Source: an uncultured virus (IMG/VR IMGVR_UViG_3300025407_001324) (Duplodnaviria > Heunggongvirae > Uroviricota > Caudoviricetes). From it: 64,000 bases of DNA. Of this stretch, positions 1 through 64,000 are shown in pieces. A model generated the notes under the pieces. It did not search any database and was not told the DNA's origin. It saw only the letters and a list, made by a program, of their open reading frames with translations. Location: IMG/VR virus record IMGVR_UViG_3300025407_001324; one strand, 5' to 3'. Position 1 is the stretch's first letter, and every line of letters begins with the position of its first letter. The position numbers and the translations under genes are program-made.

Positions 1-977
1 TCTGCGGCATTGCTAAAGAAATACCAATTACCGTCGACGTGATTTCTTACCACACCAGTGTGTTGATAGATATTACCAGTACCGCCAACAAAGTGACTAT
101 ACAAACCTATATCATAACTGTAAGGATATGCTGGAGTTGCAGTCAAATATACTAACGGAGAGGTTACATTAAGAGTGGTTGTGCTAATACTTGTTAGATT
201 GTTAGTAAACACTGTACCACCGACCCATAGGTCTTTGGTAATACTAGCACCGCCAGGAACAACCAGTGTACCAGTACCTGTACCAGTAGAATTTGTTGTA
301 CCAGTCAATGACATTGAAATCGGATTAAACGATCCACTTATTGACACATTACCAAACGCAGCGTTTGACAAGAAATTAATATATCCGCCGCCTGAGGCTG
401 CTTGGACGATAAAGTTTTGTCCCGATGTATGACCGTAGATGCCGTCAACTTCAATTGGTTGGGAAAATGCAACGTGGCCGCCATCGCTGGACGTAATATT
501 ATAACCGTGTGTTAATGTTATAGTACCTTCTGCTTGTATGGTTCCAGTTCCTGTAGGATTCAATACAATGCTTCCAGATCCTGAAGTTTGTAAACTTAAA
601 TTTTGATTAACATCAGCACTAACAACAATAGTACCAGAGTTACTACTCAATACCTGTTGTCCGTTAACATACAAAGAGCCTGGACCAACATATACGCTGT
701 GGAACATCTGTGTGGGAGTTCCAAGATTAAATGTATTATTGGTTGTTGGGATAATATTACCAGTTAAGTAAATATTAGCATTTGTAACAGTTGCGATTGA
801 ATTTCCGCCACTGGTTAATACTATATTTCCGTTAGCAGTTGGAATATCTACTTTGGTATTACCAGATAAAATAGTAGTAGGGGTGCCAGTATTTGCACCT
901 ACAATACCTGTACTTGGTTCGATCGTAATATTACCAACATGAAATCCACCTTGTACCGTAAAATCAGCTGTTGCCAT
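1..977 (-). CDS. Tail fibre/virion structural protein, runs off the window start
   Basis: Not in the ORF track. ATG at 977 after AAGGA; open frame MATADFTVQGGFHVGNITIEPSTG..., G/N/T-rich like the neighbouring fibre genes. Confidence 0.75.
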   Translation of the reverse strand, partial: MATADFTVQGGFHVGNITIEPSTGIVGANTGTPTTILSGNTKVDIPTANGNIVLTSGGNSIATVTNANIYLTGNIIPTTNNTFNLGTPTQMFHSVYVGPGSLYVNGQQVLSSNSGTIVVSADVNQNLSLQTSGSGSIVLNPTGTGTIQAEGTITLTHGYNITSSDGGHVAFSQPIEVDGIYGHTSGQNFIVQAASGGGYINFLSNAAFGNVSISGSFNPISMSLTGTTNSTGTGTGTLVVPGGASITKDLWVGGTVFTNNLTSISTTTLNVTSPLVYLTATPAYPYSYDIGLYSHFVGGTGNIYQHTGVVRNHVDGNWYFFSNAA

Positions 978-1061
978 TTTTTTTCCTTTAATTCTGACAG
1001 ATTAGCGTTAAACTAATATGATTGTTATGTGTATTTATTGAAATCTTAAAATTTATTAGGC

Positions 1062-1090
1062 TTGACAGAACCAGGTTAAATAGTTACAAT
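1062..1090 (+). promoter_or_regulatory. sigma70-type promoter
   Basis: TTGACA-N17-TACAAT upstream of the CDS at 1115. Confidence 0.7.
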
Positions 1091-1114
1091 CAACTAATAT
1101 TTTTAAGGACTTTT

Positions 1115-1855
1115 ATGGCAACAATCGTAGGCGCCGAAGATGACGTCGCTACTCTCCAATCTTCAACTACTATCTCCGGAGTTAGCTCCAACCCCCCACC
1201 AAGTGCCCCAATAAACAAAGCAGTATCTATAGAACCACTGTTTAGTAGTGGTATTTATCGTTGTGCAGCCACGGAATTCTTACCAGAAATAAAATTAGTG
1301 TTCAAAGATGCTATTGCTGAAATAAAAAAACATTTTCCGTTGATAACAAAAAGTGTATATCCGGTTTTACAATCAGCAAATATTTACGATGACCCCAGAA
1401 TTGCAAAGTTCACTGAATTTATTGGACAAACTGCTTGGGGAATCTTGAATAATCAAGGCTATAATATGGATGCTTACCATATGTTTTTCAACGATATGTG
1501 GTGTCAAGAACATCACAAATATTCAGGGCACGATACACATACCCATCCAAATAGTGCAATTACTGGTTTTTATATTATAGAAGTGCCAGAAAATAGTTGC
1601 AGGATAGTATTCAAAGACCCACGTAGTGCTAAATATCATAGCAATTTGATGGAAAGAGACATTAGTCAAGCTTCCATGGCTAGTAATGAAATTAACTACG
1701 GACCGGCGGCCGGAGACTGCTTTTTTACCAACAGTTGGTTACCACATAGTTTTACTCGCAATGGCAATATGAAACCATTTAAGATGATACACTTTGATCT
1801 AGGAGTGAAATGGGCAGATGGTCCGTTACCAACACAAACACAAACAAGACAATGA
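1115..1855 (+). CDS. Putative 2OG-Fe(II) oxygenase (TIGR02466-like)
   Basis: HTHPNS (HxH), FKDPR, SWLPH motifs; start moved to ATG 1115 after AAGGA. Confidence 0.8.
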   Translation: MATIVGAEDDVATLQSSTTISGVSSNPPPSAPINKAVSIEPLFSSGIYRCAATEFLPEIKLVFKDAIAEIKKHFPLITKSVYPVLQSANIYDDPRIAKFTEFIGQTAWGILNNQGYNMDAYHMFFNDMWCQEHHKYSGHDTHTHPNSAITGFYIIEVPENSCRIVFKDPRSAKYHSNLMERDISQASMASNEINYGPAAGDCFFTNSWLPHSFTRNGNMKPFKMIHFDLGVKWADGPLPTQTQTRQ

Positions 1856-2112
1856 ACAAATATCACGTTAGATTTAATAAAAGTCGTGGACAACCTGGAA
1901 GAGGTAGTCTACAACACGTTTGGCGTGTGTTTGAAAACGGTGAGGAATTCATCGTCAAGCACGTTCGAATATCGGTCCCAGTACACGATGAAGTCACTGG
2001 GGACGGTAGAGGCAACGATGACTGGAACTTTAGTTGCGAAGGTTATATGACCTTGGACACAAAATCATCTACTGCTGTAATTACAGATAAACCTAGCAAA
2101 CTTAAAAAATAA
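1852..2112 (+). CDS. Hypothetical phage protein
   Basis: ATGA overlap with the upstream gene; MNKYHVRFNKSRG...WRVFENG. Confidence 0.7.
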   Translation: MNKYHVRFNKSRGQPGRGSLQHVWRVFENGEEFIVKHVRISVPVHDEVTGDGRGNDDWNFSCEGYMTLDTKSSTAVITDKPSKLKK

Positions 2113-2116
2113 TAGA

Positions 2117-2935
2117 TTAGAAATAAGTTTGATACCAAGTGGGTGTGCCACTGATGACGCCAGCGTATACCCAAGAAATAGGTTGAGCACCAAAGCCCGA
2201 TACTAAATCCAAATATGCTGCAATCCCAGATCCGCCAGTGCCAATAACAAGTCCAGTACCAGCTCCGTTACCTTGATTTGATATAATTGCTTGTTGCCCA
2301 CTTGCTGGTTTGAAAATTAGTTTGTTTACACCAGTTACTGTTGCAGCCGTGCCAGTTCCTGAACCAACTCCTGTTGCCGTAAATGTTTGCCCAGGATATG
2401 GACTAGTTGCACCTATACTAGAAAAATCAGTAGTTCCTTGGGTGACAATTACATATTCTGTACCAATTACGAAAGACCCTGCGTTAACAGTAGTAGTCGG
2501 GCATACTAATGGAACAACAAATGTATCACCTACACTTGGGCTAGCGGGAAATTCAATTACCAAACCATATTTACTATTGGTATGAATTGGTGCATCATTT
2601 ATACCTAATATTTTATCACCGGTAGTAACTTGACGACCATATGCAGTTTGTGAACTTACTGTTAAATCAACAGGACTACCAGTTTGACTAAACATTTGTT
2701 TGATAGTGCCTGTCAATGAATAGCTAGTCCAGAAACTATCTGTTTTAGTACTGAATATCCAAACGTTCGAATAACCAGGTGATCCGGCTCCGGCCGGACT
2801 GGAACTACCACCAGCATAGGCTTTAAGGTTTGCTGCAGTAATTTGACTTGTGGTTCCTGATTGAACCACTGGAATTAATTCTGATCCAGATAAACTGCTT
2901 ATACTTGGTAAAGCACTGATTTTTACGTTTGCCAC
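2117..2935 (-). CDS. Tail-fibre-associated structural protein
   Basis: N-terminus MANVKISALP...IPVVQSGTT and AGSFVIGTEYVI...GTTDF motif typical of fibre modules. Confidence 0.65.
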   Translation of the reverse strand: MANVKISALPSISSLSGSELIPVVQSGTTSQITAANLKAYAGGSSSPAGAGSPGYSNVWIFSTKTDSFWTSYSLTGTIKQMFSQTGSPVDLTVSSQTAYGRQVTTGDKILGINDAPIHTNSKYGLVIEFPASPSVGDTFVVPLVCPTTTVNAGSFVIGTEYVIVTQGTTDFSSIGATSPYPGQTFTATGVGSGTGTAATVTGVNKLIFKPASGQQAIISNQGNGAGTGLVIGTGGSGIAAYLDLVSGFGAQPISWVYAGVISGTPTWYQTYF

Positions 2936-2949
2936 TTTTATTCCTTATT

Positions 2950-3108
2950 TTATATAATTAAATTATCCCCGGACTCAGTTAATATCTGAGTTACACCATC
3001 TTCTGTAGTCAAATCATTGTATATAACCACATAGGCATTTAATAGGGTAACTGCAATGTTACCTATGTCAATGCCACTACCAATTTTTACACCAGATTCG
3101 ATTATCAT
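2950..3108 (-). CDS. Small structural/fibre accessory protein
   Basis: ATGA overlap with the upstream gene; [16 protein letters not shown]...[10 protein letters not shown]. Confidence 0.55.
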
Positions 3109-6100
3109 ACCAATCTTTCGATACTGATCATATTGTTGTTGTAGCCTATACCAACTACCAATGTTATTCTCCAAGCAATAGAATTTGAAGTATCTCTAAT
3201 TACCCAGGTATCGGTCAGACCAGCACCACTCAAATTAGCAGAAGCACTTAAATATGCCGGTGTGGTAGTAACACTTAATGGACTAGTACCGCCATCAATG
3301 TAGCCGCCGGCTGTGCTACTACCATAAACAGTAAGTGTTCCTGATACGGTTGATACTTGTAAACTTGCGTTTCCACTAGAAGCCATTCTTACTTTTAGAT
3401 TGCCTAAAGTAACATCTACACCACGATTAACAAATCCTGAGGCTTTTGTTATAAGACTAGTACTTGTTCCAGTAACATTCAGGTTGCCACCAACTGACAC
3501 ATTGCCAGTTGTGGTCATTGTGCCAAGCGTGTTAAGGGCAAAGGCTTGGTTAATCTGTGTGATGGCAGCACGGCTAAAGTAGCCACCACGGTGTTTGGCA
3601 TTTAGGCCTGACGTACCGCCTGTTACTCTAAACTTGACAGTTTGATTTGTGCCGGGAGTATAAACAATATCTAAACTGATGTTGTTGACTTCATTGTAGC
3701 CGGTGTTGTATGCGGCCGATATCTGTTGGTTGCCGATTACTGCATTGGTTGTGGCATCAACCAGTTGAACTATCAAATATCCGTTGGCACTGTAACCAGC
3801 AAAGCTGAACATGCCCACAATATTGTAGGTCGACCCTGCAGTCAATGTGAACTGACCGTTTGATGTGCTGTAGGCAATGCCTGAACTGGTTGACAAGGTG
3901 TCCCAGATAATATCTGTACCTGTGGCATATACTGTTTGGTCAGCGGCATTGGTCACATTCACATACTGATTGTTTAAGGTGCCAGTAGCAGTGGCCTGAA
4001 CTGCTATGGCCGGATTCAGTTGTTCAATTTCAACCACCGCCCCACCATTGACACCGTTGAAGGTGATGGTATTGTCAATGCTGGTCAATCGATATGTGGT
4101 GGCCTGAGTGGGTGTTACATACGCAATGGTTTCGTTGTTACTTCCTATATGTCCGGCAGTACTGTCTACTGCTTCTGTAAAGCCACGAGTACCAACATAG
4201 GCACTGTCAGTCACACTATACCATTGGAATTGACCCCAGGTGTTTGACGACACAAATCTTGAGGCAGTAAACTTCAGTTTGTATGTCCAGCCTGGTTGTA
4301 GAGTAAATGTTGATGTGGTTGGTTGTGTGATCAATGATCCCACAGAATACACACTATTTGAGAAAGGTACAGCACCACCGGCTGTGACTGCTACATCTCC
4401 ACCAGTGTTAGTAGTCGCAAGCAATCTTGAACCATTTACTACCCCATAAGTTGTTGGCTGACCGTTGACGATAATATTACTAACATTCAAATTGCCTGGA
4501 ATAACAACATTACCGTTACTGGCAACTGTCATTCTTGTTGCTAATATATTTGCACCTGCACCAGGAACTTTTGTAGCAAAGTTGATGTTGGCACTATAAT
4601 CACCGTTGTCAATAGCAAAAATTCTTGCTTCTGGTGGGAATCCGGCACCACTATAGGTGTACAAATCAATAGCCGAGCCACTGCCAGCACCACCTCCAGT
4701 GTTGAATAAGTTCAATGTACTGACTACATTGCCAGCATTTGAAACAGTAACACTCATTGGAGATGCATAGTAAGCAGTGCCTACTGCGGTACCAACAAAC
4801 AAACTAGTACCAGTTATAGTTCCGACTACACCCACATTAGTACCAAATGTAGCAGAGTTATTAACTGTTAAATTGTTAACAGTAACATTGCCACCATAAG
4901 TTGCAGTAGTACCGTATGCATTACCAAAATGTGATCCAGCAATATTGCCAGCAGTGATATTCCCTGTACCGCTACCAATACTAACACTCGCATTTGCTGC
5001 ACCTGCATTAATTGCAGTAGCAACTCCGCCTATATTCAAAGTAGTTGCAGTGGTATTGAATACCGAAACATTGGTAGTGGCTGCAATAATACTTGTTGTA
5101 GTTACATCCTGTCCTGCGGTTAGATGTTGTAGGCCACTTAATGTAGCAGTACTTGGATTGTAACGTAGCCCATTGCTCAATCCATTTAGCGAACTTGTTC
5201 CAGTATTGGCAAATACCACTGGATAATAATTGTTAACGCTGGTATTGGCTATGGTGCTAGTAACGGCCGACACATTTGTTATTTGTGTGCCATCACCAAT
5301 TAAACTTGCACCAGCGTTACCGATAGTAGCAGCATTTACAGTTGTACCATTTAGTGTACTGGTTAGCGTTAAGCCAGCAAAAGAAGGCGAACCATTTGTT
5401 TGTAAATTTTGTGGGCTACTGATAGTTACGGTATTACCGCTGGCAGTTATTGTAACACCATTTGTACTGGCAAATGCCAATGTTTGATTAATTAAACTAA
5501 CTGATCCAGTTCCGCTTGTACCAGACATACTCAACGAGCTACTGACACTGGCAGTGCCGATATTGGCAACACGGCCATATGGGTCTAACGTAATTACTGG
5601 AATACTAGTGGCATTACCTGTAGTGCCTGCTCCAGGACCAGCAGTAGTTAAACTGATATTTGAACCAGTAATAGTTAAATTACCTGTACCTGATGAAGTC
5701 GAAACCACACGATTACCATTATCAGTAATCACATTGCCTGTAACGCTACTGGTTGTGCTGATTGGAAGATTGAAAGTCCACGCATTGCTGATACTGTTAT
5801 ATAATATACTGGCATTTGCACCGTTGGCAAATATACCTGCACCGTTGGCCTGTGTTGTAGTACTAGCGTTTGCAGCCAAAGTAATTACTAAATTACTCAA
5901 TGTTAAATTGGTGGCATTTACTGTAGTAGTGGTACCACTAACCTGTAGATTTCCTAAAACATATAAACTGTTGCCTACAATAGCATTGCCACCTACTGTA
6001 GTATTGCCTGACGATTGTATTATAGTAGCAGATAATACATTGACATTTGAAATGTTGCCCGATGACCCAGTGGTAGTGATATTACCACCTACATATAACG

Positions 6101-7082
6101 CTCCGCCAATACCAACTCCACCTACTACTTGCAATGCACCTGTTGTGGTACTGGTTGCAGGTGTGGTGTTTGTTGTGATAATTTGTTGTGTAGTTGTGCC
6201 TGAAAATATTCCAGTAGGTCCTTGTGGGCCTTGTGCCCCAGTTGAACCCTGTGGTCCTTGTGGTCCTTGTGCCCCAGTTGAACCCTGTGGTCCTTGTGGA
6301 CCTTGTGTTCCTGCAGAGCCGGCGGTTCCTTGTGGACCTTGAGGGCCTTGTACTCCCGAAGAGCCTGCAGCTCCTTGTGGTCCTTGCGGTCCTTGTGCCC
6401 CAGTTGGTCCTTGTACTCCGGTGGCACCTGTCGGGCCTACTATTCTACCAGCATCGTGCCAAGTACTGTCTGCACCCCAAAACCAAACATTACCTGTATT
6501 TGAAGTAATATATCCATCGTCTAAATTATTGCTGGTATTTGGTAAGAATGTATAGTCTGTTACTGTACCCAATAATGTTACACTAACACCTTGTTGTCCT
6601 TGTGGACCTTGTGGTCCAGTTTGCCCTTGCGGTCCCTGTGGTCCTTGTGTGCCAATTGGTCCCTGCGGTCCTTGTATTCCCTGGGGTCCTTGAACACCTG
6701 CTCCAGTAGGTCCTTGTGGTCCTTGCGCTCCAGCGCTGCCATTACTTCCACTTGGGCCTTGTGGTCCTTGTACACCAGTAGGTCCTTGTGGTCCTTGCGC
6801 TCCAGCGCTGCCATTACTTCCACTTGGGCCTTGTGGTCCTTGTACACCAGTAGGTCCTTGTGGTCCTTGTACGCCAGTGGGTCCTTGCGCACCTTGTGGC
6901 CCGGGTACAGTACTAGCTGCACCTTGTGGTCCTTGTGGTCCAGTTTGTCCTTGTGGGCCCTGGGGGCCTTGCGCACCAATTCCAGCAACACCATTCCAAT
7001 GAACGCCGTCAAATGTATAAGTAACACCATTGGGTGCTGAATAAGTTTGTCCGGTTGATGGACTTGCTGGAAAATTTAACAT
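3105..7082 (-). CDS. Collagen-repeat tail fibre protein (1325 aa)
   Basis: [13 protein letters not shown]-terminus, long Gly-X-Y (GPQ) tracts, [17 protein letters not shown] fibre motif. Confidence 0.85.
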
Positions 7083-7119
7083 CTATTACTCCGATATATT
7101 TTATATTTATTTTAACTCA

Positions 7120-8262
7120 TTAACAATTATAATAGCTTTGCAGTGCGCTGATGGTTTGGGTTAAAGCAGCACCAGTCAATTTAGTTTGGTATTGTAAAAT
7201 AGCATAAAGAGTGCCATTTATTTCCATATAATTTGTGGAGGCGGCACTACTTGGCGAATAAGATTGTCCCCAGCTGGCATATTCACTTGGATATCCAGAT
7301 AAAATAGTACTAGAAGCTTCAGCTCCATACAACTCAGATGCACCCGGAGTTTGGTTAAGCATTCCACTTAATGCTCCAGTATTTGTTCCGGCAATATAAA
7401 ATGTTGGTAAATTGATTGGATATCCTTGTGGGCTGGTACCATAAGCCATATTAAACACATAAATTGCAATTTTATTAGTCGATGCGCCCCAATTGAATGC
7501 ACCCGATGCAGTACCACCTGGATTAGAATATATATTAACTCTACCTACTATCGCAGGTAAGCCTGTTGCTGGATCAGTTTGAGGATAAGCAGGTGTTGTT
7601 GTTAACAAACTTACGCTAAAACCACTACCCGTTGATTGCTCTACGTCAGTGGCTAAAGTGCCAGCCCCACCTGTTAGGCTTGCAACCATAATAGTTGTAC
7701 CGCCTATGTAATCGCTTTTAATAGTTACACGTTGATTACCACTTGCATTGGCAGTAAATTGTAGTCCAGCATCACCGTTACTGTTAACCACATAACCAGG
7801 AGAACCTACAATAGTTCCATTTCTATTGTGGCCTGACAGGTCTGTCCACGTAGAACTTCCGCTGGCAGGGTTTGACCATTGAAATAACAATAGTGAAGTA
7901 GATATTCCAGCCAATGGTCCTTTTGTTATAACAAAAGATACCGTACTGGTTATAGGATTAACAATGCCGAATATGTCCTGTACTCCAAATGTAACAGATG
8001 TAGAAGAAGTCACTGGAGGTGCAGTACCCGATACTATTCCTGTAATAGGGTCTAATGTTATTCCTGTAGGCAGTGACCCATCTATAATAAAATATGTCAT
8101 TGGTTCATTTCCACCAACAGAAACCAGTGGTTTGAACGGAGATAATACAGCATTCCAATATAAATTTTGAGGACTTACATACGGAGTAACAATCCAAGGA
8201 GGAGTTGTTCCATCAATTATAACGCCAGTATCAATAATTATTCCAGTTCCGATATTTGCCAT
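7120..8262 (-). CDS. Ig-like (He_PIG) plus LamG-like virion protein
   Basis: GSLPTGITLDPITGIVSGT and TWTDLSGHNRNGTIVGSP motifs. Confidence 0.65.
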   Translation of the reverse strand: MANIGTGIIIDTGVIIDGTTPPWIVTPYVSPQNLYWNAVLSPFKPLVSVGGNEPMTYFIIDGSLPTGITLDPITGIVSGTAPPVTSSTSVTFGVQDIFGIVNPITSTVSFVITKGPLAGISTSLLLFQWSNPASGSSTWTDLSGHNRNGTIVGSPGYVVNSNGDAGLQFTANASGNQRVTIKSDYIGGTTIMVASLTGGAGTLATDVEQSTGSGFSVSLLTTTPAYPQTDPATGLPAIVGRVNIYSNPGGTASGAFNWGASTNKIAIYVFNMAYGTSPQGYPINLPTFYIAGTNTGALSGMLNQTPGASELYGAEASSTILSGYPSEYASWGQSYSPSSAASTNYMEINGTLYAILQYQTKLTGAALTQTISALQSYYNC

Positions 8263-8271
8263 TTATTTTTC

Positions 8272-10167
8272 CTAAGCGTGAATTGCATTTACACCAAATT
8301 GTACATCAAATTGATTGCTGGGAGATTCGTAAAATGTTACTTCATATTCTATGTTATACCCATCAGGGACCGGCAATCCTTTTGCTGACGGTCCGCTACT
8401 AGAATTAACTCCTTGCACACGAATTCTAAATGTCCTATTAGGAGCACTTCCGGATACCTGAGACCAAGCATTATTAGAATAGTTATCGCCTGTTGCCAAC
8501 AATATTTTAGGCAATGCTGGATAAATGTTTGATACATTTGTATAAATTGTTGAACCTGCAGTAAATGTTATATAACTGTTGGTGCCAACATAAAAGTCGT
8601 TGTAGGATGTGCCTAAATAATTTATACTAAATGGTAAAGTAACATGCCAATAACCGTCGTCAAAATTACCAGTATCTAGCGGATTCAATGTGGTCATTCC
8701 CGAAGACCCTAAAATAGAATTTGTTATGCTGTTAACAGTTGCTGAACCTGTTGATGTTGTGATTCTATATCCAGTATGTGGCGCATTATCAAAATAACCG
8801 TGGGTGACTAATCCTTCTGCACTATCTACTCCACTATATCCACCATTGGTGTAGTTAAACAATGTATTATTTGTGTTTGTCCCACTGGCTGTAGTTACAT
8901 TAACACTGACCTGTCCAATTGGATGACTAGGTATTACGCAGGTTATGCTGGTATCACTGTTAACAACCACTGATGTAGCCGGGTTACCTCCAAGGGTCAC
9001 TGAAGTTGCACCAGTAAAATATTGTCCGGTTATAGTAACTGTTAGACCACCACCACCGGTATTCGGACTAACACTAGTCACTATTGGTATAGGTGATGTA
9101 TAAGTAAATTGGTCTGATGTCTGGACCGAACTGCCGCCGCCGCGTGCAGTAACTGTTATATCTATAATGCCAGCAGATTCGGCTGGTGCAGTTGCAGTGA
9201 TCTGGGTTGAACTATTAACAGTATAACTTGACGCATTTAATGTACCAAATTTAACTGCAGTAACACCAATAAATTCAGTACCAGTAATCACAACTGAAGT
9301 CCCGCCTAATGTAGTTCCGCTACTAGGTGAAACCCCGGTAATTGTTGGAGGAGGATAAATGTAAGTCCATAAGGTATTAGACGAGTTACTACCATAAGAA
9401 TTAGTAGCAATAACACTTGCAGTACCTATACTTCCAGCTGGAACTACACAAGTTAAACTGGTATCGCTGTTGACTACAACACTGGTAGCAGGTGTTCCAC
9501 CAATTGTAACTGCTGTTACTCCCGTAAAATGTACTCCAGTGAGAGTAACTGTAGTTCCGCCAGCAATATATCCTGATGAAGGACTAATACCAGTTATTAA
9601 TGGAGCCAGACTCATATAGGTAAATTGATCAGCTGAGCTAGTAGCAGTGGTTCCGCCTGCAGCAGTTACTCGAATATCAATAACCCCAGCCGTTTCTGTT
9701 GGACTGGTTGCAGTAATTTGTGTTGTGCTATTGGCAGTAAAATTTGTGGCGTTTGTTGTGCCAAATTTAACTGCAGTAACATTGATAAAATTAGTACCTG
9801 TGATAGTAACTGTGGTATTGCCTTGTATTGGGCCACTGGTCGGAGATATACCGGTGATTGTCGGTACAGGGTACGTATAAGTCCATAATGTATTGGCCTT
9901 ATTACTGCCGTACGGGCTAGTAACTACAACACTAGCAGTTCCTGCACTACCAGACGGCACTGTACAAGTAATACTGGTATCACTGACCACAGTAAAATTA
10001 GTTACTGCAGATCCGCCTACTGTGGCACTAGTGGCCCAAGTAAAGTTTTTTCCGGTAATAGTAACATTAACACCGCCTGCTATTGTACTGGTATTAGGAC
10101 TAATGCTAGATACAACAGGAATTAAACTCCCGCCATAACTAGCCATAACTGCAACTGCACCTGTCAT
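8272..10167 (-). CDS. IPT/TIG repeat protein
   Basis: Five repeats of P.ITGISP.SG...GGT.VTITG..F...V..S.T.IT. Confidence 0.85.
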   Translation of the reverse strand: MTGAVAVMASYGGSLIPVVSSISPNTSTIAGGVNVTITGKNFTWATSATVGGSAVTNFTVVSDTSITCTVPSGSAGTASVVVTSPYGSNKANTLWTYTYPVPTITGISPTSGPIQGNTTVTITGTNFINVTAVKFGTTNATNFTANSTTQITATSPTETAGVIDIRVTAAGGTTATSSADQFTYMSLAPLITGISPSSGYIAGGTTVTLTGVHFTGVTAVTIGGTPATSVVVNSDTSLTCVVPAGSIGTASVIATNSYGSNSSNTLWTYIYPPPTITGVSPSSGTTLGGTSVVITGTEFIGVTAVKFGTLNASSYTVNSSTQITATAPAESAGIIDITVTARGGGSSVQTSDQFTYTSPIPIVTSVSPNTGGGGLTVTITGQYFTGATSVTLGGNPATSVVVNSDTSITCVIPSHPIGQVSVNVTTASGTNTNNTLFNYTNGGYSGVDSAEGLVTHGYFDNAPHTGYRITTSTGSATVNSITNSILGSSGMTTLNPLDTGNFDDGYWHVTLPFSINYLGTSYNDFYVGTNSYITFTAGSTIYTNVSNIYPALPKILLATGDNYSNNAWSQVSGSAPNRTFRIRVQGVNSSSGPSAKGLPVPDGYNIEYEVTFYESPSNQFDVQFGVNAIHA

Positions 10168-13100
10168 TATGACAATCCTGTTCCGTTAATGTACCAAGTT
10201 GTACTAGCAACTTTAACCATTGTGGCCATACCGTATGGGGCCAGTGTACGACTACCAGTATTGCCGGTGCCTGCCAAATACATAGTATCAGATGTAGTTG
10301 ATATAGTCACTGTTGCGGTAGGACCTGCAACAATTGTAATTGCACTGCCAATTGGGAACGCTACAGTACTGTTAGCAGGTACCGTTACAGTACTGTTTGC
10401 AGTTACATAAACGTGCTTGCCTTGATCTGCGTATGCCAGTGTATATCCTGAACTTTGACTGTTTTGTGGTAAGCCAATATAGCCCAATGCTGTAGAAGTT
10501 GATGTACTAGTACCACTGGCAGCATTACTATAAATATTTCCTAGAACTCCTAGTGTTGTGCCAATGGTTACTGAATTATTAACAGTTAACGCATTTACTG
10601 TAGCATTTCCACTAACAGTAACTGTTGATAATACACCCAGCCCATTAATATTGCTTTGAATATTACCAGTGACATACTGTGCAACTCCTGAACTTACAAT
10701 ACTTGCATTACTATTCATTGGCACAAAACCTAATGCATTAGTAACATTGGCAGCGGTTAATCCTGTTACATATTGTGCTGTAACTGCTGACAGTACAGTA
10801 CCTGATACTGCAGAACCTAATATATATGTAATACCAGAACCATTACCAACAAATGTTGCAGCGTTTGCATAGCCAGTTACTACAATGTTATTACCAAAGT
10901 AATTTACAGCATTTGCATTACCAGTTAGTACAATGTTATTGCCAAAGTAAGTAGCAACATTACTGATATTTCCGCTATTTCCCAGTGTTCTAATACCAGT
11001 ATTAAATGTCCAATCATTGTAAGTTGAATTCCATAACAAGCTGGCATTGGCACCGTCTACTAAAATACCCGAGTTGTTGGCCTGTAGGCTTGTAGTAGCA
11101 GTATTACTGAGTGTTAGCAATGCACCGTTAAATGTAAATCCACCGCTACCGCCTCCACCACTGCCTCCGCCAGTTACAACATTACCTGCGCTAGTGATTG
11201 TACCAAGTACAACTAAGTTTCCGCCAATATATAAGTTTCCGCCAATTCCGCCACCACCAGCAACCTGTAGTGCGCCAGTACTAGTACTAGTACTGATTGT
11301 GGTATTGGTAGTAATTAACGGTAAATTGGTTGTTCCGCCAAATGTTCCTTGTGGTCCTTGTGGTCCTTGCGGACCGTTTCCACCCACAGGACCGATTGGT
11401 CCAGTTGGTCCTTGAACACCTTGTGGTCCAGGTACAGTACTGGCCGCACCAGCTGGGCCAGCAGGTCCTGTAAATCCTACTGGTCCTTGAGGGCCTTGTG
11501 GGCCCGACGCACCGACATTACCAATTGGGCCTTGTGGTCCTTGTGTACCTTGTGGTCCTCGTGCCCCAGTTGGACCTTGCAGTCCTTGTGGTCCTTGTGG
11601 TCCTTGTACTCCATCGTTGCCGTTAACACCACTTGGACCTTGTGGTCCTTGTAAGCCAGTAGGTCCCTGTGGACCAGCACTACCGACTGCACCATCTAAG
11701 TTAATAATCCAAGAACTATATGTTCCTGAGCCTAACGAGCCAGTGGTGCTGAAATGTAATCTACCATTAGCTGAATAATCAACAACTGCAGCCAATTGAT
11801 AATTGTAAGCATCTTTTGCTACAAATATGTTTTGAGCTGCAGTATAACTTAGATTAGTACCGATAGTAATAGTGCCACTAGTACCGTTTACAGAAGTAAT
11901 AGTCCAAGTACTGTTACTAGTTGTAGCATATTTGTCACCGTTGAAACCACTAGGTCCTTGCGGTCCTTGTGGGCCTGTTTGTCCTTGTGGACCTTGTGGT
12001 CCGGGTACCGAACTTGCTGCTCCTTGTGGTCCGCTTGGTCCTTGTGGTCCTTGTGTACCCTGTGGTCCAGGCACTGTGCTGGCTGCACCTTGCGGTCCTT
12101 GCGGTCCAGCATTAACAATTAAATTCCAATTTAGTCCGTCGGAAAGCGGAGAACCAGTGGTAGTTGAACCAACTTTAATGTATAAATTTCCACCTGAGGT
12201 TACAGTATCATAAGGAGTATATGCTACATTTGCACTATAAATGCCTTTATAAGTGTAGCCTTGGCCTTGCGGTCCCTGTGGACCTTGAGCTCCAACTGGA
12301 CCCTGCGGCCCTTGTGCACCGACTGGACCGCTTGGCCCTAAAGGCCCAGTATTACCAGTTGCACCAATCGGGCCTTGCGGTCCTTGTGGGCCTTGTAAGC
12401 CACGTAGTCCGCTAGTTCCTGCAGTACCTTGTGCTCCGCTTGGGCCTTGCGGTCCTTGTGGTCCTTGTGCGCCTTGTGGTCCTTGAAGTCCTCTTATTCC
12501 GCCAACACCAGGTATTCCAGTGGGACCCACTGCTCCGCTAGGACCTTGTGGACCACTTGGTCCCTGTGGTCCTTGTATGCCCGATGGGCCAGCTGGTCCA
12601 ACATTACCGTGTATACCTTGTGGTCCTTGTACGCCTTGTGGCCCTTGTGCACCTACAGGTCCTTGGTATCCTTGTGAACCTGCAGGGCCTGTTGGGCCCT
12701 GTGGTCCGCTTGGTCCTTGTGGTCCCGATGGGCCGCCAGCTGGTCCTGTTGGTCCTTGTGGGCCGTCATTGCCTGCTGGTCCTTGTGGTCCTTGTGGTCC
12801 TCCTGAAGGGCCTGCAGGTCCTGTTGGTCCAGTCGGTCCCGCAATACCAGGATTTGCAGTTACCCAAGCATTACCGTAATAAATGTATATTTGACCTGCA
12901 GTTGGGTCGAACCATTGTTCACCTTGTGTAGGGCTAACTGGTGCTGAATTACTTAATATTGTACCAGTACTACTTCCGCCACCGCCGCCTAATATAGGCT
13001 GACCATTTGGATAAAAAATTCCAGTAGCAACTATATTACCTGCAGTAATGTTACCTTGCAAATATGCCGCAACATTGGCATCACCGTAGTTACTAGTTGA

Positions 13101-13517
13101 AACTATTCCAGTTAAATAACGTCCATTACCAAAAAAGTAATTGGCAGTGATGTTTCCACTGGTGGCTACACTGGCATTACCGTTGTTTACCAATACAGGC
13201 TGACCGCCTACCAATAACCCACCATTTGGGTCTGTGCTTAACGGTACATTACCAATCCAAACTGTGTGATTACTTACAAATAACTCTTTCCACTGAAGAT
13301 CTGGAGTACCTAAACTATAGGTCACATTGGCTGATGGCACTAGGTTACTGCTGATACTAGAAAGATTAATGTCGTTGATGGGGAAACCGCCAGCAGTTAC
13401 TCCGTCATGAACTATTAAAGTCCAATTATCTGTGTTAACCGTGACCTCACCGGGCGCACCAACAAAAGTGCTGTTTTGTGCTGTGTTTCCACGTCTCCAT
13501 TGTACTTGTTTAGCCAT
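10167..13517 (-). CDS. Collagen-repeat tail fibre with Mtd_N-like N-terminus
   Basis: [21 protein letters not shown]...HDG.TAGG N-terminus; three long GXY tracts. Confidence 0.85.
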
Positions 13518-13526
13518 CGTTCTTTC

Positions 13527-14051
13527 CTAAATTGTTCCAAAATCTGCACCTGTAGCCGGGTCAGCTACAGATCCAAAATCTAATAATTCTGCTGCACCAG
13601 CGGCATACCCGCTGGGATTAATTTCTACTTGCCCAGACACACCATAATTATCATCTACATAAGCTGCAACATTTGCAGAACCATTATTGAATAATAGATT
13701 GTATGTATAATCTTGTCTATCTAAACTGTTTAACTGTAATAATTCCAATTGTCCAATGGTAACTGAACCTAATCCGGACCTTGCATTGCTAACTGTCATT
13801 TGACTACTGAGTACAACATTGGCGTTGGCATAAACGTAACTGTCTATTAAATTGAAAGTTACGGTATAATCGGTGATATCTACAGGTTTTTGATCACTGT
13901 TCAAGACCTGAATCTTAACTATGTTGTCAACACCTTGATAAAGCTTTAAGGGTCTGTTGTACACTACTCTGTTCCTTGTTGGTATAGTGGGATCTGTGTC
14001 AAATTGGACAACGACCACCGAATCGTAGAGATAACTATAAATCTGCTGCAT
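13527..14051 (-). CDS. Hypothetical structural (baseplate/fibre-anchor-like) protein
   Basis: 174-aa ORF with LYQGVDN...NSDQKPVDI; late-type TAAATA upstream. Confidence 0.6.
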   Translation of the reverse strand: MQQIYSYLYDSVVVVQFDTDPTIPTRNRVVYNRPLKLYQGVDNIVKIQVLNSDQKPVDITDYTVTFNLIDSYVYANANVVLSSQMTVSNARSGLGSVTIGQLELLQLNSLDRQDYTYNLLFNNGSANVAAYVDDNYGVSGQVEINPSGYAAGAAELLDFGSVADPATGADFGTI

Positions 14052-14111
14052 TAGATATTTAGCAGAATATCACATTCGTAATTAGCTTTGAATTTGGCTA
14101 TAAATATCATT

Positions 14112-14486
14112 GTGGAATTAGAATACCAAAAATTATTAGACGAATTTCCTTTTCTCAGCCTAGTTACCTACGGTGGCAATGAGTACATAGGAATCATTCA
14201 AAACATCGACGATGTTATCACCAGCATTTACGATTACGCTGCCTTAAAAACTTCAGATCAAAAACGACTTTATATGGAGTTGGCAGACACGTGGTGGTGG
14301 GAAAGCAACCGTATGGTTCCCATTAACATTTTCTTAAAACAAGATTGGATTCAGTTTAGGTTTACCTTAAAAACCCTAAACAGCAAGGACGTGGAATTAA
14401 AATACGGCCCAGCTATAAGTCTTAAAGAAAACGCTCAAAAACGCGGTAAGCGTCGTAGTATAACCCTAGTTCGTAGGATCGTTTAA
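14112..14486 (+). CDS. Hypothetical phage protein
   Basis: WWWESNRMVPINIFL motif; GTG start 5 nt after TATAAATA (14099-14106). Confidence 0.7.
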   Translation: MELEYQKLLDEFPFLSLVTYGGNEYIGIIQNIDDVITSIYDYAALKTSDQKRLYMELADTWWWESNRMVPINIFLKQDWIQFRFTLKTLNSKDVELKYGPAISLKENAQKRGKRRSITLVRRIV

Positions 14487-15056
14487 CAAGTTCATATTAA
14501 CTACTACAAGATGTGCATAGGCTAGGCTATGAGACTTCTTAAAGTAGTATTCATCGTCATCTGGTCGTTGCCACACAGTTTCAGCAACCTTAGCCCAGGG
14601 CAAGCCAATCAAGTGTCGTTTTCCCGGACGAATAACTGCCAAAAACATAGCCATACGGGGTATAGTATTAACTGCTTCGGGCATTTTAATCAGTGTATCA
14701 TAATGCTGATTGATGTGTATTAACTGCTCACAGAACTCACGCTGATATAGTTTATCCCACGGTGGCTCTTGTGCCATTAGACTATTCAAATGATCTTCGT
14801 CTCGTACTTGATTATACAGGCCGACATTCAAAAAGTCCAACTTGGTATAGCCTAGATCTTCAGCTGATTGATACTCTATACTGGCTACACCCAGCAAAGG
14901 ATCTGTGGATACATCCGTGGCGTAGACTCCAGTATTATGCTTGATTAACTTGCCGTCTCGCATGATACTTGCAGGAGTTGTTTTAAGCAACGCCAATGCA
15001 CGATTGCGGTCCCCGAAATCTATATCAATATCACTGGAAAACTTCTTTTGATTCAT
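14466..15056 (-). CDS. Miniature/split DNA polymerase III alpha (DnaE) catalytic-core protein
   Basis: SDIDIDF, HNTGVY, KLDFLNV, FKKSHSLAYA match DnaE palm/finger motifs in about 196 aa. Confidence 0.75.
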   Translation of the reverse strand: MNQKKFSSDIDIDFGDRNRALALLKTTPASIMRDGKLIKHNTGVYATDVSTDPLLGVASIEYQSAEDLGYTKLDFLNVGLYNQVRDEDHLNSLMAQEPPWDKLYQREFCEQLIHINQHYDTLIKMPEAVNTIPRMAMFLAVIRPGKRHLIGLPWAKVAETVWQRPDDDEYYFKKSHSLAYAHLVVVNMNLLNDPTN

Positions 15057-15736
15057 AGTCCTGCTGATTTCAATATATCTTTGATCCATTCAGTATCTGC
15101 CATAAAGTCTTGAAATTTTCTCTGCCAAAATTCTGGATCAATCCAAGGCAATATCATCGCAACTTGTTCTTCATTGAGTGTATCAAGTACTGCAATACCG
15201 CTGGCACAATTGTATACAATCCAAGGGCTAATGCGGCCAGTGGTAATATGGTAACACACAAGACTATTGCCCGCAACACGGAAATAGTCGTTAAAATTAA
15301 CTGTAGAACTTGTTTGATCGTCTGCATATTCCTGCATTTCTTTGAATGCTCTTTCCAGTGCGTCTTGCACTGATTCTTTTTTCATATAATCAAATAGCCA
15401 TTCGGTATACAATGTATCTTTGCACCAATTGTCTAATTTCTTATTGTTTCTTAATAGCCATTCAGTAAAGCTAGTGGTATTTACCGCACGAATAGCAACC
15501 AAGTATCTGCCGTACTTGACAAACGCACTATAATAAGGACTGGCAACAAAATCTTTGTAGGATTTTAATTTTGCACTACCTTGTGTTATTTCATAGAATC
15601 TCAAATAGGCTTTTAATCCTAACTGCACACCTGTTTCTTTTTCCTGTTGCCAACGTCGTTTAGGTTCGCAAAGATGTGCAAGAAGACTACTTTCTTTTCT
15701 AAAGTCTTTGTTACAGTAACGACAAGTAAAACTCAA
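15053..15736 (-). CDS. Hypothetical protein with N-terminal zinc finger
   Basis: CxxC-x12-HxC N-terminus. Confidence 0.7.
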   Translation of the reverse strand: MSFTCRYCNKDFRKESSLLAHLCEPKRRWQQEKETGVQLGLKAYLRFYEITQGSAKLKSYKDFVASPYYSAFVKYGRYLVAIRAVNTTSFTEWLLRNNKKLDNWCKDTLYTEWLFDYMKKESVQDALERAFKEMQEYADDQTSSTVNFNDYFRVAGNSLVCYHITTGRISPWIVYNCASGIAVLDTLNEEQVAMILPWIDPEFWQRKFQDFMADTEWIKDILKSAGL

Positions 15737-16197
15737 CCTAATTCCTTTTTAATTTCAGCTTCGGACATTCCCATACTACGAGCGTGTGCTTTAAGATCTG
15801 CAGTGGTGTTTAGTTCTGCCAATAGTTCAATTTCGTCTGCTTTCATTTCTGGATTTAGGCGTGTTAAAAACTTAATGGCCTTGTTGTTATTGCCTTCGGC
15901 TTTTTTGGCACCTTGCCAATAATGTCTTTTGACTCCCATACCAGGACTAACAGAACTTAACAATAACCATTGTAATTTAGGATGATGATTCAAATCAAAG
16001 AAATTGATATTGGCACGTTCATTGGTAGCTCTAAGATACCATTCTTGGAAATCAGGATCTCCCTCTACGCTGGCACTATAACGCAACATTAAATATGTAC
16101 TGAACTTTTTCTTTTCTTCGTCAGTTAACTCATCATAAAATTCACGATTACGTGTATCCAGTTGTCGTAGTTCATTGTTAAGACTTAATTTATCCAT
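15733..16197 (-). CDS. Clamp-loader small subunit-like (T4 gp62-like)
   Basis: FSTYLMLRY...N...HPKLQWLLL...W pattern; replication context. Confidence 0.5.
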   Translation of the reverse strand: MDKLSLNNELRQLDTRNREFYDELTDEEKKKFSTYLMLRYSASVEGDPDFQEWYLRATNERANINFFDLNHHPKLQWLLLSSVSPGMGVKRHYWQGAKKAEGNNNKAIKFLTRLNPEMKADEIELLAELNTTADLKAHARSMGMSEAEIKKELG

Positions 16198-16198
16198 T

Positions 16199-16534
16199 TT
16201 ATACCCTGTGATAAGCAACCGAATTGTTTTCTCTTTCTTGTTCTTCTTTAATCAAGTTATAGACTATTATAACACGTTCTAACTCTGACTGCAAGGTAAC
16301 ATTTGTCCGAGCCATCCGACGGATTTCGCCCCACATCTGGTCTTCTTTTATTTGCTCGTGTACTGTTTTTCCGTCTACAAGTCTAGCATCAGGTGGAAGT
16401 TTATGTCCGCTAACTGGATCCCAATCGTGACCAATTGGGAATCTGGTACTGGGCTCAGAGCCCATTTCCCTAGCATAAGTGGTATTGCCCACTCGTTCGT
16501 ATATGTAAGTAGCACCAGGTTTTAGTTGTCCCAT
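16199..16534 (-). CDS. Hypothetical protein
   Basis: LKPGATYIYERVGNTTYARE; co-oriented in the operon. Confidence 0.65.
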   Translation of the reverse strand: MGQLKPGATYIYERVGNTTYAREMGSEPSTRFPIGHDWDPVSGHKLPPDARLVDGKTVHEQIKEDQMWGEIRRMARTNVTLQSELERVIIVYNLIKEEQERENNSVAYHRV

Positions 16535-16538
16535 ACCA

Positions 16539-17042
16539 TTACCAACATTTAGTATAGTTAACAACCTCACTTTGACGACTAATATCTTTGATAAAAAATA
16601 CGCAAAGTGGCTTTTTTACTCCGTGCTCTAATGGTACTGCCAACATCTGGCCGGGCTTTAGTTTAGGAAAGTACCATTTGACATCTTGGTAAATGTCGAT
16701 TACTTCCACAGGGAAGAACTCGGGCCTAAATCCTGCCATTGGATTAAAAGCAAATACACTGAATCCGCGGTCATTGATACTGGTAAGAGGAACAACTTCT
16801 AAGTCACCTAAGTCAGGTTCTCCAATTAACAGTTGCCAGTCTATGGGCATTTTAATTATATTACCGCCTATGTTCAATACTAATGCTGGGCTATTAAAAC
16901 TTTCTAAAAAGATCAAAGGTATAAAAAAGTAATCAGGTTCCTTGGGATCACTATTATCTAATACACAGAATCTGATATCATCTATTTCTTCGGGTATTTC
17001 ATTTAATTCGTAGCTGGTATTTTCTAATGTTAATAAACGCAC
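16539..17042 (-). CDS. Hypothetical protein
   Basis: 167-aa ORF downstream of a sigma70 promoter. Confidence 0.7.
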   Translation of the reverse strand: MRLLTLENTSYELNEIPEEIDDIRFCVLDNSDPKEPDYFFIPLIFLESFNSPALVLNIGGNIIKMPIDWQLLIGEPDLGDLEVVPLTSINDRGFSVFAFNPMAGFRPEFFPVEVIDIYQDVKWYFPKLKPGQMLAVPLEHGVKKPLCVFFIKDISRQSEVVNYTKCW

Positions 17043-17068
17043 TTACTGTATCCTTGTTATATGTTGTT

Positions 17069-17097
17069 AGTATACACTAACGACCTGGCAATGTCAA
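17069..17097 (-). promoter_or_regulatory. sigma70-type promoter
   Basis: TTGACA-N17-TATACT. Confidence 0.7.
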
Positions 17098-18551
17098 TGC
17101 CAAGTTATCTTTTCCACTTCGAATGGATAGTTCGCTTCTTTATAGAAAGCCTTTCTTTTAGTGAGATGCCTTTTTGCAAACTTACACGTCGATGTGATGT
17201 CCCAGATTTGGACAAAGTCTTTGTCCTCCGCTTTTCTAATGCCTCGCCCAATTGATTGTATAACGCGAACAAAGCTTTTTCCGGGCTCCAGAAGAACCAA
17301 ATTAAAAATCCTAGGGATATTAATACCAACAGCGGCCACACCATAAGTCGCCACCAAAATCTTATTAGTACTTGTTGCAATCTCATCATATTCCTCTTTT
17401 CGATTCTTTGATTTAGTGGCTCCACTTACAAATACTGCACGGTCGCCTAATTTGTTTACAATAAGTTTTCCGCTGGCAACTCTATCAACTAGTATTAATG
17501 TATTGCCTGACTCTTTGATGTTGTCAATAAAATTAGCAATGTATTCTATACGCTCGTCATTTTCAGTAAGATACTTGAGCTCTTGTTGATAGTCCTTGTA
17601 CTCTACATAGTCTACCAATTGACGTACTTTAACGTGACAACTGGCCAAATGACCTGCTTCCTGTAGTTCACTGGCACTGAGTCTTCCCAATACTTCGCCT
17701 AAACTACAACGCAAGGACATAAACTCAAAATCCTCTTTGGGAATAGTGCCGGTCAATCCCCACCTAATAGGTACTCGGGCAAACACACTTGTGAGAATCG
17801 TCTTCAATGCGTCGGCTTTGGCCATATGTGCTTCATCGACCATTACACACACTACACCTTCAATAAACTCACCAACAGTTACTTCTGCAGTTCCTGCTTG
17901 TGTGTTTTTAAGCAGATTGTTTAGACTTTGCCAAGTACAAATAGTATGTGTACGGCCAAACTCTTTGCGGTCACCAAAGTAAACTCCAACATCTAATCCC
18001 ATATTGATATAGTCAGCTTCAGTTTGAGTTACCAAACTTTTGTTGGGAACAATAACAATACTGCGACCATACTTTTCAACACACGCACTCAGGCTGGCAG
18101 TCATAATAGTTTTACCTGCACCTGTAGCTACTTCTTGCAAGCATTGGGGGTTGGCTAAAAACTTGTTGATAATACCAACTTGATAGTCACGCAACATCAC
18201 AGGCTGACCTGCACGTTCGTGTTTGGGTGGCCACTTGATATGACTAAAACTGTCTTCGCGTATTTCATCAAAGCTGAATGTAGTGCTGTACTCACGTTGG
18301 TCAACAATTTCTACATCGTAGCCCTGTTCTTCCAAGTAAGGCAAAATTTCTGGCAGTAAGTTGATATAACTAGTACCGCCCAGTGCAAAAAATGCTACTT
18401 TGCCATCCCATCGTCCCAGCCTAACTGCAGGAGTATATCTGGCACCAGGTATTTCAAATTTGAATTTGTTAACTAGATTTTTTCTTGTGGTAAGATCCAG
18501 CCCCTCGATTTTCAAGTTGACTTCGTCTTTGATTATTAGTGTACAGTTCAT
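17094..18551 (-). CDS. uvsW: UvsW-like SF2 DNA helicase
   Basis: LRDYQ, ATGAGKT, DEAH, TGT, QSIGRGIR motifs. Confidence 0.9.
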   Translation of the reverse strand: MNCTLIIKDEVNLKIEGLDLTTRKNLVNKFKFEIPGARYTPAVRLGRWDGKVAFFALGGTSYINLLPEILPYLEEQGYDVEIVDQREYSTTFSFDEIREDSFSHIKWPPKHERAGQPVMLRDYQVGIINKFLANPQCLQEVATGAGKTIMTASLSACVEKYGRSIVIVPNKSLVTQTEADYINMGLDVGVYFGDRKEFGRTHTICTWQSLNNLLKNTQAGTAEVTVGEFIEGVVCVMVDEAHMAKADALKTILTSVFARVPIRWGLTGTIPKEDFEFMSLRCSLGEVLGRLSASELQEAGHLASCHVKVRQLVDYVEYKDYQQELKYLTENDERIEYIANFIDNIKESGNTLILVDRVASGKLIVNKLGDRAVFVSGATKSKNRKEEYDEIATSTNKILVATYGVAAVGINIPRIFNLVLLEPGKSFVRVIQSIGRGIRKAEDKDFVQIWDITSTCKFAKRHLTKRKAFYKEANYPFEVEKITWH

Positions 18552-19585
18552 TCTAGTTTAATTATTTTTTCACTGTTGGCTAACCAACTTTGTTTTTTGG
18601 AACCTATCATCATTGCAGTATGTGTTACTATCAATTTAGGTTGTAGATCACTGGGGCTTGTTCTTGCCAAATACACAACTGCAGGATCGTCAACAACAAC
18701 TCTATCAGCAGCATTGTCATATATGTAAACGGGCAATCTATTTACCAATTTAGCATACTTGACTATTGAACCAAGTTTGTCAGTTTCTTTACTGACAACT
18801 CTTTCAGTTAAATAATCTACGGTATCGGGATCGTACATACTGTATAACGTATTCAGTAGGTCTTGGTTTACATTATAACCTAATACCGAGCTGTTGTCTA
18901 CTAATGTGAGTAAATTGTCTAAACCAAAGCCCCCCAATTTACTGTTAACATAGTCTATTAGACTATCGGCGGCGTTGGTAATAGTGTAGTGATCGCCCGT
19001 TTGTATCAATTCAATTGTATACCCTTTGGCTTCTACTTCGGTCAATTGATCATATTGTGCGAGAATACTGGGTGCTATTTCGAATTCATACGTGGGAGCT
19101 ATAGTCACTAGCCAATTCAAATTGTATTCAGTTTTAGCAAGGCACCAAGCTCTTAGTTCTTTGTCGAACAGTATTTTGCCCTGGCCTTCTTTGATTTGCT
19201 TTTTGATTGTATTGATAAAATCATTATCGTAGGGGAATCGCATAACATAATATTCGTCGGTTTCTGTTATGCTCTTGGTCCTATCAACAACTCTAATGCC
19301 CATTCTAAACTGTAGGTCATCGGGCACTGCAACAGGCGGAGACAGTCTAGACAGTTGTCTTGTGTATTTGATAACCAGTCTTTTGGCCAAGTCTGCTTGT
19401 TTGTCAGTGTAGGCTTTGTTATGATGAACCACTTGCGAACTTAAACTGCTGACAATAGCAATATCGTATCTTGCAAGACTAATGGGAGATTTGTGACTGT
19501 CAAACAAACCAATGAGCGTGCCGGCGGCATCTCTGTCACCAGCAAAAAACTCTATGTAATCTTCTACGTAATTGAATTTTATCAT
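18548..19585 (-). CDS. Hypothetical protein
   Basis: 345-aa ORF coupled to uvsW; TTGACT-N17-TAGAAT upstream (19592-19620). Confidence 0.7.
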   Translation of the reverse strand: MIKFNYVEDYIEFFAGDRDAAGTLIGLFDSHKSPISLARYDIAIVSSLSSQVVHHNKAYTDKQADLAKRLVIKYTRQLSRLSPPVAVPDDLQFRMGIRVVDRTKSITETDEYYVMRFPYDNDFINTIKKQIKEGQGKILFDKELRAWCLAKTEYNLNWLVTIAPTYEFEIAPSILAQYDQLTEVEAKGYTIELIQTGDHYTITNAADSLIDYVNSKLGGFGLDNLLTLVDNSSVLGYNVNQDLLNTLYSMYDPDTVDYLTERVVSKETDKLGSIVKYAKLVNRLPVYIYDNAADRVVVDDPAVVYLARTSPSDLQPKLIVTHTAMMIGSKKQSWLANSEKIIKLE

Positions 19586-19618
19586 TTGTTAATTCTAACA
19601 CACTTGTAAAACAAAGTC

Positions 19619-19645
19619 AAAAAAAGCTCTACCGAAGTAGAGCTT
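19619..19645 (-). terminator. Intrinsic terminator
   Basis: AAGCTCTAC-TTCG-GTAGAGCTT hairpin followed by a T tract. Confidence 0.85.
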
Positions 19646-19704
19646 ATAAAAGGTTGCCCGAGGAGCTAACTGAGAAAAGTAGGCAACCGAAACAGAAAAA
19701 CAAC

Positions 19705-19932
19705 TTACTCACTTTGCAATCGATTCCATATGTATTCTTCTTCCTTAACGTATGCAACCAGTTTTAACCAACCCTTCATATGTGCTCGCCGAATCATCTG
19801 TATGTATTCTGCAGGACAATCAACACTGAATTCTATACTGGCACGGGGATAAGTAACCATACTATCTAAGATGGCGAATCCTTTTTCCCCTTCGCAAAGT
19901 TTCATCACTGCTTTATCTTTAGCAGTATACAT
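19705..19932 (-). CDS. Hypothetical protein
   Basis: TAATG overlap with the ATPase gene. Confidence 0.6.
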   Translation of the reverse strand: MYTAKDKAVMKLCEGEKGFAILDSMVTYPRASIEFSVDCPAEYIQMIRRAHMKGWLKLVAYVKEEEYIWNRLQSE

Positions 19933-20960
19933 TAAGCAGCTTTCATACAAGTTGTGGTAGCCATTGCTTTCCAGCGAGTAGGGAAACTCTTGCGCAAATC
20001 TGCAATCTTAAGAGCCATACGCAAACTCAATTCACGCAAACGGTCTTTGTTCTCATTCATAAACTCAATGATCTCGTCTTGTGTAACTTGCTCGAAATCA
20101 TAGTCCGAAAACAATACGCCATCTTTGGCAATCTGCTGAATACGCAACAATTTATCACGCTGTGTATCCAATGTCAAATCCAAATAGTGGCAACGTGACT
20201 GGAGTGCATCCAAGTGGTCACGTAACTTTTGAGATTTCATTTGGTCAAACTTCAAGTTGGTAATAAAGATAACACTACCGCTGAATGTAAAACTATCTGG
20301 GATACCTTCTCTACGCAACAAATTGCTGTCTGACAACCAAGAGATTTTGCGTTTCTTACCTGAGTCAAGCGCACCTTTAAGCAAGTTGAGTGCAACATCA
20401 TCTAGCAAAATACTGTCACAGTCGTCAAACACCAACACACAATTACTGTCCGAATACTTGTAGAGTGTACTATACAATCCAAGAGCAGTTGCAGAACCTT
20501 TTACAACTTCTGCGCGGAGTTTCTTGCCTGCAATTTGGTCGAACAAGCAAGCCTTTTCTATTTCTTGCTCTACGCCAAAACTCTTACCAACTCCAGGGGG
20601 GCCTGACACAATCATAGCACGAATGTCGCCATTGGTAGCAGCTTTGGTCATTTCTGTAAGGATTTCAAAACGCTCTCTAATACGCTCAATGGCTTGCTCA
20701 TCTGTTTCTACTACTGCCATTGGTGCGGTAACTGTTTTTACCATTGTTGTATTCTCCGTCGAAGTTGTAAAATTGTAACTGTCCATTCCGCCGCATCTAA
20801 TGCGAAGTTTTTCTGGAAAATCTGGGAAAGTGCCGTTATTTTTAACAGTAACAAAACCACCATTTGCACCTGATTTATACTGTTCTACTAGCTCAAACAC
20901 CATACCGTTAACTGGCTGATTACGATAAGTGCCTTGTGTAATTTGAATAAACTGTGACAT
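19932..20960 (-). CDS. AAA+ ATPase
   Basis: Walker A GPPGVGKS, Walker B LVFDDCD, FITN, ALQSR. Confidence 0.85.
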   Translation of the reverse strand: MSQFIQITQGTYRNQPVNGMVFELVEQYKSGANGGFVTVKNNGTFPDFPEKLRIRCGGMDSYNFTTSTENTTMVKTVTAPMAVVETDEQAIERIRERFEILTEMTKAATNGDIRAMIVSGPPGVGKSFGVEQEIEKACLFDQIAGKKLRAEVVKGSATALGLYSTLYKYSDSNCVLVFDDCDSILLDDVALNLLKGALDSGKKRKISWLSDSNLLRREGIPDSFTFSGSVIFITNLKFDQMKSQKLRDHLDALQSRCHYLDLTLDTQRDKLLRIQQIAKDGVLFSDYDFEQVTQDEIIEFMNENKDRLRELSLRMALKIADLRKSFPTRWKAMATTTCMKAA

Positions 20961-20992
20961 TTTGTTAGCTCCTTTTTAATTACTATACAAGT

Positions 20993-21021
20993 ATTATAGC
21001 AAAAGACAGAATTTGTGTCAA
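20993..21021 (-). promoter_or_regulatory. Consensus sigma70 promoter
   Basis: TTGACA-N17-TATAAT with extended TG. Confidence 0.85.
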
Positions 21022-21056
21022 AAACCCACCAAAATGGCAGGCTTTTAGTGTTGTTT

Positions 21057-21344
21057 TTATGCAACAGCTACACGACGTGCAAGTGTTTTGTATACATTAT
21101 TGGGCATTTTAACACTAACATTTAAGGCGTTTGCACGAGTTTTTAGTGCTTCTACTGCTGCCTCTACTGTTAATAAACTTGCCGTTTTTGGGGGCAAATC
21201 TACTAAAAATAACGCATTGTTGCTGACAAAATTGGAGTAAGTTTGGGCAACTATACGCAAAGCTGTAACGTCCCGTTTATAGGGACTACGCTTAAAATTA
21301 ACTTTTACATACAAAGTACTAACAGGTGATGTGTTAAACTGCAT
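21057..21344 (-). CDS. Hypothetical protein
   Basis: AGGAG RBS and TGCTATAAT upstream. Confidence 0.65.
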   Translation of the reverse strand: MQFNTSPVSTLYVKVNFKRSPYKRDVTALRIVAQTYSNFVSNNALFLVDLPPKTASLLTVEAAVEALKTRANALNVSVKMPNNVYKTLARRVAVA

Positions 21345-21423
21345 ACTAGCTCCTTGTTGTTAAGTTACAATTATAGCAGAATGCCCAAATTTGGGCAAAC
21401 TGCTTGTTACTTTTTTACAACAA

Positions 21424-21516
21424 TTACTGAGCTTTTTGCGGTGCGGGTTTTTTAGGTGCTTCGGTGCAAGTTTCGATGCCCTTGAAGTGCCATTTTCTGC
21501 AGAAAGTACATTCCAT
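21424..21516 (-). CDS. 30-aa putative Zn-binding microprotein
   Basis: MECTFCRKWHFKGIETCTEAPKKPAPQKAQ with AAGGA RBS; below the ORF-track cutoff. Confidence 0.5.
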   Translation of the reverse strand: MECTFCRKWHFKGIETCTEAPKKPAPQKAQ

Positions 21517-21595
21517 AATTAATTCCTTTATTTGTAGTGAACCATTAGTATAACACCATTGGGATTAATTTGCAATACCTTGCCAATTTGGCGGG

Positions 21596-21751
21596 TTATT
21601 CTTCGCTTTTGTTATCAGCTTCTAAATATTGCTTTAGTACTCTCATTGCCTTACGACTGGTATCGTAAACAAATTCTTTGCTTTCGTCTTCGGTATTGAC
21701 GACTAAGATGAAGCCATTTGCGGCTTTACGGATTTCAATTGATTCAAACAT
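21596..21751 (-). CDS. Small hypothetical protein
   Basis: MFESIEIRKAANGFIL...; AAAGG RBS. Confidence 0.65.
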   Translation of the reverse strand: MFESIEIRKAANGFILVVNTEDESKEFVYDTSRKAMRVLKQYLEADNKSEE

Positions 21752-21819
21752 AGTAGACCTTTGTGTGGTTAAGTTATACATAATAATAGCATATTATGCA
21801 TTTTAGGTCAACGGTTATT

Positions 21820-22212
21820 TTAACCAATCTTGCTGAAAACTGTGTGTAATACCTGACTGGCCGTTTGGAAATTATGCTCCATAATTTCAATATTGGCCAT
21901 ACCGTATGCAGTGGTGCCCATATCCAAATAGTAAGTTTCGGTGGGCCAGCGTCTGCGTTTTAATGGGTAACTGTGAATTAGCAAACATTCATCTGCTATG
22001 GTTTGATAACGATCAAACTGTTTACCATTAACCGCTTCCAACATCTGTATTGCAATTGGTTGTTCGCCGATATCAGTTCTTTGGAAATTTTTTGCAAAAA
22101 GATGTACAACATATTGTTCTACATCATTGTCCAAGTAAACTGCAGTTTGACCTTCACTTTCCAGTATAAGATCATAAGCAGCTTTTACATAGTCTTGCCA
22201 GTATGCACTCAT
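21820..22212 (-). CDS. Hypothetical protein
   Basis: ATG 5 nt after TAAATA; IADECLL motif. Confidence 0.65.
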   Translation of the reverse strand: MSAYWQDYVKAAYDLILESEGQTAVYLDNDVEQYVVHLFAKNFQRTDIGEQPIAIQMLEAVNGKQFDRYQTIADECLLIHSYPLKRRRWPTETYYLDMGTTAYGMANIEIMEHNFQTASQVLHTVFSKIG

Positions 22213-22223
22213 ACTGATATTTA

Positions 22224-22958
22224 TTAGACTTTGACTATCATTTCCGCAGATAATTCTTCGTCTGTCAAGAATGGTGTCATATCGTGTAACCCAGCTTGCT
22301 TGCCATTTTTCAATGCCTGTGCTGGCAAAATTTCCTGTTCGGCTTTGCAAATACAGTTGATGATAGCAGGACCTGGTGCTGATAATAATTGGGCAAAGTC
22401 AGCTAATCCCGCAACACCATTGACTTCTGCATAACCAATTTCAAACGAATCTGCAATGTCTTTGAATTTAGGGAACCAAAGTCCAGTTTCGTTACTAGTA
22501 CCAAACACTCGACCGTTAAAGTATTTGGTTTGTGTGTTTCTAATACTCAAGTATCCACTGTTATTCAAAATAATAAACTTGATATTTAGGTTGTGTTGGC
22601 GAACAACTGCTAGCTCCTGTAAGTTACTCATAAAACTACCGTCACCGATGATACTAATAACATTGCCTCCAGCAAGTGCCACTCCAATGGCCGCAGGCAG
22701 TGCCCATCCCATATCAGCTTGAGCAGGGTTAAACACAAATCTTTGACCTGCTTTGGCCTTCAATGCTACTGGGCCTGCGTAGCTGATACTGCCAGCATCT
22801 CCCATTAACACTTGGTATGCACCGCTGTGTTGGTTAATTGCATCTAATACTGCGTAGATATTCACCGTACCATCGGCATCATCAAAGTATTCGGGCTGAA
22901 TAACTGGCCAAGCAGATTTCCAATCATTACATTTATTGATCCATTCTTCACGTGTCAT
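22224..22958 (-). CDS. ThDP-dependent enzyme, C-terminal (PP) domain
   Basis: MGWALPAAIG, GDGSFMSNLQEL...NNSGY. Confidence 0.9.
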   Translation of the reverse strand: MTREEWINKCNDWKSAWPVIQPEYFDDADGTVNIYAVLDAINQHSGAYQVLMGDAGSISYAGPVALKAKAGQRFVFNPAQADMGWALPAAIGVALAGGNVISIIGDGSFMSNLQELAVVRQHNLNIKFIILNNSGYLSIRNTQTKYFNGRVFGTSNETGLWFPKFKDIADSFEIGYAEVNGVAGLADFAQLLSAPGPAIINCICKAEQEILPAQALKNGKQAGLHDMTPFLTDEELSAEMIVKV

Positions 22959-23974
22959 AGCATTGCTCCGAAAAATTCTTTTAAGCTGATGTTGTAAGCA
23001 GCATCAATTTTAACAATATTCTTTTTTAATTCGTTTGAATCAATATCCACTACAATTTTATAACTTGCAGGACTAAACTGTTTTGGATCGTAGCCAATAA
23101 CACTACCACCCAGACTACTGCCCAACACCAATAACAAATCAGCATTGGTTAGTGCAAAGTTACCGGCACGACTGCCTTTGATGCCCACTGCACCAATACT
23201 TAAAGAGTGCGAGTCTGTAATATAGTCTCTCGCTCCATATGTACTAACAAAAGGCATTTGATACTGTTCGATAAATTCAACAAATTCATCTACGCAATTG
23301 GCTTGTCTGATGCCGTAGCCTGCCAATACAATAGGCCGTTGACTATTTGCTATGGCAGTTTTAATTGCAGAATAATCTACCGCATTTTTTGCCACTGTGG
23401 GCAATGTCGGTGGAGTGTATTCTCTGTAGCGTGCGGGCATTTCTGCAGTTTGTATGTCTCCGGGAATATCAACCCAAACTGGACCTGGTCTTCCGGCCTG
23501 TGCAATATACACCGCATACTGCATAACATACGCAACATCTTTTACATCAGTGACAAAGTAACTGAATTTGGTCATTGACTTGTAGGTATCAACCACGTGG
23601 TGTTCTTGAATACCGTACTTGCGAATGTTAATACCTTGTGTTTGATTGATATAACCACTACAGGTGTTTAGTCTGACATTACCGCTGAGAAACAACACAG
23701 GTGTACTGTCTTGCCAAGCATCTAGTACACTGGTAGCACAGTTGGTGCCAGCACAACCAGTTGTGGGATTGACTACTGACAAACGGCCCGTGTATTTTGC
23801 TTCTCCAATGGCAGCATGACCTGCACCCTGTTCGTGGTGATAACAAATATAACCAATTTGTCCTTGTTTGATAAAGCCATCGTTTAGACCGCTTGCACCA
23901 CCGCCCATAAGGCCGTGTACACGTTCTACTCCTTGACTATAAAGATATTCCGCAATCCAATCGCATACTCTCAT
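22955..23974 (-). CDS. ThDP-dependent enzyme (ALS/YerE-like), N-terminal and central domains
   Basis: HHEQGAGHAA, GRPGPVWVDIP, GIQE. Confidence 0.9.
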   Translation of the reverse strand: MRVCDWIAEYLYSQGVERVHGLMGGGASGLNDGFIKQGQIGYICYHHEQGAGHAAIGEAKYTGRLSVVNPTTGCAGTNCATSVLDAWQDSTPVLFLSGNVRLNTCSGYINQTQGINIRKYGIQEHHVVDTYKSMTKFSYFVTDVKDVAYVMQYAVYIAQAGRPGPVWVDIPGDIQTAEMPARYREYTPPTLPTVAKNAVDYSAIKTAIANSQRPIVLAGYGIRQANCVDEFVEFIEQYQMPFVSTYGARDYITDSHSLSIGAVGIKGSRAGNFALTNADLLLVLGSSLGGSVIGYDPKQFSPASYKIVVDIDSNELKKNIVKIDAAYNISLKEFFGAML

Positions 23975-25140
23975 AATTTTTCTGCCCATTGTTTAATTCT
24001 TGCAATTGCCGACATTATGCTATTTCTGTCTGTAGCATAGCATAGTCTAATGTGTCCGGCTCCGTGTTCTCCAAAACAACTGCCTGGAACAGTAACTACC
24101 CCAGCTTGATCCATTAGTTGTTCGCATACTTCAACATCAGTAAGTCCAGTGCCTGTAATATTGGGAAACACATAAAATGCTCCGCCAGGCTTTTGGCAAG
24201 AGAATCCAGGCACATTGTTTAGGCCCTCTACCAATAGATCCCTGCGTTGCTCATAGGTTTTCATCATTGAATATACTGCATCCTGTGGACCACGTATGGC
24301 TTCGGTACCTGCACTTTGAATAAAACTACTAACGCAACTACTGGTGGTTTGTAACAACTGACTCATACGTTCCATAACTTCAGGGGGACCGATTAGTGCA
24401 CCTAATCGCCATCCAGTCATAGCAAAGGCCTTGCTGAATCCATTACTTAATATAACGTGTGTGCGACATTGATCATACTGTGCAGGACTGCTAAAGTCAT
24501 AGTCATCGTAAATCATACGACTGTAAATTTCATCACTGTATAAGTAGATATCTTTTTCTACACAAAGATCGTAGATGTCTTTCAACTCCTGCCGAGTCAT
24601 TACTGCACCAGTGGGATTGTTGGGACTGTTTAGAATCAGTAAACGTGTTTTGTCAGTGATACGTGCACGTACATCTGTGGCCTGCATTCTAAATCCGTTT
24701 TCCTCTAATAAAGGAACACGAACTGCGTTTACTCCGCACATTTTAATTGAACTGTAGTAGGTAGCAAAGCCAGGATCTGGTACCAATACTTCCTCTCCGG
24801 GATCGCAAAGTGTAAACACCGCATAGTAAATGCCAATGTTAGCACCGGGTACTACCAATACTTGATTCAAGTCTGGCATAAACTTTCTACTTTTGTAAGT
24901 AGCAGTTCTAATGGTTTCTCTAAACTCCAAGTCGCCCCAACTGCTGGTATAGTGTGTACGTCCTTCAGCTAACGCTCGAACAGCCGCCATAGTGATGTTT
25001 GGTGGTGTGCAGAAATCTGGATCACCAATCTCCATATGTATCATTGAACGACCTTCAGCTTCTAGCTTACGGGCACGATCTAAATATTTGAACATTGGTT
25101 GTCCATCAATGTTCATTGCGGCAGTACTTAATTTTTTCAT
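23971..25140 (-). CDS. PLP-dependent aminotransferase class I/II
   Basis: NSPNNPTG, SDEIY, GFSKAFAMTGWRLG. Confidence 0.9.
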   Translation of the reverse strand: MKKLSTAAMNIDGQPMFKYLDRARKLEAEGRSMIHMEIGDPDFCTPPNITMAAVRALAEGRTHYTSSWGDLEFRETIRTATYKSRKFMPDLNQVLVVPGANIGIYYAVFTLCDPGEEVLVPDPGFATYYSSIKMCGVNAVRVPLLEENGFRMQATDVRARITDKTRLLILNSPNNPTGAVMTRQELKDIYDLCVEKDIYLYSDEIYSRMIYDDYDFSSPAQYDQCRTHVILSNGFSKAFAMTGWRLGALIGPPEVMERMSQLLQTTSSCVSSFIQSAGTEAIRGPQDAVYSMMKTYEQRRDLLVEGLNNVPGFSCQKPGGAFYVFPNITGTGLTDVEVCEQLMDQAGVVTVPGSCFGEHGAGHIRLCYATDRNSIMSAIARIKQWAEKL

Positions 25141-26456
25141 GTGAATAGACTCATAAAACCATCTACTTTTTCTCCAATGTAAGCAATTTGTTCGGGTGTA
25201 ATCACCGGACTTGTACCGTGGAAATAAGTATTTGTCATAGCGTGGGTAGCATTGGGGAAGTTGTTCTTGGCCAACTGTGGATCCATCAAGTGACTGTATG
25301 CGGGTTGTAGCATAATATTGCCAGCAAAGTATGGACGAGTTTGAATTAGATTCTCTTCGAGATAGTCCACAATGTCACTGCGTTTGAAGTGTTCGCTTGA
25401 CCTAATGGTAATAGGGAAAGCAAACCAGCTGGGATCACTCTTGGCCTGGGGCTTGGGAACAATAAAGAATTCTTCGTACTTGCTGTAGATATCATACAGC
25501 AATTGATAGTTACGACGGCGCAGTGCGTGAATCTCTGGCAGTTTATCCAACTGTTTTAGACCCATAGCACATTGTAGTTCGATTGGTTTTAGGTTATAGC
25601 CGATCTCATCGTAAACATACTTGTGGTCGAATATTTCATCAGGTAGTGTTTCAATCCAATTGTTAAAACGCTTGCCGCAAGTACCGCATTTGAGTTTGTT
25701 GGCATCTGGTCCAACACAGTAACAACCTCTGCCCCATTCACGGAAACTGCGAAGTATTACATCTGTATTGGCATCATCTGTAGCAACATATCCGCCTTCG
25801 CCCATGGTCATATGGTGTGCAGGATAAAAACTGCAACTGGCCATTAGACCAAAACTACCCAAGGGCTTGCCATCATAAGTACTGCCCAATGCATCACAAC
25901 AATCTTCTAGTAGTATAAGATTATACTTGTCGACCAACTGCATCAATCGATCCATATTGGGAGGATTACCCAACACGTGGGCAAAAGTAATAACACGAAT
26001 TTCTGGATCTGCAGCCAATGCTTGTTCAACTGCATCAAGATCGAGATTCAGAGAATCCAATTCAATATCCACAAACACTGGAGTAAATCCCACTTGTAGT
26101 GTAGGGTTTAGTGTAGTGGGAAATCCTGCAATAGGCATCAGCACTTTTGTGCCTTTGGGCAGGTTATGTCCTCGCTTGCTGGTTAGTGCACTCATCATTA
26201 ACAAGTTACTGCTACTACCACTGTTGGTAACAATGCCCAACTGTTTACCAAACTGCTTGGGGAATCTACGCTCGAATTTTAATCCAGCATCTCCCATGGC
26301 CAGCCAGCCACCTAATAGACTTTCTACACCTGCGGCATATTCTTCCGCATCATAGTAAGCACCTGCATAGTTGACAAAATCCTTACCAGCAGTCCAAGTT
26401 TTCTTTGCAGATTTTTGTTCTGCATATTCACGCACGAGTTTTAATATTTCTTCCAT
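25137..26456 (-). CDS. rfbH: RfbH/DdhC-like NDP-4-keto-6-deoxyglucose 3-dehydrase
   Basis: NSGSSSNL, EDCCDALG, SFYPAHHMTMGEGG (His in place of Lys), WGRGCYC...C..R iron-sulfur motif, HKYVY. Confidence 0.9.
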   Translation of the reverse strand: MEEILKLVREYAEQKSAKKTWTAGKDFVNYAGAYYDAEEYAAGVESLLGGWLAMGDAGLKFERRFPKQFGKQLGIVTNSGSSSNLLMMSALTSKRGHNLPKGTKVLMPIAGFPTTLNPTLQVGFTPVFVDIELDSLNLDLDAVEQALAADPEIRVITFAHVLGNPPNMDRLMQLVDKYNLILLEDCCDALGSTYDGKPLGSFGLMASCSFYPAHHMTMGEGGYVATDDANTDVILRSFREWGRGCYCVGPDANKLKCGTCGKRFNNWIETLPDEIFDHKYVYDEIGYNLKPIELQCAMGLKQLDKLPEIHALRRRNYQLLYDIYSKYEEFFIVPKPQAKSDPSWFAFPITIRSSEHFKRSDIVDYLEENLIQTRPYFAGNIMLQPAYSHLMDPQLAKNNFPNATHAMTNTYFHGTSPVITPEQIAYIGEKVDGFMSLFT

Positions 26457-26459
26457 TGA

Positions 26460-27404
26460 TCACCAAATAAAGTTGTTCTTGTAGTATTGTACTATCTTCT
26501 TCAGCTCTTTGTCAAACTTTGCTTGTGGTTGCCAGCCCAAAGTTTTGAGTTTAGTATCATCGATACTGTATCTTTGATCCTGTCCCACACGCACCATATC
26601 AAAAAGATATTTGGCATAGTCCTTGTCACCGTTAAAGTATTCGATAATCTTTTGAACTACCACAATGTTTTGCAATTCAGCGTTGCCACTGATGTTGTAG
26701 ATTTCGTTTTGAACCCCACTGTTGATAATGGTTAATACTGCACGAGCAGTATCTTCTGCGTGCAACCAAGTGCGAACAGGAAGGCCACGATCGTGTAGAT
26801 CAATTTGTTTGCCAATGGTCAAATGTTTACAACTTTTGGGAATAAGTTTTTCCACATACTGGCCAATGCCATAGTTGTTGGTAGGACGAACAATAACGTA
26901 TGGTAAGTTAAAAGTTCTTGCCCAAGCCAAAATCAACATATCTGCGGCTGCTTTAGTAGCACTATAGGGATTACTGGGTTTTAACAAATCTGTTTCCACG
27001 TGACTGCCTTCAAGGATATCACCGTAGACTTCGTCTGTACTAAAATGCAGTAGTGTGGGCATTTTGTATTTGGCTTTTTCGGTAATCAGCTTCAACAAGT
27101 GATGCACTCCGTTTACATTGCTTTTTAAGAACACATCACTGCTCATAATACTGTTATCCACGTGTGTTTCTGCGGCAGTATTAATGATATAATCACACTC
27201 ATACAGTCTATCCAAATCGTTAATGTCTTTTTGTATAAACTGGAAATTGGGATTTGCCAAGAACTCATCTAGGAATTTTGTATTACTGGCGTAGGTAATT
27301 TTATCCACACCAGTTACATACCATCCTTGTTCAAGGCAAGCCCGGGTCACGTGGATTCCAATAAATCCCAAGCAACCTGTTACATAAACAACTTTTTTAC
27401 TCAT
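26460..27404 (-). CDS. rfbB: dTDP/NDP-glucose 4,6-dehydratase
   Basis: GCLGFIG, AAETHVD, STDEVYG, YSATK. Confidence 0.9.
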   Translation of the reverse strand: MSKKVVYVTGCLGFIGIHVTRACLEQGWYVTGVDKITYASNTKFLDEFLANPNFQFIQKDINDLDRLYECDYIINTAAETHVDNSIMSSDVFLKSNVNGVHHLLKLITEKAKYKMPTLLHFSTDEVYGDILEGSHVETDLLKPSNPYSATKAAADMLILAWARTFNLPYVIVRPTNNYGIGQYVEKLIPKSCKHLTIGKQIDLHDRGLPVRTWLHAEDTARAVLTIINSGVQNEIYNISGNAELQNIVVVQKIIEYFNGDKDYAKYLFDMVRVGQDQRYSIDDTKLKTLGWQPQAKFDKELKKIVQYYKNNFIW

Positions 27405-28191
27405 ATTTTTTAATTCCTTTTATTAATCCTTCTAGTAGGATATCCAAATCTGCCAACACTTGACCATTGCCTGTGTAGTTTTTATTATCAGTGCCAATTA
27501 CATTAATCTCAGCGTTGGTTATGTGATATCTTGCAAACAGTTTTAGTTGTTCGCTTAACAGTAATTTGTCTTCGTATACACAATTGATATCTTTGGGCAA
27601 CACAATATCCTGCAGATAGTAATCAACTACTCGTGCAAAATCGCTGGCACTGATATAGTCAAAGTACCTATCAGTTACAGCAATTGCTTGTTGTAGCTTA
27701 AACTTTTTGAATAGTCTAAATGGGGGATCTGTGCGGTCAAAGCAACCAAATAATCTAAGATTATAAAAATTGTCTCTGTTGAGAACCATACGGGAAATGG
27801 TGTTTTTGGTAAAGCCGTATGACTCCAGTGGATGGGAAAGCAGTATCGCAGATTCTGGTTTTTTGTCAATATCTGTACGACGATCAAACTCAGCACCACT
27901 ACTAATATTTATGTACTTAAAACCACCGGTATTGTTGTAAAAGTTAAGAAATATCTGTAGATCACGCTGGACATCCGAATAACTAATATCTTCTATTCCC
28001 TGACCACCGCCACTGATAGCACAATTAATAACTGCATCAGGTTGTACGGTCATTAGCCATTGGCTAACACTAATGTAGTCAGTGAGATCGAGTATATTTC
28101 TTGTGACTTCTATGACTATGTGCTTTTTATTCAGCCAACGACAGAGAAAAGATCCTAAGAATCCTCTTGCACCTAAAACTGCTATTTTCAT
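27397..28191 (-). CDS. NAD-dependent epimerase/reductase
   Basis: GARGFLG, SSGAEF, YGFTK. Confidence 0.85.
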   Translation of the reverse strand: MKIAVLGARGFLGSFLCRWLNKKHIVIEVTRNILDLTDYISVSQWLMTVQPDAVINCAISGGGQGIEDISYSDVQRDLQIFLNFYNNTGGFKYINISSGAEFDRRTDIDKKPESAILLSHPLESYGFTKNTISRMVLNRDNFYNLRLFGCFDRTDPPFRLFKKFKLQQAIAVTDRYFDYISASDFARVVDYYLQDIVLPKDINCVYEDKLLLSEQLKLFARYHITNAEINVIGTDNKNYTGNGQVLADLDILLEGLIKGIKKYE

Positions 28192-28961
28192 TTTAGTTCA
28201 GTGGCAGGTTCGATTCCCAACGCTTCGTTAACCTGTTGCATACAAGCTAGCTTGGTGGGTGCGTGGCGACTGCTGTGCCAATGGATCACTTGTGCATCTT
28301 CGTATTTGCAACCGTTCCACTCGTCTTGAGTAGCTATGCTGGCCCAATTGGGAATCCACTGTGCTTGATAAAACAAGTCAGGACGATGTGCATCTTCCCA
28401 CTCTAATCCCTGACTCCAGAACATGGTATTATGGATGATCTGTTGATTGTTATAGCTGCCCATTCCGTCAGTTGTGTCCCAAGCTGCACGCATTTCACGT
28501 TCAATTTCCCACAACTTAGGATCCATATTGCTGGGATAATACTGTAGATCATTGTTAAACAAGTTATCGAATCGAGCATTATATTGGTTAGGTTCGTACC
28601 AGACTTTGGGATCAGTCCAGTTAAACAGTCTGAATTCATTGAACTCGCCAAACAGTTTTGTAGGCTTAACAAACTGCACGTCAGGTCCGACCCATAGAAT
28701 GTTGCAGGGTTCACGGTGCCAAAGGTCGTGCACACGATCATTATTCAATGGCATTGCGTCATTGATGTGTTCAATTTCTTCATCAAGTACAACATATTCC
28801 CAATCACCTTCGAGAAAATGTCTTGCACTGGCCAAACTGTTCAAACACATCTGTCGATACAGTTCGTAGATATCGCCCTCGTCTTTAGTATCTTTCCAAA
28901 TCCATTTGGTACTTTTTATTCGGCGGTGAGCACACACCACATAGTTTTTTACAGAATTCAT
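28188..28961 (-). CDS. Putative nucleotide-diphospho-sugar transferase
   Basis: NILWVGPDV (degenerate DxD), IHWHSSR; located in the sugar operon. Confidence 0.5.
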   Translation of the reverse strand: MNSVKNYVVCAHRRIKSTKWIWKDTKDEGDIYELYRQMCLNSLASARHFLEGDWEYVVLDEEIEHINDAMPLNNDRVHDLWHREPCNILWVGPDVQFVKPTKLFGEFNEFRLFNWTDPKVWYEPNQYNARFDNLFNNDLQYYPSNMDPKLWEIEREMRAAWDTTDGMGSYNNQQIIHNTMFWSQGLEWEDAHRPDLFYQAQWIPNWASIATQDEWNGCKYEDAQVIHWHSSRHAPTKLACMQQVNEALGIEPATELK

Positions 28962-28984
28962 TGATTGTTAAGTTATAGTTGATA

Positions 28985-29422
28985 CTATATATATTCGTAA
29001 TTAACAGTATCAGTGTTAATCCTGAATACATTAGCACCGTTCTTCAAATGGAAGCGTTTTGCTAATTCCGTTTGAGGACTAAGTGTAACAAATCTTTTAA
29101 CAGTGGGCAACTCTTTTTTTACCAATTGAAGTCCTTCGCGTATCAGCTGTTGGCCGGCTCCAGGTCGATAACTCCATATGGTATAGAATACCACTGTGTC
29201 AGGGTCAGTGCTATTATCGGCTAGTAGCTCTTGTTCGGTACTGGGAATACCTGTGCAAAATCTAGCACAAATAACAGCCTTAACTGTGTTGACTTCGTCG
29301 GTCAAGGCAAATACTTGTCTATTGGCTCCGAAGCGTTGGTCATGGGGGATGTGTGGGCGCACAGGATCGTCTTTGAGATATGTGGCCAGAGGGTCAGAAA
29401 TATTTTTGATGGTGTAAATCAT
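28985..29422 (-). CDS. Small GNAT-fold protein resembling the malonyl-CoA decarboxylase core
   Basis: FYTIWS...GAGQQLI...RFVTLSP...RFHLKNGA. Confidence 0.45.
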   Translation of the reverse strand: MIYTIKNISDPLATYLKDDPVRPHIPHDQRFGANRQVFALTDEVNTVKAVICARFCTGIPSTEQELLADNSTDPDTVVFYTIWSYRPGAGQQLIREGLQLVKKELPTVKRFVTLSPQTELAKRFHLKNGANVFRINTDTVNYEYI

Positions 29423-29481
29423 GGCAGTAACAGGTTAGTAGCACCCGTATTTATACCATGATTACAAATTCGTCTAATTGA

Positions 29482-30453
29482 TTAGATAGCGGTCCACAAG
29501 TTAGTGTCAACACTTTTTAGACCAGGATAACGATCTGGTTGTAGTGGATGATCTAAATTGTAGGGATTGGCTCTCTTGAATGTACTGCCCTTGATACGAT
29601 CCAAGATACGATTTACTTTGACCACGTGCTCGTCATCTGGCAGATTCAAGTAGTTGATCATTTCCAAACGTGTAGTCAAGTTAGGTGCTTGACACAGTTT
29701 CATTAGTACTAGATCAAATTCAAGATAACTGAATCCAAATTGATCTTCGTCGCCATCAGTAATACCAAGTCCGTCTGTGGGACGAGCAAATACTGTGCTG
29801 TCAGGTACACCGTAGATTTCTGCTAGCTTAGGAACTTCCCAACTTTTTAGCAGACTTTGAATAGGAGCAACATCACCTACATCGCCGTGTAGTGTCCAAA
29901 ATCCAGCAGCCAACTCGCTGAAGTTATCAGTACTGGCAACCAAACCTTTGTTAGCACTGGCTTCGTTGTAGACGGTCATCATACGCAATCTGACTCTTAG
30001 ATTGCCTCTGCGTAATGCTTGGTCAGCATTGTTAATAGCAGGGTCGTGCTCTGCGATACTTTTTAGTAGTGTATCATATGATTTGGTCAAATCCACGTGT
30101 TTGTGGCTAATGCCTAGTGCTTTACAAGCTTCAACCCCACGGTCAGTTTCTTCTTGTTTTTGGTGAATAGGCATAGTGATACCTATTACTCGCCATCCTG
30201 CGGCTTTGAATAACGCAGCAGTCAGTGCACTGTCTACACCACCACTCATACCGATAGCGGCAGTTTGAATGTTGTATTTTTTGGCATAGGCAATTAGTCC
30301 GCTAACCAATTTGCGGCCAGTATCTTCCAGCGTGTTTTGATCTACATAGACATTTTGTGCAATTAGATCGTCCAATTGGGCTTCGAACCAGCTGGATAGT
30401 GGTGCCATAGTTTCTTGGCGGCTATATTTGAGAATTTCTTGTTTGAGTGACAT
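29482..30453 (-). CDS. nadE: NH3-dependent NAD+ synthetase
   Basis: GMSGGVDSAL, GNLRVRLRM, STDNFSE, GFWTLHGD, PTDGL...DEDQ. Confidence 0.9.
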   Translation of the reverse strand: MSLKQEILKYSRQETMAPLSSWFEAQLDDLIAQNVYVDQNTLEDTGRKLVSGLIAYAKKYNIQTAAIGMSGGVDSALTAALFKAAGWRVIGITMPIHQKQEETDRGVEACKALGISHKHVDLTKSYDTLLKSIAEHDPAINNADQALRRGNLRVRLRMMTVYNEASANKGLVASTDNFSELAAGFWTLHGDVGDVAPIQSLLKSWEVPKLAEIYGVPDSTVFARPTDGLGITDGDEDQFGFSYLEFDLVLMKLCQAPNLTTRLEMINYLNLPDDEHVVKVNRILDRIKGSTFKRANPYNLDHPLQPDRYPGLKSVDTNLWTAI

Positions 30454-30492
30454 AATAGTTGAAGGGTTAAAATAATATTTAAGTTAGAGAAG

Positions 30493-32271
30493 TTACTTTG
30501 AAAAATTATCACTCAATGAGTGCAGGTCTTTGGCAACTCGCTCAATCACATCATCCCATACGCCAAATTCAGTTTGTCTATAAAGTGTTATACTGTCATA
30601 CCAAGGAGAGTCGGATCTTTCCAACATCCATCTCCAGCAACCATCAAATCTACTTAAAATCCATACTTTTTTGCCCATTGCAGCTGCCAAATGTGCTACG
30701 CTGGTGTCAACAGTAATAACTAGATCTAGGTTCATAATCAAGGCCGCAGTATCAGCATAAGACTTGAATTCATCTACAAAATTAATAGGTCTTGGACCTT
30801 TCCACTTTTTATCTTTAAGTGTTTTTGCTAATTCAGCTTCTGCAGCTTCACCTTTTTGTAAACTGTAAAACTCAACATTGTCGTCGGCAAAACTCTTGTA
30901 TCTGCCAAAAGAAATGTTACGTCTATTATTGGAAATTTGAAACTGTGGCTCAGCTCTGTATCCACCATTCCAGCATAGACCCACACGCAATTTATCAGTA
31001 GTGCCTAATTTCTTTTTCCAAGCATTTACTTTTTTAGTAGGGGCTTTCAAATACTTGTCAGGATAAGGAATATTATCTAAACTGGTTTTACAGGCCAAAG
31101 GCATACTCATGAGACTGCAATGATAATCAAATTGAATAACTGCAGACTGTTGGAATGGAATTACTTCTATTTTAGGAGATAGACTTTCCATCAATTCAAC
31201 TAAAGATTCGTCTACTTGTAGATACACCTTTTTTGCACCTAATACTTCAACTGCATATTTTGCATATCTACTAAAATGCAATCCGTCGCCGTGTCCTTGT
31301 TCTGAGTACAATAAAAGTATACGATCTTCTAATGGTTGTTCACCTGTCCACAAAGGTTGCTCGTATTCTGGTAAACTTCTATACATAGGACCTTCAGTCA
31401 CGTACCAACGAGCTTCGTATTCTGCCCAACCATTTTCAAAATCTCCAAGATTTAACAAACACATAGCTCTATGTGTTCTAACTTGATTGTCGGTTGGATT
31501 TGCTTCTAATACCTGATTGTAGGTTTCTATTGCTAAATCAAATTTATGTGCGTCTGAATATGCACCTGCTAAATTTGCACGGGCAGCATTATGCGATGGG
31601 TTAAGTTCCAATGCCGTCAGAAAATCTTTGATAGCATCTTCAGTTTTTCCCATTTCCATCAGGATAACTCCACGATTGTTATAACTATCGGGATATGTTT
31701 TATCTAACTTTACTGCAGCAGTAAAACTGGCCTGTGCTTCATTAATCTTGTCCATCTCTTTCAAGATTGCTCCGCGAGTATTGTGGATACTGGGATGGTT
31801 CAACATTTTTAATGCTTTTTCGGAAGCAGCCAATGCTTCGTCAAGTCTGCGTAAATCTAATAATATTAGACTACGATTCAATTGTGCTTCAGTAAATCTG
31901 GGGTTGAGCTTTAGTGCTCGATCGCAGTCTTCTAACGCAGCTGCCGGATCTCCGTTTAGTTTATAAATGCCTGCACGATTGTTGTACAAGAAAGCAACAT
32001 CGGGATTAACTGTTTCTGCTTTGGCTAACAATTCCAAACCCAACTCTACATTTCCAGCCTGAGCCTCCATTAGACCTAATAGGTGCAATGCATCAAAATA
32101 ATTCGGCTCAACTGCAAGTACTGCTTGATATTTTTCTCTGGCAGCATCGTATTGTTGGTTGTTGTGTAATTCCATTGCAGTTGCATTTAGTTCAACTAAA
32201 TTAACACCGGTTGGAATCAGCGTTTGTGTGTTTGTTTGTAATGGTTGTTTTGGGGGTGTTACGTATTTCAT
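30493..32271 (-). CDS. TPR-repeat glycosyltransferase (GT9-like C-terminus)
   Basis: Multiple TPRs, EQGHGD, LDLVITVDTSVAHLAAAMG. Confidence 0.9.
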   Translation of the reverse strand: MKYVTPPKQPLQTNTQTLIPTGVNLVELNATAMELHNNQQYDAAREKYQAVLAVEPNYFDALHLLGLMEAQAGNVELGLELLAKAETVNPDVAFLYNNRAGIYKLNGDPAAALEDCDRALKLNPRFTEAQLNRSLILLDLRRLDEALAASEKALKMLNHPSIHNTRGAILKEMDKINEAQASFTAAVKLDKTYPDSYNNRGVILMEMGKTEDAIKDFLTALELNPSHNAARANLAGAYSDAHKFDLAIETYNQVLEANPTDNQVRTHRAMCLLNLGDFENGWAEYEARWYVTEGPMYRSLPEYEQPLWTGEQPLEDRILLLYSEQGHGDGLHFSRYAKYAVEVLGAKKVYLQVDESLVELMESLSPKIEVIPFQQSAVIQFDYHCSLMSMPLACKTSLDNIPYPDKYLKAPTKKVNAWKKKLGTTDKLRVGLCWNGGYRAEPQFQISNNRRNISFGRYKSFADDNVEFYSLQKGEAAEAELAKTLKDKKWKGPRPINFVDEFKSYADTAALIMNLDLVITVDTSVAHLAAAMGKKVWILSRFDGCWRWMLERSDSPWYDSITLYRQTEFGVWDDVIERVAKDLHSLSDNFSK

Positions 32272-32293
32272 AGTTTATAGATTAGTGTAGTAT

Positions 32294-32878
32294 TTACATT
32301 ATAGGGCCGTTGCCATTCTTAAATCCGATAGTACCGCCTTCGTTTGTGATTCTTTTTAACACATCTTCAAACAAGATGGGCGCAAAGTCTGGAGTTTGTT
32401 CTACGCATACACAATGGTATCTAACATCAATTTCTGGCTTGGCTTTGGTGCCGGCGGAGGTCATTACACGGTTACTGTGCAAATGTCCGTGAATATTGGT
32501 TCCGAATCGGCCCAAACTATCTGGATGCACCGGAATGTGACTCAATATCAATCCATTCATCACGTGGTATGCACGTAACTCACGAAAATGCACACGATAG
32601 TCTTCGTCTTTGAAGATGTCGTGATTGCCTCGGATCAGGACTTTGTCTCCGTTCAAGCGATGCATAATGTTCAAGGCCTTACGATTGATAACAACATCTC
32701 CCAAATGGTAGACTTTGTCAGTGGTCTTTACCCGTTCATTCCAAGCCTTGACCATAGCTTCATCCATCTCCTCGGTGTTATCCCAAGGACGCAATTTTGT
32801 AATACCGTCATCTCGCATAAATCTACAGACTCCTGCGTGACCAAAGTGTGTGTCACTGACTAAAAATACGCCAGGCAT
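32294..32878 (-). CDS. Calcineurin-like metallophosphoesterase
   Basis: SDTHFGH, HLGD, RGNHD, HGHLH. Confidence 0.9.
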   Translation of the reverse strand: MPGVFLVSDTHFGHAGVCRFMRDDGITKLRPWDNTEEMDEAMVKAWNERVKTTDKVYHLGDVVINRKALNIMHRLNGDKVLIRGNHDIFKDEDYRVHFRELRAYHVMNGLILSHIPVHPDSLGRFGTNIHGHLHSNRVMTSAGTKAKPEIDVRYHCVCVEQTPDFAPILFEDVLKRITNEGGTIGFKNGNGPIM

Positions 32879-32898
32879 AGTTGCCTCCTTTGATTTTA

Positions 32899-33072
32899 CT
32901 AATAGGTTTCTTTTATTATGTTATATTCTTCAACGGGCCATTTAGCCTTAAACTCTTCTGTAGAAACAAATTCGTTGTATGCTTTAGCATCAAAGAATAC
33001 TTTGGTAAACTCTGTCTTTGTGGACCCTTTTTTGTTTACAGTTAAGTAAACTGATTTCGCTTTGCCTGCCAT
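32899..33072 (-). CDS. 57-aa hypothetical protein
   Basis: MAGKAKSVYLTV...EEYNIIKETY; AAGG RBS; fills the intergenic gap. Confidence 0.7.
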   Translation of the reverse strand: MAGKAKSVYLTVNKKGSTKTEFTKVFFDAKAYNEFVSTEEFKAKWPVEEYNIIKETY

Positions 33073-33084
33073 TATGTTACACCT

Positions 33085-33561
33085 TTAGTTTATATTCCAA
33101 ATTTCGTCAAATCCTTCTTCAAGGGTAGGATCTTCCCAATTTTTAATCATTTTCACAATCACATCGCGTGGAATATTTTTACCAGGTCTGTTGTTCACTC
33201 TGGTCATTATTTCACTCATCGGCGGGGTTTTACACACTACCGCAATTTTATAGTAATCGGGCAGTAACTTTATTTTTCTTAGACGACTGGATACTGTAGT
33301 ACTGGTTTGATCCCATATAATATCACGACCTTCTTCGTAGGCAAGTTCTACCATATGAAGCATCAACTCCAGTGCAGTAGGCATATACTCTTCAAAAATT
33401 TCTGAATAAGTAACACCTCGACTCTTGGCTTCACGCTCTACCCAATAGTCTGTGCTGACAATAGCACAATCATTTGACCAATTTTGGGCGTTGACCCACG
33501 TGCTTTTACCGCTAGCCGGTACTCCGATTAATACATAAAGTTTTGGTTGTATTTTTTCCAT
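33085..33561 (-). CDS. AAA_33 family (polynucleotide-kinase-like) P-loop kinase
   Basis: GVPASGKST, WDQT, PTLEEGFDEI; TTGACT-N17-TATAAT at 33568-33596. Confidence 0.85.
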   Translation of the reverse strand: MEKIQPKLYVLIGVPASGKSTWVNAQNWSNDCAIVSTDYWVEREAKSRGVTYSEIFEEYMPTALELMLHMVELAYEEGRDIIWDQTSTTVSSRLRKIKLLPDYYKIAVVCKTPPMSEIMTRVNNRPGKNIPRDVIVKMIKNWEDPTLEEGFDEIWNIN

Positions 33562-33576
33562 ACTGTTATTATAACA

Positions 33577-34569
33577 CTATTTGGAATAATAGTCAACAAT
33601 TGCCATAGCAGAAGATATTGCTTGATGCATATCCAAGTAGACATAATTACCGCATCTACCAATAAAAGTCACACGATCATTGGGTATGGCTTTGTAGTTT
33701 TTATGCAACAGTTTATTTGCAGGAGTCAGCACTGGGTAATATTTTTCTCCGTTGACTTCTGCCGGGTCACAGGGCTCTTCTACGGTGATTGATGTATAGT
33801 GGGGATTTTCTCCGTGTGCTGAAATGTGTTTCCATTCTGTAGCACGGGTGTAAGGACCGTCGTGAGTAAAATTAACAGTTGTAGTAGGAAACAAATGAGG
33901 CACAGGCAAACTATAATGATGAAACTTTATTGAACGATAGGGCAATGCACCGTAACAGTAATCATAGTATTCATCGATGGCCATACTGTTAAATGTATGA
34001 TCAAACGCTGTTTCCAATGTTCGGTCAAACGGAGTAGACAATTTCACTGTGATGTTTGGATGATCAAATATATTTGTAAACAATGCTTCGTACCCGTTTG
34101 CAGGAAACACTTGATAAGTATCTTCGTAATACCGATTGTCACGATTATCGCGAATCCTGACCCTATTCAACACTTCAGGATCTAACTCTTTATAGTACTT
34201 GCCCCACATTTTAGTAGAGTAAGGTTCGATAAAAGTTTTGACATAATCATCTGCAGGAACACGATCCAAGGTATTTAGGTTAGCGGGCCAAGGCACATAA
34301 GTACCGTCGGCTAACAATGCTTTACCATAGTGTTCGTAAGGTACCCACTCGGTGAATCTACTCAACCAATCATAAACTTTTTTATTGCTGGTGTGAAACA
34401 AATGAGGACCGTATTTGTGTACTCTCAGACCGTATTGGTCAACATAATCGTATGCATTACCACCAATGTGTGGACGTTGATCTATTACTGTGATAGTGTG
34501 CCCTTGTTCTGCTAACATTCTAGCAACTGTGGCACCACTGAATCCTGCCCCGACTACCAAATAGTTCAT
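33577..34569 (-). CDS. glf: UDP-galactopyranose mutase
   Basis: VGAGFSG, HIGGNAYD, HKYGPHLFHT, LPYRS, YYP, Y.Y.DMHQ. Confidence 0.9.
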   Translation of the reverse strand: MNYLVVGAGFSGATVARMLAEQGHTITVIDQRPHIGGNAYDYVDQYGLRVHKYGPHLFHTSNKKVYDWLSRFTEWVPYEHYGKALLADGTYVPWPANLNTLDRVPADDYVKTFIEPYSTKMWGKYYKELDPEVLNRVRIRDNRDNRYYEDTYQVFPANGYEALFTNIFDHPNITVKLSTPFDRTLETAFDHTFNSMAIDEYYDYCYGALPYRSIKFHHYSLPVPHLFPTTTVNFTHDGPYTRATEWKHISAHGENPHYTSITVEEPCDPAEVNGEKYYPVLTPANKLLHKNYKAIPNDRVTFIGRCGNYVYLDMHQAISSAMAIVDYYSK

Positions 34570-35360
34570 ACTCGATTTCGCTCCCAAAGTTTTTGCCAAT
34601 CTTTGACAAAGAAAGATATGTCTCTTTCAGCACCTAAATGTATTGTGTGTGTGCCCAAGGGCATTAACATTTTAACATCAGGTTTATTCCAAACTGTACT
34701 TAAACTACTGCCTTCCCATGAAACATCATCTGAGCCAATTTTCAATAGCTTATCAAAGCCATCTCGGTATTTGGTAATCAATGATTTGGCGACTAAAAAA
34801 GATTCTTGTGTGTACCAAGTGGTTCTATAGTAACGGTCAGGCCCGGGAAGTACTATGCAAGGCCTTACATATACGTGGTTAAATGGATTTTCAGGATGTG
34901 GGTACATCTGATTAAAATCTTGGGGGAATATTCCTATACTCATACTAGTATCAAGACTAACAAAATATTCATAAGCAGCAATCATAAGTTTAATGCTGTC
35001 AGGATAGTGCAAGTAGTCATCTTCCACTATATAGACCAATTCATTTTCGGGCAACCGGTGAATATAATCGTAGGCCTGTTTAACTGAGTATCTTGATTTT
35101 TGTTTACCATTGAGACCAGTTTGATCTCGTTCGGGTAGTAAATCAAATGTTGTGCCCTTGGGAGCAATAGTTTGTATTTTATCAACTGTTTCTGCACTTG
35201 AATAATCGTCTACTATGTGCAATTGAAAATCTACTTTGGATTTTTCTAAACTTCTACTCAGAGAATTCAGGCATCGCCATACACACTCATTTTTAGGTAC
35301 GATACGATCGCTTTGTAAACTTGTACGATCACAAGTGCGTAAAACAACATTTAATTTCAT
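34566..35360 (-). CDS. GT-A fold glycosyltransferase
   Basis: IVDDYSS, YIVEDDYLH. Confidence 0.75.
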   Translation of the reverse strand: MKLNVVLRTCDRTSLQSDRIVPKNECVWRCLNSLSRSLEKSKVDFQLHIVDDYSSAETVDKIQTIAPKGTTFDLLPERDQTGLNGKQKSRYSVKQAYDYIHRLPENELVYIVEDDYLHYPDSIKLMIAAYEYFVSLDTSMSIGIFPQDFNQMYPHPENPFNHVYVRPCIVLPGPDRYYRTTWYTQESFLVAKSLITKYRDGFDKLLKIGSDDVSWEGSSLSTVWNKPDVKMLMPLGTHTIHLGAERDISFFVKDWQKLWERNRV

Positions 35361-35380
35361 TATATATTTACACAGGTTTA

Positions 35381-35454
35381 TGGCGTCCTGCCAGGGATTC
35401 GAACCCCGACCAACGGTTTTGGAGACCGGTATGCTGCCGTTACACTAGCAAGAC
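35381..35454 (-). tRNA. tRNA-Trp(CCA)
   Basis: Cloverleaf, loop CTCCAAA, encoded CCA. Confidence 0.9.
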
Positions 35455-35459
35455 TTACT

Positions 35460-35535
35460 TGGTGCATCGTGAGAGACTCGAACCAGTATCGCTCTCCGTG
35501 TAAAGGAGACGTATCACCTCTCTACGCACCCAGGC
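35460..35535 (-). tRNA. Chimeric tRNA-Val(TAC), likely defective
   Basis: Anticodon arm intact, but the acceptor and T stems do not pair. Confidence 0.6.
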
Positions 35536-35968
35536 TCTTATATTCTCTCAAATACTGATTACGCTTTGTAATCTTCTTGTATCTGCTTCCTTTACCTTTA
35601 CTGCCAAAATTTTCTGTTTGAGTATGGCAGTTTGGGCAAAGTAATCTTAAATTCATTGGATAGTTGTTATCACTATCACCGTCTATGTGATCTAATTGTA
35701 GCACCAGAGACTTGTTATTCCAAATACTTTCTTGTCCACATTCGAAACACTTTTCTCCAAACTTTTCTATTAAGTATTTTTTTAGAGAAGGTGATCCTCC
35801 CGGAACCTCACCTTTTTCGATTCTATCTATAGTTTCGTTTTCCCATTTGTATTGTCCTTGGCACACATTATTACAAAATTTATTAATTTTGCTATGTCCC
35901 CACAGGTTTTCTTTATTACAATATAGGCAACTATATTTTCTGTTGCTTCCTTTTATTCCACTTGGCAT
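35522..35968 (-). CDS. HNH (homing) endonuclease
   Basis: CFECG...LQLDHIDGDSDNN...NLRLLCPNCH; GGAGG RBS. Confidence 0.9.
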   Translation of the reverse strand: MPSGIKGSNRKYSCLYCNKENLWGHSKINKFCNNVCQGQYKWENETIDRIEKGEVPGGSPSLKKYLIEKFGEKCFECGQESIWNNKSLVLQLDHIDGDSDNNYPMNLRLLCPNCHTQTENFGSKGKGSRYKKITKRNQYLREYKSLGA

Positions 35969-36011
35969 AGTATAGACCTCCACATATATTTAGCATAGGT
36001 CTATGTTTTTA

Positions 36012-36032
36012 TACCAACTGAGTTAACGATGC
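36012..36032 (-). pseudogene. Orphan 5' fragment of a tRNA
   Basis: GCATCGTTAACTCAGTTGGTA; its GCATCGT pairs with ACGATGC at the 3' end of the chimeric tRNA. Confidence 0.75.
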
Positions 36033-36036
36033 AATT

Positions 36037-36110
36037 TGGAGCGGGATACCAGAATCGAACTGGTCACTGGACCTTGGCAAGGTTCTGTTTTACCAATAAA
36101 CTAATCCCGC
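36037..36110 (-). tRNA. tRNA-Gly(GCC)
   Basis: Cloverleaf, loop TTGCCAA, CCA. Confidence 0.9.
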
Positions 36111-36118
36111 AACTAACT

Positions 36119-36193
36119 TGGTGCCCAATGTCTGAATCGAACAGACGACCTACCGCTTACAAGGCGGTTGCTCTACCTCTGAGCTAATCGGGC
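36119..36193 (-). tRNA. tRNA-Thr(TGT)
   Basis: Loop CTTGTAA, CCA. Confidence 0.9.
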
Positions 36194-36206
36194 AAAAACT
36201 ATACAT

Positions 36207-36298
36207 TGGCGGAAACGGTGAGATTCGAACTCACGGTACATATTACTACGTACGACAGGTTAGCAACCTGCTGCCTTCGGCCACTCGGCCACGTTTCC
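36207..36298 (-). tRNA. tRNA-Ser(GCT)
   Basis: Long variable arm, loop TTGCTAA, G73. Confidence 0.9.
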
Positions 36299-36349
36299 GA
36301 ATTCTGTGTATAATTTTTTCTTTACTTTGCTTATGTTAGTATATGCTAT

Positions 36350-36378
36350 ATTATATAGTCAACACAGACCTGTGTCAA
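36350..36378 (-). promoter_or_regulatory. sigma70 promoter inside the tRNA array
   Basis: TTGACA-N17-TATAAT. Confidence 0.75.
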
Positions 36379-36386
36379 CTGTTTCT

Positions 36387-36478
36387 TGGCGGAAGTGGTG
36401 AGATTCGAACTCACGGAACACTTGCGTGCTCGATAGTTTTTAAGACTGTTGCAATCAACCGGACTCTACCACACTTCC
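36387..36478 (-). tRNA. Ser-type tRNA body with anticodon TAA
   Basis: GGAAGTG acceptor, G73, long variable arm; loop CTTAAAA. Confidence 0.85.
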
Positions 36479-36483
36479 TGATT

Positions 36484-36563
36484 TGGTGCCCCCACTCAGA
36501 TTCGAACTGAGACAGATTACTCCCTTTTGAGGAGAGTGACTTTACCAATTTGTCTATGGGGGT
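36484..36563 (-). tRNA. tRNA-Leu(CAA)
   Basis: Loop CTCAAAA, A73, short variable region. Confidence 0.85.
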
Positions 36564-36575
36564 ATAAATATTTTT

Positions 36576-36740
36576 GTGAGAACTTACGATAATCTAACAC
36601 CAAGCGGCCTACATTTCCACTTGTCTTACAATGACGGTATATGTTGTGTTATGGTACAAGATATCTACGACAACACTTACTTTGAATTACAGTATTTCAG
36701 TGATATCAATAAAGCACTACGGTTTGTAAATAATCTTTGA
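36576..36740 (+). CDS. 54-aa hypothetical protein antisense to the tRNA array
   Basis: GTG 5 nt after TATAAATA; fills the gap between two tRNAs. Confidence 0.6.
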   Translation: MRTYDNLTPSGLHFHLSYNDGICCVMVQDIYDNTYFELQYFSDINKALRFVNNL

Positions 36741-36741
36741 T

Positions 36742-36816
36742 TGGTCCGGCGTAGAGGAATCGAACCTCTATTGATAACTTAGAAGGTTACTGTTCTATCC
36801 ATTGAACTAACGCCAG
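36742..36816 (-). tRNA. tRNA-Arg(TCT)
   Basis: Loop CTTCTAA, CCA. Confidence 0.9.
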
Positions 36817-36823
36817 TATATAA

Positions 36824-37110
36824 TGGTGCGAGTACCCGGAATCGAACCGGGATGGGATTTCTCCCGACAGATTTTCTTACCACTATAGTTTTCACTACCC
36901 TTACAGTTTGTGGTCTGGACTATACCTTAACCATTGCTTACGCTTTAGGTTCCTGCCGTCTAGTCTCTACACGTTCCCTTTTGGGCTTCGCTCGGTATTA
37001 GCATTTTACAGCTTTCACCGAATTTGACAGGTTCTACTCTTATCGTTTCCAATAAGGCACTCAAATTTTACTCTTAAGTCTGTTGCGTCTACCTATTTCG
37101 CCATACTCGC
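36824..37110 (-). tRNA. tRNA-Leu(TAA) interrupted by a group I intron
   Basis: Exons 37110-37076 and 36875-36824 join to give ACAGA-CTTAAAA-TCTGT. Confidence 0.9.
36876..37075 (-). ncRNA. Group I intron (200 nt, no ORF)
   Basis: Inserted after U34, ends in G; P/Q/R/S-like AAATTCGGTGAA, AATACCGAGC, GTAGAGACTAGACGG, AAGGTATAGTCC. Confidence 0.9.
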
Positions 37111-37118
37111 ATTTACTG

Positions 37119-37203
37119 TGGTGCGGGCGGTGAGACTCGAACTCACACACCTTACGGTAATGGCTTCTAAGACCATCTCGGCTACCAATTACGACACGCC
37201 CGC
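37119..37203 (-). tRNA. tRNA-Leu(TAG)
   Basis: Loop CTTAGAA, variable arm, A73. Confidence 0.9.
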
Positions 37204-37236
37204 AATTTCTTCACATACTATATATAGCATAATATT

Positions 37237-37310
37237 TGGCAGGCCCACTAGGAATCGAACCTAGGATAGCAGAATCAAAATCTGTTGTGATACCATTTCA
37301 CTATGAGCCA
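37237..37310 (-). tRNA. tRNA-Gln(TTG)
   Basis: Loop TTTTGAT, CCA. Confidence 0.9.
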
Positions 37311-37316
37311 ACAATT

Positions 37317-37392
37317 TGGTGGTAATAAGTAGAATCGAACTACTGACAGGCGGCGTATGAAGCCACTGCTCTACCAACTGAGCTATATTACC
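37317..37392 (-). tRNA. tRNA-CAT (elongator Met or Ile2)
   Basis: Loop TTCATAC, paired 1:72. Confidence 0.85.
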
Positions 37393-37453
37393 ATATAGAA
37401 ACACACCCCCCGCGGACTTTTCACTCCCATTTGGTTACGAATGTGTTTTTATA

Positions 37454-37529
37454 TGGTAGGACCGCCGAGATTCGAACTCGGGACCAATAGATTAAAAGTC
37501 TACTGCTCTACCAACTGAGCTACGATCCT
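37454..37529 (-). tRNA. tRNA-Lys(TTT)
   Basis: Loop CTTTTAA, CCA. Confidence 0.9.
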
Positions 37530-37652
37530 TTTGCTGTTTTCTTGTCTACGAATTGCTTTATTGCTTTTCGTATGACTACCCGCTTTCTTAAATAGTGCCA
37601 GCTTCACGAAGGGGTTACGTGGAGCGGCGATCGGTTTCAATGTTATCTTCAT
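37500..37652 (-). CDS. 50-aa basic protein ending inside tRNA-Lys
   Basis: AGGA RBS; MKITLKPIAAPRNPFVKLALFKKAGSHTKSNKAIRRQENSKRIVAQLVEQ. Confidence 0.65.
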   Translation of the reverse strand: MKITLKPIAAPRNPFVKLALFKKAGSHTKSNKAIRRQENSKRIVAQLVEQ

Positions 37653-37669
37653 TTGATTTTCCTAAAAAT

Positions 37670-37744
37670 TGGTAGCCACGGTTGGGAACGATCCAACGAC
37701 CCTTCGCTTATCAAGCGAATGCTCTACCACTGAGCTACGCGGCT
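37670..37744 (-). tRNA. tRNA-Ile(GAT)
   Basis: Loop TTGATAA; atypical T-loop ATCGTTC. Confidence 0.85.
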
Positions 37745-37757
37745 AAATTAAACAGTT

Positions 37758-37834
37758 TGGTCGGCCTTGACGGAGTCGAACCGCCAACCGCTGGTTTCGA
37801 AGACCAGAACTCTATCCAGTTGAGCTAAAGGCCG
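37758..37834 (-). tRNA. tRNA-Arg(TCG)
   Basis: Loop CTTCGAA, CCA. Confidence 0.9.
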
Positions 37835-37842
37835 AGAGTATC

Positions 37843-38220
37843 TTAGACTTTTTCATATCCCAAGTCTACTCTTTCGCTATAGTAGCCGTTTGATTCACCT
37901 AACCATCTTACATCTACATAACCCTTGCGAGTAGCAAACTTGTAAAATGTCCAAGTATAACTTTCGTATGCTTCAAAGTCAGCAGGAGTTTCTCCGTCGA
38001 CTTCTTCGGCTACTACCAATGGAGCACCTTCCAAATCACTCAAGTCACCTACAATGTCTTCAATCCCAACTGTTTCGCAACAGTCTTGCATATGAAAGAA
38101 AACATAACGGTCTACATCGTTTTCAAAGGTCAATGTGTTTTCACTGGCAGTTACTTTGGTAAAAGCTTTACCTACCATATCTGCAATTTTAGCAGCTGCG
38201 TGATAATCATAATAGTTCAT
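37843..38220 (-). CDS. Hypothetical phage protein
   Basis: HMQDCCE...WTFYKFAT.KG.V..RWLGESNGYYSE; AGGA RBS. Confidence 0.8.
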   Translation of the reverse strand: MNYYDYHAAAKIADMVGKAFTKVTASENTLTFENDVDRYVFFHMQDCCETVGIEDIVGDLSDLEGAPLVVAEEVDGETPADFEAYESYTWTFYKFATRKGYVDVRWLGESNGYYSERVDLGYEKV

Positions 38221-38242
38221 TATGTTTCCTTTCTTTTTAATT

Positions 38243-38329
38243 TGGTGGATGAGGTTGGACTTGAACCAACAATGCCATTACGACGGAAGATTTACAGTCT
38301 CCTGGGGTTACCAATTTTCCTACACATCC
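38243..38329 (-). tRNA. tRNA-Tyr(GTA)
   Basis: Loop CTGTAAA, variable arm. Confidence 0.9.
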
Positions 38330-38337
38330 AAAATACC

Positions 38338-38412
38338 TGGTAGAGCGTACGGGAATCGAACCCGTCTTACCAACGTGAAAGGCTGATGTCCTAACCAATA
38401 GACGAACGCTCC
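38338..38412 (-). tRNA. tRNA-Glu(TTC)
   Basis: Loop CTTTCAC, CCA. Confidence 0.9.
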
Positions 38413-38422
38413 AAAAAAAAGC

Positions 38423-38497
38423 TGGTGGAGGATAGGAGATTCGAACTCCTGATTGAAGCTTGCAAAGCTACCGTGTTACCAACTATACCAATCCCCC
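38423..38497 (-). tRNA. tRNA-Ala(TGC)
   Basis: G3:U70, loop TTTGCAA. Confidence 0.9.
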
Positions 38498-38502
38498 GCA
38501 AA

Positions 38503-38570
38503 TGGCGTCCCTGTAGGAGTTTCACCTACTCACTGCCCAGAGTTGCGAACTCTGCGTGGATTCCCAGGAC
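38503..38570 (-). ncRNA. D-armless tRNA-like RNA
   Basis: Acceptor-like stem, T-like arm GTAGG-TGAAACT-CCTAC, CCA end, no D arm. Confidence 0.6.
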
Positions 38571-38577
38571 ATAAACT

Positions 38578-38654
38578 TGGCGGAATGTACGGGACTCGAA
38601 CCCGTGGCCTCCGACGTGACAGGCCGGCGATCTAACCAACTGAGCTAACATTCC
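38578..38654 (-). tRNA. tRNA-Asp(GTC)
   Basis: Loop CTGTCAC, G73. Confidence 0.9.
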
Positions 38655-38695
38655 AACTTTTATTTTCTTAACTTGTTTCTATTATAGCAGAAACA

Positions 38696-38722
38696 AATAA
38701 CCCGCACAACCGGCGGGTTATT
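38696..38722. other. Hairpin inside the tRNA array, beside an extended -10 (TGCTATAAT, 38681-38689)
   Basis: AATAACCCGC...GCGGGTTATT inverted repeat. Confidence 0.55.
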
Positions 38723-38744
38723 GAATGTTGTATTAAAACAACAG

Positions 38745-38822
38745 TGGAGGAACGGGAGGGATTTGAACCCCCGGTTTTAGGGATTTGCAATCCCTTGCAT
38801 TGGGCCGCTCTGCCACCGTTCC
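38745..38822 (-). tRNA. tRNA-Cys(GCA)
   Basis: Loop TTGCAAA, U73. Confidence 0.9.
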
Positions 38823-38826
38823 AATT

Positions 38827-38902
38827 TGGTTGCGGGAGGAGGAATCGAACCTACCATCTTAGAGCTTATGAGACTCCAGTGCGACCACTACACTTTCCCG
38901 CG
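38827..38902 (-). tRNA. Initiator-like tRNA-Met(CAT)
   Basis: C1xA72 mismatch, loop CTCATAA. Confidence 0.85.
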
Positions 38903-38914
38903 ATAATATGATAT

Positions 38915-39364
38915 TTAACTGTTAGTTATTAATTTAAGAAACTCTTGACTGCCAATGGCATTCCACCCACCGTCGATTGTATAGTACAAATTTGGAATAT
39001 TACCAACGGTGTATTCCATGAATAACCATGATAACACCGTAGCATCCATTTTCTTGCCAGCTTCTGTTATTTCCCACCAGTCAATTCCATTTTTAGATCT
39101 TCCGGTTATGATAATATTGGACAGATTTGGTTTCATCCATTCTGGAATATGATCATTGATTAACCACTGACAATGATATGTTTGACATGGATCCTCGGGT
39201 CGAGAATCATAAACAGTACAACCGTCGGCACCTAGATAGTGGCATTTTCTTCCCTTCCAATACGAATGTCCAAGAGCAGAACCAGCTAGCCATCCTTCAC
39301 AGCAAGCAGTACAACCGTTACACGATCTATCTGCTGATACTATTGGGATATTAATTGGTATCAT
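38915..39364 (-). CDS. Cys-cluster (YkgJ-like) protein
   Basis: CNGCTACC...CHYL...CTVYDSRP..C..Y.C.W. Confidence 0.7.
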   Translation of the reverse strand: MIPINIPIVSADRSCNGCTACCEGWLAGSALGHSYWKGRKCHYLGADGCTVYDSRPEDPCQTYHCQWLINDHIPEWMKPNLSNIIITGRSKNGIDWWEITEAGKKMDATVLSWLFMEYTVGNIPNLYYTIDGGWNAIGSQEFLKLITNS

Positions 39365-39398
39365 AATTTTTATATTCGATTTTTCAGGAAGGACCTAA

Positions 39399-39668
39399 TT
39401 AGGCTGTTCGTTTAACTAAATGATAGCCAAACTGTGTTTGTACTGGACCAACAACTTTGCCAATATCTGAACCAAAAGCTGCATCTTCAAACGGCTTGAC
39501 CATCATACCGCGACCAAATGGACCAAGGTCTCCACCATTGGCTTTACTGGGGCAACTGCTGTGTGCTTTTGCTAATTCTGCAAAATCTGCACCGTTGGCG
39601 ATTTTTTCTTGAAGGTCTACTGCTTCTGCTAATGTACTTACTAAAATATGACTTGCTCTTACTTGCAT
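39399..39668 (-). CDS. ppiC: Parvulin peptidyl-prolyl isomerase
   Basis: ASHILV, SSCPS...GGDLG.F, FEDAAF, TQFGYH. Confidence 0.95.
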   Translation of the reverse strand: MQVRASHILVSTLAEAVDLQEKIANGADFAELAKAHSSCPSKANGGDLGPFGRGMMVKPFEDAAFGSDIGKVVGPVQTQFGYHLVKRTA

Positions 39669-39686
39669 TTTATTTCCTTATTGAAT

Positions 39687-39764
39687 TGGTCTCGGATGAG
39701 GGATTTGAACTCTCAGTCTCCTGGTCCCAAACCAGGCGCGATAACCAGATTACGCTAATCCGAG
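39687..39764 (-). tRNA. tRNA-Pro(TGG)
   Basis: Loop TTTGGGA, CCA. Confidence 0.9.
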
Positions 39765-39772
39765 ATAAACTT

Positions 39773-39846
39773 TGGAGCGGGGTAACAGAATCGAACTGTC
39801 AGCTTTAGCTTGGAAGGCTAAGGTATTACCACTATACGAACCCCGC
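39773..39846 (-). tRNA. tRNA-Gly(TCC)
   Basis: Loop CTTCCAA, U73. Confidence 0.9.
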
Positions 39847-39853
39847 AAATTTT

Positions 39854-39928
39854 TGGCTCCCCAGCGTGGGATCGAACCACGGACCAATTGATTAACAGTC
39901 AACTACTCTGCCGCTGAGCTACTAGGGA
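39854..39928 (-). tRNA. tRNA-Asn(GTT)
   Basis: Loop CTGTTAA, G73. Confidence 0.9.
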
Positions 39929-39936
39929 ACGAAAAC

Positions 39937-40152
39937 TTACTTAACTTTTTTCAAGTACTCTCTGCCTACCAATCCTAATTCGATTTCTTCCAGTGCAGCC
40001 ACAATAGGTGTGCTGGTAGTTACAATTTTAGGTGTCGATCCTCTTCGAATTTCACGAACTCGTTGAGCAGCTACAAGTACTAAATCAAATCTATTGCCGA
40101 TTTTAGCAACACATAGATCTGTATCATTCATAACTCTTGTATCTTTTTTCAT
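39937..40152 (-). CDS. rpoZ: RNA polymerase omega subunit homolog
   Basis: C..KIGNRFDLVLVAAQRVREI...P...ALEEI..G. Confidence 0.85.
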   Translation of the reverse strand: MKKDTRVMNDTDLCVAKIGNRFDLVLVAAQRVREIRRGSTPKIVTTSTPIVAALEEIELGLVGREYLKKVK

Positions 40153-40175
40153 TGGTATTGTGTCCTTAAAAACAT

Positions 40176-40204
40176 ATTATAACAACAAAAATTGAATGTG
40201 TCAA
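40176..40204 (-). promoter_or_regulatory. Consensus sigma70 promoter for rpoZ and tRNAs
   Basis: TTGACA-N17-TATAAT. Confidence 0.8.
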
Positions 40205-40210
40205 GAGTTT

Positions 40211-40390
40211 ATAGTAAAGTTCACTAGTATTTTGTTTCGAACGTCCCGGTCAATGGGAGCCAACGTCTTCACGTTACATATTCATCTAATGAACTTTACT
40301 ATGACAGATTTTTTTATCTACAAGAAGATAAGCCATCCCTGTCTCCGCCCGTTCTAGCTATTTATAGTGTGCTAAGGACCTCGTTTCCTT
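40211..40390 (-). ncRNA. Candidate structured RNA(s)
   Basis: 17-bp closing stem (40211-40227/40286-40302) and two further hairpins at 40303-40381; no ORF. Confidence 0.5.
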
Positions 40391-40403
40391 TTTTTCACTT
40401 TGA

Positions 40404-40556
40404 TTAATCTTTTGATAATTTCTTATCTTTTTCCATAATCTCTTTTAATAAAGCTTCTGCTCGTTTGAGCTTTTCTTCAATTAACTTTGCTCTCTTTTCA
40501 GGAGTCAAAGTATGCTCTTGCAAAAACTTTTGTTGTCTAATTAAATTTTTGTTCAC
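40404..40556 (-). CDS. 50-aa charged helical protein downstream of the attenuator
   Basis: AAGGAG RBS, GTG; MNKNLIRQQKFLQEHTLTPEKRAKLIEEKLKRAEALLKEIMEKDKKLSKD. Confidence 0.7.
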   Translation of the reverse strand: MNKNLIRQQKFLQEHTLTPEKRAKLIEEKLKRAEALLKEIMEKDKKLSKD

Positions 40557-40571
40557 AGTTTTCTCCTTTAC

Positions 40572-40608
40572 AAAAACAAAAACCCCAGGGTTTTTAGTCC
40601 TGGGGTTT
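40572..40608 (-). terminator. Intrinsic terminator of the attenuator
   Basis: AAACCCCAGG-N9-CCTGGGGTTT followed by TTGTTTTT. Confidence 0.85.
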
Positions 40609-40648
40609 AAGTTAAAATACTTTAATAGAATATGTTAACTTAAACCCC
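40602..40648 (-). promoter_or_regulatory. Antiterminator hairpin
   Basis: Perfect 14-bp GGGGTTTAAGTTAA/TTAACTTAAACCCC; overlaps the terminator 5' arm and the leader stop codon. Confidence 0.8.
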
Positions 40649-40778
40649 TGCTTGGTAAACGATCTGAACTATTAATCTCTGTTGCAGATGTCATAGACCA
40701 ATAGGCTACTACGCCACCCAGACTTAGTTTGGGTTGTTGGTTTTGTCTGCACAAATGATTAAAAGTGTTAGTCATCAT
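40635..40778 (-). CDS. 47-aa leader peptide containing all 20 amino acids
   Basis: MMTNTFNHLCRQNQQPKLSLGGVVAYWSMTSATEINSSDRLPSRGLS*. Confidence 0.7.
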   Translation of the reverse strand: MMTNTFNHLCRQNQQPKLSLGGVVAYWSMTSATEINSSDRLPSRGLS

Positions 40779-40785
40779 AGTATCT

Positions 40786-40814
40786 ATTATATTTTATTTA
40801 GTCTTGATTGTCAA
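40786..40814 (-). promoter_or_regulatory. Consensus sigma70 promoter with nested TAAATA
   Basis: TTGACA-N17-TATAAT, 7 nt before the leader ATG. Confidence 0.85.
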
Positions 40815-40855
40815 TGATTTTGGATAAATGGTGGAAAGAATTAAAAGATTATTTG

Positions 40856-40927
40856 TGCGACCTACTGGATTCGAACCAGTCCCGTAAGAATTATGAGTTC
40901 TCGGCACTACCGCTATGCTAAAGTCGC
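40856..40927 (-). tRNA. tRNA-CAT without encoded CCA
   Basis: Cloverleaf, loop CTCATAA; flanks extend the acceptor helix. Confidence 0.8.
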
Positions 40928-40947
40928 ACAAATAATCCTTGTCGGAT

Positions 40948-41862
40948 TTAAGTTACCAGCGCATTAAACTTTTTACTCATCTTAAAAAACATATCTCTGT
41001 CACGTTCAATTAAGATGCAATTTCTATTTCTACGTTCAGCAGCAACACCTGTGCTGCCACTGCCCGCAAATGTATCCAATACCGTGTCGTTTTCATTACT
41101 TAGCAGTTCAATAAAGTACTCTAATAATTCCACTGGCTTTTCAGTTGGATGAATCTTATTCTTTCCCAATCCGCCACTATAAGTGATAGTGTTGGGAATT
41201 ACACATTGTACATTACCTTTATCTCGCTTACGATCACGTAACATTGTTTTTGCTTCTGCCAATGCTTGTGCAAAGATTCGTTCCAAGTTGGCTTCAGCGT
41301 CTGTTTCTTTTGCTAACTTGTAGACAATGCTACTGATTTTATCAGCAGCCGCATAACGCTCAACAATAGTGCCAGGAGCTGCATCTGCATTAAATGTACG
41401 CTTACCTCCGGGTTTGATTCCCCACAGGATATACTCACAAGCACTTACCGGATTTACCTGTCGATTGAATGGAACTGCTGCAGGCTTTTTCCAAGTCCAA
41501 ACACGTTTAGGTTCAAACCCTGCACGCTCCATACTTTTCCACAAGTAACTGACATATTGGTCACTGATGAATACAGCAAAGCTAGCACCTTTACGCAACT
41601 TTGAGAACCACATTTCACTCCAAGAGTCAAGTTGACTTAGAAATTCATCGTGCTCAACATCATCCCAATTTTCAGCAAAGTCTTTGCTGAAGTTTTGATT
41701 GTGTATTGTAGTTTTGTTTAGGCCAGTGGCTTTGTCAATCCAAACAGGCTCAGCTCCACCACCACTGATATTGTAGGGAGGATCTGTTAACAGTAAGTCA
41801 ATACTAAGATCTGGAATTTCATAGGCGACTTCTATGCAATCACCGTTAATGCGTGTAATCAT
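40948..41862 (-). CDS. Beta-class N6A/N4C DNA methyltransferase
   Basis: TDPPY, HPTEKP, DTFAGSGSTG; perfect TTGACA-N17-TATAAT at 41869-41897. Confidence 0.9.
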   Translation of the reverse strand: MITRINGDCIEVAYEIPDLSIDLLLTDPPYNISGGGAEPVWIDKATGLNKTTIHNQNFSKDFAENWDDVEHDEFLSQLDSWSEMWFSKLRKGASFAVFISDQYVSYLWKSMERAGFEPKRVWTWKKPAAVPFNRQVNPVSACEYILWGIKPGGKRTFNADAAPGTIVERYAAADKISSIVYKLAKETDAEANLERIFAQALAEAKTMLRDRKRDKGNVQCVIPNTITYSGGLGKNKIHPTEKPVELLEYFIELLSNENDTVLDTFAGSGSTGVAAERRNRNCILIERDRDMFFKMSKKFNALVT

Positions 41863-41893
41863 ATGAGTATTATAGCAGAGATTGTATTAAATG

Positions 41894-43426
41894 TCAATAC
41901 ACTATCATAAAGCCAGGTAAATTATTTCCTGGTAAATGACTTGGTGCGTGATATTGGAATTTGAACTTCAATTCACTGAATGGCTTGGTAGAAACAACCA
42001 AACCGCCGCTGTCTGTTATGTCCAATCTTCCCAAAGACGCTGAACTTTGGTTGACCACGTTGGTCATCATATGAGCATAATCGTCGGCATCTGGGCCACG
42101 AGTGACTGCGTTAAGTGTTGCAACTCCCAACATATAAGTTACTATGTTGGCCGCAGCTTCTAGAGGATCAGCACGGAAACTGGGATAGCCTGCGGTTTTT
42201 TCGATTGGTTCATCTGAACCTTTTTCGTCTTTGCTTTTGGTCTTGGTCTTGTTTCCCATATAGCGATTGCCGTCTTGTGGTAGCCCAACTGGTTTTCCCC
42301 AACCGCCGGCAGTCATACTGGGGTAAACCCAATTCAAAAACTTTGTGTATGCATCTGTACTTTTGTCAGTTGGGTCTACAACTTTTGCCAAAATGGCTTT
42401 AAGATTTTCAAAATTAATGTCACCGCTAATTTTTTTGCCCAAAGACGATGTCAGTTTTTTAAGTTCTGGAACCTGAATCAATTGGGCTGCACGAAGAATT
42501 TTGTCTTTGTTGGAGCCGCCTGATTTAGGATGGTAGCCTTTGAATAACGCAAACAATTTTTCTTGTTTAGTATCTTTCTCAACAGTCTTTTCAAAGTTAT
42601 CCATTAAATCACTGATACTGCGAAAACTAGTACCCGAACCTGTTAAGCTCTTGACACTATAATTAACCTTGTTGACAATCACGTCAATCAATGGGAAGTT
42701 TCCATCTGCAGGGAATTCAATTTCTTGATCATTTTCTGCAATCAGTATAGGAGCAAGTATTTCACCAAAGTCCACGCTAAGTTGATTGCGTGCTCTACCG
42801 CTTAAATTTTGATTAACTGCTGGAGGTAGTGTACCTTTGCCACCGTTGGCTGCAACATCAATCAGCCCCAACAAAATCTGTTGTAGATCTTTGCGAGTTT
42901 TGGTTTTTTCAGCTACTGCTTGTTGAGCAGCTTGGATCAATGTGTCTTTTGTATACTTACGGCCTGCTAGTCCCAAACTAGTAGGAGTAAATTCTTTAAT
43001 GCTAACACCAACACCAGTTTCTTCTTCTTTACCAGAACTGGCTACAACCAATGTATAGATAACAGTTTGTGCATTGGTTTTTGTTTGTGGTACTTTGTGT
43101 TGTTTATTTTGAGCAATAGGCTCAATGTGTCTACTACTGGTTTGATAACTTAAAATATTATTGCGATACTTTGCGCTAATGCCTGCTTGTTCAGGCTCTA
43201 ACGGCAATTGGTCAAGACCTTGTGCTCTAAAGTAATCAACGATAGCTTGCTTGTCTGCGTTAAAAATACGAATATAAATTACTTCACTAGTAGATTTCTT
43301 TTCAACACTAAATCTATACTCTGGTAATTGGGCAGATAGCTTTTGGGAAAGAATATTCATCTCTGCTCTGGTTGCATATCTTGCATCCACTGCCAAATCT
43401 TCTGTAATGATGTCGGTAATTCTCAT
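41894..43426 (-). CDS. Possible PD-(D/E)xK nuclease-like protein
   Basis: DFGEIL...GNFPLIDV...YSVKS; N-terminus MRITDIITE. Confidence 0.5.
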   Translation of the reverse strand: MRITDIITEDLAVDARYATRAEMNILSQKLSAQLPEYRFSVEKKSTSEVIYIRIFNADKQAIVDYFRAQGLDQLPLEPEQAGISAKYRNNILSYQTSSRHIEPIAQNKQHKVPQTKTNAQTVIYTLVVASSGKEEETGVGVSIKEFTPTSLGLAGRKYTKDTLIQAAQQAVAEKTKTRKDLQQILLGLIDVAANGGKGTLPPAVNQNLSGRARNQLSVDFGEILAPILIAENDQEIEFPADGNFPLIDVIVNKVNYSVKSLTGSGTSFRSISDLMDNFEKTVEKDTKQEKLFALFKGYHPKSGGSNKDKILRAAQLIQVPELKKLTSSLGKKISGDINFENLKAILAKVVDPTDKSTDAYTKFLNWVYPSMTAGGWGKPVGLPQDGNRYMGNKTKTKSKDEKGSDEPIEKTAGYPSFRADPLEAAANIVTYMLGVATLNAVTRGPDADDYAHMMTNVVNQSSASLGRLDITDSGGLVVSTKPFSELKFKFQYHAPSHLPGNNLPGFMIVY

Positions 43427-43587
43427 ATTTTTCACGGTTATATCCTATTTAGTTAATAAAAACAAATTATAGCACAAAGATTTAGCCATATTCAATAGCT
43501 ATGCATAAATCGTTGTGTTATACTAACATCAGTATAAATACTATTAGTAGAAACCATTAGTTTTTACTATAACAAGGAAAACACACA

Positions 43588-43737
43588 ATGTTACACTTAA
43601 TCAATAAACTTAAAAAACTATTAAACACTCCAACGGCAATGGAAGCATATATTGCCAGCAAAAACCCAAGTTCACCTGCAGAAGTTGAATTTTGGTTACG
43701 TCATTATGATCAACAAAGATACGGCGGTCTAGTATGA
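43588..43737 (+). CDS. 49-aa protein (DUF3563-like)
   Basis: AAGGA RBS; EAYIASKNPSSPAEVEFWLRHYD. Confidence 0.65.
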   Translation: MLHLINKLKKLLNTPTAMEAYIASKNPSSPAEVEFWLRHYDQQRYGGLV

Positions 43738-43829
43738 ATGATGAATTATTTGTTGCAACCATGAAAGTTCTGACCTATACACTATTAGCGTTAGCACTTG
43801 GTTTAACATTAACTGTTTTATCAAAATAA
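43734..43829 (+). CDS. 31-aa membrane microprotein
   Basis: ATGA overlap; hydrophobic C-terminal half. Confidence 0.5.
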   Translation: MNDELFVATMKVLTYTLLALALGLTLTVLSK

Positions 43830-43840
43830 GGAATAATATT

Positions 43841-43945
43841 ATGAACACAATTAAATCTTTTTTCAAAACAATGTTAGAATCTATTATCGAAGCTCGTAAA
43901 GCTCGTGCGGATCAGTTGGTAAGTAGTTTGCATAACGGAAAGTAA
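43841..43945 (+). CDS. 34-aa microprotein
   Basis: TAAGGA RBS; MNTIKSFFKTMLESIIEARKARADQLVSSLHNGK. Confidence 0.6.
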   Translation: MNTIKSFFKTMLESIIEARKARADQLVSSLHNGK

Positions 43946-43948
43946 TCA

Positions 43949-44053
43949 ATGATTCAAGCAATCAACAAAATCAGTCAAATTGAAGAATTTGGTGTTAAAT
44001 TTGCAATCACTTGTCTTATTTTAGTGTTAGCATATACTATAGCATCAGCATGA
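43949..44053 (+). CDS. 34-aa membrane microprotein
   Basis: Ends in an ATGA overlap with the next gene; hydrophobic tail. Confidence 0.5.
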   Translation: MIQAINKISQIEEFGVKFAITCLILVLAYTIASA

Positions 44054-44403
44054 AATATCTTATCAAAGGAATAACTATTGCTGGTGCAATTTTTAGGCCC
44101 AGTGATTGGAGTGATAGACTGTGTTCGGTTGTAGCACATTATCGCCCTAATGCACAAAAGATCACTAACATTAAAAATCCAGGTTATTCAGTGTATGTTA
44201 TGCCTACGGTAATAGATCAGATCAAATGTGTTATTTTAGACACTAAACTCAACGATATCGAACCGTTGGCGTTTGATTTTGTACTAAATTTTGCACAAGA
44301 TAACCACTTAACTATAGTAAAAGACTATGGCAGTATTATTGTAGAGACTGCAGATTCAACTAAATATTTTTATGATAACAACCAGATTCCTGTCACAAAC
44401 TGA
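44050..44403 (+). CDS. DUF3579-like protein
   Basis: GITIAG.IFRPSDWSDRL...EPLAFDFVLNFAQDN. Confidence 0.75.
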   Translation: MKYLIKGITIAGAIFRPSDWSDRLCSVVAHYRPNAQKITNIKNPGYSVYVMPTVIDQIKCVILDTKLNDIEPLAFDFVLNFAQDNHLTIVKDYGSIIVETADSTKYFYDNNQIPVTN

Positions 44404-44944
44404 ATATTACTTATACGCAGATTGGCTTAAAGAACAAGACGAAGAAACCATTCGAATGTTCTTTGGCTTGCCTGTAACTGATTACTTTATTGATCACTTG
44501 GTAGAAGGATTTGTAAAGAATCCCGAGCAAAACTATTTTTTAGTTGCCGAAAGAAATAAAGTATGGATTGGTGCAGTACATATTGCAGTAGTCAACGAAA
44601 CAGAAGTTGAATTTGGTATTATTGTTAACGGTGCCAATCGCAAACAAGGTATTGCAGATCAATTGATGGAAGAAGCAATTGTGTGGGCACGTAACAGAGG
44701 CTACAGTCATTTGTTTATGCATTGTTTGACTTGGAACAAGGCCATTCGCCACTTATGTGAAAAGCATAGTCTCGAAGTTAAGAACTTTACCAGTGGTACT
44801 GAGACTGAAAGTCGTTGCAAATTGCCTCCTGCAACATTGACTAGCGTAGGACAAGAGTATGCATTTAAGCATCGCAACTTATATAGATTAATCCTACAGA
44901 GTCAAGAAGAAATGTTTGGCTTATTAATGCCCGGTAGCCACTGA
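44372..44944 (+). CDS. GNAT acetyltransferase
   Basis: EFGIIV...RKQGIADQLM...WARNRG...N.AIRHL. Confidence 0.85.
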   Translation: MITTRFLSQTEYYLYADWLKEQDEETIRMFFGLPVTDYFIDHLVEGFVKNPEQNYFLVAERNKVWIGAVHIAVVNETEVEFGIIVNGANRKQGIADQLMEEAIVWARNRGYSHLFMHCLTWNKAIRHLCEKHSLEVKNFTSGTETESRCKLPPATLTSVGQEYAFKHRNLYRLILQSQEEMFGLLMPGSH

Positions 44945-45703
44945 CATTGATATACGTTCGATATCTTCTTCAACACAATTCTCACCGTATTGAATCTCGA
45001 TAATCTTTAATGGTGCACTGGTCTCATTGGCCAACTGGTGCCATTCAGTACGATTGATATGTATGTGTTCAAATGTATCAAACACTCCCAATAGTTCTGT
45101 ATCTGTACTGCGATTGACAGTATATACTGTGGCAGTACCTTCTGCTACGAACCAATGTTCCGCACGGTCACTGTGACGTTGCATACTTAAATATTTTCCC
45201 GGAGCTACAGTTAATTCTTTAAGTTTAACTTGCTTGCCATTTTCGTGCAGTACTCGATAGTATCCCCAAGTACGATTTGTTTTGGGTGCTTTCCATTCTT
45301 GTAATATCCAACTACTGCTGTTGGCTTTGTCTTCTCCACCTACTCCAAATACAAATTCTACATCGTCGAAAATCATTTCAGGAATGTTTTCTTTAGTACG
45401 GTCTCCGCCGTTTGCAAAAATAATTTCAGCGTCGGGATATTCAGCACGAACTTTACGAATAGCATCACAAGCAGTATTATCGTCATCGCTAAAGTTGATT
45501 ACATAATCAACCATTGATAGATTATCAATTATACAGGCTCGCTCTTGGAATGGCATAAATGCCCGACCTTTTTTACGCTCAAGCCAAGCATCGGAATTAA
45601 TTCCTACGATCAGCATATCGCCCAATGTTTTTGAAGCTTTAAGTAATTTGATATGTCCACTGTGGACTGGGTCAAACCCCCCGGTGCATAATACTATTTT
45701 CAT
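44924..45703 (-). CDS. Cytidylyltransferase-like plus mannose-6-phosphate isomerase-type cupin fusion
   Basis: TGGFDPVHSGH, NGGDR; WGYY...LSMQRH..RAEHW...IIEIQYG. Confidence 0.85.
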   Translation of the reverse strand: MKIVLCTGGFDPVHSGHIKLLKASKTLGDMLIVGINSDAWLERKKGRAFMPFQERACIIDNLSMVDYVINFSDDDNTACDAIRKVRAEYPDAEIIFANGGDRTKENIPEMIFDDVEFVFGVGGEDKANSSSWILQEWKAPKTNRTWGYYRVLHENGKQVKLKELTVAPGKYLSMQRHSDRAEHWFVAEGTATVYTVNRSTDTELLGVFDTFEHIHINRTEWHQLANETSAPLKIIEIQYGENCVEEDIERISMSVATGH

Positions 45704-45711
45704 ATTATTAC

Positions 45712-46164
45712 TTATAGTGTAATATCTTCCATACCTGCAGTTCTGAGTCGAGCAACGTGACCTATCATAAAGTTCTTGCTTTCAAGACCCTTCATTAAGC
45801 CCAGCCATTTGTTTCTAATCAGTGCTACTTCGTTGATAATAGTTTCAAAGTCAATGACTTCATCTTCGCCGTCTACATACTTTTCAGCATCGCGACTTGT
45901 AAGTGCTCGGGCATAGCCTTCAAGGTATTTTTGAAAGTGTTTCTTACGAATCTTTCGTAATTGAATATTCAAAAAGTTTAATACAGCTTCAATTTCTTGA
46001 AGCTGATTAAATCTCTGTTCAGTTATACCAGGCAAAGCTGCAATATTTTTTTCCAAGTGACCTTTAACCGAGCAATCGTATTTGGCTTCGATTAGCTCGT
46101 TTTCGTAATAGTCAATGAAGGCGGGAATATTTCCCAAGTCGGCAACAACTTTGTTGTACCACAT
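45712..46164 (-). CDS. uvsY: UvsY-like recombination mediator
   Basis: YLEGYARALTSRDAEKYVDGE; adjacent to uvsX. Confidence 0.65.
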   Translation of the reverse strand: MWYNKVVADLGNIPAFIDYYENELIEAKYDCSVKGHLEKNIAALPGITEQRFNQLQEIEAVLNFLNIQLRKIRKKHFQKYLEGYARALTSRDAEKYVDGEDEVIDFETIINEVALIRNKWLGLMKGLESKNFMIGHVARLRTAGMEDITL

Positions 46165-46166
46165 GG

Positions 46167-46391
46167 TTATTCTTCGTAGTCTTCGTAATCTTCGTCATCG
46201 CCATCGGCGTATTCTTCAAAGCTTTTCTTAGTATACGAGTCTGTACCACCAAAATCTTTAAGATCCTTGTCGCTTAAAAAGTCAACAAGAATACTCATAA
46301 GATTATCACTGGCCTCTTGACGGTCTTTTTGTGGAATATACTGCTTTAGTGTGCTGTATACTTCGCCTAATACATCTACTTCGATTGTCAT
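46167..46391 (-). CDS. Hypothetical protein
   Basis: Coupled to uvsX. Confidence 0.7.
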   Translation of the reverse strand: MTIEVDVLGEVYSTLKQYIPQKDRQEASDNLMSILVDFLSDKDLKDFGGTDSYTKKSFEEYADGDDEDYEDYEE

Positions 46392-47461
46392 TCTACTGAT
46401 TCCTCTTCAGGTTGTACAGCTTCTTCAGTTTGTGTTTGATGCGGATGTGCAGTAAAGTCGGCCATTACACGATCTAAACTACCATCTTCATTACGTTCCC
46501 AAGCCTTGCGAAACTGTTTAATAACTGTCCCATCTACTAGTGTATATTTAAGACTATTCCCTTCTTTTGCCAATAAACCTTTACCCTCAAACATATCAAC
46601 CAATCCTGAGTAAGGATTCATTCCTGTTTCGTAAGGGATTTTAACTTGTACTGATTCAAAAGGTTTGGCATAACGGGTTTTCATAATCTTACAAGCAGCA
46701 CGAATACCTTTTACTTCACTTACTTTGTTACCATCTTCGTCCTCTTTGAGCTTTAACTTACGCATAGCAACTACGATACTGCTGGCATAGATAAAGCCTT
46801 GACCACCTGAAATCTTGTCATCTGGGTCAAACATATCTTGACTTGCATAAGTGTGGTTAGTTGCTACTAGGCCGATATTCAAACTACCAAACATATTAAC
46901 ACAGTTACGAACCAATGCAGTGAGTGCTTTAGGCTTACGGCCCATATCACCTTTTAAGTCACCTGCTTCAAACTGGTTAACATCAGTTGGAGTCAATAGC
47001 ATACCTAAACTGTCCAACACAATCAAAACTTTTGGACGATCTGTTTCTGGAAGTGTTTTATACTCTTTAACAAACTCTGTAATCATTTTAGCCACATCAT
47101 CAATCATTGCCATATTGAGTTTAAGCAACTTATCTTCGCTGGTATCAACGCCTAATGCGTGTAACCATTTTTCATCTAATGCGTTTTCTGTATCAATCAA
47201 GATAGGATAAATTCCTTGTTCTTGCGCATTTTTAATTAAATTACCGCTACAGATAAAACTTTTACCTGCTCCGGATTCTCCTGCAAAAACTGTAACCTTA
47301 CCCATTGGAATTCCTTTATGGAAGTCTCCACTGATAAGATAGTTTAATGCATAGTTGTTGGTACTGATCCAATCGGTAGGATCATTAAATCCCATACTAA
47401 TACCATCAATTGATTTTGTGATATTTTTTCTAAATTTGGAAATGTCGAAAGGCTTAGCCAT
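46388..47461 (-). CDS. uvsX: RecA/UvsX recombinase
   Basis: GESGAGKS, IDTENA, LDSLG, SGG.G..YASS. Confidence 0.9.
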   Translation of the reverse strand: MAKPFDISKFRKNITKSIDGISMGFNDPTDWISTNNYALNYLISGDFHKGIPMGKVTVFAGESGAGKSFICSGNLIKNAQEQGIYPILIDTENALDEKWLHALGVDTSEDKLLKLNMAMIDDVAKMITEFVKEYKTLPETDRPKVLIVLDSLGMLLTPTDVNQFEAGDLKGDMGRKPKALTALVRNCVNMFGSLNIGLVATNHTYASQDMFDPDDKISGGQGFIYASSIVVAMRKLKLKEDEDGNKVSEVKGIRAACKIMKTRYAKPFESVQVKIPYETGMNPYSGLVDMFEGKGLLAKEGNSLKYTLVDGTVIKQFRKAWERNEDGSLDRVMADFTAHPHQTQTEEAVQPEEESVE

Positions 47462-47485
47462 ATTATTGTTCTTTCATTGAAAATT

Positions 47486-47509
47486 GGACAGGGACCGTGA
47501 GCCCTGTCC
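47486..47509 (-). terminator. Hairpin/terminator after gp32
   Basis: GGACAGGG-N8-CCCTGTCC. Confidence 0.55.
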
Positions 47510-47527
47510 TGACACAAGCACAGCTAA

Positions 47528-48529
47528 TTACTGTTTACGGTTTCTGATCATTGCCAAAATGTCTTCTGCACGTTGGCTACTGGGTTTGGCAGCTGTTACT
47601 GGAGCAACTGCTTCTGCCACTACATCGTCTGCATCAAACGGAGCATCATCTGACTCTGCTACTGGAGCAGGTGCAGCTTTTGCTACTGGGGCAGGTGCCG
47701 CAACTGGTGTTGCTGCTGGTGCAGCTGAATTACCTGCACTATTCAAACCTGCTGGCTTGTAATAGTTGGCCCAACGATCTGGATCATATGCTTCGCCATC
47801 AACGCTTGCTTCAAACATTTCTTTGATGATTTTAAGCTCAGCATCACTGGGTTTCTTGGGTAAGAAATCAGCCAAGTTGTACAAACCAAATTGTTCAACT
47901 GCTTTCAATTCATCAGTAGTCAATGCACTTTCTCTACGTGCCCAACTAGAAGTTGAATAATCAGCATAACCGCCTTTGCTGGTTTTCTTAACGTTAAAGT
48001 CAAGTCCGCCTTCGTAGTCTGTTGGCAAGTTTTCCAATTCTGGATCCATCAACGCATTTTTAACAATGTTAAAAATTTGTGGACTGATAACAAATCTACG
48101 GATTGGATTGTCTGTAGCCTTTTCATCGGAGATAGGATTATCTCTTACAAAGCCTTGGAACAAATAAGATTTTTTCTTCCAATACTTACGACCCATTTCT
48201 TCCAATGAAGAATCCTTAAACCAAGTACGAACTTCTGCCAAGATTGGGCAAGCTTCGCCCCACATCTCAACGCAAGGAACTTGTACAAAAGTTGGTTTAC
48301 TATCCGCTTGTCCTTTGATGCCAGCAAATGGCAATTTAATCATGAGTCTTTCAACCCAGAAAAAACTGTTACTTGCGTTTGCGTCTGGAAGGAATCTAAT
48401 ACGAGCTGTTGTATTTTCGGGAATGTTCCAATGGGCGTAAATGCCATTGTCTCCACCTGATTGGTTGTTACTACCACGTGTCTCTTGTGCTTGTAATTTT
48501 GCACGAATTTCTGCTAAAGATGTTGCCAT
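47528..48529 (-). CDS. ssDNA-binding protein (gp32-like)
   Basis: IRFLPD, CPI, KGGYADYSTS; acidic, Ala-rich tail. Confidence 0.85.
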   Translation of the reverse strand: MATSLAEIRAKLQAQETRGSNNQSGGDNGIYAHWNIPENTTARIRFLPDANASNSFFWVERLMIKLPFAGIKGQADSKPTFVQVPCVEMWGEACPILAEVRTWFKDSSLEEMGRKYWKKKSYLFQGFVRDNPISDEKATDNPIRRFVISPQIFNIVKNALMDPELENLPTDYEGGLDFNVKKTSKGGYADYSTSSWARRESALTTDELKAVEQFGLYNLADFLPKKPSDAELKIIKEMFEASVDGEAYDPDRWANYYKPAGLNSAGNSAAPAATPVAAPAPVAKAAPAPVAESDDAPFDADDVVAEAVAPVTAAKPSSQRAEDILAMIRNRKQ

Positions 48530-48662
48530 AATGTTCTCCTATAATTTAAGATGGTCTTTGTTTTTGCTTAGATATACTACGCATTTGAATAGTATAACAC
48601 ATTTATTTATGCAGTCAACAAAAAAGGACAGAATTTCTGTCCTTTGGTTGAATTAGTTTAAT

Positions 48663-50042
48663 TTATTTTATACCAGCAAGACTTTTGAACAAGCTGAGTT
48701 CATCTGTGGTTTCCATAACACCGTGTGATCCGGATTCGCGATCAAATGTACTGGAACCATAAACAGCTTCTGTACCTTTGGTAGGATCTTGCACACCCAT
48801 ACTTGGCCATTTCATGTGCGGATCTTCGGCAGCCATAATATCTTTGGCACGCTCCAATTCTTCCCCGCTTTCGAACCAATAAGTACCGTCCATAAAGCTA
48901 AACTCAAATTGATTATTTTGCAACAACTCACTGATTGCATCATTTTCATCATCATCGTCAATGGCATTACCATCTAAGCTATTAGCAAACGGGTCTTCAT
49001 CTTCGTCACCGTCGATATCGCTGGTCATTTCGTTGGCCCAAGATTCAAATTCTTCGCCAATCAAATTCTTTTGTTTATTGTAAGCACGATGAACAACTGG
49101 CAATGCATCCATCATACGATCATCAAATACACGTTTAACAAAACGTTCCTTTAATTCATCTAAATCAAATTCTTCGTCTTCGTTTAATTCTGGTTGCCAA
49201 AGTGCACGATATTGTTCGTAGCCTTTTTGGCCACGCAAACTAAACAAGTCACTGTGTAAGCTGCCGTAATGATCTATCGCGGCCTGAACCATACCATTTG
49301 TTTCTGCATCTTCAAATACGCGGCCACGCATATTACGCACAAACAATTTTAAGTCTGCCATTTCTTTGATGATCTTGCCAATGTGTTGTCCAAAATCATC
49401 GTTTAGTTGTCCGCCATTTTTAATATGACGAGCATATACTCTTGCAGTAGGTAAGGTAGTTCCTTCAGGCAATCTGAATCGCTCGCCCAATTGGTTCTCG
49501 ATGTAGATGGCATTTATATTTCTGCTTCTTGCACCTCGTTGTTCTTCGTCCACTTGTTTACTGTGGCGAGCGATAATTCGTACACTTTCCATTTTCTGGT
49601 AACTGCTACGACTTGTACCGTACATTTTGCTTTCGTTAATTTCGATATCGTCTTTGTCAATAACATCAGCATTTTTATTTGCGTGTTTTAAGTCGTCGAT
49701 ACCTAATCTGGGTTTAGCAATGTCACGTACATCAAAACTCAACAAATTTGATTTAGCAAAGAATCTAATGTTCTTCAAGAAAGCATACCATTGATTTTTA
49801 ACTTCGTCGGGCATTTTCTGATCTATTTCTTTGTCAAAGTAGATCTTAAGATTTTGTGAATCAACTAAACTGATAGTAATATTACCGAATGATTCGCCAT
49901 CTATTGTAAAGTCAAAGTTAAAGAAACGAGCTTTGCTAGGATCGCGAGTACTTTTAGCGTTTTCGTCACCAATTCTAATAGCGGGGAAACGAGTTCTTAT
50001 TTTGTCAAATAAGTTTTCAGCAATTTTATCAATTTCTATCAT
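48663..50042 (-). CDS. Hypothetical structural protein
   Basis: 459 aa; late-type TAAATA; downstream hairpin at 48622-48644. Confidence 0.7.
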   Translation of the reverse strand: MIEIDKIAENLFDKIRTRFPAIRIGDENAKSTRDPSKARFFNFDFTIDGESFGNITISLVDSQNLKIYFDKEIDQKMPDEVKNQWYAFLKNIRFFAKSNLLSFDVRDIAKPRLGIDDLKHANKNADVIDKDDIEINESKMYGTSRSSYQKMESVRIIARHSKQVDEEQRGARSRNINAIYIENQLGERFRLPEGTTLPTARVYARHIKNGGQLNDDFGQHIGKIIKEMADLKLFVRNMRGRVFEDAETNGMVQAAIDHYGSLHSDLFSLRGQKGYEQYRALWQPELNEDEEFDLDELKERFVKRVFDDRMMDALPVVHRAYNKQKNLIGEEFESWANEMTSDIDGDEDEDPFANSLDGNAIDDDDENDAISELLQNNQFEFSFMDGTYWFESGEELERAKDIMAAEDPHMKWPSMGVQDPTKGTEAVYGSSTFDRESGSHGVMETTDELSLFKSLAGIK

Positions 50043-50059
50043 AGTTAAGTATTTATCGA

Positions 50060-51625
50060 TTACATCATGATAAAGGGCATAGGCATAATTACATCATCCA
50101 CTGAATCATTGAGTTTACTATCCAAATCTGCGTCAAATTCACGCAAGAACATAGCCATACGAACCACTAGTATCATGGCCATTACTAGATCGTCTGTTTC
50201 GCCTATTTTTGCTTTATAACTATTACCCGATGCTACAAAGGTCTTTAACTCTGATACCAAAGCTTTACTGGCTATACGCAGACGTTTTGTTTCTACTAGA
50301 CTCTTTAGTTTAGCACAAGCTGATAATTTACTATTGGCAGTAGTATTAAATCCCTTGCGATATCGTCTGCCAGTCCCGGCACGATTGGGTTCGCTTAAAA
50401 AGATACCACGAATATTTTCTTCTCCTGCTTCGGCGATAGCAATTAATGCTGCTTCGCCGATTGTGTTATTTTCTACACTATAGTAAACATCATTGTTAGA
50501 GTCAATTGCTTCACTTATATAACGAGTTATTTCGGTCAGTATCTTTACCTGTTGCGGTATAGGCGTACGGTTGTGTTGCCATTCACCAACTTGATGCATA
50601 CTAGGCAATTCCAGTATCTGTATAGCAGCAGGGTCGCCGCCTGTGCCTAAACTGGGATCTAATCCAACCAAGTAAGTTTTTCCGGGTTGTGGTTTAGAGT
50701 ACCAACGTACTTGTCCTTGTTTTTGTATAGGATCTATACCTGACATCTCAACCAATACTGTTGGACTAATAAGTGTTTCGTCGAAAATAATAAATTCGCA
50801 GTTCATTTCACGGCGGAAACGATCTTCACCTAACTGTGCCAACATTTCTGCAGCCCAAGTTTCATCACGGTCTGGATGCTCTTGCCAATAGCTACGGAAT
50901 GCTTTGAATCCATTAACACCTAATTCTGTTTCGTTACCGTACTCGTCTATGCGTTTATTGGCCTGACGCCAAATTTGTGCAAACTGATCTTCATCACTGT
51001 TTGGGGTACTTGTAATAATACACTTACCGCCAGTCGCCAATGTTGGCGAAATTGAAGTCCAAAATTCACTAGCAATAGTAGGTCGAACGAACGCAAACTC
51101 ATCACAGTACAATAAGGATATAGACATACCACGACCGGTATTTTCTGTTGTTGTGGCACTGACTATGCGGGATCCTGTGTCAAAGTCTATACTACCTTTG
51201 TTGTAACTGGTAACACCAGCACGAATAAAATCTGGTACACTTTCATACGCATAACGAATACGTTGCATAATCTCTTGTGAACCTGTGTATTTGTGTGCAG
51301 CTACCAAAATGGTACTGTCGGGCACAAACATCGCATACCATAACAAGTAACCGGCCGCAGTTGTTGATTTACCAGTTTGTCGTGGCATCAAATTGATACT
51401 GTATCTATAGTTGTGATAAGTGTCCACCAATCGTTCTTGATACTCAAAAGGCTGATATTTCATTCGTCCTTTGGTAGGATGCTGAATGTAAAAGTAATTG
51501 TTCAAAAAGTGATGCGGTCCAGTGACTGGATCTGCACACTTTGCAATTTCTCTTATTTCTTGCTCAGTATAAGTTTCCCGGGTATTGGGTTTCTTAACAA
51601 GAGCATTTTCGGTAGGCTTTGACAT
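50060..51625 (-). CDS. Terminase large subunit (gp17-like)
   Basis: PRQTGKST, LYCDEFAF, ITSTPN, GLDPS.G.GGD, DDLVMA. Confidence 0.95.
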   Translation of the reverse strand: MSKPTENALVKKPNTRETYTEQEIREIAKCADPVTGPHHFLNNYFYIQHPTKGRMKYQPFEYQERLVDTYHNYRYSINLMPRQTGKSTTAAGYLLWYAMFVPDSTILVAAHKYTGSQEIMQRIRYAYESVPDFIRAGVTSYNKGSIDFDTGSRIVSATTTENTGRGMSISLLYCDEFAFVRPTIASEFWTSISPTLATGGKCIITSTPNSDEDQFAQIWRQANKRIDEYGNETELGVNGFKAFRSYWQEHPDRDETWAAEMLAQLGEDRFRREMNCEFIIFDETLISPTVLVEMSGIDPIQKQGQVRWYSKPQPGKTYLVGLDPSLGTGGDPAAIQILELPSMHQVGEWQHNRTPIPQQVKILTEITRYISEAIDSNNDVYYSVENNTIGEAALIAIAEAGEENIRGIFLSEPNRAGTGRRYRKGFNTTANSKLSACAKLKSLVETKRLRIASKALVSELKTFVASGNSYKAKIGETDDLVMAMILVVRMAMFLREFDADLDSKLNDSVDDVIMPMPFIMM

Positions 51626-51695
51626 CGTTCGTTAAATACTGTATAATAGGTATACATATATGTGTATTTATAACTACAACTAATGAGATTTCAAA

Positions 51696-52244
51696 TTGTC
51701 TGACGTACTATTATTAAACAGTGACTGGAACCCAGTTTCTGTCTTACCTCTCAGTGTTATCGGGTGGCAACATTGTATAAAATTATATTTTTTAGATAAA
51801 GTAACTGTACTTGAAGAGTACGATGATTGGCTAATACGCAGTGAGCATTTTTCAATGAATGTGCCTGCAGTAGTTGTTAGTAAAGAATATTTCAAATTCA
51901 AAAAGTCTGCTAAATTTAGTAGAGGCAATTTGTTTTTGAGAGATATGTTTCAGTGTCAATACTGTGCAGATACATTTGATTACAAAGAGCTGACTATTGA
52001 TCACGTGATTCCACGTTGTGACGGCGGACGCACTACTTGGGAGAATACTGTTGCAGCCTGCAAAAGTTGTAATAGCGAAAAAGGACACAAACGTATTAAG
52101 CCTTTGCGTGAACCCTATCACCCATCACATTTTCAATTGTTAAATCGTTGGAAAGAAAGACCAGTGCACGTTCAGCACGAAAGTTGGTATCGTTATTTGG
52201 GAATTGATCCTAAACCGGCGGTTCGCCCGTCAAGTACGGTCTAG
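51696..52244 (+). CDS. HNH endonuclease
   Basis: VLLLNSD, RD..CQYC, TIDHVIP, WEN.V.AC..CN..KG. Confidence 0.9.
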   Translation: MSDVLLLNSDWNPVSVLPLSVIGWQHCIKLYFLDKVTVLEEYDDWLIRSEHFSMNVPAVVVSKEYFKFKKSAKFSRGNLFLRDMFQCQYCADTFDYKELTIDHVIPRCDGGRTTWENTVAACKSCNSEKGHKRIKPLREPYHPSHFQLLNRWKERPVHVQHESWYRYLGIDPKPAVRPSSTV

Positions 52245-52497
52245 AAAACCAAAGCTGGAACCATTCAGGTGTTCCAGGCTTGATGTTGTTTTCTTTCATT
52301 AGTTCAGCTTTGGCAGTAGCAGTAGCACTGATATTACTGCCAGGTTGACCTTTGTACTCTGTCCACTGTGGTTGATTGCCCAACCCAGCTAATACCCGCA
52401 TTTCGTTGATTGGATCATTGACATCCAATACTGCATCGTCTATACCTGTTTCACCTTCAGGTACAAAATCATTGCTGCGGAATTTATATTGTTGCAT
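52210..52497 (-). CDS. Hypothetical protein
   Basis: IKPGTPEWFQLWFS motif. Confidence 0.7.
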   Translation of the reverse strand: MQQYKFRSNDFVPEGETGIDDAVLDVNDPINEMRVLAGLGNQPQWTEYKGQPGSNISATATAKAELMKENNIKPGTPEWFQLWFSRPYLTGEPPV

Positions 52498-52908
52498 TTA
52501 TTTTCTGCGTTTTGGTTTAATAGGCCCACGTGGTGTCATTGGGCTAACTTTATGTACATCGTCACGTTCTAGACTTTTGCGACTACCCAATGGTATTACA
52601 TGGCCAACCCCGACCATTTTGGCAGCGTTATTAATCATTTCGCCTTCTTCATCAGTATAAGTCAACATTACTGGATCACCGCTAAATGCTCCAGCTGGAT
52701 CAGTATGCTCACTTGGCGTGCTACCTGCTCCAGCACCGCCTAATGCAATACCAAATCTGTATTGCAAGTAAGCACTACCATTTGATTTGTTATTGCTAAT
52801 ATCAGGAATACTAACTGCGCCCTTAAGACTGGCAACTTGAGCGCCGTCTAATTTTTTAGGATCGGCCGGTATGTCTTTAGCTTCGCTAATGATTTCGGTT
52901 ATTTTCAT
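52498..52908 (-). CDS. Hypothetical head-associated protein
   Basis: MKITEIISE N-terminus. Confidence 0.65.
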   Translation of the reverse strand: MKITEIISEAKDIPADPKKLDGAQVASLKGAVSIPDISNNKSNGSAYLQYRFGIALGGAGAGSTPSEHTDPAGAFSGDPVMLTYTDEEGEMINNAAKMVGVGHVIPLGSRKSLERDDVHKVSPMTPRGPIKPKRRK

Positions 52909-55355
52909 TTTTTAATTTTAATACTTTCGTATTCTTTCATTAAGCGTAAGCCCATTGTATCTAATTTGTCGATACCTTCCTCAATGTCTTTCATAGCCAT
53001 CGGGTTGTCACCAAACTTGTAACCGTGTTTGGTCATTTGTTTTTCTTTACCAGCAATTTCACCGTTACCGCCTTTGGTTAACGTTTGTACATCCATAACG
53101 TGTACATCAGGAGTTGTATTAGCTTCGTAACGGCCGTCTTTAGCTTCAGCCATTTCTTCTTCTGCTGCAACTTCTGCACCGTTAGTAGAGCCAACAACTA
53201 CTTCAATTGGCTTAACTTCGGCAGTTGGTTGTTGCCCACCGCCTACACCTGCTAGTTTAAGCATTTGCATTAATTCGACTGCAGTATCCCCGTCAGCAGT
53301 AATAGTAATACTCTTATTGCCGTCTGTACTCATATTAGTACTGATATTCATTTTTCCCTGTTGCTCGGATTGTCCACTCATTGGGCTCATTTCACCACAT
53401 TCAGCAGCAAATTCTTCTTTTACTTTTTCTTTATCTTTAACAGCTTTTTTGAATGACTCTTCTTTATCGCCATCTTTATCAATATCTAAAAAGTCAGGCT
53501 TGGATGTTTTGTCTTCTTTAACTTTGTAAGTTTTTCCGCCAACTTCAAATTCATCTTTACCAGCTTTTACTGCATCTTGCTCTGCTTTGCCGAATGCATT
53601 GCCTTCTTCCATATCAGCTTCTTTAACTTTTTTAGACTCGCTTAAACCAGCAAGACGAATCATTTCTTCGATGTCTTGCGAATCTTTTTGTGCGGGTGCT
53701 GGAGTTTGTGGATGAGTTTTCTTTTCCAAATCTTTCAACATTGCTTGGTCATCAGGATGGCCAATTACTTTGTTGATTCCACCAGCAACTGCTTTTGCAC
53801 CTGTAGCTAATTTATTACCAATACCTTGCAAAAGATTTTCTTGCAATTCAGGGAATATTTCAGTTAATTTATTTTCAATCCACTCGTATGGATCGCCGGT
53901 ACGAGCTTTAGCTATACCGTAGGGCATTTCGTCTTGGAAATATGTAAACAAATTATCATACAAATCATCAGGGAATCCATCGCCTGTTTTCATTGCTGAA
54001 TTTAATTTCTTATACAAGTGACTGCCTAAATGATCTTTCAAATGGCTTTGCTCATATGACAACTGATCTGGAGCAGTTTCTACATACATTGAACTGTCAA
54101 TGCTTTCGAAAATACCGTTGACCATCTTGTTGATAGTTTTATGACTTGTATTTTCAAATTGGCTTTTCTTAGGACGACCACGTCCTTTTTTAACTGTGTC
54201 TACAGTATCAGCGGTGCCCATACTGTGTCCATGACTATCAAACTTCTTAGTATAAACGGTGCCTGTACTAATGTGTTTCTTAGTATGATGTGTCTTGGTA
54301 TCATCGTCTGATGTTTGACGAGGAGTATTTTTATAATCAAAAGCATTTTCGCCTACGTGTGCAGGCAATCCTTTGTGCTTTGTACTAGCATAATCTGTGG
54401 CAGCTTTCTTAGTCATGCCTTTTGCAACTTTGGCAACTTCTGGACTAGCAGCTTTTTCGCCTTTTTGTGCAGCGTGTACCATACCCATAAACTTTTGTTG
54501 AGCTTTACTAACTGCTTTTTCATTTACTGCAGACATAACACCGTGTGTTTCGCACTCGCCCATTTCACAAGCATGACAGCCTTCTGCTATCTCTGGGTGG
54601 AAATTTTCTTCCCCAGACTCTTCTTCATGATTGCGTTCTTGATCGCTAATCATATATTCACTGGCACTATCAACCATACCCTTGGCCTGTGCAATTTTAG
54701 ATTGTACCCAAGCTGGTATTTCTTTTCCGTCAGTGATATGTTGCTCAAGTTCTTCTGCGGCACGAATTATAGTATGCAATTCGTTTTTGACCATATCGCT
54801 ATCATCATATTCGTCATTTTCTTCGGCCATCCCGATTCCCATGCTTGCATAGTCTTCTTCCATATCACCGTGACGGTCATAGGATTTAACTGGACCTAAT
54901 TCTTTTGGTAAGTCACAACCAAGAATTTTACAAACCTCAGCATAATTAATTTGATTTTCATCACCAATATATTGAATAGCTTCTGCATCCAAATCATTTA
55001 TGTTGCGTATTCCAGTACTTTTCATATATTGTATAGCAGACTGTTTTACTTCTTGTGATGGATCCCATCCTTCGCCTAACTTCTTACCTTTAGCGGCAGC
55101 GGCTTGAAATTTTTTCTTACCGTATTTTTTGCGACCAATGCTGGCAGCAACTGCAGCAGGATTTTCTGCTCCGCCTGCTTTAGCAGCTTTTTCAACTGCC
55201 TTAAATCCCATATATTTTTCGCTAATAACCTGCTGAATACTTTCTTCAAGTTTAGTCTTAGGTTTTGCTTCTGTGGTCGCCGCAGGCTTTTTGTTTTCAG
55301 TAACAGCTACTTTGTTGAAGTTGTTTAGAATGTCGTATAAATTATTGTTGCTCAT
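52905..55355 (-). CDS. Large modular prohead/internal protein
   Basis: Acidic 816 aa with DUF3008-like AVSKAQQKFMG, GRGRP and DIDKDGD motifs. Confidence 0.6.
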   Translation of the reverse strand: MSNNNLYDILNNFNKVAVTENKKPAATTEAKPKTKLEESIQQVISEKYMGFKAVEKAAKAGGAENPAAVAASIGRKKYGKKKFQAAAAKGKKLGEGWDPSQEVKQSAIQYMKSTGIRNINDLDAEAIQYIGDENQINYAEVCKILGCDLPKELGPVKSYDRHGDMEEDYASMGIGMAEENDEYDDSDMVKNELHTIIRAAEELEQHITDGKEIPAWVQSKIAQAKGMVDSASEYMISDQERNHEEESGEENFHPEIAEGCHACEMGECETHGVMSAVNEKAVSKAQQKFMGMVHAAQKGEKAASPEVAKVAKGMTKKAATDYASTKHKGLPAHVGENAFDYKNTPRQTSDDDTKTHHTKKHISTGTVYTKKFDSHGHSMGTADTVDTVKKGRGRPKKSQFENTSHKTINKMVNGIFESIDSSMYVETAPDQLSYEQSHLKDHLGSHLYKKLNSAMKTGDGFPDDLYDNLFTYFQDEMPYGIAKARTGDPYEWIENKLTEIFPELQENLLQGIGNKLATGAKAVAGGINKVIGHPDDQAMLKDLEKKTHPQTPAPAQKDSQDIEEMIRLAGLSESKKVKEADMEEGNAFGKAEQDAVKAGKDEFEVGGKTYKVKEDKTSKPDFLDIDKDGDKEESFKKAVKDKEKVKEEFAAECGEMSPMSGQSEQQGKMNISTNMSTDGNKSITITADGDTAVELMQMLKLAGVGGGQQPTAEVKPIEVVVGSTNGAEVAAEEEMAEAKDGRYEANTTPDVHVMDVQTLTKGGNGEIAGKEKQMTKHGYKFGDNPMAMKDIEEGIDKLDTMGLRLMKEYESIKIKK

Positions 55356-55357
55356 GA

Positions 55358-55975
55358 TTATTTTCCTGCTTTCAATTTGGCGTCCGAAGGGATTGAATTT
55401 TTATGTGTGCCAACTGGACTAGTTTGGCCTTGTGGGTAACTGTTACTGGTTTTAGCATCAGCAGGCTCGCCTCCTGCAGCATCTGGATACTTGTATTTTC
55501 GTGTATCTTGTAATTCTTTCATGATGCTGGGGATTCGAGCGTCGCCGACTAATTCTTCGTCTTTTTTCTCTGCAACCATCTCAGCTTGCATTAGCACGCT
55601 TTCGCCAGGTTTGCCGTGAAGATTACTGATTTCTTTACCGTCACGTACCAATTCATACGGACTATTTGTCGGGGTTACTCTTACACAGGCAGCAGGTACA
55701 CATCCGCACTCTGCAATCAAACTACGAATCTTTTCATCGTTGGTGGGATATCCTAATACGATGTCAATAACATTAACTTCCACTGGTCCCATATTAGGAA
55801 ACTCAGGAGTTTCTTGGATTGGTAGTCTGCGTGGTTTACTGATGCTTTCTAACTTATACATTTCTAGAATTGTTTTTAACTTGCCCATAATGTCATCTGA
55901 CATCTCGCAAGCTATTCTAATTCTAAAATCATAAGTTCTTGTACTTTCAGTAAGATATGAGAGAAATGATTTCAT
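55358..55975 (-). CDS. Hypothetical head-associated protein
   Basis: MKSFLSYLTE N-terminus. Confidence 0.65.
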   Translation of the reverse strand: MKSFLSYLTESTRTYDFRIRIACEMSDDIMGKLKTILEMYKLESISKPRRLPIQETPEFPNMGPVEVNVIDIVLGYPTNDEKIRSLIAECGCVPAACVRVTPTNSPYELVRDGKEISNLHGKPGESVLMQAEMVAEKKDEELVGDARIPSIMKELQDTRKYKYPDAAGGEPADAKTSNSYPQGQTSPVGTHKNSIPSDAKLKAGK

Positions 55976-56014
55976 AATTTGTCCTATTATTAGATATTTA
56001 GCAGGTTTTGGAAA

Positions 56015-56506
56015 TTATTGCTTGGGTTTGTTCAGTATTTCTGCTAGTAGACTATTACGGTCTAATACTGTTCCTTGACCCTCGATTGCAGCATCTGGGG
56101 TACCTTTATCTTGTTTAATCTGATGATCTAATCTCATTTTTTTAAGTTGTAGATCAACCATACGTAATTTCTTGTCTAGTTTAGCTTGTTTAGCAGTTAT
56201 AGCGTGTCCCAATAATACACCTGCTGTTTGGAACACAGTTCCGCTAAATCTAGCTTCCATATTCATACCAAGGTCCATTAGATCATTGAATTTATCTTTG
56301 GCCATAGTAGCAAGTTCATCCATTTCTTGATCACTAGCATCTAACCCCCGTACTCCAGGCAATGCTTCGTCAATTTTATCTATGGTTGAGTCAATTTCAG
56401 CAAATATTGCACGATGTTCTTCTAGTGCAGCATCGGCAGTTTCAGCAGTTGTATTCTCGGATACAGGTTCTGGCAGATTAAAAAGTTCTTGAAGTTTTTT
56501 GGTCAT
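56015..56506 (-). CDS. Hypothetical protein (possible terminase small subunit)
   Basis: Helical, C-terminal DRNSLL; packaging-region context. Confidence 0.4.
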   Translation of the reverse strand: MTKKLQELFNLPEPVSENTTAETADAALEEHRAIFAEIDSTIDKIDEALPGVRGLDASDQEMDELATMAKDKFNDLMDLGMNMEARFSGTVFQTAGVLLGHAITAKQAKLDKKLRMVDLQLKKMRLDHQIKQDKGTPDAAIEGQGTVLDRNSLLAEILNKPKQ

Positions 56507-56522
56507 ACGGTATTTACCGTTA

Positions 56523-56951
56523 TTATTTTGAGCCGTGGAAAATGTCTTTTTCGTTGACTACACGGAATGTCAATCCCTGTGCTGCACAAAACTTTCTTGC
56601 AGCTTCCCATTTATACATATTAAGTGCCACCATTGCCTTATCTCTTACGCTACGGGCCGCTTCCATAGTGGTTTCTGTACTGGGTTTTACTTCAATAACT
56701 TCGCCGTGTTGCTTGCCATTTTTATCAATATACACAATTAAAAAGTCTGGTACATAGATTGTGTTTTTGTTTGTAAACGGATTTTTATAATTGATGCGAA
56801 TCGCTTCACTTGCCCATTGTGTAACTGCTGGGTTATTGTCGCAAAACTGCATAAAAGCAAACTCCCAACTGCTACGGTAAGTAGGCATACTTTTGCCTAT
56901 ATACTTTGCTGGGTTTTGTATTTGATATTTTCCTTGACTATACTTGGCCAT
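56523..56951 (-). CDS. Head completion nuclease (gp4/TnsA-like)
   Basis: YRSSWE, WASE, YVPDF, IEVKP, KWEAA. Confidence 0.9.
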   Translation of the reverse strand: MAKYSQGKYQIQNPAKYIGKSMPTYRSSWEFAFMQFCDNNPAVTQWASEAIRINYKNPFTNKNTIYVPDFLIVYIDKNGKQHGEVIEVKPSTETTMEAARSVRDKAMVALNMYKWEAARKFCAAQGLTFRVVNEKDIFHGSK

Positions 56952-57340
56952 TATACTAAGATTTTTCTAGCAATCAATTGACTGGGTGTTTGTGGATTTT
57001 TAATACCCAATAAACTAGTGGGTACTCTTGTCGAATTCAAATATAGTGTCAATAACGGTGTAAGCTCACTAGGAGACATTTTCTTAAAACTGTCCAATAA
57101 TACCAATGGATTTTCTCTTTGTGCATTAGCACTATTAATCAATGCTTGCGCTAACAATACCGCGCTAGCTGTACTGCCTGTCATTGTTTCAAAAAAACTG
57201 ACTATAGCATTATTCGCATTACTGCTAATACTATAATTGGGTGTAAAATAGTTATTAAAATATTTTGTAGTAGCATCTGCAGAACCGTTACTGGTACTAA
57301 CAATATTGCTGGGAGGTACTAGGGTTACTCGATTACTCAT
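56951..57340 (-). CDS. Hypothetical structural protein
   Basis: Located in the tail operon. Confidence 0.65.
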   Translation of the reverse strand: MSNRVTLVPPSNIVSTSNGSADATTKYFNNYFTPNYSISSNANNAIVSFFETMTGSTASAVLLAQALINSANAQRENPLVLLDSFKKMSPSELTPLLTLYLNSTRVPTSLLGIKNPQTPSQLIARKILV

Positions 57341-57348
57341 AATTTTTA

Positions 57349-59214
57349 TTAGTCATCAAAAGGAGGGGCGGATTCACTGCCAGCATTTAATAAATCTCCG
57401 CCAGATAACGGACTACCTTGTTGAATGCTTACACTAGAAGTTCCAAATTGATCTGGATTTGTTACACTGGCTTGATTGACTCCGGGATTAGTAGAGCTTG
57501 CACCATATGTACTGAGATCCTGTACAGGAGCCGGAGACTGCGGAGTATCGCTGTTAACATTATTAATCGAACCAGTAGCAGAATTCCACACCTGACTTAC
57601 TGAACCAGTTACACCATTGGTCAATGACTGTAGTCCGTTATTCACTGCTTTGCTGATACTGTTAGTTACTGCAACTCCTACTGCTCCACTAACAATTCTT
57701 CCTACAACTGTTTTACCTAATGCACTAGAATTAAGTGATTGCGTAACATAAGCACCTGCTTCTAATCCGGCAACTGCACCAACTGCACCAGATATTGTAT
57801 TGGTTAATTGTGCGCCGATTCCTGAACCAGGTGTTTGTAAATAGCCATTCTTTGTCATATACAAACCATTTTGAACTTGGCCACTACTGCTTGTACTAGT
57901 TTGTTGTATACCTCCGTAAGGCAATCCGTTTTGACTACCTTGAGTGAGATACATTGATTGTCCGGCCACTGGCTGACCGTCGGGCCCAATTGAAATTAAC
58001 CCATTTGTTGGATTGACATTGTATATCCCACTACTAGCCGGATTGGCAGGGCTACCAGTTAGTAAAGTATTAACACCTTGATCAAATGTGTTAGCTGCAC
58101 TGAATATTGCTGCAGTTGCGGCTCCGGCAACTGTTCCTACTGCGGCATTTTCGATAGTAGCAGTAATGCTTTTGCCTACATTTTTCAATGCATACGGATT
58201 GGGAAGACCTGCAACACCTAGTCCGGCGTACAATTGATTAGTACTGCTGATTCCGCCGTATCCAGGAACTCCGCCCATAGTAGGATAAAAACTGCCACCG
58301 TTGATGCCATTTACTACACCGCCTACTAGTCCACCAACCAAACGATTAGTCAAATTGTTAATACTAGCATTGACTGCACTTAGGCTCGGTATATTCAGAG
58401 GTGCGCCATAATTTACATTATAGTAACTGTCGGGGCTGCTAAAATCTCGTCTATATGTGTTTACTGGTTCATTCCCACTGCTGATCGGACTTAGATAATT
58501 ATCATAATGCAAGCCTAAACCAATTGGTTCATTTTCTAAATCTACTACTCCACCTCTATACTGCACAGTTTCAAAAGCGATAGTCATTGAGTGTTCCATC
58601 AACCCACCGCCTTCACTGCTGTTGTGCTCGCCGTGGCGCCAAGCTGTTATCGAAGGATTAATTAAAATATATTCAGTAAATTCTTTATTATGCATACTGT
58701 ATATTTTAATACTATTCAAGAATGGTGCTACACTTTGAGAGCGTGGAGTAAATCCCCAGTCTTGATTTGCTCTAGGTTGATATTTGCTAGGTGAAGTATA
58801 AGATTCAGGAGTATAATCACTGTCTCTGTAATAATAAGAATAATAGTCATTCCAAAAACTTAATACAACATCTGCTGCATCGTCGTGGAATTGAATAGTA
58901 ATAGGATCGTATGTGATATGTGTTTGTATAATATTTTTTCTATTATACGCATTCAATGTTTTTGTATTTGTATTGAATTTAGGAAGTTCAACACGTTTGG
59001 CCAACATACCTGCTTCGATGTATTGTTGGGGTGCACTACTAACCAATGACAGTGCGCCTGGATTAACATCAAAATAGACATAATAAAGATGAGCTGGCTT
59101 GGGAGCTAACCTATAATTATCTTCTACAAATAGTTTTGTGGCGTGAGCATACGGGTGAGTTGCTTCGCCTCTGAGTATAGGTTTAAGATATTGGTTAGAC
59201 AGATCACTTGACAT
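57349..59214 (-). CDS. Tail-tube-fold baseplate protein (gp48/gp54-like)
   Basis: KRVELPKF, YDPITIQFHDD, LINP.I. Confidence 0.65.
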   Translation of the reverse strand: MSSDLSNQYLKPILRGEATHPYAHATKLFVEDNYRLAPKPAHLYYVYFDVNPGALSLVSSAPQQYIEAGMLAKRVELPKFNTNTKTLNAYNRKNIIQTHITYDPITIQFHDDAADVVLSFWNDYYSYYYRDSDYTPESYTSPSKYQPRANQDWGFTPRSQSVAPFLNSIKIYSMHNKEFTEYILINPSITAWRHGEHNSSEGGGLMEHSMTIAFETVQYRGGVVDLENEPIGLGLHYDNYLSPISSGNEPVNTYRRDFSSPDSYYNVNYGAPLNIPSLSAVNASINNLTNRLVGGLVGGVVNGINGGSFYPTMGGVPGYGGISSTNQLYAGLGVAGLPNPYALKNVGKSITATIENAAVGTVAGAATAAIFSAANTFDQGVNTLLTGSPANPASSGIYNVNPTNGLISIGPDGQPVAGQSMYLTQGSQNGLPYGGIQQTSTSSSGQVQNGLYMTKNGYLQTPGSGIGAQLTNTISGAVGAVAGLEAGAYVTQSLNSSALGKTVVGRIVSGAVGVAVTNSISKAVNNGLQSLTNGVTGSVSQVWNSATGSINNVNSDTPQSPAPVQDLSTYGASSTNPGVNQASVTNPDQFGTSSVSIQQGSPLSGGDLLNAGSESAPPFDD

Positions 59215-59231
59215 ACATATATTTATGCAAT

Positions 59232-59257
59232 AAAAAAGCCCACTCGAGTGGGCTTTT
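59232..59257 (-). terminator. Intrinsic terminator
   Basis: AAAAGCCCAC-TCGA-GTGGGCTTTT plus T tract. Confidence 0.85.
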
Positions 59258-59276
59258 GTTTTTAGTTGATATCAGC

Positions 59277-59894
59277 TTAGGAAGTAGCTGAAGAAGAACT
59301 AATGTTTCTACCAATACTAGTACCAACACCACCGCCAACAACTTGAATAGCGTTGTCGTAACGGATGCTCAGAGTGATAGTAACTGGATCATTGGAACCA
59401 TAATCAACATCGTTGTAATTAACATTAGTTAAGAAACAACCATATAATTGCCACTCTTCAAGTACAACTGGTTCGTACTGTCCATTACCGCCATCTAATA
59501 TATCTAATGTAGTAATAAACTTATAGTCACCGCCTGCGCTAGCACTGGCCTGCTCCATAAAATCGAATTGCTTCTGCAATTGCTCGCCGATTAATGTAGT
59601 AACACTGCCTACCGCATCATCTCTGAGTGTAACTTGGCAAGGATCCCAAGTTGGACGTCCAGCAAGATAAATTCTGCTGTTGTAAACAGGAACTTCAACA
59701 GGATCAAATGTTAAATTTGGTCTTGCAAATGTTACAATTTGTTTAGTCAACTCTGTTGTAGGATTGCTTACACCAAAATTATCAAATGTCGCTCTAAAGC
59801 GAAACTTGAGTTTAGGCATCAACATACCTTGTGTTGTGCTACTTTGTCCAGGACCTAATGGTACTGTAAATTTAGTTAATGATGAAACTGCCAT
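59277..59894 (-). CDS. Tail tube protein (gp19-like)
   Basis: PKLKFRFR, YLAGR..W, WQLYGCF, I.YDNA; follows the sheath gene. Confidence 0.85.
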   Translation of the reverse strand: MAVSSLTKFTVPLGPGQSSTTQGMLMPKLKFRFRATFDNFGVSNPTTELTKQIVTFARPNLTFDPVEVPVYNSRIYLAGRPTWDPCQVTLRDDAVGSVTTLIGEQLQKQFDFMEQASASAGGDYKFITTLDILDGGNGQYEPVVLEEWQLYGCFLTNVNYNDVDYGSNDPVTITLSIRYDNAIQVVGGGVGTSIGRNISSSSATS

Positions 59895-59895
59895 C

Positions 59896-62800
59896 TTATG
59901 CCCCTTTTCCTGCTATTTCTGCGGCCGCTAGTCCCGATGTAATAGCTCCTGAAGCCATCAATCTAATCGGTATGTAGATAAACTCAACTGCTTTAGTTGG
60001 TTCAATCGCTACATCAATCCATAGTTCATTTCTGTCAACACGGTCTGGAGTATTGTTTGTACTATCACATACAACCAAATAATCAGTGATACCGCGCTTG
60101 CTAATCAAATCGTTTAGCATAGAACTTACAACTGCTTTAACGCCACTGCGTGTAATACTGTCGTTTGGTTCAAACAAGTATGGACGAGTAATAATTGATA
60201 ACTGTCTTCTTAGATAGTTAACAAGTCTTGCTACATTAATACGATCCAATGCACTTGGAGTTGGGCTTAATGTTTTCTGTCCGTATACCAATAAACCAGT
60301 TCCTGGTAAGTTAGTGTATGGATTAATTGAGTTAGTATACATAACATCTCTTAATCCTTGAGTAATACCCACTGGATAATATGCGCCTGAATCAGCGTCA
60401 ACATATCCAATGCTACTTGCATTATCAATTAAACCTCTACGAGATCCAGCTGGTGCAAACCATTGATAACTCATATTATCACTTAAACTAATAACTCTTA
60501 ATGCCACGTGACTTGGAGGTACAACAATTGCATTACCGCTTAAATCATTTGTTTGTGCAGATGGATAATAAATTCCAACATATGGGTTAGTAATTGTTAA
60601 GCCATCCTCGCCTGTAGTAGGTGCATTATTTGAATTTTGCGCCCAGGCTTGAATTGCAGTACCAGTAGCAGGCAAACGCATTGGTGTATCGCCTACGATA
60701 AAGGCTGTGTCTCCACGGTCATCGTTGAGTGTAACCATATTAGGAATTAACTCAGGATATCCTGGGCAAGCAATTAAGTTAAATGCGTGTTGTTCTTCAC
60801 GCAATACTGTGCTACTGTCGATTGCTGATTTCAATGCAGCAACAACAACACCACGTTGTGCTTTACGGCCAAAGTTTGGTGAATTTCCTGCATCATATCC
60901 GCTAACGCTTACCCACGCATTTTTCTGTGCAGGTAATGATTGGTCAGGGAATGAAGTACCATTGAAATAGTTAAATCTAAATTGTTTTACATTGTATCCA
61001 CTGGCTCGTGTGTTAAACAACAACATACCGCGTGGGTGAATGGTAGGATCAGGTGCATCCAAATCTAAATAATTGCTTAGTGCTAACGAAGCAACACTAG
61101 GCATTGCATCAGTTGAAGGATCTGTTGTGCCATTTACTGACCAACGAGCATCTGCAAATATGATACCATTTTGACTTGTTTCATCTGTAAGATCAATCTT
61201 AACCCATTGGTTAGCTGCATTGACACTTTGCCATCTGTATATACTTGGATAGTTTTCCAAGTCGCTTGTGTCTAACCACAAATCGCCGTATACCAATGAA
61301 TTACCGTTGTCTTGTGCAGTAGGAGCACTTGAGCTAACAATAGGACCGTTAACATTGGTTTGTTGTAAATTATAGCCTCTGATATCAGCGGCCAAAGTTC
61401 TATAACCTTTCCAATTGGTTCCATCATTAATCATGATATCTACGTGTGCAGGACTATCATAATACCAGTATGTACCATCTGCTGGATCAATATAAGGTTG
61501 TGTGCTGCTTGGGATATATGCCAATGGAACCCAATTACTAATAATTGAATTACCACTGCCGGACGGATCCACTGTAATATTATTATGTGTGCCAGCAGTT
61601 AATCCAACTCCGCCTAATACATTGTAGCCATCATTTTCATATATGATTATGTCGCCACCTGTAGCATGAACCAATGTCATTGCTCCAGAAGTTGCTAGTT
61701 TTGCACTAACATTAGGAATTCCTGCAGCACTAACTGCGCTAATAAATCCAAATGCGCTTGGCTGAGATACTGTTACAGTATATGTAGTAGTGGATGGAGA
61801 ATTAACAGTAGGTCTAACGGTTATGTTAAACTGTCCGTTGTTGTATGTAGGAGTTGTTGTAGTTCCTGTTCCAATTGTTGGACCACTTGCATTACGAACC
61901 CAGAAATAAACGCTAGGTGTAATATTGTCTTGTTTTACATTGTACTGTGCAAAAATAGAATTTTGCGTAATGTTCAAACCACCTGCAGTAGGATCCAACG
62001 AGAATGTAGCAGTAAGTACATCTGGATATTCGGTTACTTTTTGTGTTTCCCAAGCTACATTAGTAGCATTGTATTTGTTAACAACTGGTGATAAACCTCC
62101 GCCTAATGTAGTGGTTTTTTGCCAAACACTACCAGTTGGGGGACTTTCTCCGCCGCCCACTGGACCTTGCCACTGTGGAATATTGTAGTACGGTGCTATT
62201 TGAACTTGGGGAACAGTAAAAGTACCTGAGTGGAGTCCTAATGCTTGCATTACATTAGTATCTCCTGTAATTGTTATTTGTTGTCCGCTGCTTAAAGCAG
62301 AGCCAGTTAGAATCAGCTGATTAACACTATTGGTAGTAGCAACAACATTATTACTATCTGGACCAGCACCGTTGATTGTTGCAATAATACTGGCTAAATT
62401 TTCACCAGAAGTAAATGTAATGTTTGTACCGTTAACATCTATTGTTCCGCCGCCGCTAGGAATGACAGGATTCAATACCGAACCTGTTATTGTAGGAATA
62501 TCGTATTGCCATTGTGTTGACCCAACTATATTCCAAGTATTGCTCAATCCTTTATAGTAAAGAACATTATTACTTTGATAAGCATTGACAGCATAACTAC
62601 CAATTCCACCAAGTGTTACATTAGGTGTTGTATTACTTACTAGTAATGAAGGATTGGTGATTACAATCGGAGATTGTTCAGTGAATGACTGAGTAAATGC
62701 GTCCCACTGATAAATTCCCCAATTGGTAGTAGATGTATCTAACCAGTAAGTACCAGTTGCTGGATTATCTACAGGACGAATAGTCGTACCTGTTAATCCG

Positions 62801-63153
62801 CCTAAGTCTACATTAGCACGTTGTACATATACTGTATTCGATACTCCCAACAAACTATATGCAGCCATCAAGCCGTATTCATTTTGCTCGTCAGCATTAA
62901 TAGCAGCACCACTATTAGTAGTTGCAAAGAATGGGTTACCAAATGTGGTAACTAAATCTCTTTGACTAGTAATGGTATATACTTTGTCTGCATTCTGACT
63001 TAGTGTCCCGGCCGCAATTGAAGTGCCGCCTGGAGCTGTTTTGTTTTGTGCAGTTGCCAATAAAATATAAGCAACAGTCCCTAAACTATTAGGACTGTAA
63101 TTGCTTTCATCTGTTACTGTAACTGATACGCCTGGACTTACTAGCGTTGCCAT
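59896..63153 (-). CDS. Tail sheath protein (gp18-like)
   Basis: LVSPGVSV, WFAPAG.RRG, GQKT, DRINVARL, FEPND, EFIYIP. Confidence 0.95.
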   Translation of the reverse strand: MATLVSPGVSVTVTDESNYSPNSLGTVAYILLATAQNKTAPGGTSIAAGTLSQNADKVYTITSQRDLVTTFGNPFFATTNSGAAINADEQNEYGLMAAYSLLGVSNTVYVQRANVDLGGLTGTTIRPVDNPATGTYWLDTSTTNWGIYQWDAFTQSFTEQSPIVITNPSLLVSNTTPNVTLGGIGSYAVNAYQSNNVLYYKGLSNTWNIVGSTQWQYDIPTITGSVLNPVIPSGGGTIDVNGTNITFTSGENLASIIATINGAGPDSNNVVATTNSVNQLILTGSALSSGQQITITGDTNVMQALGLHSGTFTVPQVQIAPYYNIPQWQGPVGGGESPPTGSVWQKTTTLGGGLSPVVNKYNATNVAWETQKVTEYPDVLTATFSLDPTAGGLNITQNSIFAQYNVKQDNITPSVYFWVRNASGPTIGTGTTTTPTYNNGQFNITVRPTVNSPSTTTYTVTVSQPSAFGFISAVSAAGIPNVSAKLATSGAMTLVHATGGDIIIYENDGYNVLGGVGLTAGTHNNITVDPSGSGNSIISNWVPLAYIPSSTQPYIDPADGTYWYYDSPAHVDIMINDGTNWKGYRTLAADIRGYNLQQTNVNGPIVSSSAPTAQDNGNSLVYGDLWLDTSDLENYPSIYRWQSVNAANQWVKIDLTDETSQNGIIFADARWSVNGTTDPSTDAMPSVASLALSNYLDLDAPDPTIHPRGMLLFNTRASGYNVKQFRFNYFNGTSFPDQSLPAQKNAWVSVSGYDAGNSPNFGRKAQRGVVVAALKSAIDSSTVLREEQHAFNLIACPGYPELIPNMVTLNDDRGDTAFIVGDTPMRLPATGTAIQAWAQNSNNAPTTGEDGLTITNPYVGIYYPSAQTNDLSGNAIVVPPSHVALRVISLSDNMSYQWFAPAGSRRGLIDNASSIGYVDADSGAYYPVGITQGLRDVMYTNSINPYTNLPGTGLLVYGQKTLSPTPSALDRINVARLVNYLRRQLSIITRPYLFEPNDSITRSGVKAVVSSMLNDLISKRGITDYLVVCDSTNNTPDRVDRNELWIDVAIEPTKAVEFIYIPIRLMASGAITSGLAAAEIAGKGA

Positions 63154-63278
63154 AGTGTTTTTCCTTTAACGTGTAAAAATAAGAAATTAACCTTAAATTC
63201 TTTATAAAGATATTTATCGTATTTGGAGAAATAACTGTGGCTTAGGTGCCTTTGCCAAAGGTTTGATTAAATATTAGT

Positions 63279-63629
63279 ATGATTAGACCCGTTTGTCAGA
63301 GTTGTAAACAAAATCCGTCGGCCGTTAACTACGTTAAAGACGGTAAACACCACTATCGAAGACTATGTAGCAGTTGTAGTCGAAAAGGCAACAAATTAAA
63401 GCCTATACCCCCCGCGTGGTTTAAGGCTGGGTACAGGAAACGCACAGTTTGCGATCATTGCGGTTGGAAGGCCAAATATCCTGACAAACAAATGACAGTA
63501 TTCCATGTAGACGGCAACTTACGCAACAATAGCCAATTTAACTTAAAAAGTATTTGCTTGAATTGCAGAGTAGAAATCGGCCTTAGTAAGCTACCTTGGC
63601 AAGAAGCTGAAGTTAAACCAGATTTTTAA
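63279..63629 (+). CDS. Zn-ribbon HNH-like protein
   Basis: CxxC pairs, FHVDGNLRNN...NLKSICLNC. Confidence 0.75.
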   Translation: MIRPVCQSCKQNPSAVNYVKDGKHHYRRLCSSCSRKGNKLKPIPPAWFKAGYRKRTVCDHCGWKAKYPDKQMTVFHVDGNLRNNSQFNLKSICLNCRVEIGLSKLPWQEAEVKPDF

Positions 63630-64000
63630 GTTGCGAGTATAAGTCGTCTATAGTGCCGTTATTGTCTACGACAACATCAAAATCAGTACCAGCCCATGAT
63701 GTTTCACTAGCGTGTATATTATTTGCTTTGAGCCATTCAGCAGCTTTGGTATCTCCTTTGTTTGCTTTTGATGCAATATCGTACCAATGGGGAATTATAC
63801 CGCGTTGTATCCACACAATTCTACCACCTTGTGCTCTTATGGCAGCTATTTCGTTAGGAAATCTACAGTCAGTGATAACTGTGCTGTCGTTGGTATTTCT
63901 AAGTTTGTTTTCTAAGCTGGCAATCCACATATCATCGTGGAATCCTTGTCTGCAGACTTCTGTGCCCCAATATTGTAGTATCCAACGGGGAGTAAGATGT
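63613..64000 (-). CDS. dNMP kinase (gp1-like), 5' part outside the window
   Basis: TPRWILQYWGTE...DCRFPNE...HASE...NNGTIDDL. Confidence 0.85.
   Translation of the reverse strand, partial: HLTPRWILQYWGTEVCRQGFHDDMWIASLENKLRNTNDSTVITDCRFPNEIAAIRAQGGRIVWIQRGIIPHWYDIASKANKGDTKAAEWLKANNIHASETSWAGTDFDVVVDNNGTIDDLYSQLKNLV

Follow-up and report, generated by a model that had tools for sequence, protein, structure and literature searches.

A putative ribosome-mediated attenuator with an all-20-amino-acid leader peptide upstream of viral tRNA genes

Organization of the locus

We analysed a 64,000-nucleotide stretch of DNA from an uncultured virus (the window), whose minus strand carries a short open reading frame (ORF) between a promoter and an intrinsic terminator, followed by small genes, a structured RNA and tRNA genes (Table 1). 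The virus is a myovirus, and its terminase is closest (55% identity) to those of the PA5oct-like Pseudomonas jumbo phages. A preliminary description of the window had placed a perfect TTGACA-N17-TATAAT promoter 7 nt ahead of the ATG; its coordinates are correct on the minus strand, the promoter scan scored it 12/12, and the intervening nucleotides between TATAAT and the ATG at 40778 are AGATACT. It is one of four perfect consensus σ70 promoters that the scan found in 35000–42000, the other three starting at 41897, 40204 and 36378. The leader ORF was recounted: its 33 distinct codons, including four for Leu, four for Ser and three for Arg, do cover all 20 amino acids.

The end of the ORF is shared with an RNA hairpin. 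The sequence GGGGTTTAAGTTAA (40648-40635), with the stop codon at its end (40637-40635), is a perfect inverted repeat of 40615-40602, so that the stop sits within the 5′ strand of the antiterminator. The overlap with the terminator was likewise as described: CCCC at 40605-40602 is common to both hairpins, providing the last four bases of the antiterminator and the first four of the terminator. The latter consists of a 7-bp G+C-rich stem and a T-run extending to 40572, from which termination is predicted. In the minimum-free-energy fold of this region, the 14-bp hairpin, with five inner pairs added, is chosen over the terminator; a 91-nt piece folds at −29.2 kcal/mol (z −3.3) and the 216-nt transcript at −62 kcal/mol (z −4.25).

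Table 1 Features of the leader locus and its surroundings in the window.
Feature	Coordinates	Strand	Description	Basis
tRNA, anticodon CAU	40855..40927	(-)	Upstream of leader promoter	ARAGORN
Leader promoter	40786..40814	(-)	TTGACA 40814-40809, 17-nt spacer, TATAAT 40791-40786	Sequence; promoter scan 12/12
Leader ORF	40635..40778	(-)	47 sense codons + TAA; leaderless (ATG 7 nt past -10 box)	Sequence
Domain within leader ORF	40698..40740	(-)	Closed by CCAA(C):(A)TTGG; TGG is the sole Trp codon	Minimum-free-energy fold of transcript
Antiterminator hairpin	40602..40648	(-)	14 perfect pairs (40648-40635 with 40615-40602) + 5 inner pairs	Sequence, folding
Intrinsic terminator	40572..40605	(-)	CCCCAGG 40605-40599, 9-nt loop, CCTGGGG 40589-40583, then TTTTTGTTTTT	Sequence
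First read-through gene	40404..40556	(-)	50-aa Lys/Glu-rich ORF; GTG start 16 nt past T-run, AAAGGAG before it
Structured RNA (RNA-X)	40296..40399	(-)	Of no recognised kind; between terminator and next promoter	Conservation, covariation
Downstream unit	35381..40204	(-)	Internal promoter, omega-like gene, PpiC-type gene, 149-aa gene, tRNAs
First internal perfect promoter	40204-40176	(-)		Promoter scan
RNA polymerase omega-like gene	40152-39937	(-)	In downstream unit
PpiC-type isomerase gene	39668-39399	(-)	In downstream unit
Second internal perfect promoter	36378-36350	(-)		Promoter scan

The 50-residue product of the first gene past the terminator matched no family in Pfam or PHROG, and many relatives have small ORFs in a like position after their terminators. 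RNA-X gave no match in Rfam. Its sequence motif occurs at most 700 nt past the terminator in 61 of 75 loci, with compensatory changes at 9 of 10 consensus pairs. Farther downstream lie 22 tRNA genes detected by ARAGORN and one intron-split tRNA-Leu. Genes for tRNA-Phe, tRNA-His and tRNA-Val were not detected in the array of the window, although the leader does have their codons. Tuning of the leader codons to the array's own tRNAs found no support in the window: 35 of the 47 can be decoded by these tRNAs under strict wobble rules, against 70% of the 16,037 long-ORF codons in the window.

The description of the element as the head of the tRNA array stands for all of these downstream genes and fails in the strict sense, since the CAU tRNA gene lies upstream of the leader's promoter and is thus outside attenuator control. 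Some relatives likewise have one to three tRNA genes (Met, Leu and others) directly upstream of the element. The idea that the CAU tRNA is an initiator spared from control found no support; by eye, its 1:72 end is paired and its anticodon stem lacks the run of three G:C pairs. The earlier caveat about internal promoters proved apt, as a large part of the array can be transcribed from the two perfect ones in the downstream unit, past the attenuator.

A family of elements ahead of viral tRNA genes

Well over 200 contigs of uncultured viruses share this architecture, and an exact-pattern scan that included the terminator returned at least 120 viral stretches. Among the matches listed, the ORF stop lies 23–37 nt before the terminator in 121/121 elements with sufficient upstream sequence, and a consensus-like promoter (TTGACA-like/TAnnnT) occupies the same place in 120 of these 121. 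The leaderless start noted for the window, with its ATG 7 nt after the −10 box, does not extend to the family as a trait: 55 of the listed elements are leaderless (6–10 nt from the −10 box) and 65 have a 5′ untranslated region (UTR) with a Shine–Dalgarno-like motif 4–18 nt before the ATG. Same-strand tRNA genes follow the terminator in 70/70 listed loci with at least 1,500 nt of downstream sequence, the first tRNA mostly 200–800 nt away. The leader frame is open in all 92 distinct family sequences, against means of 3.6 and 4.0 stops in the two remaining frames.

A blastn search of cultured phages gave a match to a tRNA alone for the window element and no match for a main-clade element, and the terminator pattern had no match among 185,579 prokaryote species genomes. 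The PA5oct-like Pseudomonas jumbo phages, which by terminase are the closest of the cultured phages, have 12 tRNAs preceded by tandem promoter repeats, with neither leader ORF nor attenuator. The Rfam leader families (Trp, His, Leu, Thr and Phe) and the T-box gave no match at E ≤ 1 in window positions 35000–41500, and the same models none at E ≤ 10 in positions 2780–3260 of one relative (L076). The leader peptide belongs to no Pfam or PHROG family; a Pfam hit of the window peptide to EF_assoc_1 was dismissed as sub-threshold (16.7 bits, cut-off 29.1).

Most leader peptides contain all 20 amino acids

We examined amino-acid coverage in three separately collected sets of leader peptides. All 20 amino acids are present in 192 of the 220 distinct peptides pooled from these sets, and at least one is missing in the other 28. 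The proportion was 75/88 in the set collected by terminator (set 1, among the matches listed), 48/55 in a set collected by ORF motif, whose members have non-canonical terminators, and 69/79 among new peptides from a profile search of 5.8 billion proteins. For set 1, chance predicts 2.8 all-20 peptides of 88 with the family's pooled composition (maximum 10 in 2,000 simulations), 8.8 with a perfectly uniform composition (maximum 20) and 0.9 with the composition of the window's proteome. Shuffling residues within alignment columns gave 12.6 ± 3.0 (maximum 23). Coverage is specific to the leader frame, in which 80 of 92 distinct coding sequences encode all 20 amino acids; in the other five frames the counts are 0, 1, 5, 0 and 1. 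Background frequencies are low: 13 of 1,456 47-residue windows from the window's long ORFs are all-20, 3.6% of 1,428 47-codon windows use at least 33 codons, and 29 of 1,464 ATG ORFs of 35–65 codons, from six frames of the window and 72 loci, are all-20.

Kinship of the sequences does not explain this coverage, because it persists across single-linkage clusters (42/55 at 70% identity and 12/18 at 50%). Diverged homologues thus keep the complete set, as the preliminary description had proposed to check, at peptide identities below 50%. Rare residues relocate instead of vanishing. Tyr stands before Trp in 59 peptides and before the Asp-Arg motif in 127, never at both, and all 17 peptides with Tyr at neither site have it elsewhere. 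Where Cys, His or Phe occurs once, it is spread over 24, 14 and 17 positions, respectively, and C, W, H, Y and D are each present exactly once in 61–83 of 88 peptides. Coverage is complete and even, with Ala making up 6% of pooled residues, and the leaders contain no amino-acid runs of the kind found in pathway-specific attenuators.

The bias extends to synonymous codons and to the order of residues. Both codon boxes are used for Leu in 79/85 leaders (63.8 expected from random synonymous choice, maximum 78), for Ser in 88/92 (72.2 expected, maximum 86) and for Arg in 70/80 (46.2 expected, maximum 60). After the 20th amino acid has appeared, a redundant tail of 9.4 residues remains on average, compared with 4.5 ± 0.45 in order-shuffled peptides (maximum 6.2), and the completing codon begins 11 nt or more ahead of the hairpin's 5′ arm in 49/75 peptides. 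Completion of the 20-residue set precedes the stretch of ORF shared with the hairpin.

Codon positions have entropies of 1.27, 1.22 and 1.27, with no third-position excess, and the leader peptide appears to be under no ordinary protein selection. The flat profile could alternatively be a sign of absent translation, and what would speak against an untranslated ORF is solely its integrity, its start signals and its composition. The leader alignment has a mean column identity of 29% and no invariant columns, and Trp is found in nearly all leaders. Two blocks, encoding AKQxGFMPxYW and NDRTPE, show nucleotide conservation that extends to synonymous sites, which goes beyond what coverage alone explains. 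The first largely coincides with an RNA hairpin; the second has no such explanation.

Conserved hairpins compete for a shared segment

The antiterminator region folds as a single hairpin in all 77 distinct family regions examined (mean −23.0 kcal/mol), and matched halves beat chimeric ones in 75 of the 77. When 89 full elements were aligned plainly with MAFFT, RNAalifold detected the invariant terminator alone, the interior being structurally unaligned, and we therefore relied on alignment-free and anchored pair counts. Triplets of the outer helix of the antiterminator covary. The compensatory changes that the preliminary description had proposed to look for extend to the base common to both hairpins, which covaries with both of its partners. 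A C at the fourth shared position faces G in the antiterminator in 88/94 cases. A T there faces A in the antiterminator in 43/45, and in the terminator it faces A in 21/48 and G, as a wobble pair, in 27/48. Stem variants of the terminator are compensatory (CCCTAGG:CCTAGGG, CCCTGG:CCAGGG and others) in members collected independently of the terminator.

In minimum-free-energy folds, CCCC pairs upstream in 61 of 91 elements and downstream in 30, and mimicking a ribosome at the stop by masking through stop+15 yields the terminator in 91/91. Since those 30 elements favour the terminator at equilibrium when their full 3′ region is folded, the outcome must depend on kinetics. A further hairpin lies within the ORF: bases of the Trp codon pair with a CCA(A) located 5′ to them in 86 of 90 distinct members, with inner helices that differ in sequence. 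This hairpin does not overlap the antiterminator and is a candidate for an RNA polymerase pause or timing hairpin. We found no anti-antiterminator of the trp 1:2 type overlapping the antiterminator, which implies that untranslated RNA would read through.

A model for attenuation and its alternatives

We consider it likely that the element is a ribosome-mediated attenuator that gates read-through from the strong early promoter into the tRNA array, and that its leader is selected to contain every amino acid together with the two codon boxes each of Leu, Ser and Arg. This model builds on what was observed: the features of the sequence and how well they are conserved, the biased composition and the covarying bases. 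The preliminary description had already read the locus as an attenuator, a reading supported by full coverage in 192/220 peptides, by covariation of the shared base with two partners and by tRNA genes downstream in 70/70 loci.

Going by the sequence, the leader ORF would be translated, with a timing that would let it respond to a shortage of charged tRNA. RNA polymerase would initiate at the consensus promoter and a ribosome on the leader ORF. Given prompt decoding, the ribosome at the stop would hold the antiterminator open, which would free CCCC, allow the terminator to fold and end transcription at the T-run. A ribosome waiting at any codon in approximately the first three quarters of the ORF would instead let the antiterminator fold once transcribed, as would the lack of any translation. 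The folded antiterminator would sequester CCCC, and polymerase would continue into the small ORF and RNA-X and on through the omega-like gene and the tRNAs. Any limiting charged tRNA would thereby raise output.

A further, more tentative proposal is that the leader acts as a checklist of every tRNA decoding family, comprising the 20 amino acids and the two boxes each of Leu, Ser and Arg, by which depletion or cleavage of any host tRNA would switch on the array, making the element a viral tRNA homeostat and a counter-defence sensor. Triggers could include anticodon nucleases, other tRNA-targeting defences, phage-induced decay of host tRNA and starvation, and the conserved structured RNA downstream would belong to the same regulated response. 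The link to host anticodon nucleases is one that we only infer.

The attenuator might alternatively read global translation or coupling (ribosome supply, host shut-off or elongation speed), with a composition that merely samples phage codons. Array-decodable codons make up 74% of the window leader and 70% of phage genes, untranslated RNA is predicted to read through, and whiB7-type upstream ORFs (uORFs) respond to general translation stress (PMC10274678), all of which would fit. A sample needs no full coverage, however, and the contrast between 192/220 all-20 peptides and approximately 1% of the phage's own 47-residue windows, the relocation of single rare residues without loss and the excess of Leu, Ser and Arg boxes make such a global readout unlikely. 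Together, full coverage, relocation and codon-box excess argue for selection on each amino acid or isoacceptor individually.

Abundant leader RNA would be expected from a perfect promoter and an efficient terminator, and the terminated RNA of ~210 nt, or the peptide, might act in trans, besides or instead of control in cis. The Sinorhizobium trp attenuator reportedly provides an example, its RNA rnTrpL and peptide peTrpL being described as trans-acting, and such a function could account for the otherwise unexplained nucleotide conservation of the NDRTPE block. It would leave the all-20 coverage unexplained, and we judge it improbable.

We give very little credence to the ORF encoding a functional micro-protein, with a hairpin and terminator that merely end the transcript and tRNAs that are transcribed independently. 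Some residues are well conserved (W nearly everywhere, AKQ.G and NDRTPE), and gene callers called the ORF in 81 database clusters. Against this, the third codon position is not relaxed, the conserved blocks coincide with RNA structure, column identity is low with no invariant column, and Pfam and PHROG offer no family. A folded peptide would give no reason for the composition bias and residue relocation, the base common to both hairpins covaries with either of two partners, and same-strand tRNA genes invariably lie downstream.

Scarcely credible is an RNA-only switch with a tRNA, protein or metabolite ligand and an incidental ORF: the RNA structure is strong and conserved, including the domain within the ORF, and a second structured RNA lies downstream, but the ORF is open in 92/92 distinct sequences, with 3.6–4.0 stops in the other frames, its start signals are kept in two alternative forms (leaderless or Shine–Dalgarno), the all-20 coverage is frame-specific, and neither the T-box nor any other Rfam model matched.

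Discussion

We found no published account of an all-20 leader attenuator of this kind in the literature. Leaders of the enterobacterial attenuators (trp, his, leu, thr, ilv and pheA) carry runs of one to three amino acids. The phage element resembles these systems in its promoter-proximal short ORF, in its antiterminator and terminator with a common segment, and in the proposed logic whereby stalling would lead to read-through and completion to termination. It differs in that its leader holds all 20 amino acids, mostly once or twice each, in that its targets are tRNA genes, with small genes and an RNA, rather than biosynthetic enzymes, and in being phage-borne, with no 1:2-type anti-antiterminator found and no Rfam leader match. 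The replacement of runs by full, even coverage is what sets the family apart among leader-peptide attenuators. T-box elements bind one specific uncharged tRNA directly and need no ORF. They are alike in being sensors of tRNA charging that control terminator read-through ahead of translation-related genes, whereas the phage element keeps its ORF across the family and was not matched by the T-box model of Rfam.

The mycobacterial whiB7 uORF offers the closest precedent: it is longish and diverse in composition, it acts together with a terminator and an antiterminator, and through it the depletion of many amino acids is sensed (PMC10274678). The amino-acid content of that uORF sets which starvations are sensed (PMC10274678), and by analogy the phage leader may also be a broad sensor. 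The whiB7 uORF is Ala-rich (25–40%), differs in coverage from one species to another and regulates a transcription factor in Actinobacteria, whereas the phage leaders conserve full coverage (192/220) with an even composition and have a viral tRNA array as their target. No kinship to whiB7 is apparent by sequence, and neither Pfam nor Rfam gave a family match.

If the proposed model is correct, this leader peptide would be selected for complete coverage of amino acids and isoacceptors and not for enrichment in one. 'One of each, anywhere before the hairpin' is a clean and uncommon signature of selection on composition rather than on sequence. Phage tRNA genes have been studied for decades and have been linked both with codon supply and with evasion of defences that target tRNAs; to our knowledge, control of their expression has hardly been described. 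The element would be a compact natural sensor of any tRNA shortage, ~250 nt long and driven by a consensus σ70 promoter, with possible use as a tool, and it would widen the logic of attenuation beyond 'one pathway, one amino acid' to take in the decoding apparatus as a whole.

The leader element and its surroundings

All features of the leader element lie on the minus strand of the window (see table). The promoter ends 7 nt before the ATG at 40778, as the preliminary description had it, and the sequence and a promoter scan (12/12) agree that it is perfect. The 47-codon ORF with all 20 amino acids (all-20), 33 distinct codons and 4 Leu, 4 Ser and 3 Arg codons was likewise confirmed, as was the 14-bp pairing that overlaps the terminator arm; placement at the head of the tRNA array holds only approximately, since one tRNA (anticodon CAU) lies upstream of the promoter. 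Downstream of the leader come a 50-aa ORF, a structured RNA, the promoter at 40204 and an omega-like gene, then tRNA genes, a PpiC-type isomerase gene, more tRNAs and another promoter at 36378. Four perfect promoters fall within 7 kb of the window sequence, all on the gene strand.

Features of the window around the leader element
Feature	Position	Strand	Basis or detail
Perfect TTGACA-17-TATAAT promoter	41897-41869	-	Promoter scan, 12/12
tRNA, anticodon CAU, upstream of leader promoter	40855-40927	-	
Leader promoter, perfect TTGACA-17-TATAAT	40814-40786	-	Sequence; promoter scan, 12/12
Leader ORF, 47 sense codons	40778..40635	-	All 20 amino acids, 33 distinct codons
Antiterminator, last leader codons and stop	40648-40635 with 40615-40602	-	Perfect 14-bp inverted repeat
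Shared CCCC	40605-40602	-	Final four bases of inverted repeat, first of terminator stem
Terminator	T-run to 40572	-	CCCCAGG, 9-nt loop (40598-40590), CCTGGGG, T-run
50-aa Lys/Glu-rich ORF	40404-40556	-	Own SD; starts 16 nt past terminator T-run
Structured RNA, ~120 nt	~40296-40399	-	Conserved motif and compensatory pairs
Perfect TTGACA-17-TATAAT promoter	40204-40176	-	Promoter scan, 12/12
RNA polymerase omega-like gene, among tRNA genes	39937-40152	-	Pfam RNA_pol_Rpb6, E 2.6e-13
PpiC-type peptidyl-prolyl isomerase gene, among tRNA genes	39399-39668	-	E 1.9e-22
tRNA-Leu (UAA), long variable arm, split in anticodon loop by group I intron	36822-37112	-	Rfam Intron_gpI at 36894-37085, 58.9 bits
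Perfect TTGACA-17-TATAAT promoter	36378-36350	-	Promoter scan, 12/12

The 50-aa ORF had no family match in Pfam or PHROGs. Similar small ORFs are found behind the terminator in many relatives; others have the structured RNA immediately behind it. This RNA, without a match in Rfam, recurs at 61/75 related loci, 50-250 nt past the terminator; besides a long-range helix it has hairpins (for example AGGAAACGAGGTCCT / AGGGAACGCGACCCT), with compensatory changes at 9/10 consensus pairs. Omega-like genes were also found in 33 viral loci. The split tRNA-Leu was missed by ARAGORN; tRNA-Leu(UAG) and tRNA-Arg(UCU) flank it, and it takes up exactly the interval between them.

A family of leader elements in uncultured viruses

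We collected homologues in three ways. An exact scan for the terminator pattern found at least 120 stretches (set 1), from which 121 elements with at least 260 nt upstream gave 88 distinct peptides; the same pattern had 0 matches in 185,579 prokaryote species genomes. For set 2 we searched, without reference to the terminator, for a 16-nt motif inside the ORF and found at least 119 stretches, many chance hits among them; the matches listed include 32 with the canonical terminator and 64 family members (56 distinct) with other terminators, the latter giving 55 distinct peptides, none common to set 1. A profile from 40 diverse leaders, run against 5.8 billion proteins (set 3), matched 81 clusters, 79 of them new, all unnamed or "hypothetical protein" and none with a Pfam domain. 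Two diverged copies with the same spacing, in the related loci L013 and L040, were found by BLAST among loci retrieved by way of neighbouring genes.

The architecture is conserved. Among the set 1 matches listed, the ORF stops 23-37 nt before the terminator in 121/121 elements, and 120/121 have a perfect or near-perfect TTGACA-like/TAnnnT promoter; 55 have a leaderless start 6-10 nt past the -10 box and 65 a 5' UTR with an SD-like motif, often with a 5' hairpin. The other two frames across the ORF span average 3.6 and 4.0 stops and are open in 0/92 and 1/92. Where 1500 nt or more of downstream sequence is available (70 loci), tRNA genes always come after the terminator on the same strand, usually within 200-800 nt; within 3 kb upstream, most loci have no tRNAs and a subset, including the window, has 1-3.

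The leader element is present in uncultured viral contigs, and we found no cultured phage carrying it. The window virus, a myovirus, has genes for tail sheath, terminase and fibres; its terminase is 55% identical to those of PA5oct-like Pseudomonas jumbo phages, PA5oct being its nearest cultured relative by this measure. The tRNAs of PA5oct are preceded by tandem promoters only, with no leader ORF found upstream of the array. A duplicated ~65-nt promoter-bearing repeat lies directly upstream of the PA5oct array (NC_071039.1 267240-267560).

Most leader peptides cover all amino acids and isoacceptor boxes

Taken as a single case, the composition of the window leader is unusual and not decisive: in the comparison with random windows proposed in the preliminary description, 13/1456 stretches of 47 residues from the long ORFs of the phage itself (about 0.9%) were all-20, as were 29/1464 (2%) ORFs with an ATG start and 35-65 codons, taken from any frame. 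The family carries the argument. Diverged peptides keep the full set, as had been anticipated, in 75/88 peptides of set 1, 48/55 of set 2 (among the matches listed) and 69/79 of set 3, or 192/220 distinct peptides pooled (sets 1 and 2 from the matches listed), at lengths mostly of 42-52 residues (shortest 35). The 28 exceptions mostly lack one residue, commonly C, V, L or F. Among the 88 peptides of set 1, 2.8 would be expected from the family's pooled composition (maximum 10 in 2000 simulations), 8.8 from a perfectly uniform composition (maximum 20) and 0.9 from the window proteome; shuffling residues within alignment columns gave 12.6 ± 3.0 (maximum 23).

Kinship does not explain this, since 42/55 single-linkage clusters at 70% identity and 12/18 at 50% are all-20. 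Neither do base composition and RNA structure, because the leader frame is all-20 in 80/92 distinct coding sequences and the other five frames of the same DNA in 0, 1, 5, 0 and 1 of 92. Ordinary protein-level selection is not apparent, as entropies at the three codon positions are equal (1.27, 1.22 and 1.27). Rare residues move rather than vanish: Tyr directly precedes Trp in 59 peptides and Asp-Arg in 127, never both, and the 17 peptides with Tyr at neither site each have it elsewhere; counted from Trp, a single Cys is found at 24 different positions, a single His at 14 and a single Phe at 17. We conclude from these comparisons that the all-20 property is selected.

Coverage extends to codons. 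Against random synonymous choice given the leaders' own counts, both boxes were in excess for Leu (79/85 leaders; expected 63.8 ± 3.7, maximum 78), Ser (88/92; 72.2 ± 3.9, maximum 86) and Arg (70/80; 46.2 ± 4.2, maximum 60). The two codon boxes of a six-codon amino acid are read by different isoacceptors, so this excess fits sensing of tRNAs rather than of amino acids alone. The array's tRNAs match 35/47 window leader codons, no better than for phage genes (70%), and ARAGORN found no tRNA in the window for the leader's Phe, His, Val and Ser-UCN codons; a sensor of this kind would thus respond to the entire tRNA pool, to which the host also contributes.

Mutually exclusive hairpins

We folded 77 distinct regions that begin with the 5' arm and end with the shared CCCC. 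Each formed a single hairpin (mean 18.6 pairs over 56 nt, -23.0 kcal/mol), with a mean z-score of -5.1 against interior shuffles and below -2 in 77/77. Chimeric hairpins with halves from different members were ~5 kcal/mol worse, matched halves being better in 75/77. Compensatory changes, looked for on the suggestion of the preliminary description, occur on both sides of the switch. Triplets adjoining GGGG / CCCC covary (TCC:GGA in 65, TCT:AGA in 6, TTT:AAA in the window, also CTT:AAG, TTC:GAA and others), and among the set 2 matches listed terminator stems vary as CCCTAGG:CCTAGGG, CCCTGG:CCAGGG, CCCCTG:CAGGGG and CCCTAGAA:TTCTAGGG, among others. In pair tables using 136/144 distinct sequences, a C at the fourth shared base has G as its antiterminator partner in 88/94, and a T has A in 43/45 (G in the other 2); the terminator partner of T is A in 21/48 and wobbling G in 27/48. 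This site is decisive for the attenuator interpretation, which predicts a base that covaries with both of two partners, only one of which it can pair with at a time.

Equilibrium folds of the 3' region pair the CCCC upstream in 61/91 and downstream in 30/91; the window RNA folded alone favours the 14-bp hairpin plus 5 inner pairs over the terminator. Masking the RNA through stop+15, mimicking a terminating ribosome, gave the terminator in 91/91. Family-wide, the 9-nt loop of the terminator (A-Y-TAAA-M-AC) varies little even where stems changed, and is better conserved than such a loop requires.

In the antiterminator hairpin, the 5' strand carries the stop codon. Once the set of 20 is complete, 9.4 redundant residues remain on average, against 4.5 ± 0.45 with order shuffled (maximum 6.2), and this tail reaches at least 7 residues in 63/75 peptides (19.9 expected); the codon that completes the set starts 11 nt or more ahead of the 5' arm in 49/75, 6-10 nt ahead in 14/75 and closer or inside in 12/75. 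Codons whose stalled ribosome would mask the antiterminator thus carry little unique information, the set having been completed earlier, and this geometry fits ribosome sensing. Within the ORF there is another conserved hairpin, closed at the Trp codon, whose TGG is paired with CCA(A) further upstream in 86/90, with inner helices that differ in sequence between members; by analogy with the trp 1:2 hairpin, it may time polymerase and ribosome. An NDRTPE-coding block (AATGATCGNACACCAGAG) is conserved family-wide at the nucleotide level, most synonymous sites included, and has diverged in the window to SDRLPS (around 40665-40650, minus strand). Amino-acid coverage does not explain this conservation, and no pairing partner for the block was found.

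Proposed mechanism and precedents

For the leader element we observe directly its sequence features and their conservation, its biased composition and its covariation; from these we infer translation of the leader ORF, its timing and its response. Prompt translation to the stop would hold the antiterminator open, so that the terminator folds and RNA synthesis ends at the T-run. With a ribosome stalled at any codon of the sensing part, or absent, the antiterminator would fold first and polymerase would continue into the small ORF, structured RNA, omega-like gene and tRNAs, the structured RNA being the first or second read-through product. The claim is limited because internal promoters in the window (40204-40176, 36378-36350) bypass the switch, as the preliminary description cautioned, because 30/91 equilibrium folds prefer the terminator, and because the nucleotide conservation of the NDRTPE block is not accounted for. 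The comparative evidence nevertheless supports the attenuator interpretation made there, and we consider it probable that the element acts in this way; a link to tRNA-targeting host defences is possible.

The proposed mechanism would place the leader element among the ribosome-mediated attenuators, and the element matched no Rfam leader or T-box model. Classical attenuators use codon runs for one pathway's amino acid, whereas the leader element has no such runs. The precedent closest to it in function is the whiB7 uORF of mycobacteria, whose composition, according to PMC10274678, determines which starvations are sensed and which in M. smegmatis encodes every amino acid except Cys. As described there, the whiB7 uORF is Ala-rich, varies in coverage between species and targets a transcription factor, whereas the leader element would gate a tRNA array. 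No paper on the control of tRNA genes, or of phage tRNA arrays, by a leader peptide was found in full-text literature searches. The sequence comparisons support a leader peptide selected for full amino-acid and isoacceptor coverage that would gate a viral tRNA array.
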